Shown: piece after piece, positions 1-64,000 of the stretch | How positions within the stretch are numbered: position 1 is the stretch's first letter | How the letters are laid out: each line of letters opens with the position of its first letter | Assembly: GCA_963841915.1 (NCBI GenBank) | Contig: CAWJEN010000006.1 | Location: 1,600,001-1,664,000 of the forward strand | Length of the DNA: 64,000 nucleotides | DNA from: an uncultured Planctomycetota bacterium | Lineage (GTDB): Bacteria; Planctomycetota; Phycisphaerae; Tepidisphaerales; Tepidisphaeraceae | Reading direction: 5' to 3' | Notes under the pieces: generated by a model | The model's database searches: none | What the model was told of the DNA's origin: nothing | What the model saw: the letters and a program-made list of their open reading frames with translations, nothing else | Position numbers and translations under genes: made by a program

Positions 1-2
1 TC

Positions 3-407
3 GACCACGCCACCGCCGCCAGCCTTGCGTGCGAGGAGCGTCTGCTGATCTGCGCGACGCACTACGAGGGCTACGACGAACGTTTCCGCGAGGCGTACGA
101 CTTCGAAGAGATCAGCCTCGGCGACTTCGTTCTCAGCGGCGGTGAGTTGGCGGCGATGGTGGTCATTGATGCCGTAGTACGTCTCATTCCCGGCGTACTC
201 GGGCACGGGGAGGGCAACCAGCACGACAGCTTCGCCGACGCCGCCGACGGGTTGCTGGAAGGACCGCAGTACACGCGGCCGAGGTCGTGGAAGGGCCGTG
301 AAGTGCCGGAGATCTTGATGAACGGCGACCACAAGAAGATTGACGCTTGGCGGCATGAGCAGCGTCTGGAGCGGACGAGGCAGCGTCGACCAGACCTGCT
401 GAAGTGA
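3..407 (+). CDS. trmD: tRNA (guanine-N1)-methyltransferase TrmD, 5'-partial
   Basis: Frame open from base 3: [20 protein letters not shown] and [10 protein letters not shown] motifs; directly upstream of rplS. Confidence 0.97.
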
Positions 408-493
408 CCGCAACTGCGGATCGCAGCTTTGCGTTTCACTTTCGGCAGGTGGTCGGCCTACAGTGCCCGCCCGACCCGACGGAGACGCACGCC

Positions 494-913
494 ATGATTC
501 ACCCTCTCATCCAGGCCGCCGAGGCCGCGACCCTCAAGGTTTCCGACGCTGTCCCGCAACTTGCGGTGGGTGACGACGTGGACGTCAACTACCGCATTGT
601 CGAGGGCAAAAAGGAGCGCGTCCAGCGTTTCAGCGGCGTGGTCATCTCGATCAAGGGTCGCGGCCCGACGAAGGTGTTCACCGTCCGTCGCCTCGTCGCT
701 GGCCAGGGCGTGGAGCGTATTTTTCCGTTCCACTCGCCGAACGTGACCGAGGTCAAGATCCGTCGCAGCGGCCGCACCCGGCGTGCCCGGCTTTACTACC
801 TGCGCGACCGCGTCGGTAAGGCCACCCGCCTTGCCGAGAAGAAGGACCCTTCCCTCCTCGCCAAGCAGGCCGAGAAGAAGGCCGCCAAGGCTGCCAAGGC
901 TAAGGCGAACTAG
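494..913 (+). CDS. rplS: 50S ribosomal protein L19
   Basis: GDDVDVNYRIVEGKKERVQRFSG, FTVRR, GVERIFP and RRARLYYLR motifs; GGAGA RBS at 481; trmD-rplS synteny. Confidence 0.97.
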   Translation: MIHPLIQAAEAATLKVSDAVPQLAVGDDVDVNYRIVEGKKERVQRFSGVVISIKGRGPTKVFTVRRLVAGQGVERIFPFHSPNVTEVKIRRSGRTRRARLYYLRDRVGKATRLAEKKDPSLLAKQAEKKAAKAAKAKAN

Positions 914-936
914 ATCTTTTGAAATCAACAGCATTC

Positions 937-968
937 ATGGCACGGCCGATCGGCCGTGCCATCTTTGT
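937..968 (+). terminator. Intrinsic terminator after rplS
   Basis: 26-bp perfect palindrome ATGGCACGGCCGATCGGCCGTGCCAT (937-962) followed by ctttgt. Confidence 0.7.
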
Positions 969-1009
969 TGCTGCGGGACAGCATCGGATTGTTCGGGTAG
1001 AGTAAGGGC

Positions 1010-2116
1010 GTGCAGGAATCGTACGAGTATGCCGATGCGTTACCTGATGGCTTGGCCCGTCGGCGTGGCTCGGGTCTCAACCCGGCCAATCGGTTTCAAC
1101 CGCACCGCTTCCACCTTGACGGCGACTGGCTCGACGAGCAAGAGCCGCAAGATCACCCCAGGCGGGTGCCACTCGAAGTCATCGCTGACCACACGCGGCG
1201 AGTCATCCATCGCGTGCAGGCGACGAGCGATGTGCCGTTCAACTGGACGCTCAATCCTTACCGCGGCTGCGAACACGGCTGTGTCTATTGCTATGCGAGG
1301 CCTTGGCACGAGTACCTCGGTTACTCGGCCGGCCTCGATTTCGAGACGAAGATCGTCGCTAAGCACGAAGCACCCGACCTGCTGCGGCGAGAGCTGGCCA
1401 GCCCGTCCTGGCGTGGTGAGCCGATCGTCATGTCGGCCATCACCGACGTGTATCAGCCTATCGAGGCAAAGCTGGGCATCGTCCGCCGCTGCCTGGAGGT
1501 GCTGGCCGAGGCGAACCAGCCCGTGAGCACGATGACCAAGGGCAGCTTGGTGCTTCGCGATCTCGATCTTTGGGAGCAGCTTGCCTCCAAGAAGGCGGCG
1601 CGGGTGACGGTGACGCTCGTGACGCTTGACGATCAGCTGGCCAAGTCGCTCGAACCACGGGCGGCGTCACCAAAGCGTCGGTTGCGGATGATCCGCGAGC
1701 TCACCGATGCTGGCGTGGACGTCGCGGTCAATGTCGCACCGGTTATTCCCGGTCTGACCGACCACGAGGTGCCCCAAATCGTTGAAGCGGTGGCCGATCA
1801 CGGGGCGAAGTCTGCGTCCTGGGTGCTACTGCGGTTGCCTTGCCAGCTCAAGGCTATCTTCCTCGATTGGCTGCAACGGTCGGTTCATCCGTCTCGGGCC
1901 AGGAAGGTCGAGTCGCTGCTCCGCCAAGCCCGCAACGGCAAGCTCTATGACGCCGAAACACGATGGGATCCGCAGGGGCCGCTGGCGAAGCAAACGGGGC
2001 AAGTCTTCGACGTTTTCTGTAAAAGGCACGGCATGAGCGTCGAGCGTCAGCCGCTCGAGAGCCAGCACTTTCGGCCACCTGTGCCGCGTGGTGGGCAGTT
2101 CGGCTTGTTCGGCTGA
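1010..2116 (+). CDS. PA0069/Rv2578c-family radical SAM protein (SPL-like)
   Basis: NPYRGCEHGCVYCYAR (CxxxCxxC), AGLDFETKI, TDVYQPIE, LEPRA, APVIPGL; C-terminal QFGLF. Confidence 0.9.
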   Translation: MQESYEYADALPDGLARRRGSGLNPANRFQPHRFHLDGDWLDEQEPQDHPRRVPLEVIADHTRRVIHRVQATSDVPFNWTLNPYRGCEHGCVYCYARPWHEYLGYSAGLDFETKIVAKHEAPDLLRRELASPSWRGEPIVMSAITDVYQPIEAKLGIVRRCLEVLAEANQPVSTMTKGSLVLRDLDLWEQLASKKAARVTVTLVTLDDQLAKSLEPRAASPKRRLRMIRELTDAGVDVAVNVAPVIPGLTDHEVPQIVEAVADHGAKSASWVLLRLPCQLKAIFLDWLQRSVHPSRARKVESLLRQARNGKLYDAETRWDPQGPLAKQTGQVFDVFCKRHGMSVERQPLESQHFRPPVPRGGQFGLFG

Positions 2117-2124
2117 CGCGAGTT

Positions 2125-3087
2125 TCAGATGGCACTGCGGTCGGTGCGGTACTGCGAGGGTGTGACGCCGTGATGTCGACGGAAGCTACGGATGAAGCTG
2201 GCGTGCGACTGAAAGCCCATGTCGAAGGCAATGTGCTTGATCGGTTCGTTGCCGCCTCGGAGCCGTCGGCTGGCTTCCTGCAGCCGGAGTTCAAGCAGAA
2301 ACTGGTGAGGCGGTACGCCGTAATGCCGTTTAAATGCACGCGTCAGGTGTTCGCGGCTGACGTCGTGCAGTGCGGCTAAGTCGGCAACCGTCCAATCACG
2401 GCGGATGTCGTTCCGCAGACTCGCCTCTGCCGCCAACGCAAGGTCTGGCGTGACCTTGCCGCGACTGGCGGCACCCGATTCGGCCACGCTCAGCAATGCC
2501 TCAAAGACATCGTCTGCCAGTCGCAGGGCGGCGGCGCCGGACATTTCAGTGACGTGATCTGGTGAGCGTGAGACCTGCTGAAGTCGACGGACGAGCAGAT
2601 GATCAAGCCCGAGTCGGTAGACCCGTCCGTATCGCTGGACGAGCGACTTGGCGGTGGTCACCGCGACGCTGCCGTTGAGGATGAGGCCGATAAACTCCCA
2701 CGGCCCCCGGTGGGCGGGGTGATAGGACTCCCAGATGCCGTCATTTTCCTCGACAAATCGCAGGACGGCCTCGCCCGGTCTGAGCTGCCAGAGTGGCCCG
2801 CTTTTGGACCGCCCGACGGCACCGCCGGCAGTGAGTGAGATCTTAACCACGACGTGATCCGGCATGGGTGTCTGGCGGACGTGGTCGATGTCGTATCGCG
2901 GCGACAACGCCTGGCCGCGGCCGACATAGTGCGGCGCAGGCAGATCGGGTAAGCGATCCCGCACCCGAAACCACGTGTAGTCGAGCATTCGATACGACTT
3001 GTCGGCCAACTCGAGCGAGCGGTCGGGCGGAAAGGCGTTGGCAGGCTCCGGCGGAGCGACGCGAATGTGTGCTGCAACGTTGGACAT
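2125..3087 (-). CDS. AraC-family transcriptional regulator
   Basis: C-terminal double HTH (SREHLTRAFKRHYG...IAFDMGFQSHASFIRSFRRHHGVTPSQYR); start could be 3087 or 3123. Confidence 0.9.
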   Translation of the reverse strand: MSNVAAHIRVAPPEPANAFPPDRSLELADKSYRMLDYTWFRVRDRLPDLPAPHYVGRGQALSPRYDIDHVRQTPMPDHVVVKISLTAGGAVGRSKSGPLWQLRPGEAVLRFVEENDGIWESYHPAHRGPWEFIGLILNGSVAVTTAKSLVQRYGRVYRLGLDHLLVRRLQQVSRSPDHVTEMSGAAALRLADDVFEALLSVAESGAASRGKVTPDLALAAEASLRNDIRRDWTVADLAALHDVSREHLTRAFKRHYGVPPHQFLLELRLQEASRRLRGGNEPIKHIAFDMGFQSHASFIRSFRRHHGVTPSQYRTDRSAI

Positions 3088-3108
3088 CGGGTTGGCCTGC
3101 TGGGCGTG

Positions 3109-3161
3109 GTCACATCTCGGCAAGCCATGTCACAAGAACAGGCTTGGCGTCGGCATCATAA
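3109..3161 (+). promoter_or_regulatory. Putative AraC-type direct-repeat site and promoter of PEP-CTERM gene 1
   Basis: GTCACA at 3109 and 3129 (20-bp period), then GCATCATAA at 3153; same layout at 4341-4394. Confidence 0.5.
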
Positions 3162-3363
3162 CCGTTTAGTCTAAGTCTTGCAGCCGAACTCGTCGCGGTC
3201 GGCCGCATCACACCCGCTTTTGCACGACCGTGCCACCGCGGGTGGCGAGGAGTCGCGACACCCGGCTGATGATCTAGGTCATGGCCGGTAGATTCAGTCC
3301 ATGCTGCCAGACACGTGCAGCAACGCCGGCAAAGAGCCGGCACCCTAAGGAGCAGGAGCCACA

Positions 3364-4206
3364 ATGAAAAAGTTCACCACGACCGTCGCCCTCGGTGCGG
3401 CAACCGTTTTCGCCACCGCCGCGATGAGTGCAGCTCAAACGGTGCTGTACAGCGATTCCTTCAACCGTACGAGCGGAATGGGTGACGCCACCGGTGGCGT
3501 TGGTGACTCCGACTGGGGCATGAACGACAACGCCCTCGGCGGTTCGCTGCAGTCGACCTATTTCGTCGGACCTGAGCGTGCAGGTGGAGCGAACCAGGTT
3601 GTCAACCAGGAAGGCGTGCTCGTCGACGGCGGGGCCTTCTTGAACCTCGACGCCAGCGTGGGGTCACCACTCGGCTTTACCGTCGCGTTTGACTTCGACC
3701 GCTTCTACAACAATCCCGCCGGCCAAGGCAACGGCTTCATTGCTGTCGGCCTCGGGGTCGATGCCACCGCAACCGATGCCACCATCGGCGGCTCTGGATT
3801 CGTCGTCAATAACTCCGACACCGCAGTGCTGTTCCAGCAAGGTGCCGGCGGCAACGTCGGTAACGGCCAGGTCTTCACCGATGACAGTGCGGCACCCGCC
3901 TTCGGCAACGCATTCGACTACGGCGACCCGACGGCCGTGCACAGCGTGCTGCTGACGGTCGTTCCACAAATAGCCGGCCTGTACGGATCGGCTGACCTGG
4001 TCGACATCAACGTTACGGTCGACGGCAACAGCCTTTTCGACTACACAACGCTCGGCGGTGACAACTTCGGCAGCTTTGCTGTCAGCAGCAACTCTTTCAC
4101 TGCACGATCGATTGACAACCTCGTCGTCAGCTCGATCGTCCCGGAGCCGACGAGCCTTGCCCTGATCGGACTCGGTGGCCTGGCAGCGTTGCGTCGCCGC
4201 CGCTGA
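3364..4206 (+). CDS. PEP-CTERM sorting-domain protein
   Basis: Signal peptide; ends VPEPTSLALIGLGGLAALRRRR; AGGAG RBS. Confidence 0.93.
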   Translation: MKKFTTTVALGAATVFATAAMSAAQTVLYSDSFNRTSGMGDATGGVGDSDWGMNDNALGGSLQSTYFVGPERAGGANQVVNQEGVLVDGGAFLNLDASVGSPLGFTVAFDFDRFYNNPAGQGNGFIAVGLGVDATATDATIGGSGFVVNNSDTAVLFQQGAGGNVGNGQVFTDDSAAPAFGNAFDYGDPTAVHSVLLTVVPQIAGLYGSADLVDINVTVDGNSLFDYTTLGGDNFGSFAVSSNSFTARSIDNLVVSSIVPEPTSLALIGLGGLAALRRRR

Positions 4207-4340
4207 ACGGGTGATCTGTTACAACCGCTGCGAGCGTCACAAGGTCGCCCGCTTCAAGCTCTGGCCCCGCCGCGGAACAGTTCGTGGTGGGGCCGTTTGC
4301 GTGTACGGCAAGGCCCGGGACGGCGGCGGGTTCGATTGCA

Positions 4341-4394
4341 GTCACAAGAGGCGAATCCTTGTCACATGCCACACCATTGGCACGAGCATCATAA
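4341..4394 (+). promoter_or_regulatory. Putative AraC-type direct-repeat site and promoter of PEP-CTERM gene 2
   Basis: GTCACA at 4341 and 4361, GCATCATAA at 4386; parallels 3109-3161. Confidence 0.5.
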
Positions 4395-4586
4395 GCGATT
4401 ATGCTCGCTACTGCCGTCGATCTCGTCGCAGTCGGCGGCATCACACCCCGGTCAGTTTCCCATTGCGGAGCCGATGGTGTCGAGGAGGTGCGACGACCCG
4501 GCCCGACAGCGCCGGCTTCACAGTTATCCATCACACTCGCAGTGTGACCGCCCGTGCTGCACGGGCAACCAGGAGCAGGAGAAAAC

Positions 4587-5672
4587 ATGAACAAGCTCAA
4601 CCTCGCGGCCGCCGTTGGCGTCGCCACCCTCTTTGCCACCGCCAGCTTCAGCAGCGGTCAGATCCTCTTCAGCGACTCCTTTAGTCGGACCACCGGCATG
4701 GGTGGTCCCGTCAACGACACTGTCGGTGACTCCGATTGGGGTGCCAACGACAACCTGCTCGGTGGGTCGCAGTCGGCCACGTACCTCGTCGGCCCGGAGC
4801 GCGGCGGCGGTGCAAACCAGGTCGTCAATCAGGAGGGCTTCACCATCGAAGGTGCCGCGTTCCTGCCGCTCGATGCCGCCGCTTCTTCGCCGATGGGCTT
4901 CACGGTCGGCTTTGACTTTGACAGATTTGCCGGACCCAGTGATGGCGGTGACGGCAACGGCTACATCGCGATCGGCCTCGGGGCCGACCTGTCGCTTGAC
5001 CAGTCCGCCCTGGGCGGTGCTGCTTTTGCACTCAACAACACCGACACAGCCGTCTTGTTTCAACAGGGCGTTGACGGCAACGTCGGTAACGGTCAAGTCT
5101 TCACCAACGACGGCACGATCAACATGCCGCCGGCGTTTCCCGCCGCCTTCGACTACGGCGACCCGACCGCCTCGCACAGCGTCGTACTCACAGCCGTCCC
5201 GCAGGTCACCGGTCTCTACGGCGACAGCGACCTCGTCGACATCAACGTCACCGTCGACGGCAACAGCCTCTTTGACTACACGACCAACGGCGGCACCGAC
5301 TTTGGCACGTTCTCCGTCAGCAGCAACGGCTTCGTCTTCCGCTCGATCGATAACCTCGTCGTCGAAGCCATCATGGATGATGTCCGCCTGCCCGGCGACG
5401 CTAACGGTGACGGCACCGTCTCCATCCTCGACTTCGCCATCCTGCGGGCCAACTTCGGCAGCAACATGGGCACCTTCGAGACCGGCGACTTCAACGAAGA
5501 CGGCCTTGTTTCCATCCTCGACTTCGCCATCCTTCGCGCCAACTTCGGCACGAGCCTGACGCCGGCCCAGCTTGCAACGGTCGACGCCTGGTACGCCAGC
5601 GTCGTCCCCGAGCCGACGACCGCCGCCCTGCTCGCCCTTGGCGGACTGGCGATGCTGCGTCGTCGCCGTTGA
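4587..5672 (+). CDS. PEP-CTERM protein with dockerin-like repeat; paralogue of 3364-4206
   Basis: Shares blocks with the upstream gene (VGDSDWG, GPERxGGANQVVNQEG, DLVDINVTVDGNSLFDYTT); two GDxNxDGxVSILDFAILRANFG repeats; VPEP...RRRR end. Confidence 0.92.
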   Translation: MNKLNLAAAVGVATLFATASFSSGQILFSDSFSRTTGMGGPVNDTVGDSDWGANDNLLGGSQSATYLVGPERGGGANQVVNQEGFTIEGAAFLPLDAAASSPMGFTVGFDFDRFAGPSDGGDGNGYIAIGLGADLSLDQSALGGAAFALNNTDTAVLFQQGVDGNVGNGQVFTNDGTINMPPAFPAAFDYGDPTASHSVVLTAVPQVTGLYGDSDLVDINVTVDGNSLFDYTTNGGTDFGTFSVSSNGFVFRSIDNLVVEAIMDDVRLPGDANGDGTVSILDFAILRANFGSNMGTFETGDFNEDGLVSILDFAILRANFGTSLTPAQLATVDAWYASVVPEPTTAALLALGGLAMLRRRR

Positions 5673-5768
5673 GACGTTGCGGGGTCTCGTCTCAGCGTAA
5701 AGCGGCTCCGCCCCTGATGGGTCGGAGCCGTTCGTCTTTCTGCTTCTTCCACCACAAACCGACTGCTC

Positions 5769-8700
5769 ATGGTTTCTCTTCGATTTCCTTGGTGTTTTCG
5801 CACCTTTACCGTGGCCGCGGGCCTTCTACTCGGGGTGCAGGGGGTGTGGGCACAGGACGCCGCGCCGGCCACGCCAGTCCCAGACTCCGGGTTGAATGCC
5901 GAGAGCGACCGCGGCGTGGGCGTGGCAGGTCGTCCGGCTGCTGTTGACGATCTGGTGGGTCAGGCCGGTGAGACGGCCGACATCCTGCCGGTCGTCCGCC
6001 TGACACCACGTGACGTGCGCGTGCCCGGTGGCATCTGGCGAGGCAAGCACAGCCTGACAGGCGAATGGACGTATCAGCCGAAGGTGCCCGATAGCTTTGA
6101 CGGCTCTGCCGCGAGCCTGGGCGACGGCACGACGAAGCTGCAGATCCCGGGGCACCCGATGATGCACGGCTTCGACAAGCTGACGAAGGAGACAGGCCAC
6201 GCCGTCGGCTGGACACGGACCTTCGCCGTTCCCGACGCTTGGAAGAACGACGAGACCGTCGTCCGCGTCCGCTTCGAGTCGCTCGACGGCCTCAACACCG
6301 TCTACGTCAACGGCCAGGAGGTCGGTCGCAGTGAGCGGGTCAATCTGCCCAGCGAATTCGACATCACCAGCGCCCTCGACAAGAACGGAGACAACGAGAT
6401 CACGATTTCGCAGGAATGGTCGCTGGCCACGCATTGGAGCAAGCGAAACCTCGGCACGATCGCCCGCGACGTCTACCTGCAGGCGCTGCCACCGGTGAAC
6501 ATCGCACGGCTGCACGTCGACACGGATCTGTCGGACGATCTGACGTCGGCGATCGTCAAGGCACACCTGCGGATCGCCAACGACGCCGACGAACCCGTGG
6601 CCGACCCGCACGTGCGTCTGACGCTCATGGGGCCAGGCGAGGAGCGCGTACCGGTCGCGCTCGACAGCCGAGACATTCCGCTACCCGCCATCGCGGCACG
6701 GCAGATGCTCGAGACCACGATCCCGTTCCCTGCGAGCGGTTTCGAGACGTGGGATGCAGAGAACCCCAACCTCTACCACCTCAAGGCGGAGCTGATTCTC
6801 GACGCCGAGCCGGTGATGGAGGCGACGCAGCGGTTCGGCTTCCGCAAGATCACGACCGACGGCCGCGGTCGTCTGCTGGTCAACGGCTCACCGATCAAGC
6901 TGCGGGGCACGAACTACCACATGAGCTGGCCGGGCGTTGGTTACTTCGGCACACCGACGCAGGCGCGGCTGGACTTGGAGCGGTGGCTCGACGCGAACAT
7001 GAACGTCCTGCGGGTCCGACCAACGCCCATGATCGAGTACGTCGAGATGTGCGACGAACTGGGCATGTACACCACGATAGAGGCGATGTTCACGCTCATG
7101 ATGTACGACAAAGGCCCACTCGGTGACCGCGGGGCTGACCCGAGCATCGCGCCCGGCGTCCGCGAGCACATGGCGGCCATGATCGAAAGCTACCGCAGCC
7201 ACCCGTCGGTCCTCATGTGGGGCCTCGGCAACGAATGCCCGTACTACGACTACTTCAAGACGGCTGCACTGGGCATGAAGAATACCGGCATCGCCGAGCC
7301 GCTCTTCTTCGGCAGCGACGACCGGCTCGGCGTCGGCATCGACTTCATGGACGTCAACGACGACCACTACCCACGCCTCGGCGACGCCAACTTCAGCGAC
7401 CTCTCCAAGATCGAAGGCGTCGGCTGGGACTACCCCAAGAACCGGCCCAACATGTTCACCGAGTGGTGCCACATCCCGGCTAACAACATCAAGGAGATTC
7501 TGTTCGATCCGGGCATCGACGACTACTGGGGCTGGTACGCCCAGCTGCACGCCGACTGGATGGTTGCTCCTGAAAACGAGCACATTGCAGGCGGATTTCT
7601 GTTCCTCGGTGCGCCGGAACGCAAGCTCGGCTCGACCTTCCCGTGGCGTGGCTTCTTCGATGCCTACCGGCGTCCGTACGACATGGCGTGGCACGTCAAG
7701 AAGAGTCACTCGCCCGTCCGAATCGCAAAGCCCGACGGCATCCTCGATGGTGACGTCGTCACCGTCGCCGTCGACAACCGCTTCGACTTCCGCAACTTCA
7801 GCGACATGACCATCCGCTGGCAGCAGGGCGACCGCTCCGGCACAATCAAAGCTGACGTCGAGCCGCACGCGACCGGCACGCTCGACGTGCCGTTCCACGT
7901 GGAACACGACGAGCCGACGCAGCTCAGCTTCATCGATCCGAGCGGCCGCGTCATCGACATCTACGAGATCGGACAGACGCACCTGAAAAGGGACGAAGCA
8001 CCTTCGGTCGCTTCGGAAACGCTGACGGTCGAAGAGGCCGACGACAGGATCACGGTCACGGTCGGCGAGCAGACGTTCGTCCTGACCAACGGCCTGATCA
8101 CGTCGGCAACAATTGACGGCCGCGAGGTGCTTGCCGGTCAGCCGGAACTGGTGATCAGGCCGACGCAGTTCGTAAACTTCCGGGGCAACCAGAAGCTATC
8201 GCTCGTCAACCAGGCCATCGACTGGCAGGCCGACGACGTGAACGTTCAAGAGGAGCGCGACCGTGTCGTCATCACCGCCGCCGGTAAGTACACGCACGCC
8301 GAAGGTCGGTTCGTCACGACGATCGACGACACCGGGGCCGTCAGCGTCAGCTACGACTTCGGCTGGACGAGCGACTTGTCGTTCAACTGCTTCTCGTGGG
8401 GCTACGCGCTGCAAGTCGCAGAGCCTGTGGACACGCTCGTTTGGGAGCGTGACGCGCAGTGGAGTGCGTACCCCAGCGACCACATCGGCCGCCGGGCGGG
8501 GACCGCGCCGGCTCGGGGTGATCCGGCCTACGCGTCAGCCCGCGCCGCCGCTGCGTCACCGGTCGACGGCTCGCTCATGGCCGACATGGACCGCGCGTTG
8601 CCGTGGCCCTGGTCGCAGGACATCGTCTTTGGCAGCTTCGTGACCAACGACTTCCGATCGACCAAAATGCACTACCGCACGGGTGGTTTGGTCGACAAGG

Positions 8701-8975
8701 ACGGCGTCGGTGTCAGGCTCATCGGTGACGGCACCTCGCACGTCCACGCTGTGCCCGTCAACGACACCATCAACGGCGAGACGTTCGAGACCGAATTCCA
8801 TCCCGACTCGCCGCAACGCCAGACCGGCCGATGGTTCCTGCAGGACCTGATGTTCTACCAAGGCTCCAGCGAACCGCACCTGACGAAGTCGATCAAGTTC
8901 GACGCCCTCCAGGTCGACCGTGGCACACGCTTCAACGGCACCGTCAGCTACCGGCTGACGGATGCCGATGAGTGA
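5769..8975 (+). CDS. Glycoside hydrolase family 2 (beta-galactosidase-like), secreted
   Basis: WDAENPNLY, FGFRKI, NGSPIKLRGTNYH, CDELGMY, HPSVLMWGLGNE (acid/base), TEW; signal peptide. Confidence 0.88.
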   Translation: MVSLRFPWCFRTFTVAAGLLLGVQGVWAQDAAPATPVPDSGLNAESDRGVGVAGRPAAVDDLVGQAGETADILPVVRLTPRDVRVPGGIWRGKHSLTGEWTYQPKVPDSFDGSAASLGDGTTKLQIPGHPMMHGFDKLTKETGHAVGWTRTFAVPDAWKNDETVVRVRFESLDGLNTVYVNGQEVGRSERVNLPSEFDITSALDKNGDNEITISQEWSLATHWSKRNLGTIARDVYLQALPPVNIARLHVDTDLSDDLTSAIVKAHLRIANDADEPVADPHVRLTLMGPGEERVPVALDSRDIPLPAIAARQMLETTIPFPASGFETWDAENPNLYHLKAELILDAEPVMEATQRFGFRKITTDGRGRLLVNGSPIKLRGTNYHMSWPGVGYFGTPTQARLDLERWLDANMNVLRVRPTPMIEYVEMCDELGMYTTIEAMFTLMMYDKGPLGDRGADPSIAPGVREHMAAMIESYRSHPSVLMWGLGNECPYYDYFKTAALGMKNTGIAEPLFFGSDDRLGVGIDFMDVNDDHYPRLGDANFSDLSKIEGVGWDYPKNRPNMFTEWCHIPANNIKEILFDPGIDDYWGWYAQLHADWMVAPENEHIAGGFLFLGAPERKLGSTFPWRGFFDAYRRPYDMAWHVKKSHSPVRIAKPDGILDGDVVTVAVDNRFDFRNFSDMTIRWQQGDRSGTIKADVEPHATGTLDVPFHVEHDEPTQLSFIDPSGRVIDIYEIGQTHLKRDEAPSVASETLTVEEADDRITVTVGEQTFVLTNGLITSATIDGREVLAGQPELVIRPTQFVNFRGNQKLSLVNQAIDWQADDVNVQEERDRVVITAAGKYTHAEGRFVTTIDDTGAVSVSYDFGWTSDLSFNCFSWGYALQVAEPVDTLVWERDAQWSAYPSDHIGRRAGTAPARGDPAYASARAAAASPVDGSLMADMDRALPWPWSQDIVFGSFVTNDFRSTKMHYRTGGLVDKDGVGVRLIGDGTSHVHAVPVNDTINGETFETEFHPDSPQRQTGRWFLQDLMFYQGSSEPHLTKSIKFDALQVDRGTRFNGTVSYRLTDADE
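7891..7906. promoter_or_regulatory. parS-like site inside the GH2 gene
   Basis: CGTTCCACGTGGAACA, 15/16 match to TGTTCCACGTGGAACA; encodes FHVEH. Confidence 0.6.
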
Positions 8976-9043
8976 CATTGGCGGAATTGCGTGTTGCGCG
9001 ATGGCGGCCGCCGGGGGTTTGGGATTGGTCGGCGGGCTCGGAA

Positions 9044-9059
9044 TGTTCCACGTGGAACA
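9044..9059. promoter_or_regulatory. parS site (ParB-binding palindrome)
   Basis: TGTTCCACGTGGAACA matches consensus TGTTNCACGTGNAACA; centre of a 38-bp perfect palindrome 9033-9070. Confidence 0.78.
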
Positions 9060-9116
9060 TTCCGAGCCCGTTTTGCATGACGCCAGTGGGGATTCGGCCT
9101 CGCCGCCGGTTGCCGA

Positions 9117-9132
9117 TGTTCCACGTGGAGCG
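9117..9132. promoter_or_regulatory. Degenerate parS-like site
   Basis: TGTTCCACGTGGAGCG, 14/16 match. Confidence 0.5.
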
Positions 9133-9290
9133 CGAGTCATCGTCGGCGAGTGCGTCGGCGGGTCGTACGCCGTGCGGGCAGACGCGGCTGTGTGTCGTCG
9201 GCCGATTGCGGTCGGGCGTCGGTGTTGTGCGACAGGGGTCGGCGCGACTGCGTCCGCCGATGCATTGCGCCGCCGCGGCCGCCTTTGCGC

Positions 9291-9328
9291 AAAAGGACAG
9301 GCGGATCGCACGATGCGATCCGCCTGTC
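9291..9328 (-). terminator. Intrinsic terminator of the minus-strand DUF1559 gene
   Basis: 15-bp stem GACAGGCGGATCGCA-cga-TGCGATCCGCCTGTC (9296-9328), followed by CTTTT on the minus strand. Confidence 0.7.
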
Positions 9329-9356
9329 ACCGACGTGGAGGAGGTTCAGGAAAGCG

Positions 9357-10288
9357 TTACCACTCGTCGATCACGACCTGTTCGACAAGGGCGAGATCCC
9401 AGAGCTGGTGGTGCGGCTTTTCCCAGATCCGGAAAAGGTTGGTCACTGTCTCCGCATGACCATCGGCGAATGCCATGTTGACGCCTTTGTTGTGGCGTGA
9501 GAGGAAGAAGCGGTTAATTTGGTTAGTGTCGTTGTTAGCCTCAGGAAACGGATTGTCCGACGAACTGGCAGGCAAAGTATTCTCGAGGCGAATGACTCGC
9601 TCCACACCCCGTCACCAAGAAACGGCACATTTGTCGAGTCGCGGACGTTGCCGAGCTTGTTGAAGAACATCTTGCCTGGAAGCGGGTTGTTCCGAAGGTT
9701 GCGAGAGCCTGGAACATCGGACTCGATGCGGTCTCCCCGAGTCCTGTAGTTCGCCGTCGGATCATTCGATCGATAAACGGCCCAGCCGTTGTAGGTGTAG
9801 CTGCCTTCTGTATCCCACTCATTCCGCTCCTCATCGGTCATGGCGATAAAAGAGGGGGGCATGCGACGCCACGCTGTGGTCGAGGTGCCGGTGACGGCGT
9901 CACCAATACTGGTGCTCCACACGCTGTTCCGACTTAACTCTGCTGCCGAAGGACAAATTTGGATCTCCGGATCCTTCGTCAGGTCAATGTAGCCGCCTTC
10001 GCTGATAATGCGGTTGACCATGCCGCCGCCGAGTCCTGACGGTCCTTCGGTCTGACGAACAAAGGCCCCGTCATTGTCGTTGACGAACTGAAAGAACGCC
10101 TGCGTGATCGAGCGTTGGTTGCTCAAACACTTGACGCTGTTGGCACTCTCCCGCGCCCGGCTCAGCGTCGGCAGCAGAATGCTGATCAGCAACGCGATGA
10201 TGCCGATGACGACGAGAAGCTCGACGAGCGTGAACGCGCTGGCGCGGCGCGAGGTCGGGCTACGGCTTGGTTGGGGGCGGTACTTCAA
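9357..10288 (-). pseudogene. Prepilin-type N-terminal/DUF1559 (H-X9-DG) protein, frameshifted near 9590 (possibly a sequencing error)
   Basis: [25 protein letters not shown] in ORF 9443-10351; RHNKGVNMAFADGHAE in a different frame (ORF 9357-9605); TTG start with GAGGAG RBS. Confidence 0.8.
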
Positions 10289-10627
10289 TGGGACTCCTCG
10301 TGTATAGTCGGTGGTTTGCAGACACCGGTGCCGTGGGTCCGGGCGACGCAACTGTCACCCCGGCGGCTTCCTCCACGTGTCGATCCACACTGTGGCGGGA
10401 AAATCTCGATTACACAATCAGCGAGATGTCACATCGATTCACACAATGTGATCCCGCTGACCTTTTACCCCGTCAACGGCTTTTGCACGAACCACCCGGC
10501 AAAGTATTGTCGACGCTCGCCCCGACACGGAGCGGTGTGATGCGACAGAGACTCGGCCGCCCGCATCGGTGAGCGGGTCCGATTCCAGTTGCGACGGCGA
10601 TTCGAGATGCCCCTTTGGCCCCCGCTT

Positions 10628-13147
10628 ATGGACCCTGCACAGGCTGCTCACTCCCTCGCAACCCTCTGTGCCGCCCAGGCCGATCCGGTCGCGGCGCTAC
10701 GCCAGGCTCAGTGGATCTGGCCCGCCGCCGTCTACGCGCCGCTGCGCAACGTTGTCGCCGACTTCGTCCTCGACCTCGATCTGGAGGCCGACGACCTGTC
10801 TGGTGTTCGCCTGGCTGTCACGGCAGATGCGAACTACGTCGCGTGGATCAACGGCCGGCACGTCGGTCGAGGCCCGGCACGTGGCTGGCAGAGCCAGTGG
10901 CCGTGCGACGACTACGACGTGACGCGTCACCTCAAGCCGGGGCGTAATCGCCTGGCCATGCGCGTTTACAACCCGGGCCGCGACACCTTCCGTTACGTCC
11001 ACGCCAACGCTGCCGGCTTGCTTGCTGCGCTCGTCACGGAAAGCGGCCGCATCCTCGCCGCCTCGGGGCCCGGTTGGCAGTGTCGCATCAGTCCGTCGCG
11101 GTCGCGACTGACGCCGCAGCTTTCGATTCAGCTCGAAGATCAGGAGCACATCGACCTTCGCCGCGACGAGTCGGCATGGCGGCTACCGGTCACCACGCTG
11201 GGCGACGACTCTGATCTGCCCGAAGCTGACCACGTCGACGCCGCCGGCACGCTCGGAACTGAGCTGCGTTGGCACGAGCCGCGACAGATACGCGTCGCCG
11301 GTTCGCCGCCCTGGAACAACCTCGAAGCGCGAAGCTTGCCATCGGTGACGTCGACGCTGCGGGACTTCAGCCGTGTCGTCTCGCGTGGCGTCGGCCCGGT
11401 CGCCGTCACGCAATCACCGAATCCACCGGCCGACCTGCGACGGGCGACGCCGTCGGTCGTCTGGTCGTTGGCGTCGGCCGATGCCGAGCCGAAGCAACTG
11501 ACGCTTTCGCGTGTCGACGCGGGCGAAATGAGCGTCGTCATCCTCGACGTCGGTGAGCCGACGATCGGCACCGTCGTACTCGACATCTCAGGCGGCACAC
11601 GCGGCGGACGGCTCGACGTCGTTCCCTTCGAAGCGTGCAGTGACGAAGGCCAACCGCAGTTGCCCGACCCGATTCAGGAAGGCCGCGTGGCCGTCGGTTT
11701 GCGACTGACGCTGTCGGGTGGCAAGGACTCGTTCGAGTCGTTCCACGCGTACGGCTATCGCTACCTGGCACTCGTGCTCCACGGCCCGGCCGGCGACGTG
11801 CACGTTCGGCCGCGGATGCGGGAGACGCTTTACCCGGTGAGCGAGGTCGGCTCGCTTGTGTGTGACGACGCCGAGCTGGGCGATGTCCGGCGTGTCTGTG
11901 CCCGCACGCAGCGGATCGCGATGACCGATGCGTACATCGATGCGTGGCGAGAGCAGGCCCAATGGTGGGGCGACGCCCGCGTGCAATTCGCCAATCACCA
12001 GGCGATGGAGTGCGACGACCGCCTGTTCGCCCGCGGGATTCGGCAGATCGCAAGCCAGCGGCTGCCGAACGGCCTGACCTACGGCCACGTGCCGACGGGC
12101 GCGCACACCTGCGTGCTTCCGGACTTTTCGCTGATGTGGTTGCTTTCGCTGGTCGACCACTGGTGGCAGACGGGCACGACGGAGCTTGCCGAGACGCATC
12201 GCGACGACGCTTGCCGCGTGCTGAACTACTTCCGCACCGAAGGCCGGGGGGCGAGCGGGTTGCTGTGCAATGATCCGCGGTACTGGTTGTTCCTCGACTG
12301 GGCTGATATTCCTAAGCAAGGGTGCCCGACGCTACTGAACCTGTGGCACGTTCACACGCTCGACAGCTTGGCCGACGTGTACGAAGCGGCGGGTGACGCG
12401 TCGGCAGTGAGGCTTCGGCAGGAGGCGGCGGACGTGCGTGCCCGTGTCTGCCGGCTGCTGTTCGACGACGCCGAAGGCTTGTGGCGAGACGGCTTCGACA
12501 CGAGCGGCAAGCCAAGGCAGACCTACGGCACGCACGCGCAGGCGCTGGCTGTGCTGGCCGGCTTCGCCGTCACGCCGCAAATGACTCGGCAGATTCAACG
12601 TGCGTTGTCTGCGGCGGTGGATGACGATCCTGCCGAGCCGTCGCCGTTCTGGATCGGCTTTCTGTTCGACGCCGCGACGCGACTGGGCATGAAGGCACAG
12701 GTGCTTGCGTGCATCCGCCGCAGGTGGCGACCGATGGTGCGGCAGGGATCGACCTTCGAAGTCTGGCGACCGACGCTGCAGGAAAGCCGATCGCATGCGT
12801 GGTCGGCTCATCCGCTGACGCATCTCAACCGCATCGTCGCCGGTGTCACGGCAACGACGGCGGGCTGGCAAGACGTCACAATCGAGCCGTTGTGGAACGA
12901 CAGGATCATCAGCCGATGTGACGCTGTGATCCCGACGCCACGCGGGTTGATCAAGGTGCGGTGGTCGCAGGAAGCGAGCGAGGCGCGGCTGGACCTTGTG
13001 CTACCGATCGGCGTGCAGGCGACGGTGCGACTGGCCGACGCGACCACCATTGCCGGCGTCACCGGGACACGATCGTTCAGCACGACCAAGCCCGTCCACA
13101 CGACGAGCCGCCTGTCACCCGTCACCGCAACGGTCGATGCTGCCTGA
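10628..13147 (+). CDS. Alpha-L-rhamnosidase-like glycoside hydrolase (GH78)
   Basis: ADANYVAWINGRHVGRGP, D-AWREQAQWWGD, FLDWA, SRSHAWSAHP, PTPRGLIKVRW; start uncertain (10589-10628). Confidence 0.85.
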   Translation: MDPAQAAHSLATLCAAQADPVAALRQAQWIWPAAVYAPLRNVVADFVLDLDLEADDLSGVRLAVTADANYVAWINGRHVGRGPARGWQSQWPCDDYDVTRHLKPGRNRLAMRVYNPGRDTFRYVHANAAGLLAALVTESGRILAASGPGWQCRISPSRSRLTPQLSIQLEDQEHIDLRRDESAWRLPVTTLGDDSDLPEADHVDAAGTLGTELRWHEPRQIRVAGSPPWNNLEARSLPSVTSTLRDFSRVVSRGVGPVAVTQSPNPPADLRRATPSVVWSLASADAEPKQLTLSRVDAGEMSVVILDVGEPTIGTVVLDISGGTRGGRLDVVPFEACSDEGQPQLPDPIQEGRVAVGLRLTLSGGKDSFESFHAYGYRYLALVLHGPAGDVHVRPRMRETLYPVSEVGSLVCDDAELGDVRRVCARTQRIAMTDAYIDAWREQAQWWGDARVQFANHQAMECDDRLFARGIRQIASQRLPNGLTYGHVPTGAHTCVLPDFSLMWLLSLVDHWWQTGTTELAETHRDDACRVLNYFRTEGRGASGLLCNDPRYWLFLDWADIPKQGCPTLLNLWHVHTLDSLADVYEAAGDASAVRLRQEAADVRARVCRLLFDDAEGLWRDGFDTSGKPRQTYGTHAQALAVLAGFAVTPQMTRQIQRALSAAVDDDPAEPSPFWIGFLFDAATRLGMKAQVLACIRRRWRPMVRQGSTFEVWRPTLQESRSHAWSAHPLTHLNRIVAGVTATTAGWQDVTIEPLWNDRIISRCDAVIPTPRGLIKVRWSQEASEARLDLVLPIGVQATVRLADATTIAGVTGTRSFSTTKPVHTTSRLSPVTATVDAA

Positions 13148-13182
13148 TCGGCACGACGACGGTTCTGCAGTAACCTCGCCGC

Positions 13183-14601
13183 ATGGACGCCCCGACTACT
13201 TCACCCGCCGGCCGACCCAATGTCCTGCTGATTCACAGCGATCAGCACCGCTTCGACTGCGTCGGCGTCAACCAGCCGCACACACCCGCCGGGCCGGGTA
13301 GGCTCGTCAAGACGCCCCACCTGGATCGTCTGGCCCAGCAGGGGACGAACTTCACGAGCGCTTACACGCCGATCCCGCTGTGCACGCCGGCCCGGGCGTC
13401 GCTGTCGACAGGTAGCTGGCCGAGTCGGCACAACAGCTGGGTCATTCCCAATACACTCGGCTACCGACCGGCCGACGGGTCGCTGCCGAACCTGTACCGG
13501 TTGTTGAGCGACGCCGGCTACTACGTGGCACATCTGGCCAAGTATCACCAGGAACTGGCCGGTACGCCGACGGATCACGGGGCTGACCGTTTTGAGCCGG
13601 AGACGGCGTACGACCCGTGGCGAGAGCAGCAGGGCTTGCCACCGCGGCCGATGACGAACGGGTTCTTCGGTGAGGTCGACGACATCGAGCCTGAGCAAGG
13701 CCGCATCGCCTGGGGTGCCGACCACACGATGGCTGCGCTGCGCGAGGCCAAGGCTGCGGGGCGGCCTGCGTTTGTGCGGTGGGATCCGAGCGAGCCGCAC
13801 CTGCCGAACGTGATTCCCGAGCCGTGGGCGTCGATGGTGGATCCGGGTGACGTGCCGCCTTGGGCGAGCTTTGCCGACACGCTCAAGAACAAGCCGATCA
13901 TGCAGCGAAAGACGCGGCAGCGGTGGGGCTGCGACGACTGGACGTGGGCTGACTGGCAGCCGATCGTGGCGCGGTATCTGGGTGAGGTGATGTTGCTCGA
14001 TCACCACGTCGGCCGCGTGCTGGCGACGCTGGACGAACTCGGCATGGCTGACGACACGCTCGTCATCTACAGCACCGATCACGGCGACTTCTGCGGCGGG
14101 CACGGCATGACGGACAAGCACTACACGGGCTACGACGACATTCTGCACGTGCCGCTCATCGCCCGCTGGCCCGGCCACCTGGAGGCGGGGGCAACGTGCG
14201 ACCGGTTCGTGATTCACGAGCTCGACCTCGCCAGGACGATCATCGATGCCGTTTTAGGCGAAGCGCCAGAGACCTTCGCCGGCCGCAATCTGATCGACGA
14301 AGCAGCCGGCACGTCGGCGGAGCGGGACGACGTTTTCGTGCAGTACTCCGGCACGCAGCAGGGCCGGTGCGACCAGCGGTACCTGCGGACGCGGCGGTGG
14401 AAGTACGTCTACTGCCCGACAAGCGAAGACGAGCTGTACGACCTTGACGCTGACCCGGGCGAGTTGGTGAACGTGATCGACGAGCCGCAGCACTCGGGGG
14501 CGTTGCTCGAGGTTCGCCAGCGGATGATGACGTGGCTGGCCGAGACGGGTGATCCGCTGACGGGGCCGCTGTGGACGTGGCCGGCGCGGATTCAGCCGTA
14601 G
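13183..14601 (+). CDS. Sulfatase (S1, Cys-type)
   Basis: RPNVLLIHSDQHR, CTPARASL, STDHGD, ELYDLDADPGE. Confidence 0.92.
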   Translation: MDAPTTSPAGRPNVLLIHSDQHRFDCVGVNQPHTPAGPGRLVKTPHLDRLAQQGTNFTSAYTPIPLCTPARASLSTGSWPSRHNSWVIPNTLGYRPADGSLPNLYRLLSDAGYYVAHLAKYHQELAGTPTDHGADRFEPETAYDPWREQQGLPPRPMTNGFFGEVDDIEPEQGRIAWGADHTMAALREAKAAGRPAFVRWDPSEPHLPNVIPEPWASMVDPGDVPPWASFADTLKNKPIMQRKTRQRWGCDDWTWADWQPIVARYLGEVMLLDHHVGRVLATLDELGMADDTLVIYSTDHGDFCGGHGMTDKHYTGYDDILHVPLIARWPGHLEAGATCDRFVIHELDLARTIIDAVLGEAPETFAGRNLIDEAAGTSAERDDVFVQYSGTQQGRCDQRYLRTRRWKYVYCPTSEDELYDLDADPGELVNVIDEPQHSGALLEVRQRMMTWLAETGDPLTGPLWTWPARIQP

Positions 14602-14663
14602 CGGGTAGTGGACGGTGGCGTCCGAACAGAGTCCTAACTAGCATGGTGGCAGCCGAGCCTGCC

Positions 14664-17600
14664 ATGCCAGACGAGTCGCAACCAAAGTCCAAGATACACC
14701 CGTTCAAGACGAAGCGTCATCACTGGACGCGGGCCAAGGAAGTCGCCGCGTCTGAGGCGAACAAGAAGACGCCCAAGTGGCAGCAGGGTTGGGGCGGCTT
14801 CAAGGACAAGAAGGGCCGGGCCAAAGAATTGCTCGAGATCTCGCCACCACCGGCGATCATCAAGGCCGGCAGCGTCGTCACGTTTGCCGAGCTGTGTTGC
14901 ACGAGCAACTTCACGTTTCTGACCGGGGCGAGTCACCCCGACGAGATCGCCCGTCGGGCGGCGGAGCTCGGCTACGACGCGTTCGGCGTGTGCGACACGA
15001 ACACGCTGGCCGGTGTAGTGCGGGCGCACGTCGAGGCCGAACGCCAGGAGATTCGCCAGGTCGTCGGTAGCCGCGTCGAGCTGTCGGACGGTCGTGGCAT
15101 TTATGTCTGGCCGACGAACCTCGCCGCGTACGGCAGGCTCGCCACACTGCTGACCGTCGGCAAGATGCGGGCCAGCAAGGGCGAGTGCTTGCTTGGCCTG
15201 TGGGACTTGCTGGAGTACGCCGAGGGTCAGATGCTCGGCATCGAGGTGCCGACCGTCATCGACAATGGTTTTGTCGCGATGCTCCGCACGCTGCAGGATT
15301 GGTGCGGCGGGACGAACGCGTTGTCGCTGCTGGCTGCGCGCGACTACGGGCCTGATGACGAACAACGGCTGCGCAACATCGCGCGATTGTCGGCAGAAGA
15401 GCACGTGCCGATGCTGGCGACGAATCGGCCGCTTTATCACGTGCGAGGCAGGCGGTTGATGCAGGACGTCGTCTCGTGCATCCGTCGTGGTTGCACGCTC
15501 GACGAAGCAGGCCTGGCCCTCGAAGCGTCGGCCGAGCGGCACATGAAGGTGCCCGAAGAGATGGACCGGCTGTTCTCGCGTTACCCGAACGCGATCGCCC
15601 GCACGATTGAGGTTGCGTCGCGTTGCCGCGAGTTTTCACTGAACCAGCTCAAGTATCAGTACCCCGACGAGGTTGTGCCCGACGGCTCGACGGCAATGGA
15701 GCACCTCGAACAGCTCTCGCGGGCCGGGCTGCAAGGGCGTTTCCCCGACGGCGTGCCGGAGAAGGTGCGCACGCAGTTCGAGCACGAGTTGGTGCTCATC
15801 GGGGAGTTGAAGTTGCCGCACTATTTCCTGACGGTCGAAGACCTTGTGCGGTGGAGTCGCCAGCAGGGCATCTTGTGTCAAGGCCGCGGCGCGGCGGCGA
15901 ACAGCGTCGTCTGCTACTCGCTGGGCGTGACCGACGCCGACCCGACGCGGATCAACACGCTCTTCGAACGGTTCATCAGCCGCGCCCGCAACGAGCCGCC
16001 GGACATCGATGTCGACTTCGAACACGAACGACGCGAAGAGGCGATTCAGTACCTTTACCGCAAGTACGGCCGTGACCGGGCGGCGATGACGGCCAACGTC
16101 ATCACCTACCGCGGCAGAAGCGCCGTCCGCGAGGTTGGCAAAGTCCTCGGCTTCGGCGCCGACACCATCGACCGCCTCGCCAAAGGTATCAACTGGTGGA
16201 AAGGCGGCCCGGTCGAAGAAGACGAACTCGCCGCCCAGAAGCTCGACCACGCCGACGTTGCTACCGGGCACCTCGTCTACCTCTCGCAGGCCATCCAGGG
16301 ATTTCCCCGACACCTCAGCCAACACCCTGGCGGCTTCGTGCTGACACAAACGCCGCTGCATCAGCTCGTGCCAATCGAGAACTGCGCGATGGAAGCCCGC
16401 ACCGCCATCGAGTGGGATAAAGACGACATCGACGCCCTTGGCTTCATCAAAGTCGACGTGCTGGGGCTTGGCATGCTGACGTGTATGGCCAAGGGGTTTG
16501 AGCTATTAAAAGGCACAAAGGCACAAAGGCACGAAGGCACGAAGGGCTTGACTTCGGACACTCATGAGCGAGATCAAGACATATCGAGATCTGGTGGCGT
16601 GGCAGAGAGCTATGCAGTTGTGTCAGGCGCTTTATTGACAGACGAAGGCAATGCCGGCCGAAGAGCGTTTTGGGCTGACGAATCAGATGAGGCGTGCGGC
16701 CGTATTGATTCCGTCGAACATCGCAGAAGGATTCGGCAGGCAGAGCCGCGCCGACCACTTGAAGTTCCTGAAGATCGCACGCGGATCGTTGATGGAGCTT
16801 CAGACGCAGTACGAACTGGCGTGGTCGATGGAGATGATCCCCCGGAACGAGGAGCTGCATACATTGCTGATCGAGAGCGACCGCATTCTGCAGGGTCTCA
16901 TTCGCAGCCTGATGCGTTAGCTCCGGCATCTGCCCCTTCGTGCCCTCGTGCCTTTGTGCCTTCGTGCCTAGCCGAGGTGCTTCAGCCGCCGGACGATCCT
17001 GTGGTCTTCGACATGATTTGTCGGGCCGACACGATGGGGACGTTTCAGATCGAAAGCCGGGCGCAGATGACGATGTTGCCGAGGTTGCGGCCGCGGTGCT
17101 TTTATGACCTGGTGGTCGAGGTTGCCATCGTGCGGCCCGGGCCGATTCAGGGTGGCATGGTCCACCCCTATCTCAAGCGGCGCAGCGGCGAAGAGCCGGT
17201 GCCGGACTTTTCTGACGGGCCGCTCGGGTGGATTCTGGCCAAGACGTTCGGCGTGCCGATTTTCCAGGAGCAGGCGATGCTGATGGCCGTCCACTGCGCG
17301 GGCTTTTCACCCGACGAGGCCGACGGCCTCAGGCGTGCGGTCACCGGCTTCCGCCGCTTCGGCGACATCGACGACTACGAGTCGAAGATTGTCGAGGGCA
17401 TGGTAGAGAACGGCTACGAGCGTGACTTTGCCGAGCGGTGCTTCAAGCAAATTCAGGGGTTTTCAACCTACGGATTTCCGGAGAGCCACGCTGCCAGCTT
17501 CGCGCTGATCGCGTACGCGAGCAACTACTTCAAGTGCCACTGGCCGGGCGTCTTTCTGGCGGCCATTCTCAACAGTCAGCCGATGGGCTTTTATAAACCG

Positions 17601-18416
17601 GCCCAACTCGTGCAGTGCGCCCAACGGCACGGCGTGACCGTGCTGCCGGTCGACGTGATGCACAGTGACTGGGATTGCACGCTGCCACCGACGCAGGATC
17701 ACATGACGGTCCGGCTCGGGATGAGATGCGTCAAAGGAATGAGGCAGGACGACGCCCAGCGCATCATCGCCGCACGCGGCAAGGGCGTTGTCAGCATCGA
17801 GCAACTTTGGCACCAAAGCCGCTGCTCGGCGAGGGCGATGAAGTGTCTGGCCAAAGCCGACGCCTTCGGCTCGCTCAACGGCGGCCTCGATCGACAGTCG
17901 GCGCTGTGGCACGTGGGTAAACTCCGTGACGACGACACGCCGTTGTTCGATCACGTGCACGAGCCCGAGCCCGTCGTCGCGCTGCCGACGCTCGCGCCGC
18001 TTCGGCATGTATTGGCCGATTACACGCACACAGGTCTGTCGCTCAAGGACCACCCGATGCGATTGCTTCGTGGCGAGCTGCCGGGCGTGACGGTGGCGGG
18101 TGACCTGGCCGACGAGGAGCGGTTTCCGTCCGGTCGGAACGTGACGGTGGCCGGCATCTGCCTCGTCCGCCAAAGGCCCGGCAGCGCCAAGAGCATCACG
18201 TTCCTCACGCTCGAGGACGAGACAGGCATGAGCAACCTGGTCGTTTACCCTAATATCTTCGACCGATGGAAGCGCATCGCCCGCGACAGCCGCACCATGC
18301 TCGTCCGCGGCCGCGTTGATCGGCAGGGCGAAGTCGTGCACGTCATCGCGACGACCTTCGAGTGCCTCGACGGCAAGCTCGACGCGTTGCGTGGCATGTC
18401 GCGAAACTTCCACTAG
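14664..18416 (+). CDS. dnaE2: Error-prone DNA polymerase DnaE2 (ImuC) with a 153-codon in-frame insertion
   Basis: FAELCCTSNFTFLTGASHP, GRGAAANSVVCY, PPDIDVDFEH, FPRHLSQHPGG, FQIESRAQM, YGFPESHAASFA, RQRPGSAK and the DnaE2-typical SRNFH C-terminus; start uncertain. Confidence 0.95.
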   Translation: MPDESQPKSKIHPFKTKRHHWTRAKEVAASEANKKTPKWQQGWGGFKDKKGRAKELLEISPPPAIIKAGSVVTFAELCCTSNFTFLTGASHPDEIARRAAELGYDAFGVCDTNTLAGVVRAHVEAERQEIRQVVGSRVELSDGRGIYVWPTNLAAYGRLATLLTVGKMRASKGECLLGLWDLLEYAEGQMLGIEVPTVIDNGFVAMLRTLQDWCGGTNALSLLAARDYGPDDEQRLRNIARLSAEEHVPMLATNRPLYHVRGRRLMQDVVSCIRRGCTLDEAGLALEASAERHMKVPEEMDRLFSRYPNAIARTIEVASRCREFSLNQLKYQYPDEVVPDGSTAMEHLEQLSRAGLQGRFPDGVPEKVRTQFEHELVLIGELKLPHYFLTVEDLVRWSRQQGILCQGRGAAANSVVCYSLGVTDADPTRINTLFERFISRARNEPPDIDVDFEHERREEAIQYLYRKYGRDRAAMTANVITYRGRSAVREVGKVLGFGADTIDRLAKGINWWKGGPVEEDELAAQKLDHADVATGHLVYLSQAIQGFPRHLSQHPGGFVLTQTPLHQLVPIENCAMEARTAIEWDKDDIDALGFIKVDVLGLGMLTCMAKGFELLKGTKAQRHEGTKGLTSDTHERDQDISRSGGVAESYAVVSGALLTDEGNAGRRAFWADESDEACGRIDSVEHRRRIRQAEPRRPLEVPEDRTRIVDGASDAVRTGVVDGDDPPERGAAYIADRERPHSAGSHSQPDALAPASAPSCPRAFVPSCLAEVLQPPDDPVVFDMICRADTMGTFQIESRAQMTMLPRLRPRCFYDLVVEVAIVRPGPIQGGMVHPYLKRRSGEEPVPDFSDGPLGWILAKTFGVPIFQEQAMLMAVHCAGFSPDEADGLRRAVTGFRRFGDIDDYESKIVEGMVENGYERDFAERCFKQIQGFSTYGFPESHAASFALIAYASNYFKCHWPGVFLAAILNSQPMGFYKPAQLVQCAQRHGVTVLPVDVMHSDWDCTLPPTQDHMTVRLGMRCVKGMRQDDAQRIIAARGKGVVSIEQLWHQSRCSARAMKCLAKADAFGSLNGGLDRQSALWHVGKLRDDDTPLFDHVHEPEPVVALPTLAPLRHVLADYTHTGLSLKDHPMRLLRGELPGVTVAGDLADEERFPSGRNVTVAGICLVRQRPGSAKSITFLTLEDETGMSNLVVYPNIFDRWKRIARDSRTMLVRGRVDRQGEVVHVIATTFECLDGKLDALRGMSRNFH
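16511..16546 (+). repeat. Left octamer array (AGGCACRA)x4 + AGGG
   Basis: AGGCACAA AGGCACAA AGGCACGA AGGCACGA AGGG read directly. Confidence 0.95.
16564..16920 (+). pseudogene. Four-helix-bundle protein (TIGR02436 / 23S rRNA IVS protein family) nested in dnaE2 in another frame, with an internal TGA
   Basis: MSEIKTYRDLVAWQRAMQLCQALY*QTKAMPAEERFGLTNQMRRAAVLIPSNIAEGFGR...FLKIARGSLMELQTQ; TGA at 16636-16638. Confidence 0.9.
16934..16969 (+). repeat. Right octamer array CCCT + (TYGTGCCY)x4, inverted relative to the left array
   Basis: CCCT TCGTGCCC TCGTGCCT TTGTGCCT TCGTGCCT read directly. Confidence 0.95.
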
Positions 18417-18472
18417 CGGCTCTGACGCAAGAAGTTGCTGCCGCTCGGGCGGGCGCGGTACAACCCCAAGCG

Positions 18473-20284
18473 ATGCGGGACTCGGGGAAGATCAAGGTCT
18501 ACACGACGATGGCCGCAACGGTGTGCGCGTTGACCGCGCTGCCGCTCGGCGTGCTGGGCTACGTCGCGGCCGGTGAGTCGTTGCTCAACGGCTTCTACAT
18601 GACGCTGCAGTTCTTCGCCCTGGGCGATCCTTACCCGGACGCGGCCAAGAACTTCATGCTCCACGTCGCCCGCCTGCTGGCCGCGGCGGCGGTGTCGCTG
18701 GCGGTGGTCATGACGGTGATGTCGCTTTGTGCCGACGTCTCACGACGATACTTTGCCCAAAGCTGGCGCAACCACGACATCGTCTGCGGCCTTGGAAATC
18801 GGGGCATCAACCTTGTGCACCAACTCGCCGCGACGCATCAGTGCGAGAGTGTCAAGGACCGCATCAAGGCCGCGATGTGGGGCGACCGCGCCATCGTCGC
18901 CATCGAACGCAACGAGCAGAACCCGCACCTCCAGACGGCGAGGCGGGCGGGCGCATTGGTCATCGTCGGCGATGCGACCAACCCCAATGTGCTCCACGAC
19001 GCGGCCGTGCGATCCGCGGCTCGGCTGTTCTCGTGTTGCGGCAAGGACGACGACACCGACGTCGCCGTCACCCTGGCGGCGGTGGACGAGGCGGCGAAGT
19101 CGACGCGTACCAAGCAGCTTCACATCTGCCCGGAGATCAACGATCCGACCATCCGCACGCTCATTCGGCAGTACGCCGCCCGGCAGAAACACGAAGGGCG
19201 TTCGGTGCTCGTGCACCCTTTCGACAACAACGAGCTCTCTGCTCGACGCCTGCTCGCCGACTACCCGCTCGACCATGATCGACAGCTCGGCCTTACATCG
19301 TTCAAGCACGCCCAGCTCGTCATCATCGGATTCGGCCCGCTCGGTCAGGCGGTGCTGTTGCAGGCGATGCACGTGGGGCACTTTGCCAATCGCAGTGTGT
19401 TGCGCGTCACGCTGATCGATCCGGACATTGACACACTGTATCGCCGATTTGTGGCGGCCCATCCGAACCTCGGCCGCAGAGGGTTGCAACGGCCCGCACG
19501 CATCCGCCGCCGTGGCATGCACCCGCTGGACCCGCGGCTGTGCATGTTTCTCAACGACATCGCCGACAATCCCGAAGCAGTCGTAACCGTTGTCGTGTGC
19601 CTCGGCGTCGCAACAGAGGCGGTCCGACTGGTCGACCAGACTCGTCGTGCCACTGCGGCGGACAACGTCAGGTTGCTCGTCCGCGTTCCGAACAATCGTG
19701 GGTTCGGCCGCTTGCTTCACCCCGAAAGCGAGGCGAATCGTGAGGTGGACGGCGTCGCCTTTCCAAACGTGTACGACTTCAGCCCGGCCACTGACATCGA
19801 TCCCGCGGCCATTCGCGACGAGCATCATGACAAGCTGGCCCAGGCGATTCACCACGCATATCGCACCAGGACCACATTCGGCGAGAACCTACCCGATGCA
19901 AAGCCGCAGCAGCGGCCTTGGAACGAGCTCGACGAGATCTTTCGCATTTCCAATCGGGCGGCGGCTGACTTTGTGCCGTTACTCTGGCGGACGTTCGGCT
20001 TTGAGATCATCGCCGCAAAGTCTGCGGATCAAAGAAATCGGGTGAAGGAGGTGCCGTCGCACTTGCACGAGGTCATGGCCCAGCTCGAACACGAGCGCTG
20101 GTGCAGCGAGCGGTTCTTGTCCGGCTGGCAGCGCGACGCGGTTCGCGACGACTCGCGTCGGCGGCATCCGGATCTGGTCCCGTGGGCCACGCTCGACGCA
20201 GCGTCGAAGCAGCACAATCGGGACCAAGTCAGCTCGCACGTCACCATTCTCAGCCAGATCGGCTATGTCGTCCTCCCAGCCTGA
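18473..20284 (+). CDS. Membrane protein with TrkA-N/RCK-like NAD-binding domains and a C-terminal RyR domain
   Basis: N-terminal TM segments around FYMTLQFFALG; IVCGLGNRG and LVIIGFGPLG Rossmann motifs; RyR-type LAQAIHHAY...PWNEL and MAQLEHERW...GW...RDDSRRRHPDLVPWATL. Confidence 0.8.
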   Translation: MRDSGKIKVYTTMAATVCALTALPLGVLGYVAAGESLLNGFYMTLQFFALGDPYPDAAKNFMLHVARLLAAAAVSLAVVMTVMSLCADVSRRYFAQSWRNHDIVCGLGNRGINLVHQLAATHQCESVKDRIKAAMWGDRAIVAIERNEQNPHLQTARRAGALVIVGDATNPNVLHDAAVRSAARLFSCCGKDDDTDVAVTLAAVDEAAKSTRTKQLHICPEINDPTIRTLIRQYAARQKHEGRSVLVHPFDNNELSARRLLADYPLDHDRQLGLTSFKHAQLVIIGFGPLGQAVLLQAMHVGHFANRSVLRVTLIDPDIDTLYRRFVAAHPNLGRRGLQRPARIRRRGMHPLDPRLCMFLNDIADNPEAVVTVVVCLGVATEAVRLVDQTRRATAADNVRLLVRVPNNRGFGRLLHPESEANREVDGVAFPNVYDFSPATDIDPAAIRDEHHDKLAQAIHHAYRTRTTFGENLPDAKPQQRPWNELDEIFRISNRAAADFVPLLWRTFGFEIIAAKSADQRNRVKEVPSHLHEVMAQLEHERWCSERFLSGWQRDAVRDDSRRRHPDLVPWATLDAASKQHNRDQVSSHVTILSQIGYVVLPA

Positions 20285-20296
20285 TCGGAGACTTCC

Positions 20297-21190
20297 TTGA
20301 GCACAGCGATAGACGAAGTGGCTCGACAAGCCGCCTCCGAAGAAGCCAGGCAGGCCCTCATCAACGGGCAGCCGTACGAGGCGTTGTCGGCAATCTGCCG
20401 GGCCATCCGGCTGACGCCGCGAACGGCCCAAGGCGACGACGTCCTAGCAAGCAAAGTTGCGGCATTGAAACATTTCGCCGAGATACACCCGCAGACGCAA
20501 GGGACCATCTGGTGTCAGTGGGTCTTGACACTCGCCATTGCCGTACGCCGACTCAGCGACGGGGCGACGGACGTACCCGCCGACGTGAAGGTGCTCGCCG
20601 GCAAGCGTGTGACCGGCCCGATCATGTTTGTGGCTGGCGGTTGCGAGGATGCGCATTCTGTTGAGTGGGCACGCCTCGTCGATCTGCTCGATGGTGCGCT
20701 AGGCGACGTTGAACGCACGCTTGTGTCCGGCGGCACGAGGTCGGGCGTGAGCCAACTTGTAGGCGATCTAATCGAGCGACGCCCGCACTGCCGCCGTGGC
20801 ATGTGCTGGCTGCCGGACGAGATGCCTTCGGACGTGAGTATCGATGAGCGGTACGAGGACCGCCGGGTCAGCGAGGTCGGTGACGGTGCGTCGGGCTTTA
20901 CACCTGCCGAGCCGCTGCGATCTTGGATGACGGTGCTCGCCTCGGGAATTGCGCCGGCCGATGTGGTGCTGCTCGGCATCAACGGTGGTCGCATCTCTGG
21001 CTTCGAATACGAGCTGGCTGCCACGCTTGGCGCTCGCGTCGGACTGCTGCATCCGACGGGTCGCGCGGTGGACGCGCTGCACGCGCAGCGTCATCGCCTT
21101 GAGCAGCCGAGTGTGGAGTTTCTTCCGCTCGAACAGGCTCGAATCGCCGCCTTCGTCTCGCGTGATCAATTCGGAGTCGAGGCATCGTGA
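20297..21190 (+). CDS. SLOG-domain protein (TRPM/LSDAT-like) with helical N-terminus
   Basis: IMFVAGG, LVSGGTRSGVSQLVG, LGINGGRIS and TGRAVDAL resemble TRPM/LSDAT SLOG motifs (GGTxxGV, NGG, SGRxAD). Confidence 0.65.
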   Translation: MSTAIDEVARQAASEEARQALINGQPYEALSAICRAIRLTPRTAQGDDVLASKVAALKHFAEIHPQTQGTIWCQWVLTLAIAVRRLSDGATDVPADVKVLAGKRVTGPIMFVAGGCEDAHSVEWARLVDLLDGALGDVERTLVSGGTRSGVSQLVGDLIERRPHCRRGMCWLPDEMPSDVSIDERYEDRRVSEVGDGASGFTPAEPLRSWMTVLASGIAPADVVLLGINGGRISGFEYELAATLGARVGLLHPTGRAVDALHAQRHRLEQPSVEFLPLEQARIAAFVSRDQFGVEAS

Positions 21191-22269
21191 AGCGCATCAT
21201 CAGCATCGACGGCGGTGGCATTCGCGGCGTCTTTTCGCTGCAGATTCTGAAGCGCATCGAGCTGCTTTATCGAGAGCGACACGCCAAAGCCGATCTCGTG
21301 TTGGCGGACGTCATCGACTTCTTCGCCGGGACCAGCACCGGCGCGATTGTCGCGACATGTTTGAGTTGGGGCATGTCAGTCGACGAGGTCGAGCGGCTGT
21401 ATGTTGAAGAGGGCGGGCGCATGTTTTCAAGAGCCGGCGTGCTGGAGCGGTGGTGGTCAAAGTACCGGCCGCACGCGTTGGCGGACATGTTTCGTGAGCT
21501 GTTCCTGGAAGATGACGGTGCACCCGCTGATCTTGGCAGCGGCAAGCTGCGGACGCGACTGCTCGTCGTGATGCGAAACGCGACGACCGGTTCGCCCTGG
21601 CCGATCACGAACAATCCGGAGGCGTTGTTCAACGACGAGTCGCTGGCCGACTGCAACTTGCGGATCCCAATCTGGCAGTTGCTTCGGGGCAGCACTGCGG
21701 CACCGACTTACTTCGAACCCGAGCGCATCGTGCTCGGCAGTCAATGCTTCCTCTTCGTCGACGGCGGCGTGACGCCTTACAACAACCCGGCGATGCTGGC
21801 AGTCCTGAAGGCGACGCTGCCTTGCTACCGGATGAACTGGCCGACCGGCGTCGACAAGCTGCACGTGACCTCCGTCGGCACCGGGAGCTTTCGCAGCGTG
21901 CTCGGGAAAACCCGCGCCAGCCGCCTGCGACGCATCGGCCTTTTGGACCAGCTCAAAGTTCTTCCCAACGCGTTGCTCGGATCGGTCTCTGACCAGCAGG
22001 ACCTGATGTGCCGCGTCATGGGTAACTGCATCCACGGGCACCCGATTGACAGTGAGATCGGCGACCAAATCGAGCGAAGCGACGACGCGCCAACACGCAA
22101 GCAATTCACGTACGTCCGCTACAACCGGCGTCTTGATGTTGTAGACGCGACAACGACGCTGCCGCCGTTGCTCGACGCGACGCTCGATAACCTGGCCCTC
22201 ATTCCGCGGCTGATGGAACTCGGCCACGCGTACGCAGAAGCGTCGGTCGAGGAACGGCATCTGCTGTGA
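21187..22269 (+). CDS. Patatin-like phospholipase
   Basis: SIDGGGIRG, AGTSTG (catalytic Ser), STAAPTYF, FVDGG (catalytic Asp); 4-bp overlap with the upstream gene. Confidence 0.92.
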   Translation: MKRIISIDGGGIRGVFSLQILKRIELLYRERHAKADLVLADVIDFFAGTSTGAIVATCLSWGMSVDEVERLYVEEGGRMFSRAGVLERWWSKYRPHALADMFRELFLEDDGAPADLGSGKLRTRLLVVMRNATTGSPWPITNNPEALFNDESLADCNLRIPIWQLLRGSTAAPTYFEPERIVLGSQCFLFVDGGVTPYNNPAMLAVLKATLPCYRMNWPTGVDKLHVTSVGTGSFRSVLGKTRASRLRRIGLLDQLKVLPNALLGSVSDQQDLMCRVMGNCIHGHPIDSEIGDQIERSDDAPTRKQFTYVRYNRRLDVVDATTTLPPLLDATLDNLALIPRLMELGHAYAEASVEERHLL

Positions 22270-22275
22270 GCCAAC

Positions 22276-23613
22276 TCACTGCATGGCGGGATCGGGGCGG
22301 AAGCCGACGAGCTTCATGCTGCGCTGCAGGTCGGGGTCCTGCATGCTCGTTCGCCAGACGGCACCATCGCGGTGGTTCTCGATCATGAGCATTGTGATGC
22401 CGACGTCGATGCCGATGACGTCGGGTGCGACCCAGCCCTTGGCGTCGTCAGGCCCGAGCGTCGGGTCCGGGTAGAAGGAGTCGACGAAGCCGTAGTGCTG
22501 CCAGATGGTGTCGCCGTACTGGTCGTACATTGCCCGGATGGCGGCGGTGCACTCTTCAGGTGCGAAGACGATCGAGCCTGTCGACGCACAAGGTGTGAGC
22601 AGGCCGTCGATCTTGTCGATGAGTGCCGGCCCGCCCATCCAGCCGCGGTAGCCCTCTGGGCCGTCGCACGACGTCAGGCCCCAGATGTTCTCGCCCCAAC
22701 CAGGGAACCGGTCGGCGTAGTCGATGCACATCTGCCGCTGGGCCAGTGTGGCAATTCGCGAGTTCTCAAAGTAGTTGATGTAGTCGTCCCGCTTGTCGCG
22801 CAGGTCGAGCCACGCCATCGCGTACTGGTGCGTGAACAGTGCGTGACACTGCAGGTAGGTGTAGTCGCCGTAGGTGATGTTCGGCTCGCGACTGAACGCG
22901 TCCCACGCCTCGGGCGGCAGCGGGTGGGTCGGCGAGCCGATCGCCATCAGCAGCATGTGCTTTAACTCGGAATAGTGGTCCCAGCGATACTCGATAAAGC
23001 CAGTCTCCGGCCGCCAACCCATCGTCAGCGTCGCCTCGCCGTTGGTCATCCAGGGCCAGTCGATACGCTCGTAAATCTTCGTTGCAAGCTCGTCTATCTC
23101 GGCGTCATCGAAGTACGCCCGCGTGTGCAGTACGCCCGCCAGCAGCAGGGCCGTGTCGATGCTGGACAATTCGCAATCCCAAACGCGTTCGCCGGTGTTG
23201 CTGTCGACGAAATGGTAGAAGAAACCCTTTACGTGCGGCAGGTCGTTGTAGATAAATCGCAGCGTCTTGAGCACGCGATCGCGAGCCTGATCTTCTTCGA
23301 GCCAGCCACGTTCGTCGGCGACGCACAAGGCAGTGAGGCCGAATCCCGTCGACGCAATGGAGGCGACATCGTATCGCGTCGAGCCGTCCGCGCGAGCGCG
23401 GTCGGCGACAAGGCCGGTCCGCTCATTGGCCTGCTCCCAAAAGAACTTAAATGACCGCTTCGACAGCTCGTTGAGCAGAGCCGCGTCCGACTGCAGCGCC
23501 GCTTCGACGGCTGCCTGCTGCTGCTGCGGCTGCGGCAGTGGCTCGGCGGTGGTCTGGCAACCGCTAAGGGCAATGCCGAGGACGAGCCAAATCGGGTAAA
23601 AGTACTTGTTCAT
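22276..23613 (-). CDS. Glucoamylase-like/GH144 (endo-beta-1,2-glucanase-type) lipoprotein
   Basis: Lipobox LSGC; FKFFWEQAN..TGLVADR, ASIASTGFGL, GFFYHF, ELSSIDTALL, YGFVDSF, IGIDVG. Confidence 0.8.
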   Translation of the reverse strand: MNKYFYPIWLVLGIALSGCQTTAEPLPQPQQQQAAVEAALQSDAALLNELSKRSFKFFWEQANERTGLVADRARADGSTRYDVASIASTGFGLTALCVADERGWLEEDQARDRVLKTLRFIYNDLPHVKGFFYHFVDSNTGERVWDCELSSIDTALLLAGVLHTRAYFDDAEIDELATKIYERIDWPWMTNGEATLTMGWRPETGFIEYRWDHYSELKHMLLMAIGSPTHPLPPEAWDAFSREPNITYGDYTYLQCHALFTHQYAMAWLDLRDKRDDYINYFENSRIATLAQRQMCIDYADRFPGWGENIWGLTSCDGPEGYRGWMGGPALIDKIDGLLTPCASTGSIVFAPEECTAAIRAMYDQYGDTIWQHYGFVDSFYPDPTLGPDDAKGWVAPDVIGIDVGITMLMIENHRDGAVWRTSMQDPDLQRSMKLVGFRPDPAMQ

Positions 23614-23686
23614 GTGAAATGCACCTACACAAACGCTTAGCAAGTTCCCGAGCCTGCTCAGCGAGATACGGCGATGTGGTATGGGT

Positions 23687-24460
23687 TCAATAGGTGACGG
23701 CAACGTTCTGCTGCGTCAGCTGGCCGATCTTCAAGTTCTCGGCGTGGCCGTCGTGGAAGACGACGTTGGCAGAGCCTTGCGTCTCGCTGACACTGCTGCC
23801 GTGCCGGTACCGGAACGCGCCTGGTCGACCGACGATGTCGACGTTATTGACCGTCGGCAACGGGGCGCTCGCGTCAATTTCGGACACCTCGTCCGGCTGA
23901 TAAACGAAGCCGTCGGGTGCCGCATTCGTCAGGTCGGTGAAGTAGACGAATTCGTGGCTGCCACCGTTGGGATTGCCGCCGGTTTCTTTCACCTGATTGA
24001 CATCGCCAAAGGCAAAGATTTCCGTCGACCTCGGTACGCTGCTGATCTTCTCCGTCGGCCTGGGCGGCACAACGTAGTCAGGTGAAAAGATGAAGGTGCC
24101 GAGGTTTACGCCGTATGTAGTGAAAAACGGCTCAGTCTCCTCGATAAGCGCAGCCGGGCATTGCGACGCCTCGGCTATGCTGCCCCGTTTCTCATCCTGA
24201 TTCAGGTACAGTCGCAGTGTCCGGTTCACGAGCTCGTTGTTGGGTGCCCACGCGTACGGCAGGCTTGAGTCGTTGTCCGAGACGTAAAGCAACACGCTCG
24301 TAAACACCTGCTTTTGGTTAGACAGACACTGAACGCTCCGCGCCGAGGCGCGGGCGCTGTTGAGCGTCGGTAGCAAGATGGCCACCAACGTGGCGATGAT
24401 GCCGATCACGACAAGTAGTTCGACCAGCGTGAAGGCAGTCCGGCAAGTTGTGTGGGCCAT
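23687..24460 (-). CDS. Prepilin-type N-terminal/DUF1559 H-X9-DG protein
   Basis: [29 protein letters not shown]...[11 protein letters not shown]. Confidence 0.88.
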
Positions 24461-24506
24461 CGGTTGCTCCTCCAGAAGAAAGCGTACGGAAAGGCATTTG
24501 GATGCT

Positions 24507-25136
24507 TTAGCGGCGACGGCGTGTTGCCATGCCCAGCAGCGCGACAAGACCAGCCGCCGCCGATGTCGGCTCCGGAACGACTGAGATCGAGAAGTCGTCG
24601 AAGATCAGGAAGTCGGTGTCGTTGAACGTCGCACCGGCTGGAATGAAGACGACGCCGCTGATTTCGATGGCTTCGGTGCCGAAGGGCACCACCGCCTCAG
24701 GCGTGGTCATCTGCATGAACGGCTGGTCACTCGTCACTGCAGGCGACTGAACGCTCAAGAGGGTTCCGCCGGCGGCATCAAGGTACTTGAGCTGGACGAA
24801 AGATTCCGAAGCCTCGTTGGCTGCAGCAGCAAGGAAGGCGCTGGCCGTGTACGTGTCGCCGACGGAGAAGCCGTCGTCAAGAACCTGTGCCACACCGCGA
24901 AAGGCGTCCGATGTTGCGCCCGGAAGCACGTCGTTGACTGCGCCTGCAATACCCGAGTTGGCATCGCCCGGCCCACCGATCCGCCAGCCTTCGCCGAAAG
25001 TGATCCAGTCGGTGAAGCCGTCAACCGGCGCTTCAAAGCTCGGGTTGCTGACGATGGGTGCGGCATCCACTGCACTGGCAGCGATGCCCAAGGTGGCCAC
25101 CGTCGCAGCAACGACTACATGTTTGGTCAGATTCAT
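24507..25136 (-). CDS. PEP-CTERM protein with CBM-like domain
   Basis: Signal peptide, NPSFE start, FDDF, ends VPEP...RRRR. Confidence 0.88.
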
Positions 25137-25205
25137 AGTTTCTCCTCAGAAGTTGAAGTCCGCTAACTCGCCAGGCGACGTTGCCAGGCGGGCGGCGGTC
25201 TGTGT

Positions 25206-25781
25206 CTATTGCTTTTGCTGATTCCAACGCACGTCGTCGATCAGGAACGCGCCGCCTGTAGGTGCGTCGCCCGCTCGAAGCGTGATGACAATGCGGACTC
25301 GGTCGGCCCCTTGCGGCGCTGTCGCAGGGAGCGTCATCGTCGTCCATTCGTCGGCGGGTAGCTCCTGGCCCCAGTCTCCCGAGTAGCTGCGGCCGACTTC
25401 TTCGTTGCCTCGAAGCCACTCCAGGGAAAGCTGCCCGCGGACCGTGCCGCTCAGCGGGTCGGCCATGTCGTTCTGGACCTGGGCAGTCAGCACGACGGGC
25501 TGACCTGCCGTAACGGCGACGACCTGCGAGAGGCCATGAAAGCTGCCGGGCTTGTCGCGGCTCGAGAATCGGCACGCCTGCTTGCCGTCGATGGCGGCAG
25601 TGTCGACAACGCCGACCTCGACGGGATCGGTGTCAGAGGTGAAGAGGTTCCAGTCGCTCGGCAGAACGACGATGCCGCCTCGACTGTCCGGGCCGGGTTG
25701 CTCAAAGCTCGCGTTATCAATGGCTGCCGCTTGCGACACAAGCAGAATTGTTCCGAGCAGGGCGTGGCGTAGACCATTCAT
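25206..25781 (-). CDS. Secreted galactose-binding/CBM-like protein
   Basis: Signal peptide, NASFEQ start, IDDVR end, as in CBM4/9-like folds. Confidence 0.6.
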   Translation of the reverse strand: MNGLRHALLGTILLVSQAAAIDNASFEQPGPDSRGGIVVLPSDWNLFTSDTDPVEVGVVDTAAIDGKQACRFSSRDKPGSFHGLSQVVAVTAGQPVVLTAQVQNDMADPLSGTVRGQLSLEWLRGNEEVGRSYSGDWGQELPADEWTTMTLPATAPQGADRVRIVITLRAGDAPTGGAFLIDDVRWNQQKQ

Positions 25782-26806
25782 GAGCGTGCTCCTGTGGTGG
25801 ATTGGCGGACGATGAGTTCACAGTCGAGCACCTGCGGCGACATCGAAACGCTCTGCCCCCTCGACAACGCAACAGCCGTCCGGCAAGCGCGACGGCCCAT
25901 TTCCCGCATAGGCGAACGCACGGTCGTCATCTGCAAGTGCCGTGTGGCTGAGATGTCATCAAATCCGACGAGCAGGACGTCGCCCGGGATCTCAAGTCCG
26001 GTCTCGAGAATGGCTTGGCGTGCACCGAGGGCCATGTCGTCGTTGAGAGCAAAGATGGCGTCAGGCCGGTCGCCCTCCGCAAGACGTCGGCGGGTCTCCT
26101 CGAGTGCGAGGGACTCTGAAAATGCACCTGGCCACACAGTAAGCTCGACGTCTTTTGCCGCGGCAGACCGCATGACACGCTTACAACCGCGAAGGCGTTG
26201 CTGGGCGTCGTAGTTGTCCTTTGGCCCGGCAATGACAGTAATGTTCTTGCAGCCGGCCTCGATGAGGTGTGCGAACGCTGCCTTAGCCGCGCCGTAGTTG
26301 TCGACAACGATGGCCGGTATGTGCTCGTCTTTCACCGGGCGGTCGAGGACGACGAGCGGGACTTGCTGCTTGAGGGCCGTCTGGATAACAGAGGCGTCGA
26401 GCATGACATTCATGACCATCACCGCCGCCGCCCGGCCGTCGCTGAGGCATTGCTTGAGAAGGTTCTGCTCGTCTGCCCGGTGACGGGTGAGCAGCGTGTT
26501 GACCTGGAAACCGGACGCCGCCGCCTCTTCGTCGATGCCGTCAAGCACCTCGGCGAAGAAGCCGCTGGCCACGACGGGGAAGACCACCGTCAGCACGGTC
26601 GAGCGGCCACCTGCAAGGGCCCGGGCGGCCTGGTGCGGAACGTAGTTGAGTTCCCGGGCGGCCTGTGTGACGCGGAGCAGCGTCTCGGGCCGAACACTCG
26701 GATGGCCGTTGAGCGCCCGCGACACCGTCGCCGGCGAGAGGCCAGCCCGCTGCGACACCGCGTGGAGCGTGGCAGGCTTCTTGCTGATGAAAGCGCTTTC
26801 ACCCAT
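25778..26806 (-). CDS. LacI-family transcriptional regulator
   Basis: TLHAVSQRAGLSPATVSRALNG, LNYVPHQAARAL, PDAIFALND, VGFDD, LIVRQST; start uncertain. Confidence 0.93.
   Translation of the reverse strand: MGESAFISKKPATLHAVSQRAGLSPATVSRALNGHPSVRPETLLRVTQAARELNYVPHQAARALAGGRSTVLTVVFPVVASGFFAEVLDGIDEEAAASGFQVNTLLTRHRADEQNLLKQCLSDGRAAAVMVMNVMLDASVIQTALKQQVPLVVLDRPVKDEHIPAIVVDNYGAAKAAFAHLIEAGCKNITVIAGPKDNYDAQQRLRGCKRVMRSAAAKDVELTVWPGAFSESLALEETRRRLAEGDRPDAIFALNDDMALGARQAILETGLEIPGDVLLVGFDDISATRHLQMTTVRSPMREMGRRACRTAVALSRGQSVSMSPQVLDCELIVRQSTTGARS
26788..26801. promoter_or_regulatory. LacI-type operator at the start of the lacI-like gene
   Basis: Perfect palindrome TGAAAGCGCTTTCA. Confidence 0.65.
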
Positions 26807-26887
26807 TGCTGCAATGTACAACACGCCAGCCGTGTGTCAACCTCACTTCGCGGCAACTCCGCGTCGTTCGACGGCGTGGCAGTGGCT

Positions 26888-28087
26888 CTAGCCCTTCACC
26901 GCACCGGCTGTCAGGCCCGCGATGAACTCTTTCTGCAGCATGAGGAACAGCACCAGCACCGGCGTGATCGCGACGAGCGTGCCGGCCATGATGAGGCCGT
27001 AGTCGATGCCATACACGCCGCGAAGTTGGCTGATCCAGACGGCCAGCGGAAACTTGTCCGGCGTCTGGAGCACGATCTGCGGGCCGATGAAGTTGTTCCA
27101 CGCGCCGAGGTATGTGATGAGCAGAAACGCACCGATCATCGGTCGGACCATCGGCATGGCCATCTGGAAGAACATGCGGATCTCGCCGCACCCGTCGATG
27201 CGGGCTGCTTCCATCATCTCGTCCGGCACGCCGCCAATCATCGCCTGGCGGAACAGGTAGACGCCAAACGCCGGCGCAAGTCCGGGCAGGATGAGACCGA
27301 GGTATGAGTCGAGCAGGCCAAGCCAATAGAGCAACTGGTAGCTCGGCGCGATGAGCAGGGCACCTGGAATGACAAGTGCTGCCAACACGGTGTTGTCGAC
27401 GAGGTTTCTGCCGCGAAAGCGAAGCTTGGCCAAGGCATAACCACCCATGGCCGCACCGAGTGTGGCCAACACTGCGGTGACCGACGCGTAGTAGAAGCTG
27501 TTGGCTAGCGCTCGAATGACGCCGGTGGAAATGCGCTTGTCGGCCATGCCGTCGCCGTCGGTGTCCTGCGGGACGCCGTTGATGAGTCGGTCAAAGTTGT
27601 CATCAGTTAGCAGGCCCCAGGCCACACCGGCAAAGCCTGAGTCGTTACCGCCGACGACGGCGTAGATGGGCGTGCCTGCATCGGGGGCATCGTCTATGTC
27701 GGCAGGTATTACGCGGCCCAGTGGCGAGCCGACGACGGGTTCGCTTGGAATAACAAAGTCAGCGTCTTGCGTTTGCCAGCCGATGGTAATCGCTTGGCGG
27801 CCAGCCTCGACGCCGCCGTACATCGTGCCGACCTCAATGTCGTAGATGCGTGACTCGTCGACGGGCGGGAGCAGGGTGATGTCGCCCATCGACAAGTCGG
27901 CCGTGCCAGGGTCGAGCTGGAACAACGGCGTGTCGGGTAGGAAGGGCGAGCTGAAGAAGACGCTCTTGGGTTTGATCGACGAAGCCGCCATGTAGGCGAA
28001 CGGCACGAGCGTGACGATCGACCAGAAGATCAGGGCCGTGTACAGCAGGATACTGTTGATGCGGGCAGAAGCAGGTTTGACGCTCAT
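26888..28087 (-). CDS. Carbohydrate ABC transporter permease (MalG-like) with a large extracytoplasmic insert
   Basis: GYALAKLRFRG, EAARIDGCGE (EAA loop), LQKEFIAGLTAGAVKG. Confidence 0.92.
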   Translation of the reverse strand: MSVKPASARINSILLYTALIFWSIVTLVPFAYMAASSIKPKSVFFSSPFLPDTPLFQLDPGTADLSMGDITLLPPVDESRIYDIEVGTMYGGVEAGRQAITIGWQTQDADFVIPSEPVVGSPLGRVIPADIDDAPDAGTPIYAVVGGNDSGFAGVAWGLLTDDNFDRLINGVPQDTDGDGMADKRISTGVIRALANSFYYASVTAVLATLGAAMGGYALAKLRFRGRNLVDNTVLAALVIPGALLIAPSYQLLYWLGLLDSYLGLILPGLAPAFGVYLFRQAMIGGVPDEMMEAARIDGCGEIRMFFQMAMPMVRPMIGAFLLITYLGAWNNFIGPQIVLQTPDKFPLAVWISQLRGVYGIDYGLIMAGTLVAITPVLVLFLMLQKEFIAGLTAGAVKG

Positions 28088-29031
28088 CGTGCCTCCGTTC
28101 GTCCGGCCCACTTCTGGATGATGGCAAAGGCGAAGAGGATCATGGCCAAGACCCAACCAATGGCCGACGCATAGCCGAGATCACCGAGGCGGAAGCCTTT
28201 TTCGTAGAGGTACATCACGACGGTGAGGCCGCTACGCCCTGGGCCACCGTTTTCGCCAAGAAGCAGGTAGGGCAGCTCGAAGAGCTGCATGCTGCCGATG
28301 ATCGACAGCAGCACGACAAAGGTCGCGACAGGCCGAATGGCGGGAATAGTGACATGCAGGAACCGATCCCAAGGTCCGGCACCATCGATTTCCGCCGCCT
28401 CGAGCAGCTCGCGGCTGACGTTCTGCAACGCCGCCAGGAAGTAGACCATGTTGAACCCGACGTAGAGCCAGAACGAGGCGATGATGAGGGCCGGCATCGC
28501 GTACTGCTGGAGCCACGGGAAGTTGATGTCCCACACGCCACCGGTGATGTTCGCCAGGAAGACGTTCAGCAGGCCGGTGCCTTTGTTGAAGATCAGCCCG
28601 AACAGGATCGCGACGAACGCCAAGCCGATCAGGACCGGGGCAAAGAAGATCAGCCGGAAGAACGCACGCCCCCGCAGCTCCGGGCGATTCAGCAGCAACG
28701 CCAGACCAAGCGACGCCGGCAATTGCACGAAAACGGAGCCGGCGGCAAAGATGAATGTGTTGCGGAGGGCGATCCAGAACTCGCCGTCGCTTAAGAGCCA
28801 GCGAAAGTTATCGAAGCCGACGAACGTCGTCACGGCCGGTCCGCTGTTCTGCTGGGTCGACATCACGACCGAGTAGGCCAGCGGGTAGACCGTGAAGATC
28901 AGAAACAGCAGGGCAAAGGGCGCGATGAAGAAGTACGGCGCCCACCAAGCGTGCGGCTGCAACGAGTTGGCCGGGTCGTCGGTGGTCCTGACGACACCAG
29001 CGGCGGCGGCGGTGGTCGAAGGGCTACTCAC
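28084..29031 (-). CDS. Carbohydrate ABC transporter permease (MalF-like)
   Basis: FVGFDNF, ELLEAAEIDGAG, GYASAIGW. Confidence 0.92.
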   Translation of the reverse strand: MSSPSTTAAAAGVVRTTDDPANSLQPHAWWAPYFFIAPFALLFLIFTVYPLAYSVVMSTQQNSGPAVTTFVGFDNFRWLLSDGEFWIALRNTFIFAAGSVFVQLPASLGLALLLNRPELRGRAFFRLIFFAPVLIGLAFVAILFGLIFNKGTGLLNVFLANITGGVWDINFPWLQQYAMPALIIASFWLYVGFNMVYFLAALQNVSRELLEAAEIDGAGPWDRFLHVTIPAIRPVATFVVLLSIIGSMQLFELPYLLLGENGGPGRSGLTVVMYLYEKGFRLGDLGYASAIGWVLAMILFAFAIIQKWAGRTEAR

Positions 29032-30463
29032 GCGTGCCTCCTTCGCGCTCTGCTGCCAGGAAGCGGTTTCGGCTCATCTCCTGACGAACCAGCGTCGCAG
29101 CTTCCTTCAGGAGCTCTCGGGCACGAGGTTCGAGCTGGGCTGCGGTGATGGTCGCGGTCGGGCCGAACGCGCCAGATTCTGCCTCGTTGTAGAGCTTGAC
29201 CGAGACTTCACCGATTCGCTGCATGGCCGTCCTGTGGTACGGGTTGGACGAACGGAAGGGAACGTCTGGTGCCTGCTCGATGTAGAGCGTGCCGCTCGGC
29301 TGATTGGCAAAGTACGGGTCGGGCTCGTGGTAGTACGGGGCATCCCAGAACGACAAGACGGGCGAGATGATGTTGTTCGTTTTGAAGAGGCGCTCAGCAA
29401 GTTCCGGCGACAAATACAACTGTTTGGCGGCTGACCATGCCCGCTCGAAATCATCGGTTGCTTTAGGTATTCCCATCATCGTTCCGCCCCAGACGCTCGT
29501 CCGTCGGCCGCCCTCGTCCCAGGCGGGAAGCGGCATCAGCTTGTACTTGCCAGACAACTGCGGCAGGTCGAGTTTGTACACGCCGGCCAGCCAGTCGGGC
29601 ATGATCTGGCAGATCACCTTGCCGTCGATTCGCATCTGGTTACCCATCGGGTCAAAGTCAGGCGCGTCGATGGCGATCCGCGACGGCCCCACCATCCAAG
29701 CGATGCACTGTGCCAGCACCCGCACATTGGCGTCGCTGTCGACGAGCAGATCGTCCTGCTCGTCAAACGTCCCGCCACCCGCCTGAAGGAGCAACGCCTC
29801 CAGGCCGTCGTTCCGCGTGTACCACATGCTTAGCAGAAACCGGTCGTTTCGACCGTCACCGTCGAGGTCGGCGACGAGTGGTCGCATCAACCGCTCGAAG
29901 TCGTCCCACGTCTTGATCTGTGACACGTCAATGCCGGCCGCTTCGACGAGGTCGGCCCGGTAGCACAGCAGCACCGGATGCACGTCGTGCGGCAACCCGA
30001 AGATCCGGCCGCGGCTCGTCCACGGGCCGAATGACGCCGGGTTGATGATCTTGTCGAGGCCCTCAGACTTGATGCGGTCGGTCAGGTCCGTGAAGCCGAC
30101 ATGCTCGAGCGGGCCAGTGACAAAGTTGCTGATCGCGTTGCGCTCGACCTCGATCAGGTCGGCCAAAGGCGTTCCTGACCAGAAACCAGACAGAGTCCGC
30201 CGTTCGAGCGCGATGCCGTCAATCGTATAGACGTCCAGCGGCACAGCCCCCGGCTCATTGGCCGCCTCTGCGGATAGCTGCTGGTACAACTCGCTGTGAT
30301 TTCGGGCAAAGGTCCATAGCTCCAAACCTTCGGATTTCGAGATCGGCCAAGCGTTGACGACGACGGTCGACACCACGGCGATGATCAGAATGATCCACGT
30401 GCCCGGCGAAAGCACGTCGAACGGCCGCCACGCAAAGCGGGAAGTGTCAGTCGTCTTGTCCAA
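29024..30463 (-). CDS. Carbohydrate ABC transporter substrate-binding protein
   Basis: N-terminal TM anchor; GRIFGLPHD, YRADL, WGGT; upstream of two permeases. Confidence 0.85.
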   Translation of the reverse strand: MDKTTDTSRFAWRPFDVLSPGTWIILIIAVVSTVVVNAWPISKSEGLELWTFARNHSELYQQLSAEAANEPGAVPLDVYTIDGIALERRTLSGFWSGTPLADLIEVERNAISNFVTGPLEHVGFTDLTDRIKSEGLDKIINPASFGPWTSRGRIFGLPHDVHPVLLCYRADLVEAAGIDVSQIKTWDDFERLMRPLVADLDGDGRNDRFLLSMWYTRNDGLEALLLQAGGGTFDEQDDLLVDSDANVRVLAQCIAWMVGPSRIAIDAPDFDPMGNQMRIDGKVICQIMPDWLAGVYKLDLPQLSGKYKLMPLPAWDEGGRRTSVWGGTMMGIPKATDDFERAWSAAKQLYLSPELAERLFKTNNIISPVLSFWDAPYYHEPDPYFANQPSGTLYIEQAPDVPFRSSNPYHRTAMQRIGEVSVKLYNEAESGAFGPTATITAAQLEPRARELLKEAATLVRQEMSRNRFLAAEREGGTRE

Positions 30464-30586
30464 ACGTTCCTCCTCAGGGTGGTTCGACCAGATGTGCCCG
30501 GCGTCTCGTCTTCATCATATCAAGCATGCTGCTGTGGCAAGCTCGACATCGGCGTCGTCATTGTCGCTACGGTAGCACCGCCCGCA

Positions 30587-30600
30587 TGAAAGCGATTACA
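30587..30600. promoter_or_regulatory. LacI-type operator upstream of the ABC operon
   Basis: TGAAAGCGATTACA, 12/14 match to the palindrome at 26788. Confidence 0.55.
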
Positions 30601-31214
30601 TCCACGCCCATGTTTCTTGCTGAGAAGACGTCATGTATCGCTGGAACGGGGCTGAGCAGAAGGTCGATGGCTATTAACGCGGCAACGCCCCCGAAAGCGT
30701 CGCAGGCTCACAACGACGTTTACTGGTCATGTTGTCGAGGTCGATCGGGCCGTCAGCCTGCCTCATCTGCGACCGCAAGGGCCGGCGAGTCAAGGCGGTG
30801 ACTTTGTGCGTGCAGATCGTATGTACCGCCTATGCGCTCGCTAGAACAGCTTCCTTGGCAGGTCTTACACGGTGCCTAGATACTTCGCACTCTGCCGAAT
30901 CCGCCTCAACAAGGAGGGGCTCGTCAAGGGTCCGCACAAGCGATTGGGCGAGAGAAGATGCCGCCGATTGTCGAACCTGATCAAGAAGTCGAGATGATGC
31001 GAATCGCTTTCCTCCCATTGAGCCCGGTCCTGGAGAGCCGAACCGCATCACGCTCCTCTGCTAGCCCGACCCATTTTGCCTGACTCGTCCGCAGACAACT
31101 GGATCCTGCCGGCCGCCGCGTTGGCAGACGCAAAAAGGACCCTTTGAGCCTGTGCCTTCATGTTCGCCATCGATCGAATGCCGACCCGTGGGACGACCCA
31201 GTGTGTCAAGCGAC

Positions 31215-32654
31215 TTACTCGGCGTTTGGGGCGTCGGCATCGGGAATGTGCTCCCGAAGGCGGTCGCGCTGACCGGCGGCGGCGGGATCGTCAATACGGT
31301 TGGTGAAGGCGTGCGGGTCGGCTTGTAAGTCGTACAGCTCCTCCTTCATGTTGGCGTAGCGGATCAGCCGCCAGTCGTTGGCGCGGACGGCGTGGTGTCC
31401 GCGGCCGCTCGTCGTGACGACGGGCTGGTCCCAGTCGGCGTCGTCGATCTTGCCGGTGATGAGGCCGGCGAGTGACAGGCCGTCGAGGCCGCGGCGCGGG
31501 GGCAGGCCGGTTACGTCTAGCAGCGTCGGGTAGAGGTCGACAAGACTCACGGCGACGTCGACTTGCTTGCCCGCCGGTACGCCGGGACCGCGAATGAATA
31601 GCGGGGAGCGCGTCGACTCGTCCCAAAGCGTAAATTTTCCCCAGTGCTGCTTTTCTCCGAGATGAAAGCCATGGTCGGAGACAACGATCACAAGCGTGTT
31701 TTCAGCATGGCCTGACTCCTCCAGCGCATCCAGCACGCGGCCGATTTCGTGGTCGGCGTAGCTGACGCACGCCAGATACGCCCGCACGAGCTCGCGAGCT
31801 TGGCCGCGCATCCTGATGGTGTCGTCATAGTCGAAGTTGCGGAAGGCATCGAGACCCCAAGCGATCGAGGGGATGTCGTTGCGGTCTTCTTCGCAGACCA
31901 CGGGCATCGTAATGTCGTCGAGCTCGTACTGGTCGAAGAATTGCTGCGGTGCGTAGAACGGCGCGTGCGGCTTCAGGATGCCAACGGCCATAAAGAATGG
32001 CTGGGGCAGCGACTCTTCCAGAAGTTGCTCGGTCGCCCAGTCGGCAATCTTTTCATCGAGCGGCGGGGCATCCTCGTCCTTGATGGCGTACCAGTCGAGT
32101 TTGCCGACGGAGTCGGGCTGCATGCGGCCGCGCATTCCGTCGGGCGGAAGAAAGAATGTGCCCGTCTCTTCCGGCGTCAAGTAGCGGTTCCACGAGGGTG
32201 GGTCGCTGTTCCAAAGCTCGGGACTGCGATTCGGTGCGTGAAAAATCTTTCCGCCTGCGATCGTGTGGTAGCCGGCCTCACGAAACGCCTGAGGCAGCGT
32301 CGTTGCATTGGCTAGGACGGGGCTGGCTCGCATCGGCGACCAGTTCTCGTAGATGCCCGACCGCGCCGGCATCACTCCCGTAAGCAACGCCGTTCGCGAT
32401 GGCCCGCATGACGATGCCGCCGCGTGGGCGTTGCTGAAAGTTACGCCCTGCTCGGCCAGCTTCGCGAACGTCGGCGTCATCGCATCCGGGTGACCGCCGA
32501 GCGGCTCGATCCAATCGTTGAGGTCATCGACGGTGATGAGCAGCACGTTCATCGGTTGCTCTGCGACTTTCTCAGCAGATGCGATGGCGGCAAGCCCGAA
32601 GGCCGCGAGGCAACCGACGAAGGCGGTGACCATAGTGTTTGAAGAGTTGGGCAT
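31215..32654 (-). CDS. Sulfatase (iduronate-2-sulfatase-like), secreted
   Basis: NVLLITVDDLN, CGPSRTALLTG, GKIFH, KPHAP, SDHGFHLGEKQHWGK. Confidence 0.92.
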   Translation of the reverse strand: MPNSSNTMVTAFVGCLAAFGLAAIASAEKVAEQPMNVLLITVDDLNDWIEPLGGHPDAMTPTFAKLAEQGVTFSNAHAAASSCGPSRTALLTGVMPARSGIYENWSPMRASPVLANATTLPQAFREAGYHTIAGGKIFHAPNRSPELWNSDPPSWNRYLTPEETGTFFLPPDGMRGRMQPDSVGKLDWYAIKDEDAPPLDEKIADWATEQLLEESLPQPFFMAVGILKPHAPFYAPQQFFDQYELDDITMPVVCEEDRNDIPSIAWGLDAFRNFDYDDTIRMRGQARELVRAYLACVSYADHEIGRVLDALEESGHAENTLVIVVSDHGFHLGEKQHWGKFTLWDESTRSPLFIRGPGVPAGKQVDVAVSLVDLYPTLLDVTGLPPRRGLDGLSLAGLITGKIDDADWDQPVVTTSGRGHHAVRANDWRLIRYANMKEELYDLQADPHAFTNRIDDPAAAGQRDRLREHIPDADAPNAE

Positions 32655-32746
32655 TGCAAGGGTCCGTGGCACGACACGCAGTATCGGGAAGATATCAATC
32701 AGGAACTTCGGCTAGCAATCACGACATTCCATGCCGTGCCACGGAT

Positions 32747-33366
32747 TTAGTCGATGGCAATGGCAAACGGCACGGCCGGAAGGTCGGACCCGTCGGCTTG
32801 TTTGGCGAACAGGTTCACCGACGGGTCAGCGGTGAAGGCGTAACGGATTTCGCGAACATCGCCGGGCATGACACTGTCGGCGGTGAGTGCGATGATGTCT
32901 GCGGCGACGATCTCGGCGGTGGCGGGGACGACCACGTCGGCGGTCGTAACGAACTCGAAGTGGCGAGGCGATTGATCGTCCGACGTGACGAGGCGGGTGC
33001 CGGGGTGGGCAAAGCGGACGCGAATCGTTTGGCCGATGCGTTCGACGTCGGCCGGGCTGGAAAAACGTCTCTGTGCGTAGCGGTAGAGGTGCCAACCGCG
33101 ACGAGCTCGTGCGGGCCTTTGGCGATGATCGGGTCAAGCGTGGCTTGCCAACGGCCGGTGTCATCGGCAATGGCGGTCGCTTCCTGATCGGCGACGGTGA
33201 CGAAGACAAGTGTGCCCGGCGCTTCGTGACCCCAGACGGAGAGGGGCTTGTCCGCCTGAAGGACCATGCCGTTGCCGAATGGGGCACCGAAGTGCGTGTC
33301 GGCTTTAGCAAGCGTGCACGCTGCAAGGGCGACGACAACCGGGAGGATTACATGTGGTCGAAACAT
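32747..33366 (-). pseudogene. Sialate O-acetylesterase remnant with the catalytic domain deleted
   Basis: N-terminus (FGNGMVLQ, VWG, GRWQATL) joined out of frame near 33060 to the C-terminus (IRVRF, IRYAF, NLF, LPAVPF); no GQSNM motif. Confidence 0.75.
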
Positions 33367-33440
33367 CGGAAGCTCAGATGGGTTCTGCAACACACTTTGC
33401 GTCATGCCACGTGGCATGGCACGAAGTATCATGAGACGGC

Positions 33441-34880
33441 CTAGTGAATGTGCATGATCGACCGCTGGCTTTGCCCGAGGTAGGAGGCGGCGCCGAGGCC
33501 GCTGGAGTCTTTAGCACGTAGGTCGGCGACGGACGGTCGTTCGAGGTGATCGTTGCGAAGGCTGCCGTCGACGAGATCAGCGTGATCTTCGTTGCGGAGC
33601 ACTTCGACGAATCGCTCGCGCATGGAGGCCGTCGCGGCGGCGTCGAGTGGTCGTTCGTCGTGCGGGTCGGACTCAACGTCGAAACAAAGCTCAGAACCGT
33701 CGGCGGTCGAGTACATGTACTTGCGGCAACCGTCGTGGAGCATGTGGCTCTGCTGGATCTGGCCATGCATGAGGTGGTCGCCCAAGCAGTCGCCGCGAAG
33801 AGCGGGCAACAGCGAGCGGCCGGTGACGTCGCTTGGCACGCGAGCTTTGGCAACGTCGCAGAGCGTCGGCAACAGGTCGGCCAACTCGACGAGGTCGCGA
33901 CTGACGCGTCCGGGTGAGGCGTCCCACGCCGACGGCGGGCGGACGATGAGCGGGACTCTAGCGGAGTGGTTAAGGAAGGATCGCTTGCCCATCGTTCCGT
34001 GATCGCCGACCGCTTCGCCGTGGTCGGAGGTGTAAATGACGAGCGTGTTCGAGAAGTCGCCGAACGCTTCGAGCTGCCCGCGGAGGCGGCCGACCTGGTG
34101 GTCGAGATTCGAAATCATTCCGGCATAAACGGCACGGGCGTGACGCATCTGCTGCGGCGACATCGGGCCGCTATTACAGGTGTGGCGTTGGCAGTAGAGC
34201 TCGTAGGGCTCCCGATCGGTGCCTACCCAGTCAGGCACAACAGGCGTCGGCAGGTCATCGCCACGCGGACCGTCATACAAGCTGTAGTACGGCTCGTGAA
34301 TCGTTAGTGGCGGGTGCGGGTCGAGTAGCGACACCCACAGGGCGAACGGTTGGCTGCGGTCGCGGGTCTCAAGGAAGTCGCAGGCCTTGTCCACGCACCA
34401 GTCCGTCGAGTGCAGGTGTCTCGGGAACGGGCTGAGCGTCGGCGACGTCTCGTTGAAGCCGAGGCCGACGAGCGTGCCGGGGCGGCCAGTTTCAACGAGC
34501 TGCTGTCGCTTGAGTTCGCTGAGCCAGGTGACGTGTTCAAAGCCGCCACGGAAATCGGGCTCGGTGTGCCAGTGTGTTTTGCCGATGAGCTCGGTCTGGT
34601 AGCCGGCCTCTGTGAGGAGGCTGCCGAGAAAATCAGATCTCCTGCGCGGCAGTCGCCAATCGCCGGCATAGGCCGGCTGCCCATTTTGGTACGCCCGTCG
34701 ACCGGTGATGAGCGTGGTGCGGGCGGGCACACAAACAGGGCAGTCGACATAGGCGTTGTCAAAACGGAGGCCTTCGTTAGCGAGTTGATCGAGGTGCGGC
34801 GTCGCGAGCCCGCCGCCGGCGCAGCCGAGGAAGTCAGCGCGGTGCTGATCGCTGGTGATGAGCAGGATGTTGGGCGACAT
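33441..34880 (-). CDS. Sulfatase (Cys-type)
   Basis: PNILLITSDQHR, CVPARTTLITG, GKTH, DPHPP, TSDHGE. Confidence 0.92.
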   Translation of the reverse strand: MSPNILLITSDQHRADFLGCAGGGLATPHLDQLANEGLRFDNAYVDCPVCVPARTTLITGRRAYQNGQPAYAGDWRLPRRRSDFLGSLLTEAGYQTELIGKTHWHTEPDFRGGFEHVTWLSELKRQQLVETGRPGTLVGLGFNETSPTLSPFPRHLHSTDWCVDKACDFLETRDRSQPFALWVSLLDPHPPLTIHEPYYSLYDGPRGDDLPTPVVPDWVGTDREPYELYCQRHTCNSGPMSPQQMRHARAVYAGMISNLDHQVGRLRGQLEAFGDFSNTLVIYTSDHGEAVGDHGTMGKRSFLNHSARVPLIVRPPSAWDASPGRVSRDLVELADLLPTLCDVAKARVPSDVTGRSLLPALRGDCLGDHLMHGQIQQSHMLHDGCRKYMYSTADGSELCFDVESDPHDERPLDAAATASMRERFVEVLRNEDHADLVDGSLRNDHLERPSVADLRAKDSSGLGAASYLGQSQRSIMHIH

Positions 34881-34889
34881 CGACACGTT

Positions 34890-35236
34890 CTAAGGCTTCT
34901 CAAAGGGAACGACTTCCGTTACATGCGGGTCGCGATCGATCATGCGAAGCATCGGGTCGTCCGACGCCGCCATCCGGTGGCGGACATGCGCCCGCATTGT
35001 CACCAGCGTGTCGGCGTGGGCCGGATTGTCCGCAACGTTGACGCGGCACGACGGGTCGGAATCGAGATCGTAAAGCGCCTCCGCATCACGTCGTAGATAC
35101 CGGTCGAGCCACGCGGCGACGGCATAGTCCTGCTTCGCCGCCAGGCGGATCAATCCGAAGCTGCGGTCCTGGTGGCTCTCGTTGTTCGGCTTGCCCGCGG
35201 CGGCGGCGTTGCTGACAACCACCTCCTGCCCCTCAT
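34890..35236 (-). pseudogene. C-terminal fragment of a sulfatase/sulfamidase
   Basis: RYLRRDAEALYDLDSDPSCRVNVADNP...DDP; no N-terminal catalytic CxPxR region. Confidence 0.65.
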
Positions 35237-37926
35237 GGCCGGACCTCTCCAAGCTCGTTGCGGTTGAAGTGGTAGACGCGGCCGTCGTCGGTGCCGCAGA
35301 TGAGGTCGAGTTTGCCGTCGTCATCAAGATCGGTCGGCCACACGCTCGCGACATGCTTTCCAAGCTGGACAACTTTGCCGTCGACCGTGAAAAGCTTCGG
35401 CCGGGCGAAAGAAGGCGATTTCTCCGTGCCGATGTTCTCGAACCACATCATCGCCCCGAGCAGGAGCGGCTCGAACGTCGGGTCGACGTACTGGTTGTTC
35501 CCACCGTGGCCGCCATAGACGATGTCCCAATCGCCGTCGCCGTCCCAGTCGGTGACGGTGGGCTTACCACGTCCCCAAAAGCCACCGGGGCCGCTCATGC
35601 GCATGGTCGATCCGTTGTCGTAGGTGAGCTTTTCTTCGTCGAGGACGACCATCGGATCTGACGAGGCAAACGTGGCCAGGGCGAAGTCGCCGTCCCAATC
35701 CTGGATGAGCAGTTGCTTCTTATCGCCGTTGTTTGGGACGACGGCCGGACGCTGCCGCCACGCGAGCTCCCACACGGTGCCGTCGGTCGTGCGGATCGGC
35801 TGCGGCTCGGCGACGTTCAAACCGTCAAGACCGCGGGCGACCATGAGGCGCGGCGTCGTTTCGCCGTACAGCACGTCGAGCGTGCCGTCACCATCCCAGT
35901 CCGTCGCGAGCGGATTGACGTAGCCCCATCGCGACTCGTCGACGCCCTGGATGGAGCCGGTGGGCAAAGGCTGGTGGTGCCACGGCTCGCCGTTTAACAT
36001 CAGCGGCTGCGGGCCGCGGTATACGAGAGGATCGCTCGTTCCGGGCCAAAGGGCGAAGTAGCCCGATGCGTCGCCCATCAGGATGTCCTGCGTGCCGTCG
36101 CCGTCGTAGTCAAGGCGTTGCGGAACGACGAGCGTCTGCATACGTAGCGGCCCACCGATGCCGGTTGTAACGGCCTCGCGGTAGTCGCCGACAGCGTCGC
36201 CGTGCAAGACGCCGAACGAGCCGGGGTTGCCGCTGACGAGAATCTCGTCGTTGCCATCTCCATCGAGGTCGTCGCTGCTCATGTGCAGCGGCATATAGAC
36301 ATGCTTGAGCAACGCTCCGTCGGCGAGCAACGCCTCTGGCTTGCCACCACGGACGACGTCGCCCTGCACCTCAAATGGCACTGCAAGCACCTCGTCGAGC
36401 GATCCGCCAAGGACGACGTAGCGCTGACCGCCGATAGTCGAGACGACGCCGCGGGCATGGCCGGGGCCTTTCCAGATCAGCGGGAAGTCTTCCCGCCCGA
36501 GGTAGACCGGCAGCGGGCCGCTCATGCTGAGACGGCCGTCGGCGTTGCGGCTGCCGCGGGCCCAGAAGAATTCGGCTCGACGGTTGTCCGCGAGAAACTC
36601 ACCGTTGACGGAGTACGTCCGGCCGGGCCCGGCATATCGCGTCACCTGGCGCGTCCAAAACGAGACGCCGTCGGGGTACTGCTTCTTTTGATTCTTGATG
36701 AAGAGCAGGTCGGTGATTCCGTCGCCATCAATGTCAGCCGCGTCGCATGCAACGGCGTCGCCTTCAATCTCCGGCAGAATCGCGTCGAATGGGTAGCCGT
36801 CGAAGGTCAATCGGTACGGCTCGCCGAACTCTGGCTCGCCGCTTGTGCCGATGTTTGGGAAGACGACGTGGTCGCTTTGGCCGAAGCCGGCGGTGCGGCC
36901 TTCGCTGATGAGGTCGAATACACCATCCTCACGCTCGACGCTCCAGTACGGTCCACCGGCGAGTTGATCACTCCACTTCGTCTCGTGAAGGACGTCGTAT
37001 CTGCGGTACAGAAGCTGGCCATCCTTCGGCTTCCATTCCGGATCGCGGAACAGGTGGATGTGCGGGTTGGGTCCGAACGATCGAGCCAGAAGGCTCGGCG
37101 GCCCTCCTTCCCAGCGAACCCACTCGCCCTGCGTCGCGTTTCCCTGTGCCAGCGGAACGACGGCATCATCGACGGTGCGTAGCTGCCGATCCGAATAGAG
37201 CGAGTTCACCTCCGGAGGTTGCCACGCAGGAGCGGCGGCCTGCGGTTCGCCGATGTCCGTATTGCCGTCGGCAAGCTGCTTGATCTGCTCGTCCGACAGC
37301 AAGCCGCCGAATACCATGACCTCGTCGAGGTCGCCGACGTGGCGGCGGGTGCCGAGGGTGCCGACGTGGGCGGTGTCAGCACGCATGAACATCGGGCCGA
37401 TGCGACGCTGAATGACCTGCTTACCGTTGACAAAGATGCGGACAAGGCGACCATCGTGGGTGGCGGCGAGGTGGAACCACTCGTTCAGTGGAAGCTCGTC
37501 ACCGGCTCGCAAGGTGCCATCAGTGCCAGGCGCGGTGCGGACGCGAAGTTCGGGTCGTCCCTGGCGAACGCGTAGCGACACGATTGGCTGATTCTCGTCT
37601 TCGGCAGTCAACGAGATTAATCGAGGCGGAGCTGTCGGGCCAAAGCCGTTTTCGTTCTCACCAGCTGGCCACTCACGAGCGCGGACCCACGTCGCCACCG
37701 TGAACTCCGGGCCGATCGGCTCATCGAGCTCAAAACGTGGACGCGCTTCATTCTTGTCGAACTTGCCGTAGGGGCCGTCGATGCCGTCTTCGGCCTGCTC
37801 GACTACGGGCGAGCCATCACCACGCGTCTCGAAATCGACGTGCAGCGGCTTGGCCTTGGCAGATGCGCATGTCGCGAGGCCGGCGGCGATGAGGGCGGCC
37901 GTGCTAAGCCGCTTGAATTGAAGCAT
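35233..37926 (-). CDS. Secreted LamG-like + FG-GAP/VCBS repeat protein
   Basis: LamG (FTVATWV, EWFHLAATHDG, DLDEV); several DxDGDG repeats; start 37926 or 37977. Confidence 0.8.
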   Translation of the reverse strand: MLQFKRLSTAALIAAGLATCASAKAKPLHVDFETRGDGSPVVEQAEDGIDGPYGKFDKNEARPRFELDEPIGPEFTVATWVRAREWPAGENENGFGPTAPPRLISLTAEDENQPIVSLRVRQGRPELRVRTAPGTDGTLRAGDELPLNEWFHLAATHDGRLVRIFVNGKQVIQRRIGPMFMRADTAHVGTLGTRRHVGDLDEVMVFGGLLSDEQIKQLADGNTDIGEPQAAAPAWQPPEVNSLYSDRQLRTVDDAVVPLAQGNATQGEWVRWEGGPPSLLARSFGPNPHIHLFRDPEWKPKDGQLLYRRYDVLHETKWSDQLAGGPYWSVEREDGVFDLISEGRTAGFGQSDHVVFPNIGTSGEPEFGEPYRLTFDGYPFDAILPEIEGDAVACDAADIDGDGITDLLFIKNQKKQYPDGVSFWTRQVTRYAGPGRTYSVNGEFLADNRRAEFFWARGSRNADGRLSMSGPLPVYLGREDFPLIWKGPGHARGVVSTIGGQRYVVLGGSLDEVLAVPFEVQGDVVRGGKPEALLADGALLKHVYMPLHMSSDDLDGDGNDEILVSGNPGSFGVLHGDAVGDYREAVTTGIGGPLRMQTLVVPQRLDYDGDGTQDILMGDASGYFALWPGTSDPLVYRGPQPLMLNGEPWHHQPLPTGSIQGVDESRWGYVNPLATDWDGDGTLDVLYGETTPRLMVARGLDGLNVAEPQPIRTTDGTVWELAWRQRPAVVPNNGDKKQLLIQDWDGDFALATFASSDPMVVLDEEKLTYDNGSTMRMSGPGGFWGRGKPTVTDWDGDGDWDIVYGGHGGNNQYVDPTFEPLLLGAMMWFENIGTEKSPSFARPKLFTVDGKVVQLGKHVASVWPTDLDDDGKLDLICGTDDGRVYHFNRNELGEVRP

Positions 37927-38842
37927 TTTCTGCCAAGCGGCTGGCGTCGGACGCGGGCGTCCAGTGTTGTAGATCATGGTGAAAGTCCTCCAATTGCTTA
38001 AGATTGTCCGGTTCGAGTTCCACGTCGAGTCGGCAGGTGGTGCCGAGCGAGAGGCCACGCATGCCGAGGAAGGCCTTGGCGTTGGCGGGGTAGCTGGCCG
38101 GGATGAGCTGGTCGAGTCGGTCGAGCAGTGACAGTGTCTGCGGGCGACTGTCACCGTTGCAGCGGGCGGCCAATAGTTCGGGTGCGAAGTTGCAGGCAAC
38201 GCCCGAATAGCCAGAGCCGCCCGCTTCGATTGACGATTGCAGCGTCGGCAGGTGCGCGTTGTAGAAGGCGAGGCGGCTGCCAGAGACAGCTTCGCACTTT
38301 GCACGAATCAACGATGCGTCGCACGACGTGTCCTTGTGAAAGATGACGCGATCCGTCTCCGCCAGCCACGCCATCGTGTCCGGCGACAGCCGGCGGTGGT
38401 TCGGCCACGGGCACTCATAGATGCCCAGATCCGCGTCTTGGGTCTCCACCAGCAGCTTGGCAAAGGTATTACGCCATGCTGCCTCCGGTGCTTCAGCAGG
38501 CACAATTGTGCCGGCCGCGAGAACGATCGCATCAACACCGGTGCGTGCCATGTCGTTCGTCAGGCGCGTCAATTCGTCGAGCCCAACGTCGGCCACGGCA
38601 CCGGCGACAACGGGAACGCGGTCATTGATCGTTTCGACGGCGACCTCCGCCAGCCGCACCATCTCGTCCAAGGACAAGTGCTGGATCTCGCTCGAAAGAC
38701 AAACGGCGAAAAGTCCCGAGCAGCCATGAGACAGATAGAAATTGATGAGCTGGCGATACGCAGACTCATCGACCTGCTGATCATCGGTGAACGGCGTGAG
38801 CATGACCGGCCAAGCGCCGGCGGGCAGGGTAACTTGGGACAT
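37904..38842 (-). CDS. Dihydrodipicolinate synthase/aldolase-family protein
   Basis: GAWPVMLTPF, LFAVCLSSE, GIYECPWP, FHKDTSCD. Confidence 0.85.
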   Translation of the reverse strand: MSQVTLPAGAWPVMLTPFTDDQQVDESAYRQLINFYLSHGCSGLFAVCLSSEIQHLSLDEMVRLAEVAVETINDRVPVVAGAVADVGLDELTRLTNDMARTGVDAIVLAAGTIVPAEAPEAAWRNTFAKLLVETQDADLGIYECPWPNHRRLSPDTMAWLAETDRVIFHKDTSCDASLIRAKCEAVSGSRLAFYNAHLPTLQSSIEAGGSGYSGVACNFAPELLAARCNGDSRPQTLSLLDRLDQLIPASYPANAKAFLGMRGLSLGTTCRLDVELEPDNLKQLEDFHHDLQHWTPASDASRLAENASIQAA

Positions 38843-38913
38843 AGGTGTCAATACAGCGGGCAGATGAGTCGGCCGCCCCGTCAAGGCCGGCCGACTCGGA
38901 AGGAGGAACAGCG

Positions 38914-39783
38914 TTAGCGTCGGCGACGCATGCCCAGAAGGCCGAGGCCGACCATGCCGGCAATAGCCGAGCCGGGCTCAGGGATGACGTTGATGAGCAA
39001 GTCGCCCTCGGCCACAATCGAATTGCTGATCCGCACTTCGTCGATCAGTCCGTCAAAGTTATTCTCGTAGCTGGTGCCGCCATTGGTGCGGGCGCCAATA
39101 GAGAATGCCGGGTTGTCAAAAACGGCAGGAGCGAGGGTGGTGACGCCCGATTCGACGGTGGTGAAGCTGAACAAGGAATTGTTGAGGTTCTCGATCCTGG
39201 TTGTCAGCGTGTCGGCGGTGGCGTCGTATGTCAGGGCGGCGAAGTACGTCTCGCCCTCGACGAGATCAGCGCTGCCGAAGGGGACGCCGCCAACCAAGCC
39301 GCTGTTGTTGCCGTAGAGGCCCTCGAGGAACGTCGGGTTCCCGGCTCCAGTCGTGGTGCGAATCCGAAGCTCATAATTGCGGGTGCTGTTGCCCGGCTCG
39401 TTGTATAGCGATATCAACGTCTGCGAGTTGTTGCCCCCGACGGGCAGTGCGTCAGGCCGAAAGAACAATTCAATCGTGAAGTCGCCCGTTTGCACGAGCG
39501 TTGCCGAGTTGCCTTGACTTTGATTGTACGCGACAAAATTGCCAGCCGCGCCGTCGCTCGGGTCAAAGTCGAGCCCGGTGCCGTCGACTCCAGCGACCCA
39601 GTCCGGATCCCCGCCATTTGAAGTCGAGAAGCCAAGCAGAAGCGGGTCGGCGACGCCGCCGGTCGAGGCGGCGTTTTGGCCGGACCCTTCGTCGAACTTG
39701 AAGTACCCAACAGTTGCGGCTGGCGATGATGCCGTGCCGGCACCCAGGGCCGCTAGCGTGATGAAGGTGGTGGTGCGGATCAT
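38914..39783 (-). CDS. LamG-like PEP-CTERM protein
   Basis: YFKFDEGSG, FTIELF, FDGLIDEVRIS, IPEP...RRRR. Confidence 0.88.
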   Translation of the reverse strand: MIRTTTFITLAALGAGTASSPAATVGYFKFDEGSGQNAASTGGVADPLLLGFSTSNGGDPDWVAGVDGTGLDFDPSDGAAGNFVAYNQSQGNSATLVQTGDFTIELFFRPDALPVGGNNSQTLISLYNEPGNSTRNYELRIRTTTGAGNPTFLEGLYGNNSGLVGGVPFGSADLVEGETYFAALTYDATADTLTTRIENLNNSLFSFTTVESGVTTLAPAVFDNPAFSIGARTNGGTSYENNFDGLIDEVRISNSIVAEGDLLINVIPEPGSAIAGMVGLGLLGMRRRR

Positions 39784-39849
39784 GGTTTCTCCTCTATGAG
39801 AATGGGTGTGAAAGAGCGTGCCGATCGCGTTGCCGGTCGCTCTGAAAAA

Positions 39850-40929
39850 TCAATTGGGTTCGACCAGACGCGGCCGGACGATCAGGTCGACGGCAATGGT
39901 GTCGGACGGGTCTTGAATGCGGTTGAGCAGCTGCTGAACGGCGCAGCGGCCAATGAGGTCGCCGCGAAGGTCGATGGCGGCCGGCTTTGGGTGGGCGGCT
40001 GCGAGCAGCGGTTCGTGGTAGCCGCTGACAACGATCTTGATGTCGCGCTCGGGCTCGATGCCGTGACGGCGAAGCGCGGCGTGAACGGTGCCAAGGACGA
40101 ACGGGTTGCTCAGAAGCAGGCCGTCCGGCACCGTCGACCGACTCACCAGTTCGTCCACCAGCTCGTTTGCGGAGGCGATGAGCTTGTTCCAACCGTCCGG
40201 GTCTGACTCTTTCGGCAGCGGCATGTCGCGCTGCAACTGCACGCAGCTGGCACCTGCCTGCTCGGCCGTGAAGCGAAAGTACTTCGACCGGACGGTGATG
40301 GCAGGACTGCCCTGATGCGTCTCGAGGCATGCAAGGCTTCGGCAGCCTCGGCCGATCAGATATTCAGCGGCCAGTTCACCGACATGCTCGTTGCCCGCCA
40401 ACGCCGCCGTGCTGCCGTTCGGGTCGCGGTGGCTCGTCAGCCAGACCATGGGCCGCTGCGGGATGTCCGCCAGTCTTCCTCGGGCATCGGCACCACCGGC
40501 GATGAGCAAACCGTCGATCTTCCCGTCACGGACTGCCTGAGGCATCTCATCGTCATTGGACAAATCGCAGTAGAGCATCGTCTTACCGGCCGCCGCCAAA
40601 GCCGCCGCGACGCCTCGGACCGTCCGCGAAAGGTCAGTCGAGTATTTTGCCAGCACGTCGTCGCTGAAGAGCACGACGGCGATGACATCGCTGCGGCTTG
40701 CGGTGACTGAGCGGCTCATACCGCTGGCTCCTGTGGATGATCGAGCTTGCTTCCGCGACTTGCGAAGCGGCTTGTAGTCCAGTTGTTCCATCGCATCGCG
40801 AACCCGGTCGCTCTTGTCGGAGGCAACTGCGGCGCTACCTGACAGCACGCGCGAGACAGTCGCTGTCGAGACGCCGGCATGGCGTGAGACATCCTGGAGC
40901 GTGGCCGGATTGGATCGTGTGGTGGTCAT
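39850..40929 (-). CDS. LacI-family transcriptional regulator
   Basis: ATLQDVSRHAGVSTATVSRVL HTH plus sugar-binding-like C-terminal domain. Confidence 0.88.
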   Translation of the reverse strand: MTTTRSNPATLQDVSRHAGVSTATVSRVLSGSAAVASDKSDRVRDAMEQLDYKPLRKSRKQARSSTGASGMSRSVTASRSDVIAVVLFSDDVLAKYSTDLSRTVRGVAAALAAAGKTMLYCDLSNDDEMPQAVRDGKIDGLLIAGGADARGRLADIPQRPMVWLTSHRDPNGSTAALAGNEHVGELAAEYLIGRGCRSLACLETHQGSPAITVRSKYFRFTAEQAGASCVQLQRDMPLPKESDPDGWNKLIASANELVDELVSRSTVPDGLLLSNPFVLGTVHAALRRHGIEPERDIKIVVSGYHEPLLAAAHPKPAAIDLRGDLIGRCAVQQLLNRIQDPSDTIAVDLIVRPRLVEPN

Positions 40930-40951
40930 CGAAAATCCTCGTGTCAGCGTT

Positions 40952-41773
40952 TCAGTCAAGGACGATCTTGCCGACCCGTGCCGGAGCGAAGTACCCACCG
41001 CTATCCGGCTCCTGCGCGTCCTGTCCGTCGATGAGCAAGCCAAACCAGCGGCTCGTCACCTCGTCAGCGACCGCAAACTTTGCGTGGCCGTCGAGGAAAA
41101 CGTAATTGCGCCCGCCATCGTGCGGCTGGTCGCTGATGAGCCGAGCGTCCTGAAGTCGCATCCAGCCGGAGAACCCGACGTTGCTTGGTTTGGCTACATC
41201 GGGCGTGGTCTTGTTGGTCTCGCCCGGGAGTCGCACCATCCGCGGACGCAACGCCGCCGCAGTCGTAACTTCATTGCTGTCCATATATTGGACAGTCTCG
41301 ACGGGGGAGAGCTTCAACTTCGGGAACGTCGTGACGACACCGTTGGCCACGTACGACGTCTGGCTGTCCTGCCCGAAGATGCTGTCGATGTCCGTTTCAG
41401 TTGCCGAAGGGCACTGGTACGCATCGCCAATTTCTGCAAGATGACCTGACTCAATCATCGACGAGATCCACGTGTGCTCGAAGCTCGGATCATCCACTGG
41501 TCCCGTCACGCCGTTCAAAATCGAGGCGTTGGCGGACCAGCCGAAGTGGTAGCTGGTGGAGTCGAACTCGTTGCGATACGACTGAGACGCCGTGTTGAGC
41601 TGCCTGAGATTGCTCAAGCAAGTGACCTTCTTGGCAGCGCTTCGTGCACGATTCAGCGTCGGCAGCAAGATGGAGATCAGCAGTGCGATGATGCCGATGA
41701 CAACGAGCAGTTCGACCAGCGTGAAAGCATGTCGCCGTGGCTGTGTAGATTTCAAAGTCTGATTCAGGGTCAT
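40952..41773 (-). CDS. Prepilin-type N-terminal/DUF1559 H-X9-DG protein
   Basis: [41 protein letters not shown]. Confidence 0.88.
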   Translation of the reverse strand: MTLNQTLKSTQPRRHAFTLVELLVVIGIIALLISILLPTLNRARSAAKKVTCLSNLRQLNTASQSYRNEFDSTSYHFGWSANASILNGVTGPVDDPSFEHTWISSMIESGHLAEIGDAYQCPSATETDIDSIFGQDSQTSYVANGVVTTFPKLKLSPVETVQYMDSNEVTTAAALRPRMVRLPGETNKTTPDVAKPSNVGFSGWMRLQDARLISDQPHDGGRNYVFLDGHAKFAVADEVTSRWFGLLIDGQDAQEPDSGGYFAPARVGKIVLD

Positions 41774-41855
41774 TTGAGCCTCCTCAAGGCCTAGGTGGGT
41801 TGCGATTGATAGAGTTTGACAGATCGCACTGCTCGTGTCAAGATGATGAGCCCGA

Positions 41856-41873
41856 TTACAGATGTAACTTACA
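41856..41873. promoter_or_regulatory. Putative operator in the divergent promoter
   Basis: TTACA-GA-TGTAA-C-TTACA overlapping inverted repeats between divergent genes; TTGACA hexamers on both strands just upstream. Confidence 0.4.
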
Positions 41874-41907
41874 GCACGCTGCGGCAGAGGAGGCCGTTTA
41901 GTTTCAA

Positions 41908-43431
41908 ATGTCCGCACGTCCTTTCGACCTGTTCGCCATAGTCGTCTACCTGATTGCCGTTGCCGGCATCGGGATCTGGTTCGCCCGCAAGAACGAGTCG
42001 ACGAGCGACTACTTCCTCGGCAACAAGGGGTTTGGCGGCGTGGTGCTCGCGTTGTCGATGGTCGGCACGTCACTCAGCTCGATCACCTTTCTCGCACTGC
42101 CGGCTGCGGCTTATGCGCTCGATTGGCGGCTGCTGGTCAGCAACTGGATGATGCCGCTGGCGGCGCTCATCGGCATGTTCGTCTTCGTGCCGTTCTTCCG
42201 GGCCGCGAAGGTGGTGACCGCGTACGAGTTCCTTGAGCTCCGATTTGGGCCGTGGGCCAGGCTCTATACGGCCTGCAGCTTCATGATCCTGCAGTGGGTC
42301 CGCGTCGGGACGATCCTCTATCTCGTCAGCTTACCGGTGGCCTTGCTGTTCGATGTCGATCCGAGGGTCGTCGTCGTGTTACTGGGCATCTGCCTGATGG
42401 CCTACACCGTTGTCGGCGGCTTCGACGCCGTCGTCTGGACCGATGTCATTCAGGTCATTGTGCTGATCATCGGCGGCATCGTTGCCTTCGCCTTCGTTAC
42501 CTTCCAAACGCCTGGCGGCTTGGGTGCCAGCCTCGCCGATGCGGCGGCGGCGGACAAGTTTCATCTCGGCGATTGGGATCTCGACTTCACCCGTCGAACC
42601 GCCGTCACACTGATGGTGCTCGGCCTGATCGGCTGGATCAGCGTTTACGGCACCGAGCAGACCACTGTCCAACGCATTATTTCTGCGCGAACTGACAAGG
42701 ACGCCCGCAAGGCGATCTGGCTGGCGGTGGTCATCAGTCTACCCATTTGGACCTTCTTCTACCTGATCGGCACGTCGATCTGGGGGTTCTACCAGCGGGC
42801 TCCTGACGCGGCCGTCGTGGACATGGCGGCGGATCAGGTCTTTCCGCACTTCATCCTCACGCAGCTGCCGGTCGGCGTAGCCGGCATCATCATCGCAGCG
42901 GTTCTGGCGGCGGCCATGAGTTCGCTCGACAGCTCGATCAACTCCGTCTCGACGACCTTCATCAACGACATCTACCGCCGCCATCTCAAGAAGGGCCGCG
43001 GCGACCGCCACTACCTTTTTGCCGCAAAGGTTACCTCTCTCGTCACCGGCATCCTCATGATCGTCGGCGGCCTCATGTACGCCTCGGCCCAGCACGAGTC
43101 GATGCTCGACACCACGAAGGTCATCGCCAGCATCTTCGGCGGCTGCACAATTGCTATCTTTCTGCTCGGCTTCTTCACAATACGCGTCGGCGAGAAAGCC
43201 ATCCTCTGGGCACTCATCCCGGGCCTCGGCATCAACATCTATCTCGGCCTTAATGCGGCCGGCATGCTGCCGGAGGCGTACGCGTCGCCAATTCATAATT
43301 ACTGGATCAACGCGTTCGTCAATGTGGTTTTCGCTGTGTTCGCGATGGGGCTGACCTGGATGGGGCTTAAGCAGCGCAAGAGCGTCCAAGGCTTGACCGT
43401 CTGGACGACAAAGAAGGAGCAGGCCACGTGA
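41908..43431 (+). CDS. Sodium:solute symporter (sugar/sialic-acid type)
   Basis: DYFLG, SSITFLALPA, AYEFLELRFG, GGFDAVVWTDVIQ, AAAMSSLDSSINS; many TM helices. Confidence 0.93.
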   Translation: MSARPFDLFAIVVYLIAVAGIGIWFARKNESTSDYFLGNKGFGGVVLALSMVGTSLSSITFLALPAAAYALDWRLLVSNWMMPLAALIGMFVFVPFFRAAKVVTAYEFLELRFGPWARLYTACSFMILQWVRVGTILYLVSLPVALLFDVDPRVVVVLLGICLMAYTVVGGFDAVVWTDVIQVIVLIIGGIVAFAFVTFQTPGGLGASLADAAAADKFHLGDWDLDFTRRTAVTLMVLGLIGWISVYGTEQTTVQRIISARTDKDARKAIWLAVVISLPIWTFFYLIGTSIWGFYQRAPDAAVVDMAADQVFPHFILTQLPVGVAGIIIAAVLAAAMSSLDSSINSVSTTFINDIYRRHLKKGRGDRHYLFAAKVTSLVTGILMIVGGLMYASAQHESMLDTTKVIASIFGGCTIAIFLLGFFTIRVGEKAILWALIPGLGINIYLGLNAAGMLPEAYASPIHNYWINAFVNVVFAVFAMGLTWMGLKQRKSVQGLTVWTTKKEQAT

Positions 43432-44870
43432 AACAACCGAATGTCCTCTTAGTCATCACGCACGACATGAGCCCGCGGCTCGCCTGCGACGGTGACCCAT
43501 ACGCCGTGACGCCCAACCTCGACAAGCTCGCGGCCAAGTCGACGCGGTATGAACGGCATTACTGCCAGTGGCCGCTTTGCGGGCCAAGCCGAACGGTGCT
43601 GATGTCAGGTCTTCGGCCCCAGACAACCCGCCGGCATGCAAACGAGTCCTTCTGGGGCACGCTCCGAGAGCGGATGCCGAACGGCTACGCGACGTTGGGC
43701 GGGGCGTTCAAGAACGCCGGCTACCACACGGAGCAGGTCTGGCAGGTTCTGCACGCTTACGAGACGGACGAAGAGAGCTGGACGGAGCCGACCTGGTTCC
43801 CACCAAATCCACCGGCACCTGATTGGGCGAAGGGCAAGATCGACGCCGACGAATTACGCTATTGGCAGACGGCTGACGCCTTCGATCTGATTCGGCGGCG
43901 ACTTGAAAAGGCACAGGCACGTGGAATTGATCCGGCGAAGTACCACCGCTACGCCCGCGGCCCGACGGTTGAGGCTGCTGACGTACCAGATGATGCGTAC
44001 CCCGACGGGCGGGCGACGGATCATGCGCTTCATCGCATCGCAACGCTCGCGAAGGGCGACAAGCCCTTCTTCCTAGCTGTCGGCTTCGAGGCCGGGCACC
44101 TGCCGTGGACCGCACCGAAGGCCGACTTCGACCGTTATGATCCATCAACGTTCATCCTGCCCGAGCCACACACGCCCCCGACGGGGAGCCCGCCGTGGGC
44201 GATGAACGACCAGGAGCCGGCTCAGTACTACACCGACACCGATTACGACGAGTCGTGGGCTCCGAGTGAGACGCAACTCCGCGAGATGATGCACGGCTGC
44301 TACGCCTCCGTCACCTTCCTCGATCGCCAGGTCGGCCGTCTGCTCGACGCGCTTGAGCAGGCCGACATTGCCGACGAGACAATCGTCGTCTTCACGAGCG
44401 ACCACGGCTTCCACGTCGGTGAGCACAACTACGTCGGCAAGCACAGCTTCTGGGACAAGAGCACACACTGCCCGCTGATCGTCCATGTCCCGGGCCGCGA
44501 TGCAGCAGTCGAGCCGGGCGTTACGGAGCACGTCGGAATACTGCCGACGCTGTGCGATCTGGCGTACATCGACAAGCCCATCGGCATCGAAGGCGAGTCG
44601 TTTGCCGACCAGCCCAATGACGCCGCCTTCAGCTATCGCCGCCGCCTGCCGGGTGACAGCAACTGCTACTACTACGACGCTGTATCAGTACGAACAGCCG
44701 ATCATCGCCTGACGATCTACCGCGACGAGGAACGGCAGGAACTCGCCGCCGAATTATTCGACTACGCCACCGATCCGCTCGAGAGCCGCAACGTCGCAGG
44801 CGAGCTGCCGCAGGTCGACCGCGACTTGCGCCACCGCCTCGCCCCGCACCTCGTTGCCTTCGAGACCTGA
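43428..44870 (+). CDS. Sulfatase (iduronate-2-sulfatase-like)
   Basis: PNVLL, CGPSR, HLPW, SDHGFHVGEH, ELFDYATDPLE. Confidence 0.9.
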   Translation: MKQPNVLLVITHDMSPRLACDGDPYAVTPNLDKLAAKSTRYERHYCQWPLCGPSRTVLMSGLRPQTTRRHANESFWGTLRERMPNGYATLGGAFKNAGYHTEQVWQVLHAYETDEESWTEPTWFPPNPPAPDWAKGKIDADELRYWQTADAFDLIRRRLEKAQARGIDPAKYHRYARGPTVEAADVPDDAYPDGRATDHALHRIATLAKGDKPFFLAVGFEAGHLPWTAPKADFDRYDPSTFILPEPHTPPTGSPPWAMNDQEPAQYYTDTDYDESWAPSETQLREMMHGCYASVTFLDRQVGRLLDALEQADIADETIVVFTSDHGFHVGEHNYVGKHSFWDKSTHCPLIVHVPGRDAAVEPGVTEHVGILPTLCDLAYIDKPIGIEGESFADQPNDAAFSYRRRLPGDSNCYYYDAVSVRTADHRLTIYRDEERQELAAELFDYATDPLESRNVAGELPQVDRDLRHRLAPHLVAFET

Positions 44871-44997
44871 CACGCCCGCTCCTGTGACACGACACGCAGT
44901 GTCGTCAAGCCACGCCCGGTTCAAGCCTATCCGGCGACACAGAATGTGGAGCGACGGTTGTTCTAGCTGGATTAACTAAGCCAGATTGCTCTGACCT

Positions 44998-47499
44998 ATG
45001 ACGACTCGACCGCTTCCGACGGACTGGACACTGACCTTCGCCGGCTCGCCGCCAGAGCACGTGCCGCCAAAGTCGGCACTGTTTAACTTTCCTGCGACCG
45101 TGCCCGGCTGCGTCCACACGGACCTGATCACTGCCAATGTGATTCCTGACCCTTACCCCGGCCACAACGAGCATGCCAGCCACTGGATCGGCTGGTGCGA
45201 CTGGAAGTACGCGACGACAATTGAGCTGACGCAGGGCGATCTTAACACTGAGCACCTGGAAGTGGTGTTCGATGGCCTCGACACAGTTGCGACCATCCGG
45301 CTCAACGACGAGATCATCGGCGAGTCGCAGAACATGCACGTCCGCTGCCGATTCGACCTCAAGCAGCACGGCCGCGTCGGCGACAACGAATTGTCCGTCA
45401 CCTTCAAGTCACCACGCGTCGCCGCTCACCTCAACGAATGCGAGATTGGCGGCCTGCCGATCATTGGCTCAGGCAGCAACCCGCAGCTGCCGCACACGAT
45501 GCTGCGGAAAATGGCCTGCAACTTCGGCTGGGACTGGGGGCCGCAGCTCCTGACGAGCGGCATCTGGCGGCCGTGCCGGATTGAGGCGTGGGAAACCGCC
45601 CGCATCGCCGACGTCCGGCCGCTCGTGATGCGGGCGGACGAGGACGTGGCCGAGGTCGACGTGCGGGTCGACGTCGAGGGCGAGGCCGAGGTGCAGGCGA
45701 CGCTGCGCGACCCCGACGGCAAGGTGGTCGCCGAAGGCTCAAGCCGCCTGACGGTCGAGAAGCCGCGACTCTGGTGGCCCGTCGGCTACGGGGATCAGCC
45801 GCTATACGAGCTGACCATCGAACTGCTCGACAGCGATCGCGTGCTCGACAGCCGCACTCATAGCGTCGGCCTGAGGACTGCGAAGCTAGTCACGACACCC
45901 GACGCTGAGCCCGTCGAAGCCCTCGGCCAAGGCGAAACGTTTCAGATCGAGGTTAACGGCCAGCGCGTCTTCTGCAAAGGTGCCAATTGGATCCCCGACG
46001 ACTGCTTCCCGCACCGCGTCACGCCCGAGCGCTACGCCGAGCGGGTCGACCAAGCCGTGTCGGCCAATATGAACATGCTCCGCATCTGGGGCGGCGGACT
46101 GTACGAGGATCACGCGTTCTACGAGCATTGCGATCGCGTCGGCATGCTTGTGTGGCAGGACTTCCTCCTCGCCTGCGGCTGCTATCCAGAGGAAGAGCCG
46201 ATGCGGAGCCTGATCGAGCACGAGGCCCGCGACAACGTCGCCCGCCTCGCCCGGCACCCATCGCTGGTGTTGTGGAACGGCTGCAACGAGAACATCTGGG
46301 GCACCTTCGACTGGCCTGAGCCGTGGGTCAGCATCCGCGAGGAGGGGAAGCGGACGTGGGGCCTGGGCTACTACCTCGACGTGCTGCCGCAGATCGTCCA
46401 AGAGCTCGATCCGTCCCGCAGCTACTGGCCCGGCAGCCCATACAGCGGCTCGATGGAGCGTCATCCCAACGCCAACGAGTATGGCAATCGTCATATGTGG
46501 GACGTCTGGAACGGCCACGGCGACTACCGCAACTACCTCGGTCACTTTCCCCGGTTCGCCAGCGAGTTCGGCTACCAGGGTCCGCCGACGATCCCGACGT
46601 TGGACGAAGCCGTTTCGCCCGATGGCCGCTCGTGGCTGTCGGCCGACATGCACCAGCACAACAAGCAGAAAGTCGGCCAACAGCGGGCGCTCGACCGTAT
46701 CGCCGACGACTTCAATATCGAGAACTCGGATTCTCCTGAACGATTCGATGACGTCTGGTTCCTCGCCACGCTGCAACAGTGCAGGGCGTTGACGCTCGGG
46801 TGCGAATGGTTCCGAGCTCTTTCGCCCTGGTGCAGCGGTGCACTGTATTGGCAGCTCAATGACTGCTGGCCGGTGGTCAGCTGGGCCGCGATCGACGGCA
46901 GTGGTCGGCCCAAGATGTTGCTTGAGGCGACACGCCGTTTCTTCCGCCCACGCCTGCTGACGATCCTGCCTAGTGAGCCAATCTCTGAGGGAAAAGAGGC
47001 AGACGCCTATTCCGTCTACTTGCACAACGATTCCAAAGAAGCCTGGTCGACGCGAGTCAGGATCCGCAAGATCAATCTTGAAGCAGCAACCTTGGAGGAA
47101 CACGAGGCCGACCTTGACGTCGCTCCGAGAGCGACGGCAACGCTGCGACTTCCCGAAAGCTTCCTCGGCACGCCCGGCGAGCTGTTGCTGGCGGAGACGC
47201 CAGACGATCGCGCCTGGCACTTCTTCGGACGCGACAGAGAGATCGATTATCCGGTGCCTGATCTGGAGGTCGCCGTGGAGCAGACGGCGACGGGTCGTCG
47301 TCTTCAGGTGACTTCAAAGACGACCATTCGTGATCTGTATTGCTTAAATTCGACCAGGGCCGCAGATCTCGCCCGCACGCGACAAGGTGTGCACCTGCTG
47401 CCGGGAGAGACGGCTGCTTTCGACCTGGATGACTCTGCCGATCCCAAGCCTCGGCTGATCAGCGCGAACCATGTCTGCCATTCAATGACAAGAGGTTGA
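44998..47499 (+). CDS. Glycoside hydrolase family 2, beta-mannosidase-like
   Basis: ATVPGCVHTDL, FGWDWGP, KGANWIPDD, NMLRIWGGG, LWNGCNE, FASEFG, WQLNDCWP. Confidence 0.92.
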   Translation: MTTRPLPTDWTLTFAGSPPEHVPPKSALFNFPATVPGCVHTDLITANVIPDPYPGHNEHASHWIGWCDWKYATTIELTQGDLNTEHLEVVFDGLDTVATIRLNDEIIGESQNMHVRCRFDLKQHGRVGDNELSVTFKSPRVAAHLNECEIGGLPIIGSGSNPQLPHTMLRKMACNFGWDWGPQLLTSGIWRPCRIEAWETARIADVRPLVMRADEDVAEVDVRVDVEGEAEVQATLRDPDGKVVAEGSSRLTVEKPRLWWPVGYGDQPLYELTIELLDSDRVLDSRTHSVGLRTAKLVTTPDAEPVEALGQGETFQIEVNGQRVFCKGANWIPDDCFPHRVTPERYAERVDQAVSANMNMLRIWGGGLYEDHAFYEHCDRVGMLVWQDFLLACGCYPEEEPMRSLIEHEARDNVARLARHPSLVLWNGCNENIWGTFDWPEPWVSIREEGKRTWGLGYYLDVLPQIVQELDPSRSYWPGSPYSGSMERHPNANEYGNRHMWDVWNGHGDYRNYLGHFPRFASEFGYQGPPTIPTLDEAVSPDGRSWLSADMHQHNKQKVGQQRALDRIADDFNIENSDSPERFDDVWFLATLQQCRALTLGCEWFRALSPWCSGALYWQLNDCWPVVSWAAIDGSGRPKMLLEATRRFFRPRLLTILPSEPISEGKEADAYSVYLHNDSKEAWSTRVRIRKINLEAATLEEHEADLDVAPRATATLRLPESFLGTPGELLLAETPDDRAWHFFGRDREIDYPVPDLEVAVEQTATGRRLQVTSKTTIRDLYCLNSTRAADLARTRQGVHLLPGETAAFDLDDSADPKPRLISANHVCHSMTRG

Positions 47500-47500
47500 T

Positions 47501-47898
47501 CATGATGCCGAACGACAAGAAGCCGACGCCGCCAAGGCCCTTGAAGCTCTCGGCTGAAATGTGCAGCGGAGTCAGGGCAAACGCGACTCGCCTGACGGCA
47601 AGCACGGTTTCATCGACTCTTAGAAGCGGGCCGACGAGGTCTTTGCCGATGTGAATCCAGCCGCTCGCTGCTTTGGGCCGAGTTATTCGGAGAAGCGAGC
47701 TTCCGCACCAAGCTCAAGACGTGGCTTAAAGCCGGCAGCGTCAGCCACGATGAGTCGCACGTCTCGCCGCTGAGCCAACTTTTGAAGGCGGAGCAGGAGC
47801 TGGGCGAAGCGAACGCCAAGGAGCTTCAGGCCAAGCCCGCGATCATGCTGCGGTGGGGCGATGTCGACCAGAGTGGCACAACCGACAAGTACGTCTGA
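47501..47898 (+). pseudogene. Degraded coding remnant of unknown family
   Basis: Protein-like frames broken by stops and a shift: HDAERQEADAAKALEALG*...; AELFGEASFRTKLKTWLK...IMLRWGDVDQSGTTDKYV*. Confidence 0.35.
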
Positions 47899-48011
47899 GT
47901 CTGTGAGTGAGGTGGTCACGTGGCTGCAACAAGGAGCTTCGTCAGACTGGCGGTCTGAGGGACCGCGGCTCAGAGTCTTCCACTAGACCCAACACATCTC
48001 ACAGATCCTCC

Positions 48012-48055
48012 GCCTCCGTGCCTCCGTGCCTCCGTGCCTTCGTGCCTTCGTGCCT
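48012..48055. repeat. Orphan octamer array GCCT + (YCGTGCCT)x5, same family as the dnaE2 insertion ends
   Basis: CCGTGCCT x3 then TCGTGCCT x2 at 48016-48055; 14 bp past the stop of the minus-strand gene. Confidence 0.93.
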
Positions 48056-48069
48056 CCGGGTATCCACAC

Positions 48070-48579
48070 TCACCCGTACCGCTTGCCTCGGTGCTCGACG
48101 TAGCCATCCTCGTGCCAGCCCTTGGGGTCGTGGTGGGTCCAGTGAAGCGTTCCGCCTTTGAGCGTGTACTCGTACTCGCCCTTGATGATGACGGTGTCGC
48201 CCACACGCAAGGGAACGCGGTCGGCCAGATCGATGTTGTGGGCGACCAGCACCGTCACGTCGCCCGGCAGGTCGACGAGGAACCGCTGATGCCTGGAGCC
48301 TTCGTTGTCGTCTGCTAGCAGCCGCGCGACACGGCCGACGCAGGTGACGACGACGTCGCTGGTCTTGTTGGCGAGCAGATTAGCGATGCCGCCGTCGTCG
48401 TGGCGGGGCGACATGTCTCCTACATCGGCAGATTCGGTACGCGTCTCTCCAGGGGTCGAGGAAGCGGGCACCGGTGCCTGCCCGTCGTCCGTCATCTGCT
48501 CGACCACCCAAAGCCCACCTGCCACGAGTGCGATCAGCACCGTTGTCAGCACGCTCGTCTGTTTCGCACCCGTCTTCAT
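48070..48579 (-). CDS. DUF3465-family protein
   Basis: LLADDNEGSRHQRF, VAHNIDLA, GEYEY, LHWTHHDP. Confidence 0.85.
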   Translation of the reverse strand: MKTGAKQTSVLTTVLIALVAGGLWVVEQMTDDGQAPVPASSTPGETRTESADVGDMSPRHDDGGIANLLANKTSDVVVTCVGRVARLLADDNEGSRHQRFLVDLPGDVTVLVAHNIDLADRVPLRVGDTVIIKGEYEYTLKGGTLHWTHHDPKGWHEDGYVEHRGKRYG

Positions 48580-48603
48580 GCCGCTGAAGCCTAACCGATC
48601 GCA

Positions 48604-49173
48604 CTACAGCCAGGCCGACAGCTTCTGAACCTTTGGCAAGCCGACGGCACAGACATAAGGCTGCTGCGGATTGTTCAGCATGAAATCCTGGTGGTAGTCC
48701 TCTGCGACGATGAACCCATCGAGGGGCTCGATCGTCGTCACGATCGGGTCGGCAAAGACGCCGCTGTCGTCGAGCGTCTTGATGTAGCCCTCGATCGTTT
48801 GCCGCTGCGCATCGTTGGCAGGGAAGGCGGCCGAGCGGTACTGCGTGCCGCGGTCATTGCCCTGGCGGTTGAGCTGTGTCGGGTCGTGGGCGACGGCAAA
48901 AAAGATCCGCAGGATCTGGCCGAGCGAGGTCTTGCTCGTGTCGTAGACGATCCGGACGGCCTCGGCGTGGCCGGTCGCGCCGGAGCAGACGGCCTTGTAG
49001 TTGGCGGTGTCGCGGTCCCCGCCGATGTAGCCGCTGATGACGTCGGTCACACCGGGGATGCGTTCGAAGACGCCCTCGGTGCACCAGAAACAACCGCCGG
49101 CGAGAATGACATCGCCGGTGTCGTCGGTGGTCTCAGGAGCGGGCGGAAACGTCGCAGGATCAAGGTTCGGCAC
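48604..49173 (-). CDS. msrA: Peptide-methionine (S)-S-oxide reductase
   Basis: GGCFWCTE, TGHAEAV, HDPTQLNRQGNDRGTQYRS, AEDYHQ. Confidence 0.96.
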   Translation of the reverse strand: MPNLDPATFPPAPETTDDTGDVILAGGCFWCTEGVFERIPGVTDVISGYIGGDRDTANYKAVCSGATGHAEAVRIVYDTSKTSLGQILRIFFAVAHDPTQLNRQGNDRGTQYRSAAFPANDAQRQTIEGYIKTLDDSGVFADPIVTTIEPLDGFIVAEDYHQDFMLNNPQQPYVCAVGLPKVQKLSAWL

Positions 49174-49201
49174 GGCTGATGATAAGCCGGATCGGCCGGA
49201 G

Positions 49202-49783
49202 CTATCGGCGCAGGTGGAACAGAAACTCGCGGTTGCCGGCGGCGTTCTTGCCGCGGCTGCCGCGGATCGGGCTGTCGACTTCGGCTACGGCGGAGAAGCC
49301 GGCCGTTTCTATGTCGTCGCGTACCGTCTGCAGCGTGGCCGGAAGGGCGTCGTCGGGCAGGACGCCGCTCGTCTTGTGCAGGTCGAGGCCGTGCGCTTCG
49401 TAGTGCGGCTTGACGAGCGTAACGGCCTCTCCGCCGATCGCGAGCACGCGATCGAAGGTCGCAAGCAGCTTGCTCTGCCGCGTCCAGCCGGCGTCGGCGA
49501 CGGCGAGCGTGACAGGCTCGGGCAGTTCGACATGCATCGCGTTCGTCCGCTCCATCACGACGACGCGCTCGTCGTTGCGGAGTTTCCAGTCGAGCACGCC
49601 GTAGCCGGTGTCGACGGCAAAGACCTTGGCCGCCCCGCGACGGAGCAACACGTCGGTGAACCCGCCGGTGCTGCACCCAAGGTCGCAGCAGACACGACCG
49701 CTCGGATCGACGCCGAATGCGTCCAGCGCCGCCGCCAGCTTCAGGCCGCCACGGGAGACGTAGGGCTTTGCGCTCTCGCTCAC
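49202..49783 (-). CDS. TlyA-like rRNA methyltransferase lacking the S4 domain
   Basis: YVSRGGLKL, DLGCSTGGFTD, VFAVDTG, LVKPHYE, GNREF. Confidence 0.85.
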   Translation of the reverse strand: MSESAKPYVSRGGLKLAAALDAFGVDPSGRVCCDLGCSTGGFTDVLLRRGAAKVFAVDTGYGVLDWKLRNDERVVVMERTNAMHVELPEPVTLAVADAGWTRQSKLLATFDRVLAIGGEAVTLVKPHYEAHGLDLHKTSGVLPDDALPATLQTVRDDIETAGFSAVAEVDSPIRGSRGKNAAGNREFLFHLRR

Positions 49784-49789
49784 GACAAG

Positions 49790-50338
49790 CTACTTCGGGA
49801 CCGGGATCACGACGCGCGTCGTCGGGCGTATCTCAGGTCGGGTCATCGGCTGGACATCGACGACAGGTTCGACCGCGGAGGCGGGCTCGACAGCAGTGGG
49901 ACGCGTCGCCGGAAGGTAGACCGTCACAGTCTCGCGCTCCGCCTCGGGCAGCGGCGGGGCGGCGTGGTAGCTTGGAGGCACGAACGATGCCCGCGACGTC
50001 TGAGTCGACCAGGGCGGCGTCTGGAACATCCGCACCGGCAGCAGGGCGGCGTTGCCCAAGAAGACAAATCCGTCGATAAACCGGGCGGCGTTGCGGGACC
50101 GCTCGGGCCGGGTCGAATCGGGATTGCCGACGTATTCGTTGCTGAAGTAGCTCGGCCCGGCCTCGACGCCACCACCGAGATACGCCGCCTCCGTCCGCGG
50201 CCAATTTCGGGCGGTCATCGCCTCGTCGTAGGCGACCGGCTTGTCCACGACCTTCGCCACGTCGGTGCGGTTTCGATTCGCACAGCCCATAAGCGACAAG
50301 GCGAGGGCGGCAACAGGCACAAGCGGAAGCAGACGCAT
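49790..50338 (-). CDS. Hypothetical lipoprotein
   Basis: Lipobox LMGC; Pro/Thr-rich C-terminus. Confidence 0.6.
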   Translation of the reverse strand: MRLLPLVPVAALALSLMGCANRNRTDVAKVVDKPVAYDEAMTARNWPRTEAAYLGGGVEAGPSYFSNEYVGNPDSTRPERSRNAARFIDGFVFLGNAALLPVRMFQTPPWSTQTSRASFVPPSYHAAPPLPEAERETVTVYLPATRPTAVEPASAVEPVVDVQPMTRPEIRPTTRVVIPVPK

Positions 50339-50457
50339 CGTCAAAGCGTAGCAGGGGACGGTCTCCGTGGCACCAATGCCGACGTGTCTTGCCACGTCGT
50401 GGACCCACCCCGTTCAATATCAGAATCAAGCCACCGAGTGGCTTGGCCGAGAAGGCA

Positions 50458-50655
50458 TCAATCAAATCGGGGCGGTAGCGGCTCGTCGTCGGCCCGCTCG
50501 CGCAGCAAGGCGTCGGCGTCGTCACGCAACCGCGTGTCCATGTCATAAGCGTCGAAATCTGACAGCTTCTCGTCCATCGGCTTGCGGCCGTCGGACTCGC
50601 AGCCGACGGCAAATAGGACGAGCACCACGATCAACGAGCGTTTTAGATGTCGCAT
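50458..50655 (-). CDS. Small hypothetical lipoprotein
   Basis: Signal peptide with AVGC lipobox; start abuts the upstream stop. Confidence 0.55.
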   Translation of the reverse strand: MRHLKRSLIVVLVLFAVGCESDGRKPMDEKLSDFDAYDMDTRLRDDADALLRERADDEPLPPRFD

Positions 50656-51611
50656 CAGTCTTTCACCTGCATGGCCAGAATCCGGGCGACGGCTTCGCAG
50701 ATTTCGCTGCGATGCTGGCCGTGCAGGGCAAGGGCCAGCTGTGTCTCCATCAGGCCATACGGAATACCCATGTCGTATCGCTGGCCCTGGACGATCTGTG
50801 CCCAGTACTTTTCGGTGTTCTGGCGGAAGTGCTCCTGGGCACTGGTGAACTGGATTTCACCTTTTTCGCGGAGATCGTTGTCGATGAGGTGTCCGATCGA
50901 ATCGAAGATGCCCGGACCGAAGACGTGGACACCGAAGTGCGTGAGGTAGTTGCCGGCCGGCAGGCCGGGCGTGACGAGCTTCTCGCGAGCCACCTCGATC
51001 TCCGGCTTTTCGATAATGAGTTCTGCCTGGAACAGACCCTTCTCAACGTCGTAGGGCTTGCCCTTGATGGTGCCGAAAAGGTGCAGGAGCTTTTCGATCG
51101 TCGGCTGTACGCCGCTGCAGGCGTCGAGGCCGTACTTCTCGAACGTCTTGATGAGTTGCAGGACGCAGCGGTCCTTCTGGTCGCTGATGTAGACGTGATC
51201 GCCCAGCAGCAGGACGAAGGGCTCGTCGCCGACGAAGTCCTTGGCCTGATAGACGGCGTGGCCGAAGCCGTCGGGAATCTCCTGCGTGACATAGGTGATG
51301 CGGTCACCGAGGCCGCCGAGGTTTTCGCTCTCGAGGATCGCCCAATCTTTGCCGCGGAAAGCGCGGGCGGTTTCGTCGTCCATGCGCTTGAAGTAGTCGC
51401 GCAGGGCGGTGTCACCGCCTGGGCTGACGACGATGCAGATTTCGTCGACGCCCGACTCGACGCATTCTTCGAGGATGAGCTGGAGCGTCGGCTTGGTCAG
51501 GCCGTCGCGATCGACGACAGTGATCATCTCCTTTTGAATGGCGGAGGTCGCTGGGTATTGACGGGTGCCGCGGCCTGCTGCGGTGATGACGGCTTTGCGA
51601 ACTCTGGGCAT
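50655..51611 (-). CDS. Sugar-phosphate nucleotidyltransferase (GalU-like)
   Basis: KAVITAAGRGTRQYPAT, KEM, GFGHAV, LLLGDH, IEKP. Confidence 0.88.
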   Translation of the reverse strand: MPRVRKAVITAAGRGTRQYPATSAIQKEMITVVDRDGLTKPTLQLILEECVESGVDEICIVVSPGGDTALRDYFKRMDDETARAFRGKDWAILESENLGGLGDRITYVTQEIPDGFGHAVYQAKDFVGDEPFVLLLGDHVYISDQKDRCVLQLIKTFEKYGLDACSGVQPTIEKLLHLFGTIKGKPYDVEKGLFQAELIIEKPEIEVAREKLVTPGLPAGNYLTHFGVHVFGPGIFDSIGHLIDNDLREKGEIQFTSAQEHFRQNTEKYWAQIVQGQRYDMGIPYGLMETQLALALHGQHRSEICEAVARILAMQVKD

Positions 51612-51680
51612 TTGCCGCGGATGGTACGGATCGTGCGGTCGATCACAAGACTGTTGACCGCGCCGTTCTAAGCTGCGGGC

Positions 51681-52817
51681 ATGACTGACCGCGTAGCCGT
51701 CGCCAAGAGTACTGCCGAGCACCTTGCCCAAGCCGGCCAGCAGGCCGCCGCCATAACCTGTCTCGTGGGATTCGACGGGTTCGTCGATGCCATTTGCGAC
51801 GTCGTCGAAACCCGCCCCAGCGGCAGCGAGTACACGCCTGTGGCCACGCTCGATCGTCTAGGCAGCAAGATCAGCGCCTCGGCAGGCCTCAGCAGCAATC
51901 TCGAAGTCGTCGTCAAGCAACGCAAGCTCGGCGGCAACGGGCCCATCTTCGCCAACGCCCTCGCCAGCTTCGGCCTCGACGTCACCTACGTCGGCAACCT
52001 CGGCTACCCCGACATCGACCCCGTCTTTGCCGACTTCGGCAGGCAGGCCGACCTTCGCTCCATCGCCAACCCCGGCTACACCGACGCACTCGAATTCACC
52101 GACGGCAAGCTCATGCTCGGCAAGCACGACAGCCTGGGCGAAGTCACGTTCGAGAACATTCAACAACGACTCGGCGTCGAAACGTTCGAGCGCCTGCTCG
52201 ACCGCTCGAAACTCGTGGCGATGGTCAACTGGACGATGCTGTCGGGCATGAGCCGTATCTGGGCCAAGCTCATCGGTGACGTCTTTGACCAGCTGCCGAC
52301 GTGGAAGAAGGATGGCAGGCGGCCGCACATCTTCATCGATCTGGCCGACCCGGAGAAGCGGACGCGTGACGACCTCAGCTACGCGGTGAAGCTGCTGAGC
52401 AGAATGCAGCCGTTCGCCGATGTGACGCTGGGGCTGAATGCCCGTGAAGGCGAACAAGTCGCGGCCGTGCTGGGTGTGGCCGAGAAGGCGACGCCGGAGG
52501 AACACGCCGTCGCCATTCGCAAGGCGCTGGATCTGCATTGTGTGGTCGTCCACCCGCGCAGCGGTGCCAGTGCCGCGACGGCAGAAGGGTCGGCGAGCTT
52601 CGAGGGTCCTTTCGTGCAACACCCCAAGATCAGCACCGGCGCCGGCGACCACTTCAACGCCGGCTTCATGCTCGGCCGCACGCTCGGCCTCGACCTGGCG
52701 CAGAGTCTGTGCTGCGGCGTCGGCACGAGCGGCTACTACGTCCGCAGCGGCGACTCGCCGACACTTTCGAAGCTTGCCGGATTCATCGGTGATCTGCCCG
52801 CTCCCGAAGGTGCTTAG
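51681..52817 (+). CDS. PfkB-family carbohydrate kinase-like protein
   Basis: KLGGNGPI, ISTGAGDHFNAGF. Confidence 0.8.
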   Translation: MTDRVAVAKSTAEHLAQAGQQAAAITCLVGFDGFVDAICDVVETRPSGSEYTPVATLDRLGSKISASAGLSSNLEVVVKQRKLGGNGPIFANALASFGLDVTYVGNLGYPDIDPVFADFGRQADLRSIANPGYTDALEFTDGKLMLGKHDSLGEVTFENIQQRLGVETFERLLDRSKLVAMVNWTMLSGMSRIWAKLIGDVFDQLPTWKKDGRRPHIFIDLADPEKRTRDDLSYAVKLLSRMQPFADVTLGLNAREGEQVAAVLGVAEKATPEEHAVAIRKALDLHCVVVHPRSGASAATAEGSASFEGPFVQHPKISTGAGDHFNAGFMLGRTLGLDLAQSLCCGVGTSGYYVRSGDSPTLSKLAGFIGDLPAPEGA

Positions 52818-52837
52818 GTGAGCGCTAAGCTTGACAC

Positions 52838-54008
52838 ATGCCTGCCGACTTGAAGACGATTTTGACGCAGGCGACTCAGCTCCGACGCCGGCTGCATCAG
52901 ATTCCGGAGCTGGGCTACGGCGAGAACGACACGGCCGCACTCATTCGTGAAGAACTCGATCGCCTCGGGATTCCGTACATCGCCGGGCCCCGAAGACGCG
53001 CCGACGGCGACCGTTGCCGTCGTGGGCGATACGAGCAAGCCGTGCGTGATGCTTCGGGCCGACATCGACGCGTTGCCGATCACGGAGCACACCGGCGCCC
53101 CGCACGCCAGTACACGGCCGGGGTCCATGCACGCGTGCGGACACGACGGCCACACCGCGAATCTTCTCGCCGTCGCGGCGGCCTTGCTGGAAGAAGGCGA
53201 TCTGCCCAACTGCGTCAAGCTCGTCTGGCAGCCGGCTGAAGAGGGCGGCGGCGGCGGCAAAAAGCTGTGCGACGCCGGTGTGCTCGACAACGGAGTTTTT
53301 GGCCCGGAAGTCGATGTCGCCTTCGGCCTTCACGGCTGGCCGATGCTGCCGGTTGGCGTCGTGAGCACGCGCCCCGGGCCGTTGCTGGCAGCAACCGACA
53401 CCTTCGAAGCGCGCATCACCGGCCGAGGCGGACACGCTGCGTTCCCGCACTTCACGCGTGACCCGATCACGGTCGCTGCCGGAGCGGTGGGCGATTTGCA
53501 GCACTTTGTCAGCCGCGAAGTCGACCCGACCGACTCTGCCGTCTTGAGCGTGACCCGTTTCCACGCTGGTACGGCCAACAACGTCATTCCCGACGAAGCG
53601 ATCATCGGCGGAACCTGTCGGACGCTTGTGCCCGAGACACGCAAGGCTGCCCGCGAGGCCGTCGAGCGGCGGCTGCGCGGCTTGTGCGACGCCGGCCGGT
53701 GCGACTTGTCGTTCACGTGGAACGACGGCTATCCACCGACCGTCAATGATCCGCAGATGGCTGCGTTGGTCAAAGAGGTTGCCGGTGACGCATTTATTGC
53801 CGCCGACCGGCCGGCCATGGGTGGCGAGGACTTCGCCTATTATCTCGAGCGCGTCCCTGGCTGCTTCTTCATGATCGGACTTTGCCCAAAGGGTCGAGAG
53901 TCCTACCCGTCGCTGCACACCGACCGCTTCGACTTCGTCGACGACGCCTTGGCCACCGGCGTCAACATGATGCTCGGCCTCGTTCGGGCGTTTCGCCCCA
54001 ACGTGTGA
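52838..54008 (+). pseudogene. M20D amidohydrolase, frameshifted near 52985-52991 (possibly a sequencing error)
   Basis: [14 protein letters not shown] in ORF 52838; [29 protein letters not shown] and EDFAYY in ORF 52947; shift at GGGCCCC. Confidence 0.8.
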
Positions 54009-54029
54009 CAAGCCTAATCACCTGAATGT

Positions 54030-56396
54030 TTAGCCCGCGGCGGCGACCGTTTGACCGGCGGCGGGAATCCCAGGGGCAGGCGTCGGGACGCTGGCAGACT
54101 TGTCACCGGGGTACTGAATGCGGCCGTGGTAGATGCCGACAAGCGACTTGATGATGCTGCGACGCACACGATCCAGTTCGCCGATCGTGATCGGGCAGTC
54201 GGCGAATTGGCCGTCGAGCAAACGCTTTTGCGCAAGGTCGTTCACGCGCGACTCCAATCGTGTCGGCGTCGGATCGGGCATGGCCCGGCAAGCACTTTCA
54301 CACGCGTCGGCCAGCATAATGATCGCCGTCTCGCGCGATCGAGGCTTGGGGCCGGGGTAGCGGTAGTCGCCCTCGGCTACAGGTGCGTTGGCCCCGAGTT
54401 GTTCGCTTTGGCGGTCGCAGGCTTCGCGGTAGAAGTACTCGACGAGCGTCGTCCCGTGGTGCTCTTCGATGAACGGCTGGAACGACCGTGGCAATCCCCA
54501 TTCGCGGGCCATCGCAACGCCGTCTTTGACGTGGCCGATGATGACCAGCAGCGACATGCTCGGGTTGAGCAACAGGTGCGGATTGGGCATGTCGCCCGTC
54601 TCGCGACTTCGCTGGTTCTCGATGAAGTAGTCGGGTTTTCGCAGTTTTCCGACGTCGTGGTAGTAGCAGGCGACGCGGCACAGCAGGCTGTCGGCCCCAA
54701 TGGCTTTGGCGGCCGCTTCGCTGATGGTGGCGACCTGAAGCGAGTGGTTGTACGTGCCGGGCGCTTCGATGGCCAAACGGCGGAGCAGCGGGTGGTCGAG
54801 ATACTCCAGCAGCGTCAGGCCGGTCGTGATACGGAAGGTCTTTTCGATGAACGGCAGGGCACACAGCACGAGCCCACCGGCGGCAAAGCCGCTGAGGGCG
54901 GCCCAGGCGGCACCGCTGAAAACGAGACCGACCGGCCGCATCGCGAGCAATCCGGCCACCACCGCCGCCGTGGCAGCCGCAGCACCGACGAGTCCGCCGA
55001 CCTCGATCAGGCGGCTTCGCGAGCGCACTTCATCGAGCAGGAAGCACGCCGGTAACACGCCACTGAAGGCGACGAAAAAGAAGCCGATCCCTTCGCCCAA
55101 CGCCAGCGTCACGAGCAGACTGAGAATGCCGCCCACGCCCAGGGCAAAGCGACCGTCGTACGCGACGCACAGCGTCATGACCGTCAGCAAGATCGGCCCG
55201 ATGCCGAGCAGGACGAGGTTGCCGGTCCCGAGCGCCGCCAATTGCGAGACGAGCATCGCCGCCAGGAGCAGCCCGGCCAATCCTGCCGCCCGGACAGGAT
55301 TAGCGACGATCTTGGGCCGAAACCGGACGACGTAGAGCGACAAAGCAGCCGTCAGGAACACCGCCACGCCACCGAGTCCGGCCCGCTCCGCCCAGACGCT
55401 TCGGCCTAGTGTGTCGCGGTAGGCGCCGTTCTCGGCTCTCAGCAGCTTCCAGTCGGCTTCGTCGACCTTGTTCCAAGCGGGCAGCAGGCGTTGGCCCACG
55501 CGGTAGATGACCTCGCCCGCACTCTCGGGCACGCGATCGGCGGCGGCGGTGCGTAGACGTGCGGTCGCCGCCTGATCGGGCACGACCGTCGGCCCGATTG
55601 CGACGCTCGTGTATCTGACAATCTTGGGGAAAATGACCTCGCCGAACGCGTCATAAGCGGCGGCCGAGACGCGACGGCTGATCTCTTCGCTCGTGGCCGT
55701 CTGCTCGGCGTCGGCTAGCTCGGCCGGCGCGATCATGCGCCCGCCCGGGACAATCTTGCGGCCGTCGGCGAGCTGGATCGTCGCCCCCGGCACCTCGTCG
55801 CGCGACGCCTCGGCAGGCAGCAGCACGAGGCCAAGCGACCGCACTGACTTCGTGTACCGCTCGACGGCAGCGGGCCAGGTCGCGTCTTCTTCCTCGGCGA
55901 TCGACTGCAGTCGGGCCAGGGCGGCACCGTCACCGGGCCCGAGCACGCGGGCGAGGCCGGTCTCGCTGCCGGCGTCGGAGAGTTGGTCCGGCCGAAGGCC
56001 TGTCAGCCGACGCGGCGACGAGAGCAGCTCGTCGCGAAGCTGGTCGAACGGGTCAACCTCGGCAGCCATGTAGATGCGTGGCTGGGCGTCGGAGGCTTCC
56101 TGACGGGCGCGGTCGAGCTTCCGGTCGTCGGCGACGGCAAAGTCGACGCGGCTGAAGATCGGTGCCGGCGTCACGTCGCCCGGCCGATAGGCCACCACCC
56201 GCGGTCGCAGCATCAGGATCGACGCGACGATGAACGCAAAGACGATGGCGACCAGCAGCGTCAGCGACCGTCGATCGCTGCCGAGCGCACCGAAGCCGTC
56301 GGAGACGGTGCGGACGACGGAGGGTTTTTGCTGGCGCACCTCGCCGCGAATCTCGTTGCGGCGGGCGCGTGCCTTTTTGGGCTCGAAGAGCGTCAT
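54030..56396 (-). CDS. 7TM-HD phosphohydrolase (PgpH-like)
   Basis: Extracytoplasmic domain plus TM block; APGTYNHSL, YYHDVGK, YFIENQ, HHGT, YPGPKP, MLAD. Confidence 0.9.
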   Translation of the reverse strand: MTLFEPKKARARRNEIRGEVRQQKPSVVRTVSDGFGALGSDRRSLTLLVAIVFAFIVASILMLRPRVVAYRPGDVTPAPIFSRVDFAVADDRKLDRARQEASDAQPRIYMAAEVDPFDQLRDELLSSPRRLTGLRPDQLSDAGSETGLARVLGPGDGAALARLQSIAEEEDATWPAAVERYTKSVRSLGLVLLPAEASRDEVPGATIQLADGRKIVPGGRMIAPAELADAEQTATSEEISRRVSAAAYDAFGEVIFPKIVRYTSVAIGPTVVPDQAATARLRTAAADRVPESAGEVIYRVGQRLLPAWNKVDEADWKLLRAENGAYRDTLGRSVWAERAGLGGVAVFLTAALSLYVVRFRPKIVANPVRAAGLAGLLLAAMLVSQLAALGTGNLVLLGIGPILLTVMTLCVAYDGRFALGVGGILSLLVTLALGEGIGFFFVAFSGVLPACFLLDEVRSRSRLIEVGGLVGAAAATAAVVAGLLAMRPVGLVFSGAAWAALSGFAAGGLVLCALPFIEKTFRITTGLTLLEYLDHPLLRRLAIEAPGTYNHSLQVATISEAAAKAIGADSLLCRVACYYHDVGKLRKPDYFIENQRSRETGDMPNPHLLLNPSMSLLVIIGHVKDGVAMAREWGLPRSFQPFIEEHHGTTLVEYFYREACDRQSEQLGANAPVAEGDYRYPGPKPRSRETAIIMLADACESACRAMPDPTPTRLESRVNDLAQKRLLDGQFADCPITIGELDRVRRSIIKSLVGIYHGRIQYPGDKSASVPTPAPGIPAAGQTVAAAG

Positions 56397-56555
56397 CGTT
56401 GGATGGACGGCGTAAGCCGCCTGGTGATGCTAGAACCGCGGGAGTCGCGGGGCAGTGTCTGATGTACGACATCACCGATTAGGTGCAACTTCCCGCGGCA
56501 GCATGACACGCCGGGCCGGCGACTCTGTAGTGTGTGCCGTTCGACTTCCTGCCGC

Positions 56556-57530
56556 ATGAACAAACGCCTCCTGACGCTTCTTATGCTCGTGCTCGCCATC
56601 ACCGGTTGCGGTGAGCCAACGGCTGTGGATCGACCCGGCCGCCAGGGCGACGAGCCTGTCAAGATCGTCGCCACCGTCGGCATGGTCGGTGACATCGCCA
56701 AGGCCGTCGCCGGTGACGAGGCCAATGTCACCGTCATTATGGGCGAAGGGACGGACCCGCACCTGTACAAGCCCGTCCGAGACGATGTCACCCACATGAA
56801 CGCGGCTGATGTCGTTTTTTACAACGGCCTGTTGCTCGAGGGCAAGATGAGTGACGTGCTGGTCAAGATGAGCCGCGGGCGGCCCGTCGTGGCTGTGACG
56901 GAGACGGTCGACGAGACGCTGCTGCTCTCGCCCGACAAATTCGCCGGGCACTACGACCCGCACGTTTGGATGGAGCCGACGGTTTGGGCGGCATGTGTGG
57001 ACGTCGTCGCAGAGACGCTGGCCGAGTACGACGCGGCCAAAGCCGACGCCTACCGCGAGCGGGCGGCGGCTTACAAGCAAGACGTCCTGGCGCTCGACGA
57101 CTACGGCAAAGACGTGCTGTCAACCCTGCCCGACGGCAGCCGAGTCATGATCACGAGTCACGACGCCTTCAACTACTTCGGCCGCGCATTTGGCCTCGAT
57201 GTAATGGGCATTCAAGGCCTCTCGACCGAGAGCGAGGCCGGTTTGCAGCGGATGAACGAGCTCGTCGACCTCATCGTCGACAAGAAGGTCAAAGCCGTCT
57301 TCATCGAGTCGAGCGTGCCGGCCAAGAGCATGGAGGCTTTGGTCAACGGGGCCAAAGACCGCGGCCACGACGTCGTCATCGGCGGCACGCTCTACAGCGA
57401 CGCCATGGGCTCGGCAGGCACCTACGAAGGCACCTACATCGGCATGATCGACCACAACATCACCACCGTCGCTCGAGCCCTCGGCGGCGAAGCGCCGGCC
57501 GGTGGCATGAACGGGAAGCTGGCCCAGTGA
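56556..57530 (+). CDS. Mn/Zn/Fe ABC transporter substrate-binding lipoprotein (TroA-like)
   Basis: Lipobox ITGC; DPHLY, YNGLLLE, DPHVW, SHDAFNYF, LYSDAMG. Confidence 0.93.
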   Translation: MNKRLLTLLMLVLAITGCGEPTAVDRPGRQGDEPVKIVATVGMVGDIAKAVAGDEANVTVIMGEGTDPHLYKPVRDDVTHMNAADVVFYNGLLLEGKMSDVLVKMSRGRPVVAVTETVDETLLLSPDKFAGHYDPHVWMEPTVWAACVDVVAETLAEYDAAKADAYRERAAAYKQDVLALDDYGKDVLSTLPDGSRVMITSHDAFNYFGRAFGLDVMGIQGLSTESEAGLQRMNELVDLIVDKKVKAVFIESSVPAKSMEALVNGAKDRGHDVVIGGTLYSDAMGSAGTYEGTYIGMIDHNITTVARALGGEAPAGGMNGKLAQ

Positions 57531-58333
57531 GCACCCTCGACTATCGGCGTGCCCCAGGCAGCGAGCACTCGCTCGGCTCGCCCCTGAGCATCCACGACAT
57601 GACCGTCGCCTACCACCGCAAGCCGGTGCTGTGGGACGTCGACCTCGACGTGCCCGAGGGCAAACTCATCGCCATCGTCGGGCCCAACGGCGCGGGCAAG
57701 AGCACGCTCATCAAGGCGGCACTCGACCTCATCCCGCGGGCCAGCGGCACCATCAACGTCTACGGAAAGCCGTATCGCAAGAACCGCCACCTCGTCGGTT
57801 ACGTGCCGCAACGCGAGAGCGTTGACTGGGATTTCCCGGTGAGCGCGCTCGACGTCGTGACGATGGGCCGATACGGCAAAATCGGCTGGTGCTGGCCGGT
57901 GACGAAGAAGCACAAGGAAGCCGCCCGGGACGCCTTGGATCGTGTCGGCATCGCCGATCTGGCCGACCGACAGATCAGCCAGCTTTCCGGCGGACAGCAG
58001 CAGCGAACGTTCCTGGCTCGGGCGCTCGTCCAGGAGGCCGAGCTGTATCTGATGGACGAACCGTTTGCCGCCGTCGACGCTGCGACGGAGCGGGCGATCG
58101 TGTCGATCCTCAAGGACCTGCGGGCGGCGGGTAAGACGGTGCTTGTCGTCCACCATGATTTGCAGACGGTCGAAGAATACTTCGACTACGTCATTCTGAT
58201 GAACATGCGGATCGTCGCCCACGGGCCGATCGATACCACATTCACCCGCGAAAACCTGCAGAAGACGTACGGCGGCAAGCTCACGCTGCTCAGCGACGCC
58301 GCCGAGGCGATCGGCCGGGGGACCTTGCGGTGA
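57527..58333 (+). CDS. Metal ABC transporter ATP-binding protein (TroB-like)
   Basis: GPNGAGKST, YVPQR, LSGGQQQR, MDEPF, VHHDL; GTG start overlapping the upstream stop. Confidence 0.93.
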   Translation: MSTLDYRRAPGSEHSLGSPLSIHDMTVAYHRKPVLWDVDLDVPEGKLIAIVGPNGAGKSTLIKAALDLIPRASGTINVYGKPYRKNRHLVGYVPQRESVDWDFPVSALDVVTMGRYGKIGWCWPVTKKHKEAARDALDRVGIADLADRQISQLSGGQQQRTFLARALVQEAELYLMDEPFAAVDAATERAIVSILKDLRAAGKTVLVVHHDLQTVEEYFDYVILMNMRIVAHGPIDTTFTRENLQKTYGGKLTLLSDAAEAIGRGTLR

Positions 58334-59661
58334 TCGACCTGCTCGCCGAGTCAGCGCTGCTGCGCGTCCTGACGTTGCAGGACCACAACACGCGTGTCGT
58401 CATTCTCGGCACGCTGCTGCTCGGCGTTGCGGCTGGCGTGGTCGGAAGCTTCACGCTGCTCCGCAAACGCGCCCTCATGGGCGACGCTCTGGCTCACGCA
58501 ACGCTGCCAGGCATCGGGCTGGCATTCGTCATCGGTATCAACCTCGGCGGCGGACGGTCGCTGGCACTGCTGCTCAGTGGAGCCGTCGTCACGGGCGTGG
58601 CCGGCTTGTTGCTCGTGCTGATTCTCAGGCGGCAGACACGCCTTAAAGAAGACGCGGCCCTGGGCGTTGTGCTCAGCGTCTTCTTCGGCGGGGGCGTCTG
58701 CATGCTCACCGTCGTCCAGCAGATCGGAAGCGGCTCGGCGGCAGGACTTGAGGGGTTCATCTACGGCAAGACCGCCTCGATGGTCCCGCGCGACGTCTGG
58801 CTCATCGGCATCATCGGCGCGGCGTCCATCGTGACCGTCGTCGTGCTGTTCAAGGAGCTGCGCGTGCTCTGCTTCGATAGTGCCTACGCCCAATCGCAGG
58901 GTTGGCCGGTGCTGCTGCTCGACGTCGCGTTGATGACGCTGGTGACGGCTGTCACCGTGGTCGGCTTGCAGGCGGTCGGGCTGATTCTGGTGATCGCGCT
59001 GCTCATCATCCCGGCGGCAGCGGCGCGGTTCTGGAGCGAGCGGATGCTGCCGATGATGCTCGTCGCAGGCATGCTCGGCGGCGTCAGCTGTGCCGGCGGG
59101 GCGGCCATCAGCGCCATCCGGCCCAAGCTGCCGTCTGGGGCGATGATCGTCCTCTTCGCCACGGCCGTCTTCGGGCTCAGCATGGCTTTCGGCAGCGCCC
59201 GCGGAGTGGTGCCACGTCTGCTTCGCCAGCGACGCCTCAGCCGCAAAGTCACCCAGCAACACCTGCTCCGTGCGATCTACGAGATCAACGAAGAGGCCGA
59301 CGACAACCCGCCCGCACCGCTGCAGGCCTTGCGGTCGCGCCGATCCTGGACGCAACGACACCTTGAGAAGACGATCGACCGAGCCAACCGCGCAGGACTG
59401 GTCCGACGAGACAAGAGCGGTATCTCGCTGACCACGAACGGCATCTTCCACGCTCGGCGCATCGTGCGCAATCACCGTTTGTGGGAAACCTACCTCGTCA
59501 CGCACGCCGATGTCGCACCGTCGCACGTCGACACGGGTGCCGACGCGATCGAGCACGTGCTTGACGCCGACATGATCCGCCGCCTCGAGAAGGTCGCCGC
59601 CGCCGACGACACCGACGTGCCGCCCAGCCCGCACCTTCTCGAACCGGCGGTCACATCATGA
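58330..59661 (+). CDS. Metal ABC permease (TroC-like) fused to a DtxR/MntR-like C-terminal domain
   Basis: ALMGDALAHATLPG; C-terminal IVRNHRLWETYL...ADAIEHVL. Confidence 0.9.
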   Translation: MIDLLAESALLRVLTLQDHNTRVVILGTLLLGVAAGVVGSFTLLRKRALMGDALAHATLPGIGLAFVIGINLGGGRSLALLLSGAVVTGVAGLLLVLILRRQTRLKEDAALGVVLSVFFGGGVCMLTVVQQIGSGSAAGLEGFIYGKTASMVPRDVWLIGIIGAASIVTVVVLFKELRVLCFDSAYAQSQGWPVLLLDVALMTLVTAVTVVGLQAVGLILVIALLIIPAAAARFWSERMLPMMLVAGMLGGVSCAGGAAISAIRPKLPSGAMIVLFATAVFGLSMAFGSARGVVPRLLRQRRLSRKVTQQHLLRAIYEINEEADDNPPAPLQALRSRRSWTQRHLEKTIDRANRAGLVRRDKSGISLTTNGIFHARRIVRNHRLWETYLVTHADVAPSHVDTGADAIEHVLDADMIRRLEKVAAADDTDVPPSPHLLEPAVTS

Positions 59662-60953
59662 GTGCGTTCATCGGCAACTGGAGCTGGTACTTCGACGGCT
59701 GGATCATCGGCGTCGGCATCCTGTGCGGCATCGCGTGCGCGTTGCTGGGCAACTTCCTCGTGCTCCGCAAGATGAGCCTGATGGGCGACGCCATCAGCCA
59801 CGCCGTGCTGCCGGGGCTTGCCATTGCCTTCCTCATCACCGGCAGCCGGGCGAGCATTCCCATGTTCGTCGGCGCCGCCATCGTGGGTGTCTTGACGGCA
59901 CTGCTGACCGAACTTATCCGCGGTTACGGCAAAGTCGACGAAGGGGCGAGCATGGGCGTCGTCTTCACCGGCCTGTTCGCGCTGGGGCTCGTGCTGATCG
60001 TTCAGGTCGCCGACACCGTCGACATCGATCCCGGCTGCGTGCTGTACGGGCTGATGGAGTTCACGCCGCTCGATTCGGTTTCTGTCGCCGGCTGGGAAGT
60101 GCCGCGGGTCGCGCTGACTCTGGCAATTGTCGCAGGTCTCAATCTGACCTTCGTCGTCGTCTTTTACAAAGAGCTCAAGCTCAGCAGCTTCGATCCGAAC
60201 CTCGCCGACACACTCGGCGTCAGTTCGCGGCTCATGCACTACACGCTTATGACGCTCGTCGCCGTCACGGCTGTGGCGAGCTTCGAGGCCGTCGGCAACA
60301 TTCTCGTCGTCGCCGTACTCATCGTTCCGGCGGCGGCCGCGTATCTGCTGACCGATCGGCTGCCGATCATGATCCTGCTCAGTGTCGTCATCGCCACCCT
60401 CGGCGCGATCCTCGGCCACCTCGGGGCCATCAGCGTCCCTCGCGCCTTCGGCTACGGCAGCGTCAGCTCAGCGGGCGGCATGGCGGTCGCACTCGGCTTC
60501 CTGCTCCTCACGGCCGCGCTGCTCGGCCCGCGACACGGCATCCTCAGCAAGGCCTGGCACCGCTTGTCACTCTCGCTCCGCATCGCCCGCGAGGACATCC
60601 TGGCCACGCTCTATCGCCGTGAGGAGCATCCGAACGAGGGCAGAGCGGTCGACCTGTCGCGGCTGCCGGCGGTGCGTCGGTGGCTCGTCCGGCGTCGTCT
60701 TGCCGGCTCCGTTTCGACCGATGGGAACACGCTGTCGCTCACTGAAGTGGGCCGCGACGAAGCACGCGAGCTGATCCGTTCGCACCGGCTGTGGGAGTCA
60801 TACCTCGACAACGAAACGAACCTGCCTCCCGACCAGTTGCACCTCGCGGCTGAGCGGCTGGAACACGCGACCGACGCCGACCTGCGGGCGGCACTCGAGG
60901 GTGATACGGGCGATCCGCGGGTCGACCCGCACGGCCGGGAGATTCCGTCATGA
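59658..60953 (+). CDS. Metal ABC permease (TroD-like) fused to a DtxR/MntR-like C-terminal domain
   Basis: [15 protein letters not shown]-terminal [12 protein letters not shown]...AERLEH...DPHGREIP. Confidence 0.9.
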
Positions 60954-61141
60954 GCGAAGGCGACTTCAACAGCCCACGCCGCTGGGCCGGCCGCATCGCG
61001 TTCCCGCTGGCGGCGGTGGCGGTGGTGCTGGCTATGAACGGCCTCAAGAGCGAGGGCCAAGCGTGGCCGTGGTTTGTCGCCGCAACGGTCGCAGCCGGCG
61101 CGGGCGCGGTATGTCTGCGTCTGTCGCGGCCGAAGCTTTAG
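60950..61141 (+). CDS. Small two-TM membrane protein
   Basis: ATGA overlap with the permease stop; two hydrophobic segments. Confidence 0.5.
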
Positions 61142-61170
61142 ACCCGCACTTAGCTGCTCTACCATTCATC

Positions 61171-63012
61171 GTGACGTACGACGTTCTGGTCATCGGTGGT
61201 GGGCACGCGGGCGCTGAAGCTGCGCACGCGGCGGCCAAGCTCGGGGCGTCGGTTGTTCTCGTCACGCTCGACCCGGCGAAGATCGGGCAAATGTCGTGCA
61301 ATCCTGCCATCGGCGGCAGTGCCAAGGGACAGATCGTCCGCGAAATCGACGCCATGGGCGGCGTCATGGGGCTCGCCGCCGACGCCAGCGGCATCCAGTT
61401 TCGCGTGTTGAATCTCAGCAAAGGTGCCGCCGTCCACGGCCCGCGGGCTCAGTGCGATAAGTACCGTTACGCCGCTGTCGTTCGACAGCTTCTCGAAGCC
61501 AATGCAGCCATTGACATTGTTGCCGGCGAGGTCGCCTCTCTCGACGTACACCAAGGCCGCTGCAGGGGCGTGACGCTCGCCGACGGACGATCAATCGACG
61601 CCGCCGCAGTCGTAGTGACGACGGGCACCTTCATGCGAGGCCTGATGCATACGGGCGAAGTCAAAACGCAAGGCGGTCGCGCGGGTGAAGCGGCGAGCGT
61701 CGGCCTGTCCGGAGAGCTTCGCCGGCTTGGCTTCGAAATGGGCCGTCTCAAAACCGGCACGCCGCCAAGGCTGCGAAGCAACTCGATCGACTGGTCACAG
61801 CTCGAAGAGCAACACGGCGACGACCCACCTCGACCGTTCAGCTTTGTCAACGAATATGCGCAGGATTGGCGGCCGCCACTGCGTCAGGTGCCGTGCCACA
61901 TCACGCACACGAACCACGCCGCCCATGAAGCGATCCGCGGCAACCTGCACCGCGCTCCGATGTTCACCGGCGACATCGAAGGCGTAGGCCCCCGCTACTG
62001 CCCCAGCATCGAGGACAAAGTTGTCCGCTTCGCCGACCGCGACAGTCACCAGGTCTTCCTCGAGCCTGAATCACTCGACACCGACGAGATCTACTGCAAC
62101 GGCATCAGCACGAGCCTGCCGGCCGACACGCAGCGACAGATGCTCGACCACATCGTCGGTCTCGAGCAGGCCGAGATCATCAGGCCCGGCTACGCCGTCG
62201 AGTATGACATGGTTTGGCCGACGCAGATCACCAGCACGCTCGAAACCAAGCGGGTGAGCGGCCTGTTCCTGGCCGGCCAGATCAACGGCACGAGCGGCTA
62301 CGAAGAGGCGGCGGCACAAGGGCTTGTCGCCGGCATCAACGCCGCCCACTTCGCCGTCGACGGCGTGGCCGACTTCGTCCTGGGCCGCGACCAGGCTTAC
62401 ATCGGCGTGCTCGTCGATGACCTTGTCACCAAGCCGCCGACCGAGCCGTATCGCATGTTCACCAGCCGGGCCGAGCATCGGCTAAGCCTGCGCAGCGACA
62501 ACGCCGACGAGCGGCTGACGCCGATCGCTCGCGAGCTTGGCCTAGTCGCCCACGAGCGGTGGGACGGCTTTGTCGAGCGACGCGACGCGCTCGATGCAGC
62601 CGTCGCCTGGGCGGGTGAGACACGCGTCGACGGCGACCTTGTCATCAACCACCTACGGCGTGACGGCGAGCGGGCGATCGACTTCGATGCGACGCTTCGA
62701 CCAGACGTCGCCGAACGGCTGGAGACGCGGGCGAAGTACGAGGGTTACCTCAAGCGACAGGGCCGCCAGTTGAAGGAGTTTGCCAATCTTGAGCGCAAGC
62801 CGATCCCGCTCGACCTGGACTACGCCGCCATCAGCGGGTTGCGGAACGAGGCGCGTGAGAAGCTCGTCATCTTCACGCCGCGAAGCCTCGGGCAGGCTCT
62901 GAGGATCAGCGGCATCACGCCGGCGGATGTGACGCTACTGGCCGTCCACCTGTCGCGTCGACTGCGATCGGCGGAGGCGGCAGGCGACAGCTCCAAGAGT
63001 TTTGCGGGGTGA
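61171..63012 (+). CDS. mnmG: tRNA uridine-5-carboxymethylaminomethyl modification enzyme MnmG (GidA)
   Basis: [64 protein letters not shown]. Confidence 0.97.
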
Positions 63013-63051
63013 CGATGTCGTATGGAGCGTCATATGTTGCGTTGCAAGCTT

Positions 63052-63351
63052 ATGTCCGACTCCAGAGAACAACACGATCTCATTGCTAAGGCTTTGGGTG
63101 ATCCGCAGCGATTCGCGATCCTCGAGTTTATATGTGAGCAGACGCGTGGAAGCCACGAAGTCGGGTGCAAGGCCATCGTCGCACAGTTTCCGGTCAGCCA
63201 GGCGACGATCAGCCACCACCTCAAAGAGTTGTCACAGGCCGGCTTGATCGAGGGTCGCAAGGAAGGCCAGTGCCTCATGCTCAAGCCCGACCCCTCGGGC
63301 CTGCAGGCATACGTCGGGCGGCTGAATCGGTTGTTGCAGGAAGCGTGCTGA
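63052..63351 (+). CDS. ArsR/SmtB-family transcriptional regulator
   Basis: KALGDPQRFAIL, SQATISHHLKEL. Confidence 0.9.
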   Translation: MSDSREQHDLIAKALGDPQRFAILEFICEQTRGSHEVGCKAIVAQFPVSQATISHHLKELSQAGLIEGRKEGQCLMLKPDPSGLQAYVGRLNRLLQEAC

Positions 63352-63362
63352 ACCACCCGGAG

Positions 63363-63998
63363 TCAGTCACGCACGCTGTCAATCACCCGCAGTGTGTCGT
63401 CATCACTGCGCGGCTGCGTCGTCTGACTTCCGCCGACGAAGCCCAGCAGCCACATCAGCGCGAGCAGCACCGCCAAGACCACGCAAGCGACCGCCATCAA
63501 GGGTCGATCGACGCGGGTCAGCCACGCCACGCCCAGAAGCACGATCACGCCGAGCCCGATAACAACAGCCACCGCTGTGGCCGAGACGTTGACGAAGGAC
63601 ATGACAAGAAGGAACCCGAGCAGCGCGACGACTCCGACACCGACTGCCATGATGATCGGGACTGCCTCGCTGCTGTCACCCAGCGGGATGTCAAGGGCAC
63701 GCACGTCCGGCTCTGCCGACATCCGGGCTGATCGTTCGAGGTCGCGATCCCGCAGTTTACCGGTCGTCGTCGACGTGCGGTCGTTGCTGCGCGAGACGGT
63801 CGCGTTGGTACCGCTGGCGTCGGTGACGACGACCTGCGCGCCAGAGGCTGACGTGGTCGTCGACCGCTTGGGACCGGCCGGATCGGTCGCGTCGCCGCGC
63901 TCACGACGGACGCTGGAGCCCCGCTCGGCGTCGAAGCCCGAGCCGTTACCCGGCACGCCGCGACCCTCGGGAGACTCTTTCAATCCGTATGCGCCACC
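63363..63998 (-). CDS. Hypothetical membrane protein, probably 5'-partial
   Basis: Frame open to the window edge; three hydrophobic segments near the C-terminus. Confidence 0.55.
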   Translation of the reverse strand, partial: GGAYGLKESPEGRGVPGNGSGFDAERGSSVRRERGDATDPAGPKRSTTTSASGAQVVVTDASGTNATVSRSNDRTSTTTGKLRDRDLERSARMSAEPDVRALDIPLGDSSEAVPIIMAVGVGVVALLGFLLVMSFVNVSATAVAVVIGLGVIVLLGVAWLTRVDRPLMAVACVVLAVLLALMWLLGFVGGSQTTQPRSDDDTLRVIDSVRD

Positions 63999-64000
63999 GA

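Follow-up and report, generated by a model that had tools for sequence, protein, structure and literature searches.

The closest described systems are the ORF-bearing intervening sequences (IVSs) of 23S rRNA in Coxiella (S23p) and Leptospira, which, in the accessible part of the source (PMC4990558), are about 440–460 nt long, are bounded by terminal inverted repeats that form a long stem, carry a PF05635 gene in the loop, have a GC content below that of the host, and are distributed sporadically. According to the same part of that source, RNase III cuts the 28-bp stem of the Coxiella IVS in vitro, and its protein is probably not made (PMC4990558). A second group comprises the Rickettsia palindromic elements (RPEs) and the intragenic REPs, which are palindromic, lie in frame and are translated with the host; in the portions of two sources that were available, genes for DnaE2, DnaE, and repair functions are listed as sites of REPs, with possible further DnaE2 cases in the intragenic REP table (PMC10969869, PMC3733652). 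In addition, PF05635 has been described as resembling the DGR accessory protein Avd (PMC10053308, available excerpt).

The locus compared here with these systems is an insert in the dnaE2 gene of an uncultured planctomycetotal bacterium, located within the window, that is, the whole stretch of 64,000 nucleotides that was analysed. The features of the window are as follows.

14664..18416, + strand: host gene dnaE2, error-prone C-family polymerase (frame open from 14571; domain searches)
16002..16016, + strand: intact D-x-D motif of the palm (sequence; alignment columns invariant)
16449..16457, + strand: intact K-x-D motif, about 18 codons 5' of the insert (invariant; aligned to solved Pol III alpha)
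16509..16970, + strand: insert in the dnaE2 frame, 154 codons, polar, predicted disordered, without known family (composition, structure prediction)
16511..16546, + strand: 5' arm, four AGGCACRA units (repeat and unit search)
16564..16920, + strand: nested four-helix-bundle gene (PF05635 / TIGR02436), broken (profile search; ATG at the second base of a host codon)
16636..16638, + strand: premature TGA at codon 25 of the nested frame, a sense change in the dnaE2 frame (sequence; in-frame ATG later at 16651)
16934..16969, + strand: 3' arm, reverse complement of the 5' arm, 34/36 paired (inverted-repeat search, RNA fold)
48012..48058, − strand: gene-less intergenic array of the same octamer type (array search; partner arm not found)

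As the earlier note had proposed, the build is IVS-like: a long stem closes off a PF05635 gene. Unlike the rRNA IVSs, the cassette lies within the protein-coding dnaE2, a second frame is kept open across it, there is no evidence of excision, and its arms are tandem octamers whose unit varies by lineage. Like the RPEs and intragenic REPs, the cassette is palindromic and sits in frame within coding DNA, but those elements measure 20–150 bp and have no gene of their own (PMC10969869, PMC3733652, in their accessible parts), whereas the cassette measures 459 nt and holds a whole, conserved, out-of-frame gene. RPEs and REPs are also multicopy, whereas this genome has one copy of the cassette, with arms built of tandem units. 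The nested protein belongs to a four-helix-bundle family homologous to Avd (PMC10053308, available excerpt); unlike in DGRs, no reverse transcriptase was found, PF00078 having 0 matches in the assembly, which is 94% complete. With the inteins and group I/II introns of replisome genes, the cassette would share the habit of a selfish passenger, as well as a DNA polymerase gene as host and a recurrent site, but it has no Hint domain and no ribozyme match, its ends are imprecise and variable, and it occupies a variable loop instead of a conserved catalytic motif. It differs from IS elements and MITEs in having no target-site duplication at its ends and PF05635 as cargo. Intein, group I/II intron, and DGR were each rejected, and the cassette lacks a defining feature of every family compared here. 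A search of the literature outside subscription journals turned up no description of a PF05635 gene lying inside another coding frame. Annotation discards long same-strand nested genes, which are considered rare in bacteria.

The dnaE2 frame runs without a stop or frameshift from 14571 to 18416 (approximately 3.8 kb), and comparison with where relatives start makes the ATG at 14664 the likely start codon. The product scores 1273 bits against the error-prone polymerase model (cut-off 939), and it retains both the D-x-D motif, which we take to be catalytic, and the K-x-D motif, presumably the site of the third catalytic aspartate. The flanks around the insert exhibit dN/dS values of 0.06–0.13 against five relatives, in the same range as other pairs. 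These values bear on the explanation that dnaE2 is a dead, non-essential gene, or the insert an assembly artefact, with a frame that is open by chance. The broken nested gene and the presence of imuA-imuB at another genome site, away from dnaE2, would fit this explanation, but the gene shows no frameshift in 3.8 kb, its catalytic motifs are intact, its flanks have the low dN/dS given above, and the chance of an open host frame over the 16564–16920 gene was estimated at only 0.008–0.013. Moreover, many independent assemblies show this architecture at the same loop, which speaks against misassembly of the insert. We therefore regard a dead gene or an artefact as highly improbable. One DNA read run (share 0.07) contained fragments of other organisms alone and no joints, and was uninformative. 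Two side observations concern the polymerases of this genome (G000): DnaE2 begins with a basic extension of about 70 residues, present genus-wide, ahead of its PHP domain (window 14664–14880), and at L357 (G000 C6:292204) there is a umuD-umuC-like pair in which the Y-family polymerase gene is broken.

For the insert itself, the 459-bp span (16511–16969) and the frame open throughout, both described in the earlier note, were confirmed, as were the 36-bp inverted repeats with two mismatches: the arms are 36 nt each, 94% complementary (34/36 paired), and enclose an outer span of 459 nt. Each arm holds about four AGGCACRA units, as claimed, except that one 3'-arm unit starts with G. Since the AGGCACRA unit contains no T, a stop is impossible in any frame of the unit. 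The RNA fold of the insert region is markedly stable (z −4.9; 0/100 shuffles equally stable), and the GC content of the insert is 57% against 64%. The absence of a target-site duplication, a transposase, or an intein motif, likewise claimed before, also held, in that no duplication is visible at the insert ends and a Pfam search of the host-frame insert peptide returned no family (no intein/Hint, no transposase). An Rfam search gave three weak matches far below the gathering scores, none inside the insert, and in a word-indexed search with the insert peptide the window's own protein was the sole match.

The alignment with dnaE2 of relatives, which the earlier note had suggested, revealed an empty allele of 108 nt in the same genus. 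Precise removal of the 459 nt keeps the dnaE2 frame, as had been stated, but does not recreate this empty site: 87 nt are left between the flanking motifs, compared to 108 nt in the same-genus empty alleles, making the loop 7 codons shorter. By this comparison, part of the original loop is replaced by the cassette, and the insertion is not clean. The ten codons 3' of the cassette are closer to those of the second G321 copy, the nearest loaded allele, than to those of the genus' empty alleles, which fits either a transfer with some flank or the retention of an older state.

The nested gene lies on the same strand as dnaE2 at an offset of one base, and its assignment to the TIGR02436 family was borne out by a PF05635 match of 111.7 bits (cut-off 33.8) with one TGA inside. 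It is the sole family member found in the 94% complete assembly. The 118-codon gene is, however, not intact as first described, because the TGA at 16636–16638 interrupts it at codon 25. This position is a sense codon in 15/15 other nested genes, all of which are intact across the aligned span. Reading TGA as a sense codon was ruled out, since TGA is the commonest stop of the genome and ends 491/877 long ORFs; the TGA at 16636 could be a single-base assembly error. Across the family, the nested frame exhibits pN 0.25 and pS 0.75 with 64% identity, as compared to 32% for the host-frame peptide, values that show purifying selection on the nested frame. Xcc0516 (2GSC) is a match to the nested proteins (E 3.7e-33), and their sequence profile gave no hit to Avd.

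In the comparison of relatives, a left-flank search matched 102/141 family genomes. The loci set comprised 90 of the listed matches, 15 from a previous search, and three obtained by other routes; after duplicate removal there were 99 loci, 93 of them measurable, and 97 were chosen by polymerase similarity. The unpublished genome G006 enters the search tallies alone, and none of the conclusions depends on it. A loaded cassette, that is, one with a PF05635 gene, was found at this loop in 15 of the 97 similarity-picked dnaE2 loci and, in addition, at L178, giving 16 in total; the remaining 82/97 were without one. The named public records with such cassettes are labelled Tepidisphaeraceae or Phycisphaerales. 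The loop at the site varies from 108 to 900 nt, with the empty sites clustering at 108–129 nt. For the inserts longer than 150 nt, 36/38 were a multiple of three (3n) and open, the two out-of-frame cases being L274, which is loaded and has intact flanks, and L279. All 16 loaded cassettes had one and the same orientation. A later search, biased toward open frames, added nine further measurable loaded cases at this loop, all open. Where relatives have a gene-less hairpin at this loop, it fits a short palindromic element. Several loci have peculiarities of their own. L272 stops at a contig edge. In L297/L188, the loaded dnaE2 has lost approximately 60 conserved codons in frame directly 3' of the 3' arm, and is probably inactive or misassembled. 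Two dnaE2 copies are present in G321 (L411 and L412, one loaded and one empty) and in G004 (one copy with a stop).

The host frame was stop-free across the nested gene in 16/16 cassettes, compared to 1.2 expected from synonymous shuffles, and for free PF05635 genes with a GC content of at least 50% the corresponding frame was open in 3/31. The other same-strand frame of these nested genes always contained stops, and, by this family comparison, the cassette lies in the sole frame offset able to remain stop-free. Because the nested genes are related to each other, the 16 cases are not fully independent. When the outermost predicted helix of at least 25 pairs was removed, this excision at the stem base restored the frame in 4/14, near the chance level, whereas the whole insert was 3n and open in 13/14 measurable loaded cases, with L274 as the exception. 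The excess of 3n lengths, for which the earlier note had proposed a test, is thus present for the whole insert and absent for the stem span. These results indicate that the whole insert must be translatable, and that it is by coincidence that the stem span here is exactly 3n.

The headline idea of the earlier note, an intron-like removal or bypass in which the mRNA would be rejoined after loss of the stem, or the ribosome would hop across it, to yield a polymerase of normal length, appealed to this exact 3n span, which keeps the frame on removal. L274, loaded and out of frame with intact flanks, and the tolerance of a cassette by the replicative DnaE1 are also consistent with it. Removal would, however, release the host frame from selection, and yet this frame is stop-free in 16/16, L274's nested gene included, and the stem span is 3n in only 4/14; removal is therefore not supported. 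The removal product would also fall 7 codons below the empty allele, no Rfam intron match was obtained, and, to our knowledge, IVS excision is not followed by ligation, which likewise counts against removal. For a bypass of the T4 gene 60 type, an in-frame stop stands directly after the take-off codon, whereas there is no such stop here and the dnaE2 frame is open throughout. We consider removal or bypass very unlikely as the main explanation; the open frame would also be compatible with partial removal in which read-through serves as a fallback.

We consider it probable that the insert is a dual-coded, IVS-like selfish cassette that is read through as a disordered surface loop, and that it is not an intron. 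The tolerated disordered loop, one of the options listed in the earlier note, is the one favoured by the open frames, the 3n lengths of the whole inserts, and the predicted disorder of the insert. On this reading, a PF05635 gene closed by two mirror-image short-repeat arrays would have come to occupy a DnaE2 loop that tolerates insertions, where the helix after the third catalytic aspartate ends. Ribosomes would read through the insert and produce a working DnaE2 with a disordered loop of approximately 150 residues, and in relatives with an intact nested gene, translation of that gene would begin at an internal start of its own. The cassette may move among dnaE2 alleles and loops by recombination via its arms or flanks, and may be lost by hairpin deletion. 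By analogy with Avd, which we take to be RNA-binding, binding of the arms by the nested protein is probable. In this genome, the nested gene appears to be dead and the remnant a tolerated passenger.

In the AlphaFold model, the insert follows a long helix, has a pLDDT below 50, and is without secondary structure; disorder-promoting residues make up 73% of the insert peptide compared to 56% of the core. The insert site aligns to a surface linker near residues 633–642 of Taq Pol III alpha, and the structure model matches Pol III alpha with a TM of 0.52. The core adjoining the insert was of low confidence, and equally so in the empty control, so that the model adds little and is no proof of folding.

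The arms were also compared across the family. The units differ among cassettes, and own-partner arms share 32.7 6-mers as compared to 11.4 with other arms (permutation p 1e-4), the own partner being the best-matching arm in 16/24 cassettes. For 9/11 units tested, no stop is possible in any frame on either strand. The gene-less hairpins of the second loop often share the unit with the loaded cassette of the same gene. The co-variation of the arms with their own partners shows that pairing is maintained, and maintained arm pairing points beyond read-through alone, to a role of the stem in movement, nested-gene expression, or RNA cleavage.

A role in cleavage would make the stem a post-transcriptional control, in which RNase III cuts without religation and destroys the dnaE2 mRNA, thereby tuning the mutagenic polymerase; the mRNA would be spared where ribosomes or the nested protein protect it, which fits read-through of the uncut message. 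The stable stem (z −4.9), the co-varying arms, and the RNase III gene present in the assembly are consistent with such control, and the host genes are mainly DNA methyltransferases and DnaE2. Precedents, as far as the accessible parts of the sources go, are the 28-bp stem of the Coxiella IVS, cleaved by RNase III in vitro (PMC4990558), and the Correia-element mRNAs cleaved at inverted repeats (PMC10969869). Unlike a conserved control element, however, the cassette is absent from 82/97 loci and its loaded alleles are scattered; in addition, the nested gene is dead here though dnaE2 is conserved, and the same cassettes are common between genes. Control by the stem is thus, in our judgement, unlikely.

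The nested genes derived from dnaE2 form one group (17/18 rows, SH-aLRT 94). On the dnaE2 tree, a quick version with 88 rows, loaded, hairpin-only, and empty alleles are interleaved, and the scatter of the loaded alleles corresponds to 9 changes against a shuffled mean of 11.3 (57/500 shuffles as low). The distances of the nested genes and of dnaE2 are weakly correlated (rho 0.32, p 0.054, n = 13; L323 left out as a long branch, and L272 and L297 lacking flanks), a value that does not separate an old presence with losses from repeated transfer. Taken with the tree, these data describe a dnaE2-associated cassette lineage with many gains or losses, between which the counts do not distinguish. 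Neither a mobility enzyme nor, among the dnaE2 neighbours scanned, a recombinase was found.

The interleaving of loaded, hairpin-only, and empty alleles, the long inverted repeats, and the one loaded and one empty dnaE2 of G321 would also be expected from a DNA-level switch, in which inversion or excision of the cassette through its arms would turn dnaE2 on or off in a fraction of the cells. For such a switch, the common orientation of 16/16 cassettes and the lack of a recombinase adjoining the gene among the neighbours scanned are adverse, and no switch is needed, since the loaded state is already open in frame. We regard it as extremely improbable.

Cassettes were also found at other loops and in other host genes. 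L098 has a loaded cassette at the loop ahead of the helix-hairpin-helix domain of DnaE2, and further loaded cassettes lie at the DnaE2 loop directly after the PHP domain. Two dnaE2 genes, L406 (G250) and L407 (G244), each carry two loaded cassettes with the host frame open across both, and in one of the G250 cassettes a stop interrupts the nested frame but not the host frame, as in the 16564–16920 gene. For the DnaE1-type gene L378 (G161:C32), a loaded, long-armed cassette lies in frame within a 1556-codon open frame; in G161 (96% complete), L378 is the sole DnaE1-type gene found, and the other C-family gene is DnaE2-like. A profile of the host-frame translation, with which open frames alone are detectable, matched 656 protein clusters at E 0.001. 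The best 150 were taken, and for the 85 longest among them Pfam identified 39 as methyltransferase-type, 8 as DnaE2, 4 as histidine kinases, 2 as Ser/Thr kinases, and 3 as others, with 29 giving none. The same cassettes are also common in intergenic positions. In a scan for the octamer-array pattern, a PF05635 gene was present at 4/80 loci examined, indicating that the arrays are mostly gene-less. As separate observations, octamer hairpins or cassettes lie in frame in coding genes at L053, L102, L046, L099, L071, L402, and L396; their hosts look, from sequence motifs alone, like purL, imuA, leuS, dnaE2, and an acetyltransferase.

A stronger proposal is that the PF05635 protein binds its own arms and homes the cassette into repeat-bearing loops of polymerases and methyltransferases, where it is hidden in a harmless frame and its stem serves as a cleavable control of the mutagenic polymerase. 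We consider this possible, though rather doubtful; if true, such cassettes would be an unrecognised class of mobile 'stealth genes'. The dual-coded cassette by itself would place a conserved gene wholly inside DNA polymerase genes, with both frames under visible selection, at about one-sixth of the dnaE2 loci of the family, and its host-frame shadow has matches in hundreds of protein clusters. It would represent a natural route to overlapping genes by insertion, not by overprinting, and would link the orphan arrays of 7–8-base units and the translated dnaE2 hairpins to a gene that may spread them. PF05635, a long-unexplained family, would gain a testable setting, and the result is a warning that many 'disordered insertions' of polymerases and methyltransferases may be hidden genes.

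Elsewhere in this genome, the cassette core does not recur, and two arrays of its unit type stand alone. These AGGCACGG-type arrays are located at window 48012–48058 (approximately 6 units) and at G000 C6:380152–380282 (approximately 16 units), the latter upstream of a parA-like gene, and neither has a partner arm or a PF05635 gene nearby. Gene-less intergenic hairpins built from other 7–8-base tandem units are located at G000 C6:1368795–1368886, 1375910–1375995, and 1385037–1385117, with more at C6 330870 and 50702 and at C5:724924; these hairpins are the empty form of the same design. Window 18362–22269 encodes a protein with TrkA_N and RyR domains, a 297-aa ORF that lacks annotation, and a patatin-like phospholipase that matches CBASS and anti-phage lipases below the cut-offs, and this region may be a defence locus.

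Follow-up and report, generated by a model that had tools for sequence, protein, structure and literature searches.

The 64,000-nucleotide window (the whole stretch of DNA analysed) carries, in a variable slot behind dnaE2, three genes that we read, with about even confidence, as the sensor-and-effector part of a so far undescribed group of conflict (defence) systems driven by nucleotide signals, a reading in which the ligand, the gating and the defence role are inferred. Gene 1 encodes a predicted channel with two TM helices and tandem RCK domains but no K+ filter; gene 2 encodes a SLOG protein whose sequence, set against that of its relatives, has lost a synthetase and an RyR module at domain borders; and gene 3 encodes a patatin that overlaps gene 2 and may have replaced the synthetase in an effector swap. 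The reading draws on the Rel and RyR domains of the best gene 2 homologues, the counts of neighbouring genes across loci, the pocket residues retained in gene 1, the proximity of the SLOG domain to TRPM2, and the presence of qatABCD in the same slot of the sister species G004. The features are as follows.

18417..18472, no strand: spacer of 56 bp 3' of dnaE2, left edge of the variable slot
18473..20284, + strand: gene 1, 603 aa from ATG
Gene 1 residues about 7-97, + strand: membrane part, a pore-like helix flanked by two TM helices
Gene 1 residues about 100-265 and 275-440, + strand: tandem pair of RCK/Rossmann domains
Gene 1 residues about 445-603, + strand: C-terminal RyR Repeat12-like module
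20090..20218, + strand: RyR pocket of gene 1, from alignment to the RyR Tad pocket residues
20297..21190, + strand: gene 2, 297 aa, start TTG, with GGAGA upstream (ribosome-binding site)
Gene 2 residues 1-100, + strand: N-terminal part, last TPR-like helices
Gene 2 residues 107-290, + strand: TRPM-type SLOG domain
21187..22269, + strand: gene 3, 360 aa, start GTG

All three frames are open at full length and co-oriented, with a 12-bp gap between genes 1 and 2 and a 4-bp overlap between genes 2 and 3, confirming the genes, spacings and patatin motifs described in the sequence-only reading (open frames 18473-20284, 20297-21190 and 21187-22269). The trio lies between the end of dnaE2 at 18416 and the end of a convergent glucoamylase-family gene at 22276; the listed reading frame of gene 1 extends 5' to a GTG at 18362, inside dnaE2, and the length of 603 aa is counted from the ATG. 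Scanning of the dnaE2-side spacer found neither a sigma70-like promoter nor a + strand terminator. The slot holds qatABCD in G004 and unrelated genes in G001-G003, and the trio was not found in the four genus relatives compared.

The predicted architecture of gene 1 was derived from hydropathy maxima at residues 13 and 68, profile matches to TrkA_N (E 3.5e-11) and RyR (E 5.5e-15; PF02026, 55.8 bits against a cut-off of 27.4), and a structure model (pLDDT 84) whose top Foldseek match was GsuK (E 1e-8). GsuK, MthK and CASTOR gave the best Foldseek and PDB sequence matches to the N-terminal two thirds, with which they share the order TM-pore helix-TM followed by tandem RCK; the combination of a 2TM pore unit with RCK domains is that of the MthK/GsuK K+ channels. 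Gene 1 differs from these proteins in its extra C-terminal RyR module, in an overall TM-score of about 0.35 and in the missing G[YF]G filter, a motif found after the pore helix in none of the 23 aligned channel-family members; gene 1 likewise has no TVGYG filter. GxGxxG is present in both of its RCK domains, and among the relatives in 17 and 21 of 23, respectively. Among the 23 members gene 1 has diverged furthest; it retains 64 of 91 conserved columns, the joint lowest value (the relatives have a median of 79). Near 19445-19530 codon scores preferred a different frame in two scoring windows; a compensated frameshift was considered, and neither frame gave a clear fit to the homologues. No relatives of gene 1 were matched in plasmids at E 1e-15. 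A word-index search was nearly blind for this locus, recovering five relatives for gene 1 and for gene 2 only itself.

The module at the C-terminus of gene 1, the single RyR copy, has the domain match and the His/Trp/His pocket of the RyR Repeat12 family (PF02026). Four of the six pocket residues of the phage cADPR sponge RyR Tad are retained, with H540, W543, R558 and H565 aligning with H129, W132, K147 and H154, while H581 and N582 occupy the positions of K170 and D171, a pair reported as important for binding in RyR Tad (10.64898/2026.06.04.730250). Phage RyR domains have been described as binding or cleaving 2'/3'cADPR (10.64898/2026.06.04.730250; PMC13232231). Gene 1 resembles RyR Tad and the hydrolase RyDEP in the build of the PF02026 module and in the equal spacing of the His-x2-Trp, Lys/Arg and second His positions (33% identity to gp68 over 51 residues). 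It departs from them in being host-encoded and channel-fused, and the catalytic Asp of the RyDEP His-Asp dyad is replaced by N582, a position held by Asp in 12 and Asn in 4 of 17 channel relatives. The conserved His and Trp are common to the RyR family at large and, therefore, do not name the ligand. The portion of the RyDEP text covered mentions no channel-fused bacterial forms and none of TrkA, RCK or SLOG (PMC13232231).

Gene 2 matched LSDAT_prok (PF18171) weakly, at 16.9 bits against a cut-off of 25.4 that several of its relatives passed (for example P0015, 33.6; P0029, 39.5). Its model (pLDDT 93) shows a helical piece followed by a SLOG/LOG Rossmann-like fold that, as modelled, is nearest the ADP-ribose-binding region of TRPM channels: the top Foldseek matches were TRPM2 and TRPM4, and VIA-align gave Z 17.8 with TM1055 (rmsd 2.5, 161 aligned), Z 15.7 with TRPM2 (rmsd 2.9, 189 aligned) and Z 11.3 with the ThsA SLOG domain. 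The earlier proposal of a SLOG fold for the middle protein was thereby borne out. Burroughs et al. reportedly covered the prokaryotic LSDAT SLOG family and TRPM MHR1/2 in 2015. Gene 2 shares with both groups the fold and the pairing of SLOG with a cation channel (PMC13143021); it differs in falling below the Pfam cut-off, in having no SLATT partner and in that a gene of its own encodes the channel, which is of the RCK type. Members of the gene 2 family usually carry a fused Rel synthetase and RyR.

Gene 2 corresponds to the central piece of a RelA/SpoT-TPR-SLOG-RyR protein, without the synthetase, most TPRs and the RyR module, a truncation beyond the reach of the sequence-only reading. Among its best 149 homologues a Rel domain is present in 97 and RyR in 106, and in a quick tree it groups with three SLOG-RyR proteins, P0005-P0007 (SH-aLRT 98; 45% identity to P0005), which supports descent of its SLOG domain from this parent family. 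The branch of gene 2 is the longest of its clade (0.77 against 0.40-0.64); it retains 53 of 72 conserved columns (median 61, clade mates 51-58), and its codon adaptation lies at the 1.6th percentile of 1067 ORFs, against a reference skewed towards high GC3. L049, L052, L073, L074 and L162 are further examples of bare or short SLOG forms. Two search patterns found no relatives of gene 2 in viral contigs.

The parent family, which spans several bacterial phyla and some archaea, consists by genomics of a TPR-SLOG-RyR sensor fused to an intact RelA/SpoT-type synthetase, frequently accompanied by Nudix, the TM-RCK-RCK-RyR channel, AAA-RyR, and TIR or DUF4062 STAND proteins. Across 68 SLOG loci, Rel was fused to SLOG in 58, with Nudix in 38 (the commonest neighbour or fusion), TIR or DUF4062 genes in 30, the channel in 20 and AAA-RyR in 14; the four synthetase motifs and HxW were retained in 54-58 of 58 parent proteins. 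The pairing of channel and SLOG in those 20 loci covers about nine phyla, and in five the channel lies directly upstream of SLOG with the order and spacing seen in the trio. For background, of 400 genomes from the phylum 12 gave a channel-type match, and three of its seven genomes with the SLOG family (two of the three from one genus) also have the channel, unlinked. Conservation of the trio as a unit, the lack of which had been named earlier among the refuting conditions, did not hold up: all three families co-occur in one of 68 SLOG loci, which has the synthetase, and the three-gene order was not seen elsewhere in the compared loci. Literature searches brought up no description of the channel or of the Rel-TPR-SLOG-RyR family, architectures that Burroughs 2015, Burroughs and Aravind 2020 or their supplements may list; the portions available of PMC7159879 and PMC9503650 do not mention RyR.

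Gene 3 matched the Patatin profile (E 1.9e-21) and a PADLOC phospholipase effector (E 5e-38), with GGGIRG (9-14), GTSTG (48-52, Ser50) and DGG (192-194, Asp192) intact and 174 of 194 conserved columns retained. It shares the intact patatin with CBASS CapV, DS-2 phospholipases and patatin-TPR assemblies but falls below the family cut-offs (CBASS phospholipase NF041079, 110.9 bits against 200; a second phospholipase family, 78 against 400), has no cyclase beside it, and belongs to a subfamily whose neighbours are SLOG-SLATT or TPR-S genes. An adjacent same-strand SLOG, SLATT, TPR-S or DRHyd gene was present in 46 of 80 subfamily loci, and in 24 of 54 once profile-seed loci were removed, against a background in which a wider profile set matched 63 of 5000 random windows of the source genome. 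The subfamily also adjoins TIR genes, and one study places patatin, YspA and LSDAT genes next to TPR proteins (10.1101/2023.05.26.542521). A SLOG gene of the gene 2 family lies directly 5' of a patatin of this subfamily in L162, where SLOG is bare (196 aa) and on a separate tree branch from gene 2, and in L094; in L018 and L203 a gene 3-type patatin accompanies a full Rel protein and Nudix.

The earlier statement that the locus is not canonical CBASS or Thoeris holds, with no cyclase in the operon, the sole TIR gene on another contig (C5) and no SIR2. CBASS membership was rejected on the missing cyclase gene and the NF041079 score, and neither PADLOC nor NCBIfam matched a CD-NTase cyclase among the three genes, whose flanks are dnaE2 and the glucoamylase-family gene. 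Type I Thoeris was rejected for want of a TIR gene (ThsB) beside the effector and of SIR2 fused to SLOG; the N-terminal 100 residues of gene 2 are helical TPR-like remnants, not SIR2. The trio shares with Thoeris, both the type I SIR2-SLOG protein ThsA and the later types, a SLOG sensor and membrane-acting effectors, and TIR-type genes are frequent near its relatives; it differs in having neither TIR in the locus nor SIR2. The main text of one such paper, as available, does not mention the RyR domain, TrkA or patatin (10.64898/2025.12.03.692087). The absence of a cyclase or TIR gene at the locus was correctly noted earlier, whereas the parts that the trio lacks relative to its parent family are the RelA/SpoT-type synthetase, the fused RyR and the Nudix neighbour, and not a cyclase. 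In the source genome (94% complete) neither RelA_SpoT (PF04607) nor DUF4062 was matched, and the only TIR_2 match is a TIR-TM gene unlinked to the trio.

For the sensor-and-effector reading, we hypothesize that an ADP-ribose- or cADPR-like adenine nucleotide would bind in the pocket of the gene 1 RyR module, and that the ligand-bound module would act through the RCK ring to open a non-K+-selective cation pore. The same or a related ligand would bind SLOG and license the patatin to hydrolyse phospholipid, leading to cell arrest or death, with the signal supplied in trans by the single TIR-TM gene or by NAD breakdown. Of the nucleotide- or ion-sensing module coupled to a phospholipase that was first suggested, the version with nucleotide sensing tied to the phospholipase, in a defence-type setting, is supported by what surrounds each of the three families and by Qat in the G004 slot. 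Ion sensing by RCK is a less likely input than the RyR pocket, on which the sequence-only reading had put no interpretation. More speculatively, a cyclic ADP-ribose isomer might open the gene 1 channel by way of its Repeat12 pocket, and this might be the host receptor from which the RyR sponges and hydrolases of phages were copied; TIR-like STAND sensors would make the signal, SLOG and RyR pockets would switch on channel, alarmone synthetase or patatin, and the trio would be an effector-only copy served by TIR in trans. In the 2026 preprints, phage RyR domains are shown to act on Thoeris signals by binding or cleavage, and the cellular role of the domain and the action of cADPR via Repeat12 of animal ryanodine receptors are left open; a small bacterial channel with an RyR pocket on an RCK ring puts the question within reach of experiments on purified protein. 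In several phyla of bacteria and in some archaea, the parent family couples an alarmone synthetase with SLOG/RyR sensing, and the trio, a reduced one-off arrangement, offers evidence of effector swapping and a weaker experimental start than complete loci.

Several observations count against the sensor-and-effector reading: the single locus with all three families, the missing Rel and DUF4062, the unlinked TIR gene, the substitution of K170/D171 by H581/N582, conserved columns below the median in genes 1 and 2, and the 11 of 15 channel-centred loci without defence-type profiles. A decaying remnant is a rival explanation to which we assign a lesser but real share of probability; in it, the synthetase, Nudix and TIR-STAND components of a once complete Rel/SLOG/RyR system were lost and the three survivors no longer cooperate. 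No signal enzyme at the locus, Rel and DUF4062 missing genome-wide, the long branch and low codon adaptation of gene 2 (on the high-GC3-biased reference), the divergence of gene 1 with its D-to-N change in the RyR pocket, a possible short out-of-frame stretch near 19445-19530, and absence from the genus relatives point towards decay, but the three full-length open frames, the truncation of gene 2 at domain borders with a ribosome-binding site and an overlap with the patatin start, the well-conserved patatin and the recurrence of bare or short SLOG forms speak against it.

We consider it improbable that the channel works on its own in metabolism or under stress (as a nucleotide-gated ion channel, cf. 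GsuK and KtrA), next to a separate SLOG-patatin module. Ordinary genes surround the channel in those 11 loci, including G023 of the same taxonomic family, and none of the 15 has Rel-SLOG; GxGxxG in both RCK domains and the binding of an ATP analogue and ADP by animal RyR Repeat12 would also suit such a role. The recurrence of channel with SLOG across phyla, five times in trio-like arrangement, and its unlinked co-occurrence in the phylum nevertheless oppose it, as do TIR, SLOG or TPR-S genes beside the channel in 4 of the 15 loci. Least probable, in our estimate, is that the SLOG/RyR ligand is an alarmone, made by Rel and removed by Nudix, leaving the trio without input in a Rel-less genome, or that RyR modules simply pair the proteins of one locus. 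The intact synthetase motifs and the prevalence of Nudix favour an alarmone; pairing would accord with RyR identity of 35.5% within against 33.3% between loci (12 loci, permutation p 0.002), an excess of two points among non-independent kin in which 3 of 12 loci rank first. Against an alarmone, TIR or DUF4062 genes accompany 30 of the 68 SLOG loci, and the ligands of those RyR-domain and TRPM-type SLOG proteins that have been characterised are ADP-ribose derivatives or adenine nucleotides.

Three co-oriented open reading frames occupy the interval between dnaE2, which ends at 18416, and a convergent glucoamylase-family gene, which ends at 22276:

18473-20284, gene 1, channel-like protein (TM-RCK-RCK-RyR), co-oriented with genes 2 and 3
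20297-21190, gene 2, SLOG protein, 12-bp gap to gene 1
21187-22269, gene 3, patatin, 4-bp overlap with gene 2

The sequence-only reading of a tightly spaced, co-oriented trio was confirmed, gap and overlap included. Each gene is present once in the genome, and the trio matches its flanks in GC content. A search of 18200-22500 for sigma70-like promoters was negative, so transcription by read-through from dnaE2 is possible. The slot behind dnaE2 holds different genes in each of four sister species; in one, G004, PADLOC finds a complete qatABCD defence system (C63:3604-8424; L217, L211), directly 3' of dnaE2 and convergent with it. This single case among the four lends modest support to a defence-cargo slot. 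PADLOC also places a capP-like gene near the G004 qatABCD. Within dnaE2 itself, a ~460-nt insertion with 36-nt terminal inverted repeats (16511-16969) leaves the frame open. In another of its frames, positions 16564-16920 encode a four-helix-bundle protein of the 23S rRNA intervening-sequence type (PF05635, E 1e-25), with a single TGA inside. The insertion is absent from G004 dnaE2, and its repeat ends recur at ~48013-48055 of the window, at C6:380216 and in the sister genome G003.

What is new about gene 2 is its ancestry in a family of RelA/SpoT-TPR-SLOG-RyR proteins. Its Pfam match is weak; its model (pLDDT 93) comprises four helices and a SLOG fold, with TRPM2 and TRPM4 as top Foldseek matches and VIA-align Z-scores of 17.8 for TM1055, 15.7 for TRPM2 and 11.3 for the ThsA SLOG domain, which bears out the earlier assignment of the middle protein as SLOG-like. 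The matching TRPM region is described as an ADP-ribose site. Among the best 149 of 786 homologue representatives (gene 2 itself excluded), 86 carry both a RelA/SpoT-type synthetase domain (Rel) and RyR, 11 have Rel without RyR and 20 RyR without Rel. Long STAND-type fusions account for a further 8, and the other 24 are short, in many cases probably contig fragments. Gene 2 aligns to residues ~410-690 of ~840-aa proteins, and in a quick tree of SLOG domains it nests with P0005, P0006 and P0007 (SH-aLRT 98), three proteins that all run on into RyR, two of them having the synthetase at the N-terminus. From these architectures and this nesting, gene 2 has lost both ends of the parent protein. The other family matches among 400 phylum genomes, eight in seven genomes, all lie within frames of 645-1208 aa. 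In the STAND fusions (P0048, P0055, P0102, P0116, P0142, P0144, P0149, P0150; 8 of the best 149) the TPR-SLOG tail is joined to a STAND NTPase headed by an adenylate-cyclase, BTAD, TIR or kinase domain.

The parent system was surveyed in 68 genome loci with profiles built in this analysis; many loci end at contig ends, so that all counts are lower bounds. Rel is fused to SLOG in at least 58 and SLOG to RyR in at least 53; Nudix occurs in at least 38, TIR or DUF4062 in at least 30, the channel in at least 20, an AAA-RyR protein in at least 14 and a patatin in at least one. Judged by record title, the 20 channel-bearing loci span about nine phyla; five of these loci share the arrangement of the window, with the channel gene immediately upstream and on the same strand. 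The literature searches turned up no account of either the channel or the Rel-TPR-SLOG-RyR family, though a computational mention may exist. The AAA-RyR protein (~880 aa; L029:6057-8696 and 13 other loci, 14/68) combines an AAA-like NTPase with an N-terminal domain lacking a Pfam match and, at the other end, a RyR module. A sigma54-activator-type gene of ~565 aa occurs in 8/68 SLOG loci (L016, L022, L024, L032, L039, L040, L048, L068) and a ClpB-like AAA gene in 7/68. The Rel-TPR-SLOG family extends to archaea (L017, L028, L042, L044, L047, L056, L067; Bathyarchaeia, Thermoplasmatota and Promethearchaeia, going by record title), with an additional KaiC-type domain in L017. Over residues 8-177, the Rel domain of the parent protein at L203:8009-10750 hits PDC-S33, a PADLOC candidate model (E 7e-15).

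Gene 3 is a patatin with intact motifs, as had been read from the sequence; its nearest relatives share 51-62% identity, and its score falls below the CapV and DS-2 cut-offs. In the best 80 of 555 metagenome patatin loci, 65 have a SLOG, SLATT, TPR-S, DRHyd, TIR, DUF4062 or RyR neighbour and 46 an adjacent same-strand SLOG, SLATT, TPR-S or DRHyd gene; when the 26 loci that seeded profiles are removed, the counts are 39/54 and 24/54, against a background of 63 matches in 5000 random windows of the trio's own genome. Profile names beyond those of Pfam are labels used in this analysis. A bare 196-aa SLOG of the gene 2 family, on a different branch, directly precedes a gene 3-type patatin in L162, and L094 holds the same pair. 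Relatives of all three genes occur together with Rel and Nudix in L018, a patatin with Nudix and a Rel protein in L203, and a patatin with a solo RyR and a channel in L097. Close patatins are found in 5/300 class genomes, three with SLOG/SLATT/TPR-S-type neighbours and two without. The gene order of the window was seen in no other locus examined; as a unit, the trio is not conserved.

Gene 1 matches TrkA_N (E 3.5e-11) and RyR (E 5.5e-15) in Pfam, has hydropathy maxima at residues 13 and 68, and is modelled (pLDDT 84) as helix, short helix and helix followed by a pair of Rossmann domains and, at the C-terminus, a helical module. GsuK is its top Foldseek match, with TrkA, RyR3 Repeat12 and CASTOR next in that order, although the overall TM-score is ~0.35. 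The build is that of an RCK-gated channel, yet a G[YF]G filter is missing from all 23 aligned family members, so by signature it is not a K+ channel. This domain arrangement occurs widely (Atlas clusters at 0.96-0.97, one of them with 1090 members) and is locally patchy, full-length in 2/60 relatives and 0/4 within the genus.

The RyR module tells the most about gene 1. It is the only RyR of this genome, which has no AAA-RyR protein. According to two 2026 preprints, the phage protein RyR Tad binds 2'/3'cADPR with a KD of 43 nM, a double mutant at K170/D171 binding ~100-fold more weakly (10.64898/2026.06.04.730250), and the phage protein RyDEP hydrolyses 2'/3'cADPR through a His-Asp dyad (PMC13232231). 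The Repeat12 module of animals binds ADP as well as an ATP analogue. Alignment with the RyR Tad sequence gp68 pairs H129 with H540, W132 with W543, K147 with R558 and H154 with H565, while K170 and D171 are replaced by H581 and N582; the first pocket His is kept in 17/17 channel, 51/51 SLOG-fused and 10/10 AAA-fused modules. On this alignment and family-wide conservation the gene 1 pocket looks intact and non-catalytic. Its residues are common to the whole RyR family and do not identify the ligand.

By the defining tests of CBASS, Thoeris type I and K+ channels the trio falls outside all three, in agreement with the earlier judgement that it is neither canonical CBASS nor Thoeris. In its working it would come closest to the effector arm of Thoeris, or to TRPM2 split into parts. 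From the observed anatomy, gene 2 truncation and neighbourhood links we infer the working steps: an ADP-ribose-type nucleotide, supplied in trans or by NAD breakdown, would bind the RyR pocket of gene 1, which would open a cation pore via the RCK ring; the gene 2 SLOG, freed of its synthetase, would now control the patatin, and membrane damage would lead to cell arrest or death. We regard this scheme as a whole, a nucleotide-gated channel plus a SLOG-controlled patatin with the signal in trans, as evenly balanced between right and wrong, and the reading of gene 1 as a RyR-gated channel as less likely than not. A possible source in trans is the sole TIR_2 match of the genome (C5:566142-567011; L208:11143-12012), a stand-alone gene on another contig for a 289-aa protein with a hydrophobic stretch.

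That the trio is instead the remnant of a once complete system is somewhat unlikely. Signal enzymes are missing: this genome (completeness 94%) has no RelA_SpoT (PF04607) match, whereas 11/14 control genomes do, and no DUF4062 match. Genes 1 and 2 are divergent (64/91 and 53/72 conserved columns kept), and codon adaptation of gene 2 is low. However, all frames are open, the cuts in gene 2 fall on domain borders, and short SLOG forms recur in other loci. A housekeeping channel adjoining an unrelated SLOG-patatin pair seems distinctly unlikely. The channel-SLOG association is far beyond chance, given a channel anywhere in 12/400 phylum genomes (15 matched, three via RyR alone), although kin are not independent; the link is looser from the channel side than from the SLOG side, since neighbours of the TIR, DUF4062, SLOG or TPR-S kinds occur in 4 of 15 channel-centred loci, Rel-SLOG in none, and the other 11 match none of these profiles. 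Alarmone signalling, or RyR modules serving as pairing devices, is improbable even when the two are taken together. In favour of the former, 54-58 of the 58 parent proteins retain the synthetase motifs.

Small stand-alone RyR genes (~90-145 aa) adjoin a channel or Rel protein in four loci (L014:11077-11364, L054:7655-7933, L199:11113-11421, L097:2487-2924) and may serve the host as signal sponges or erasers.
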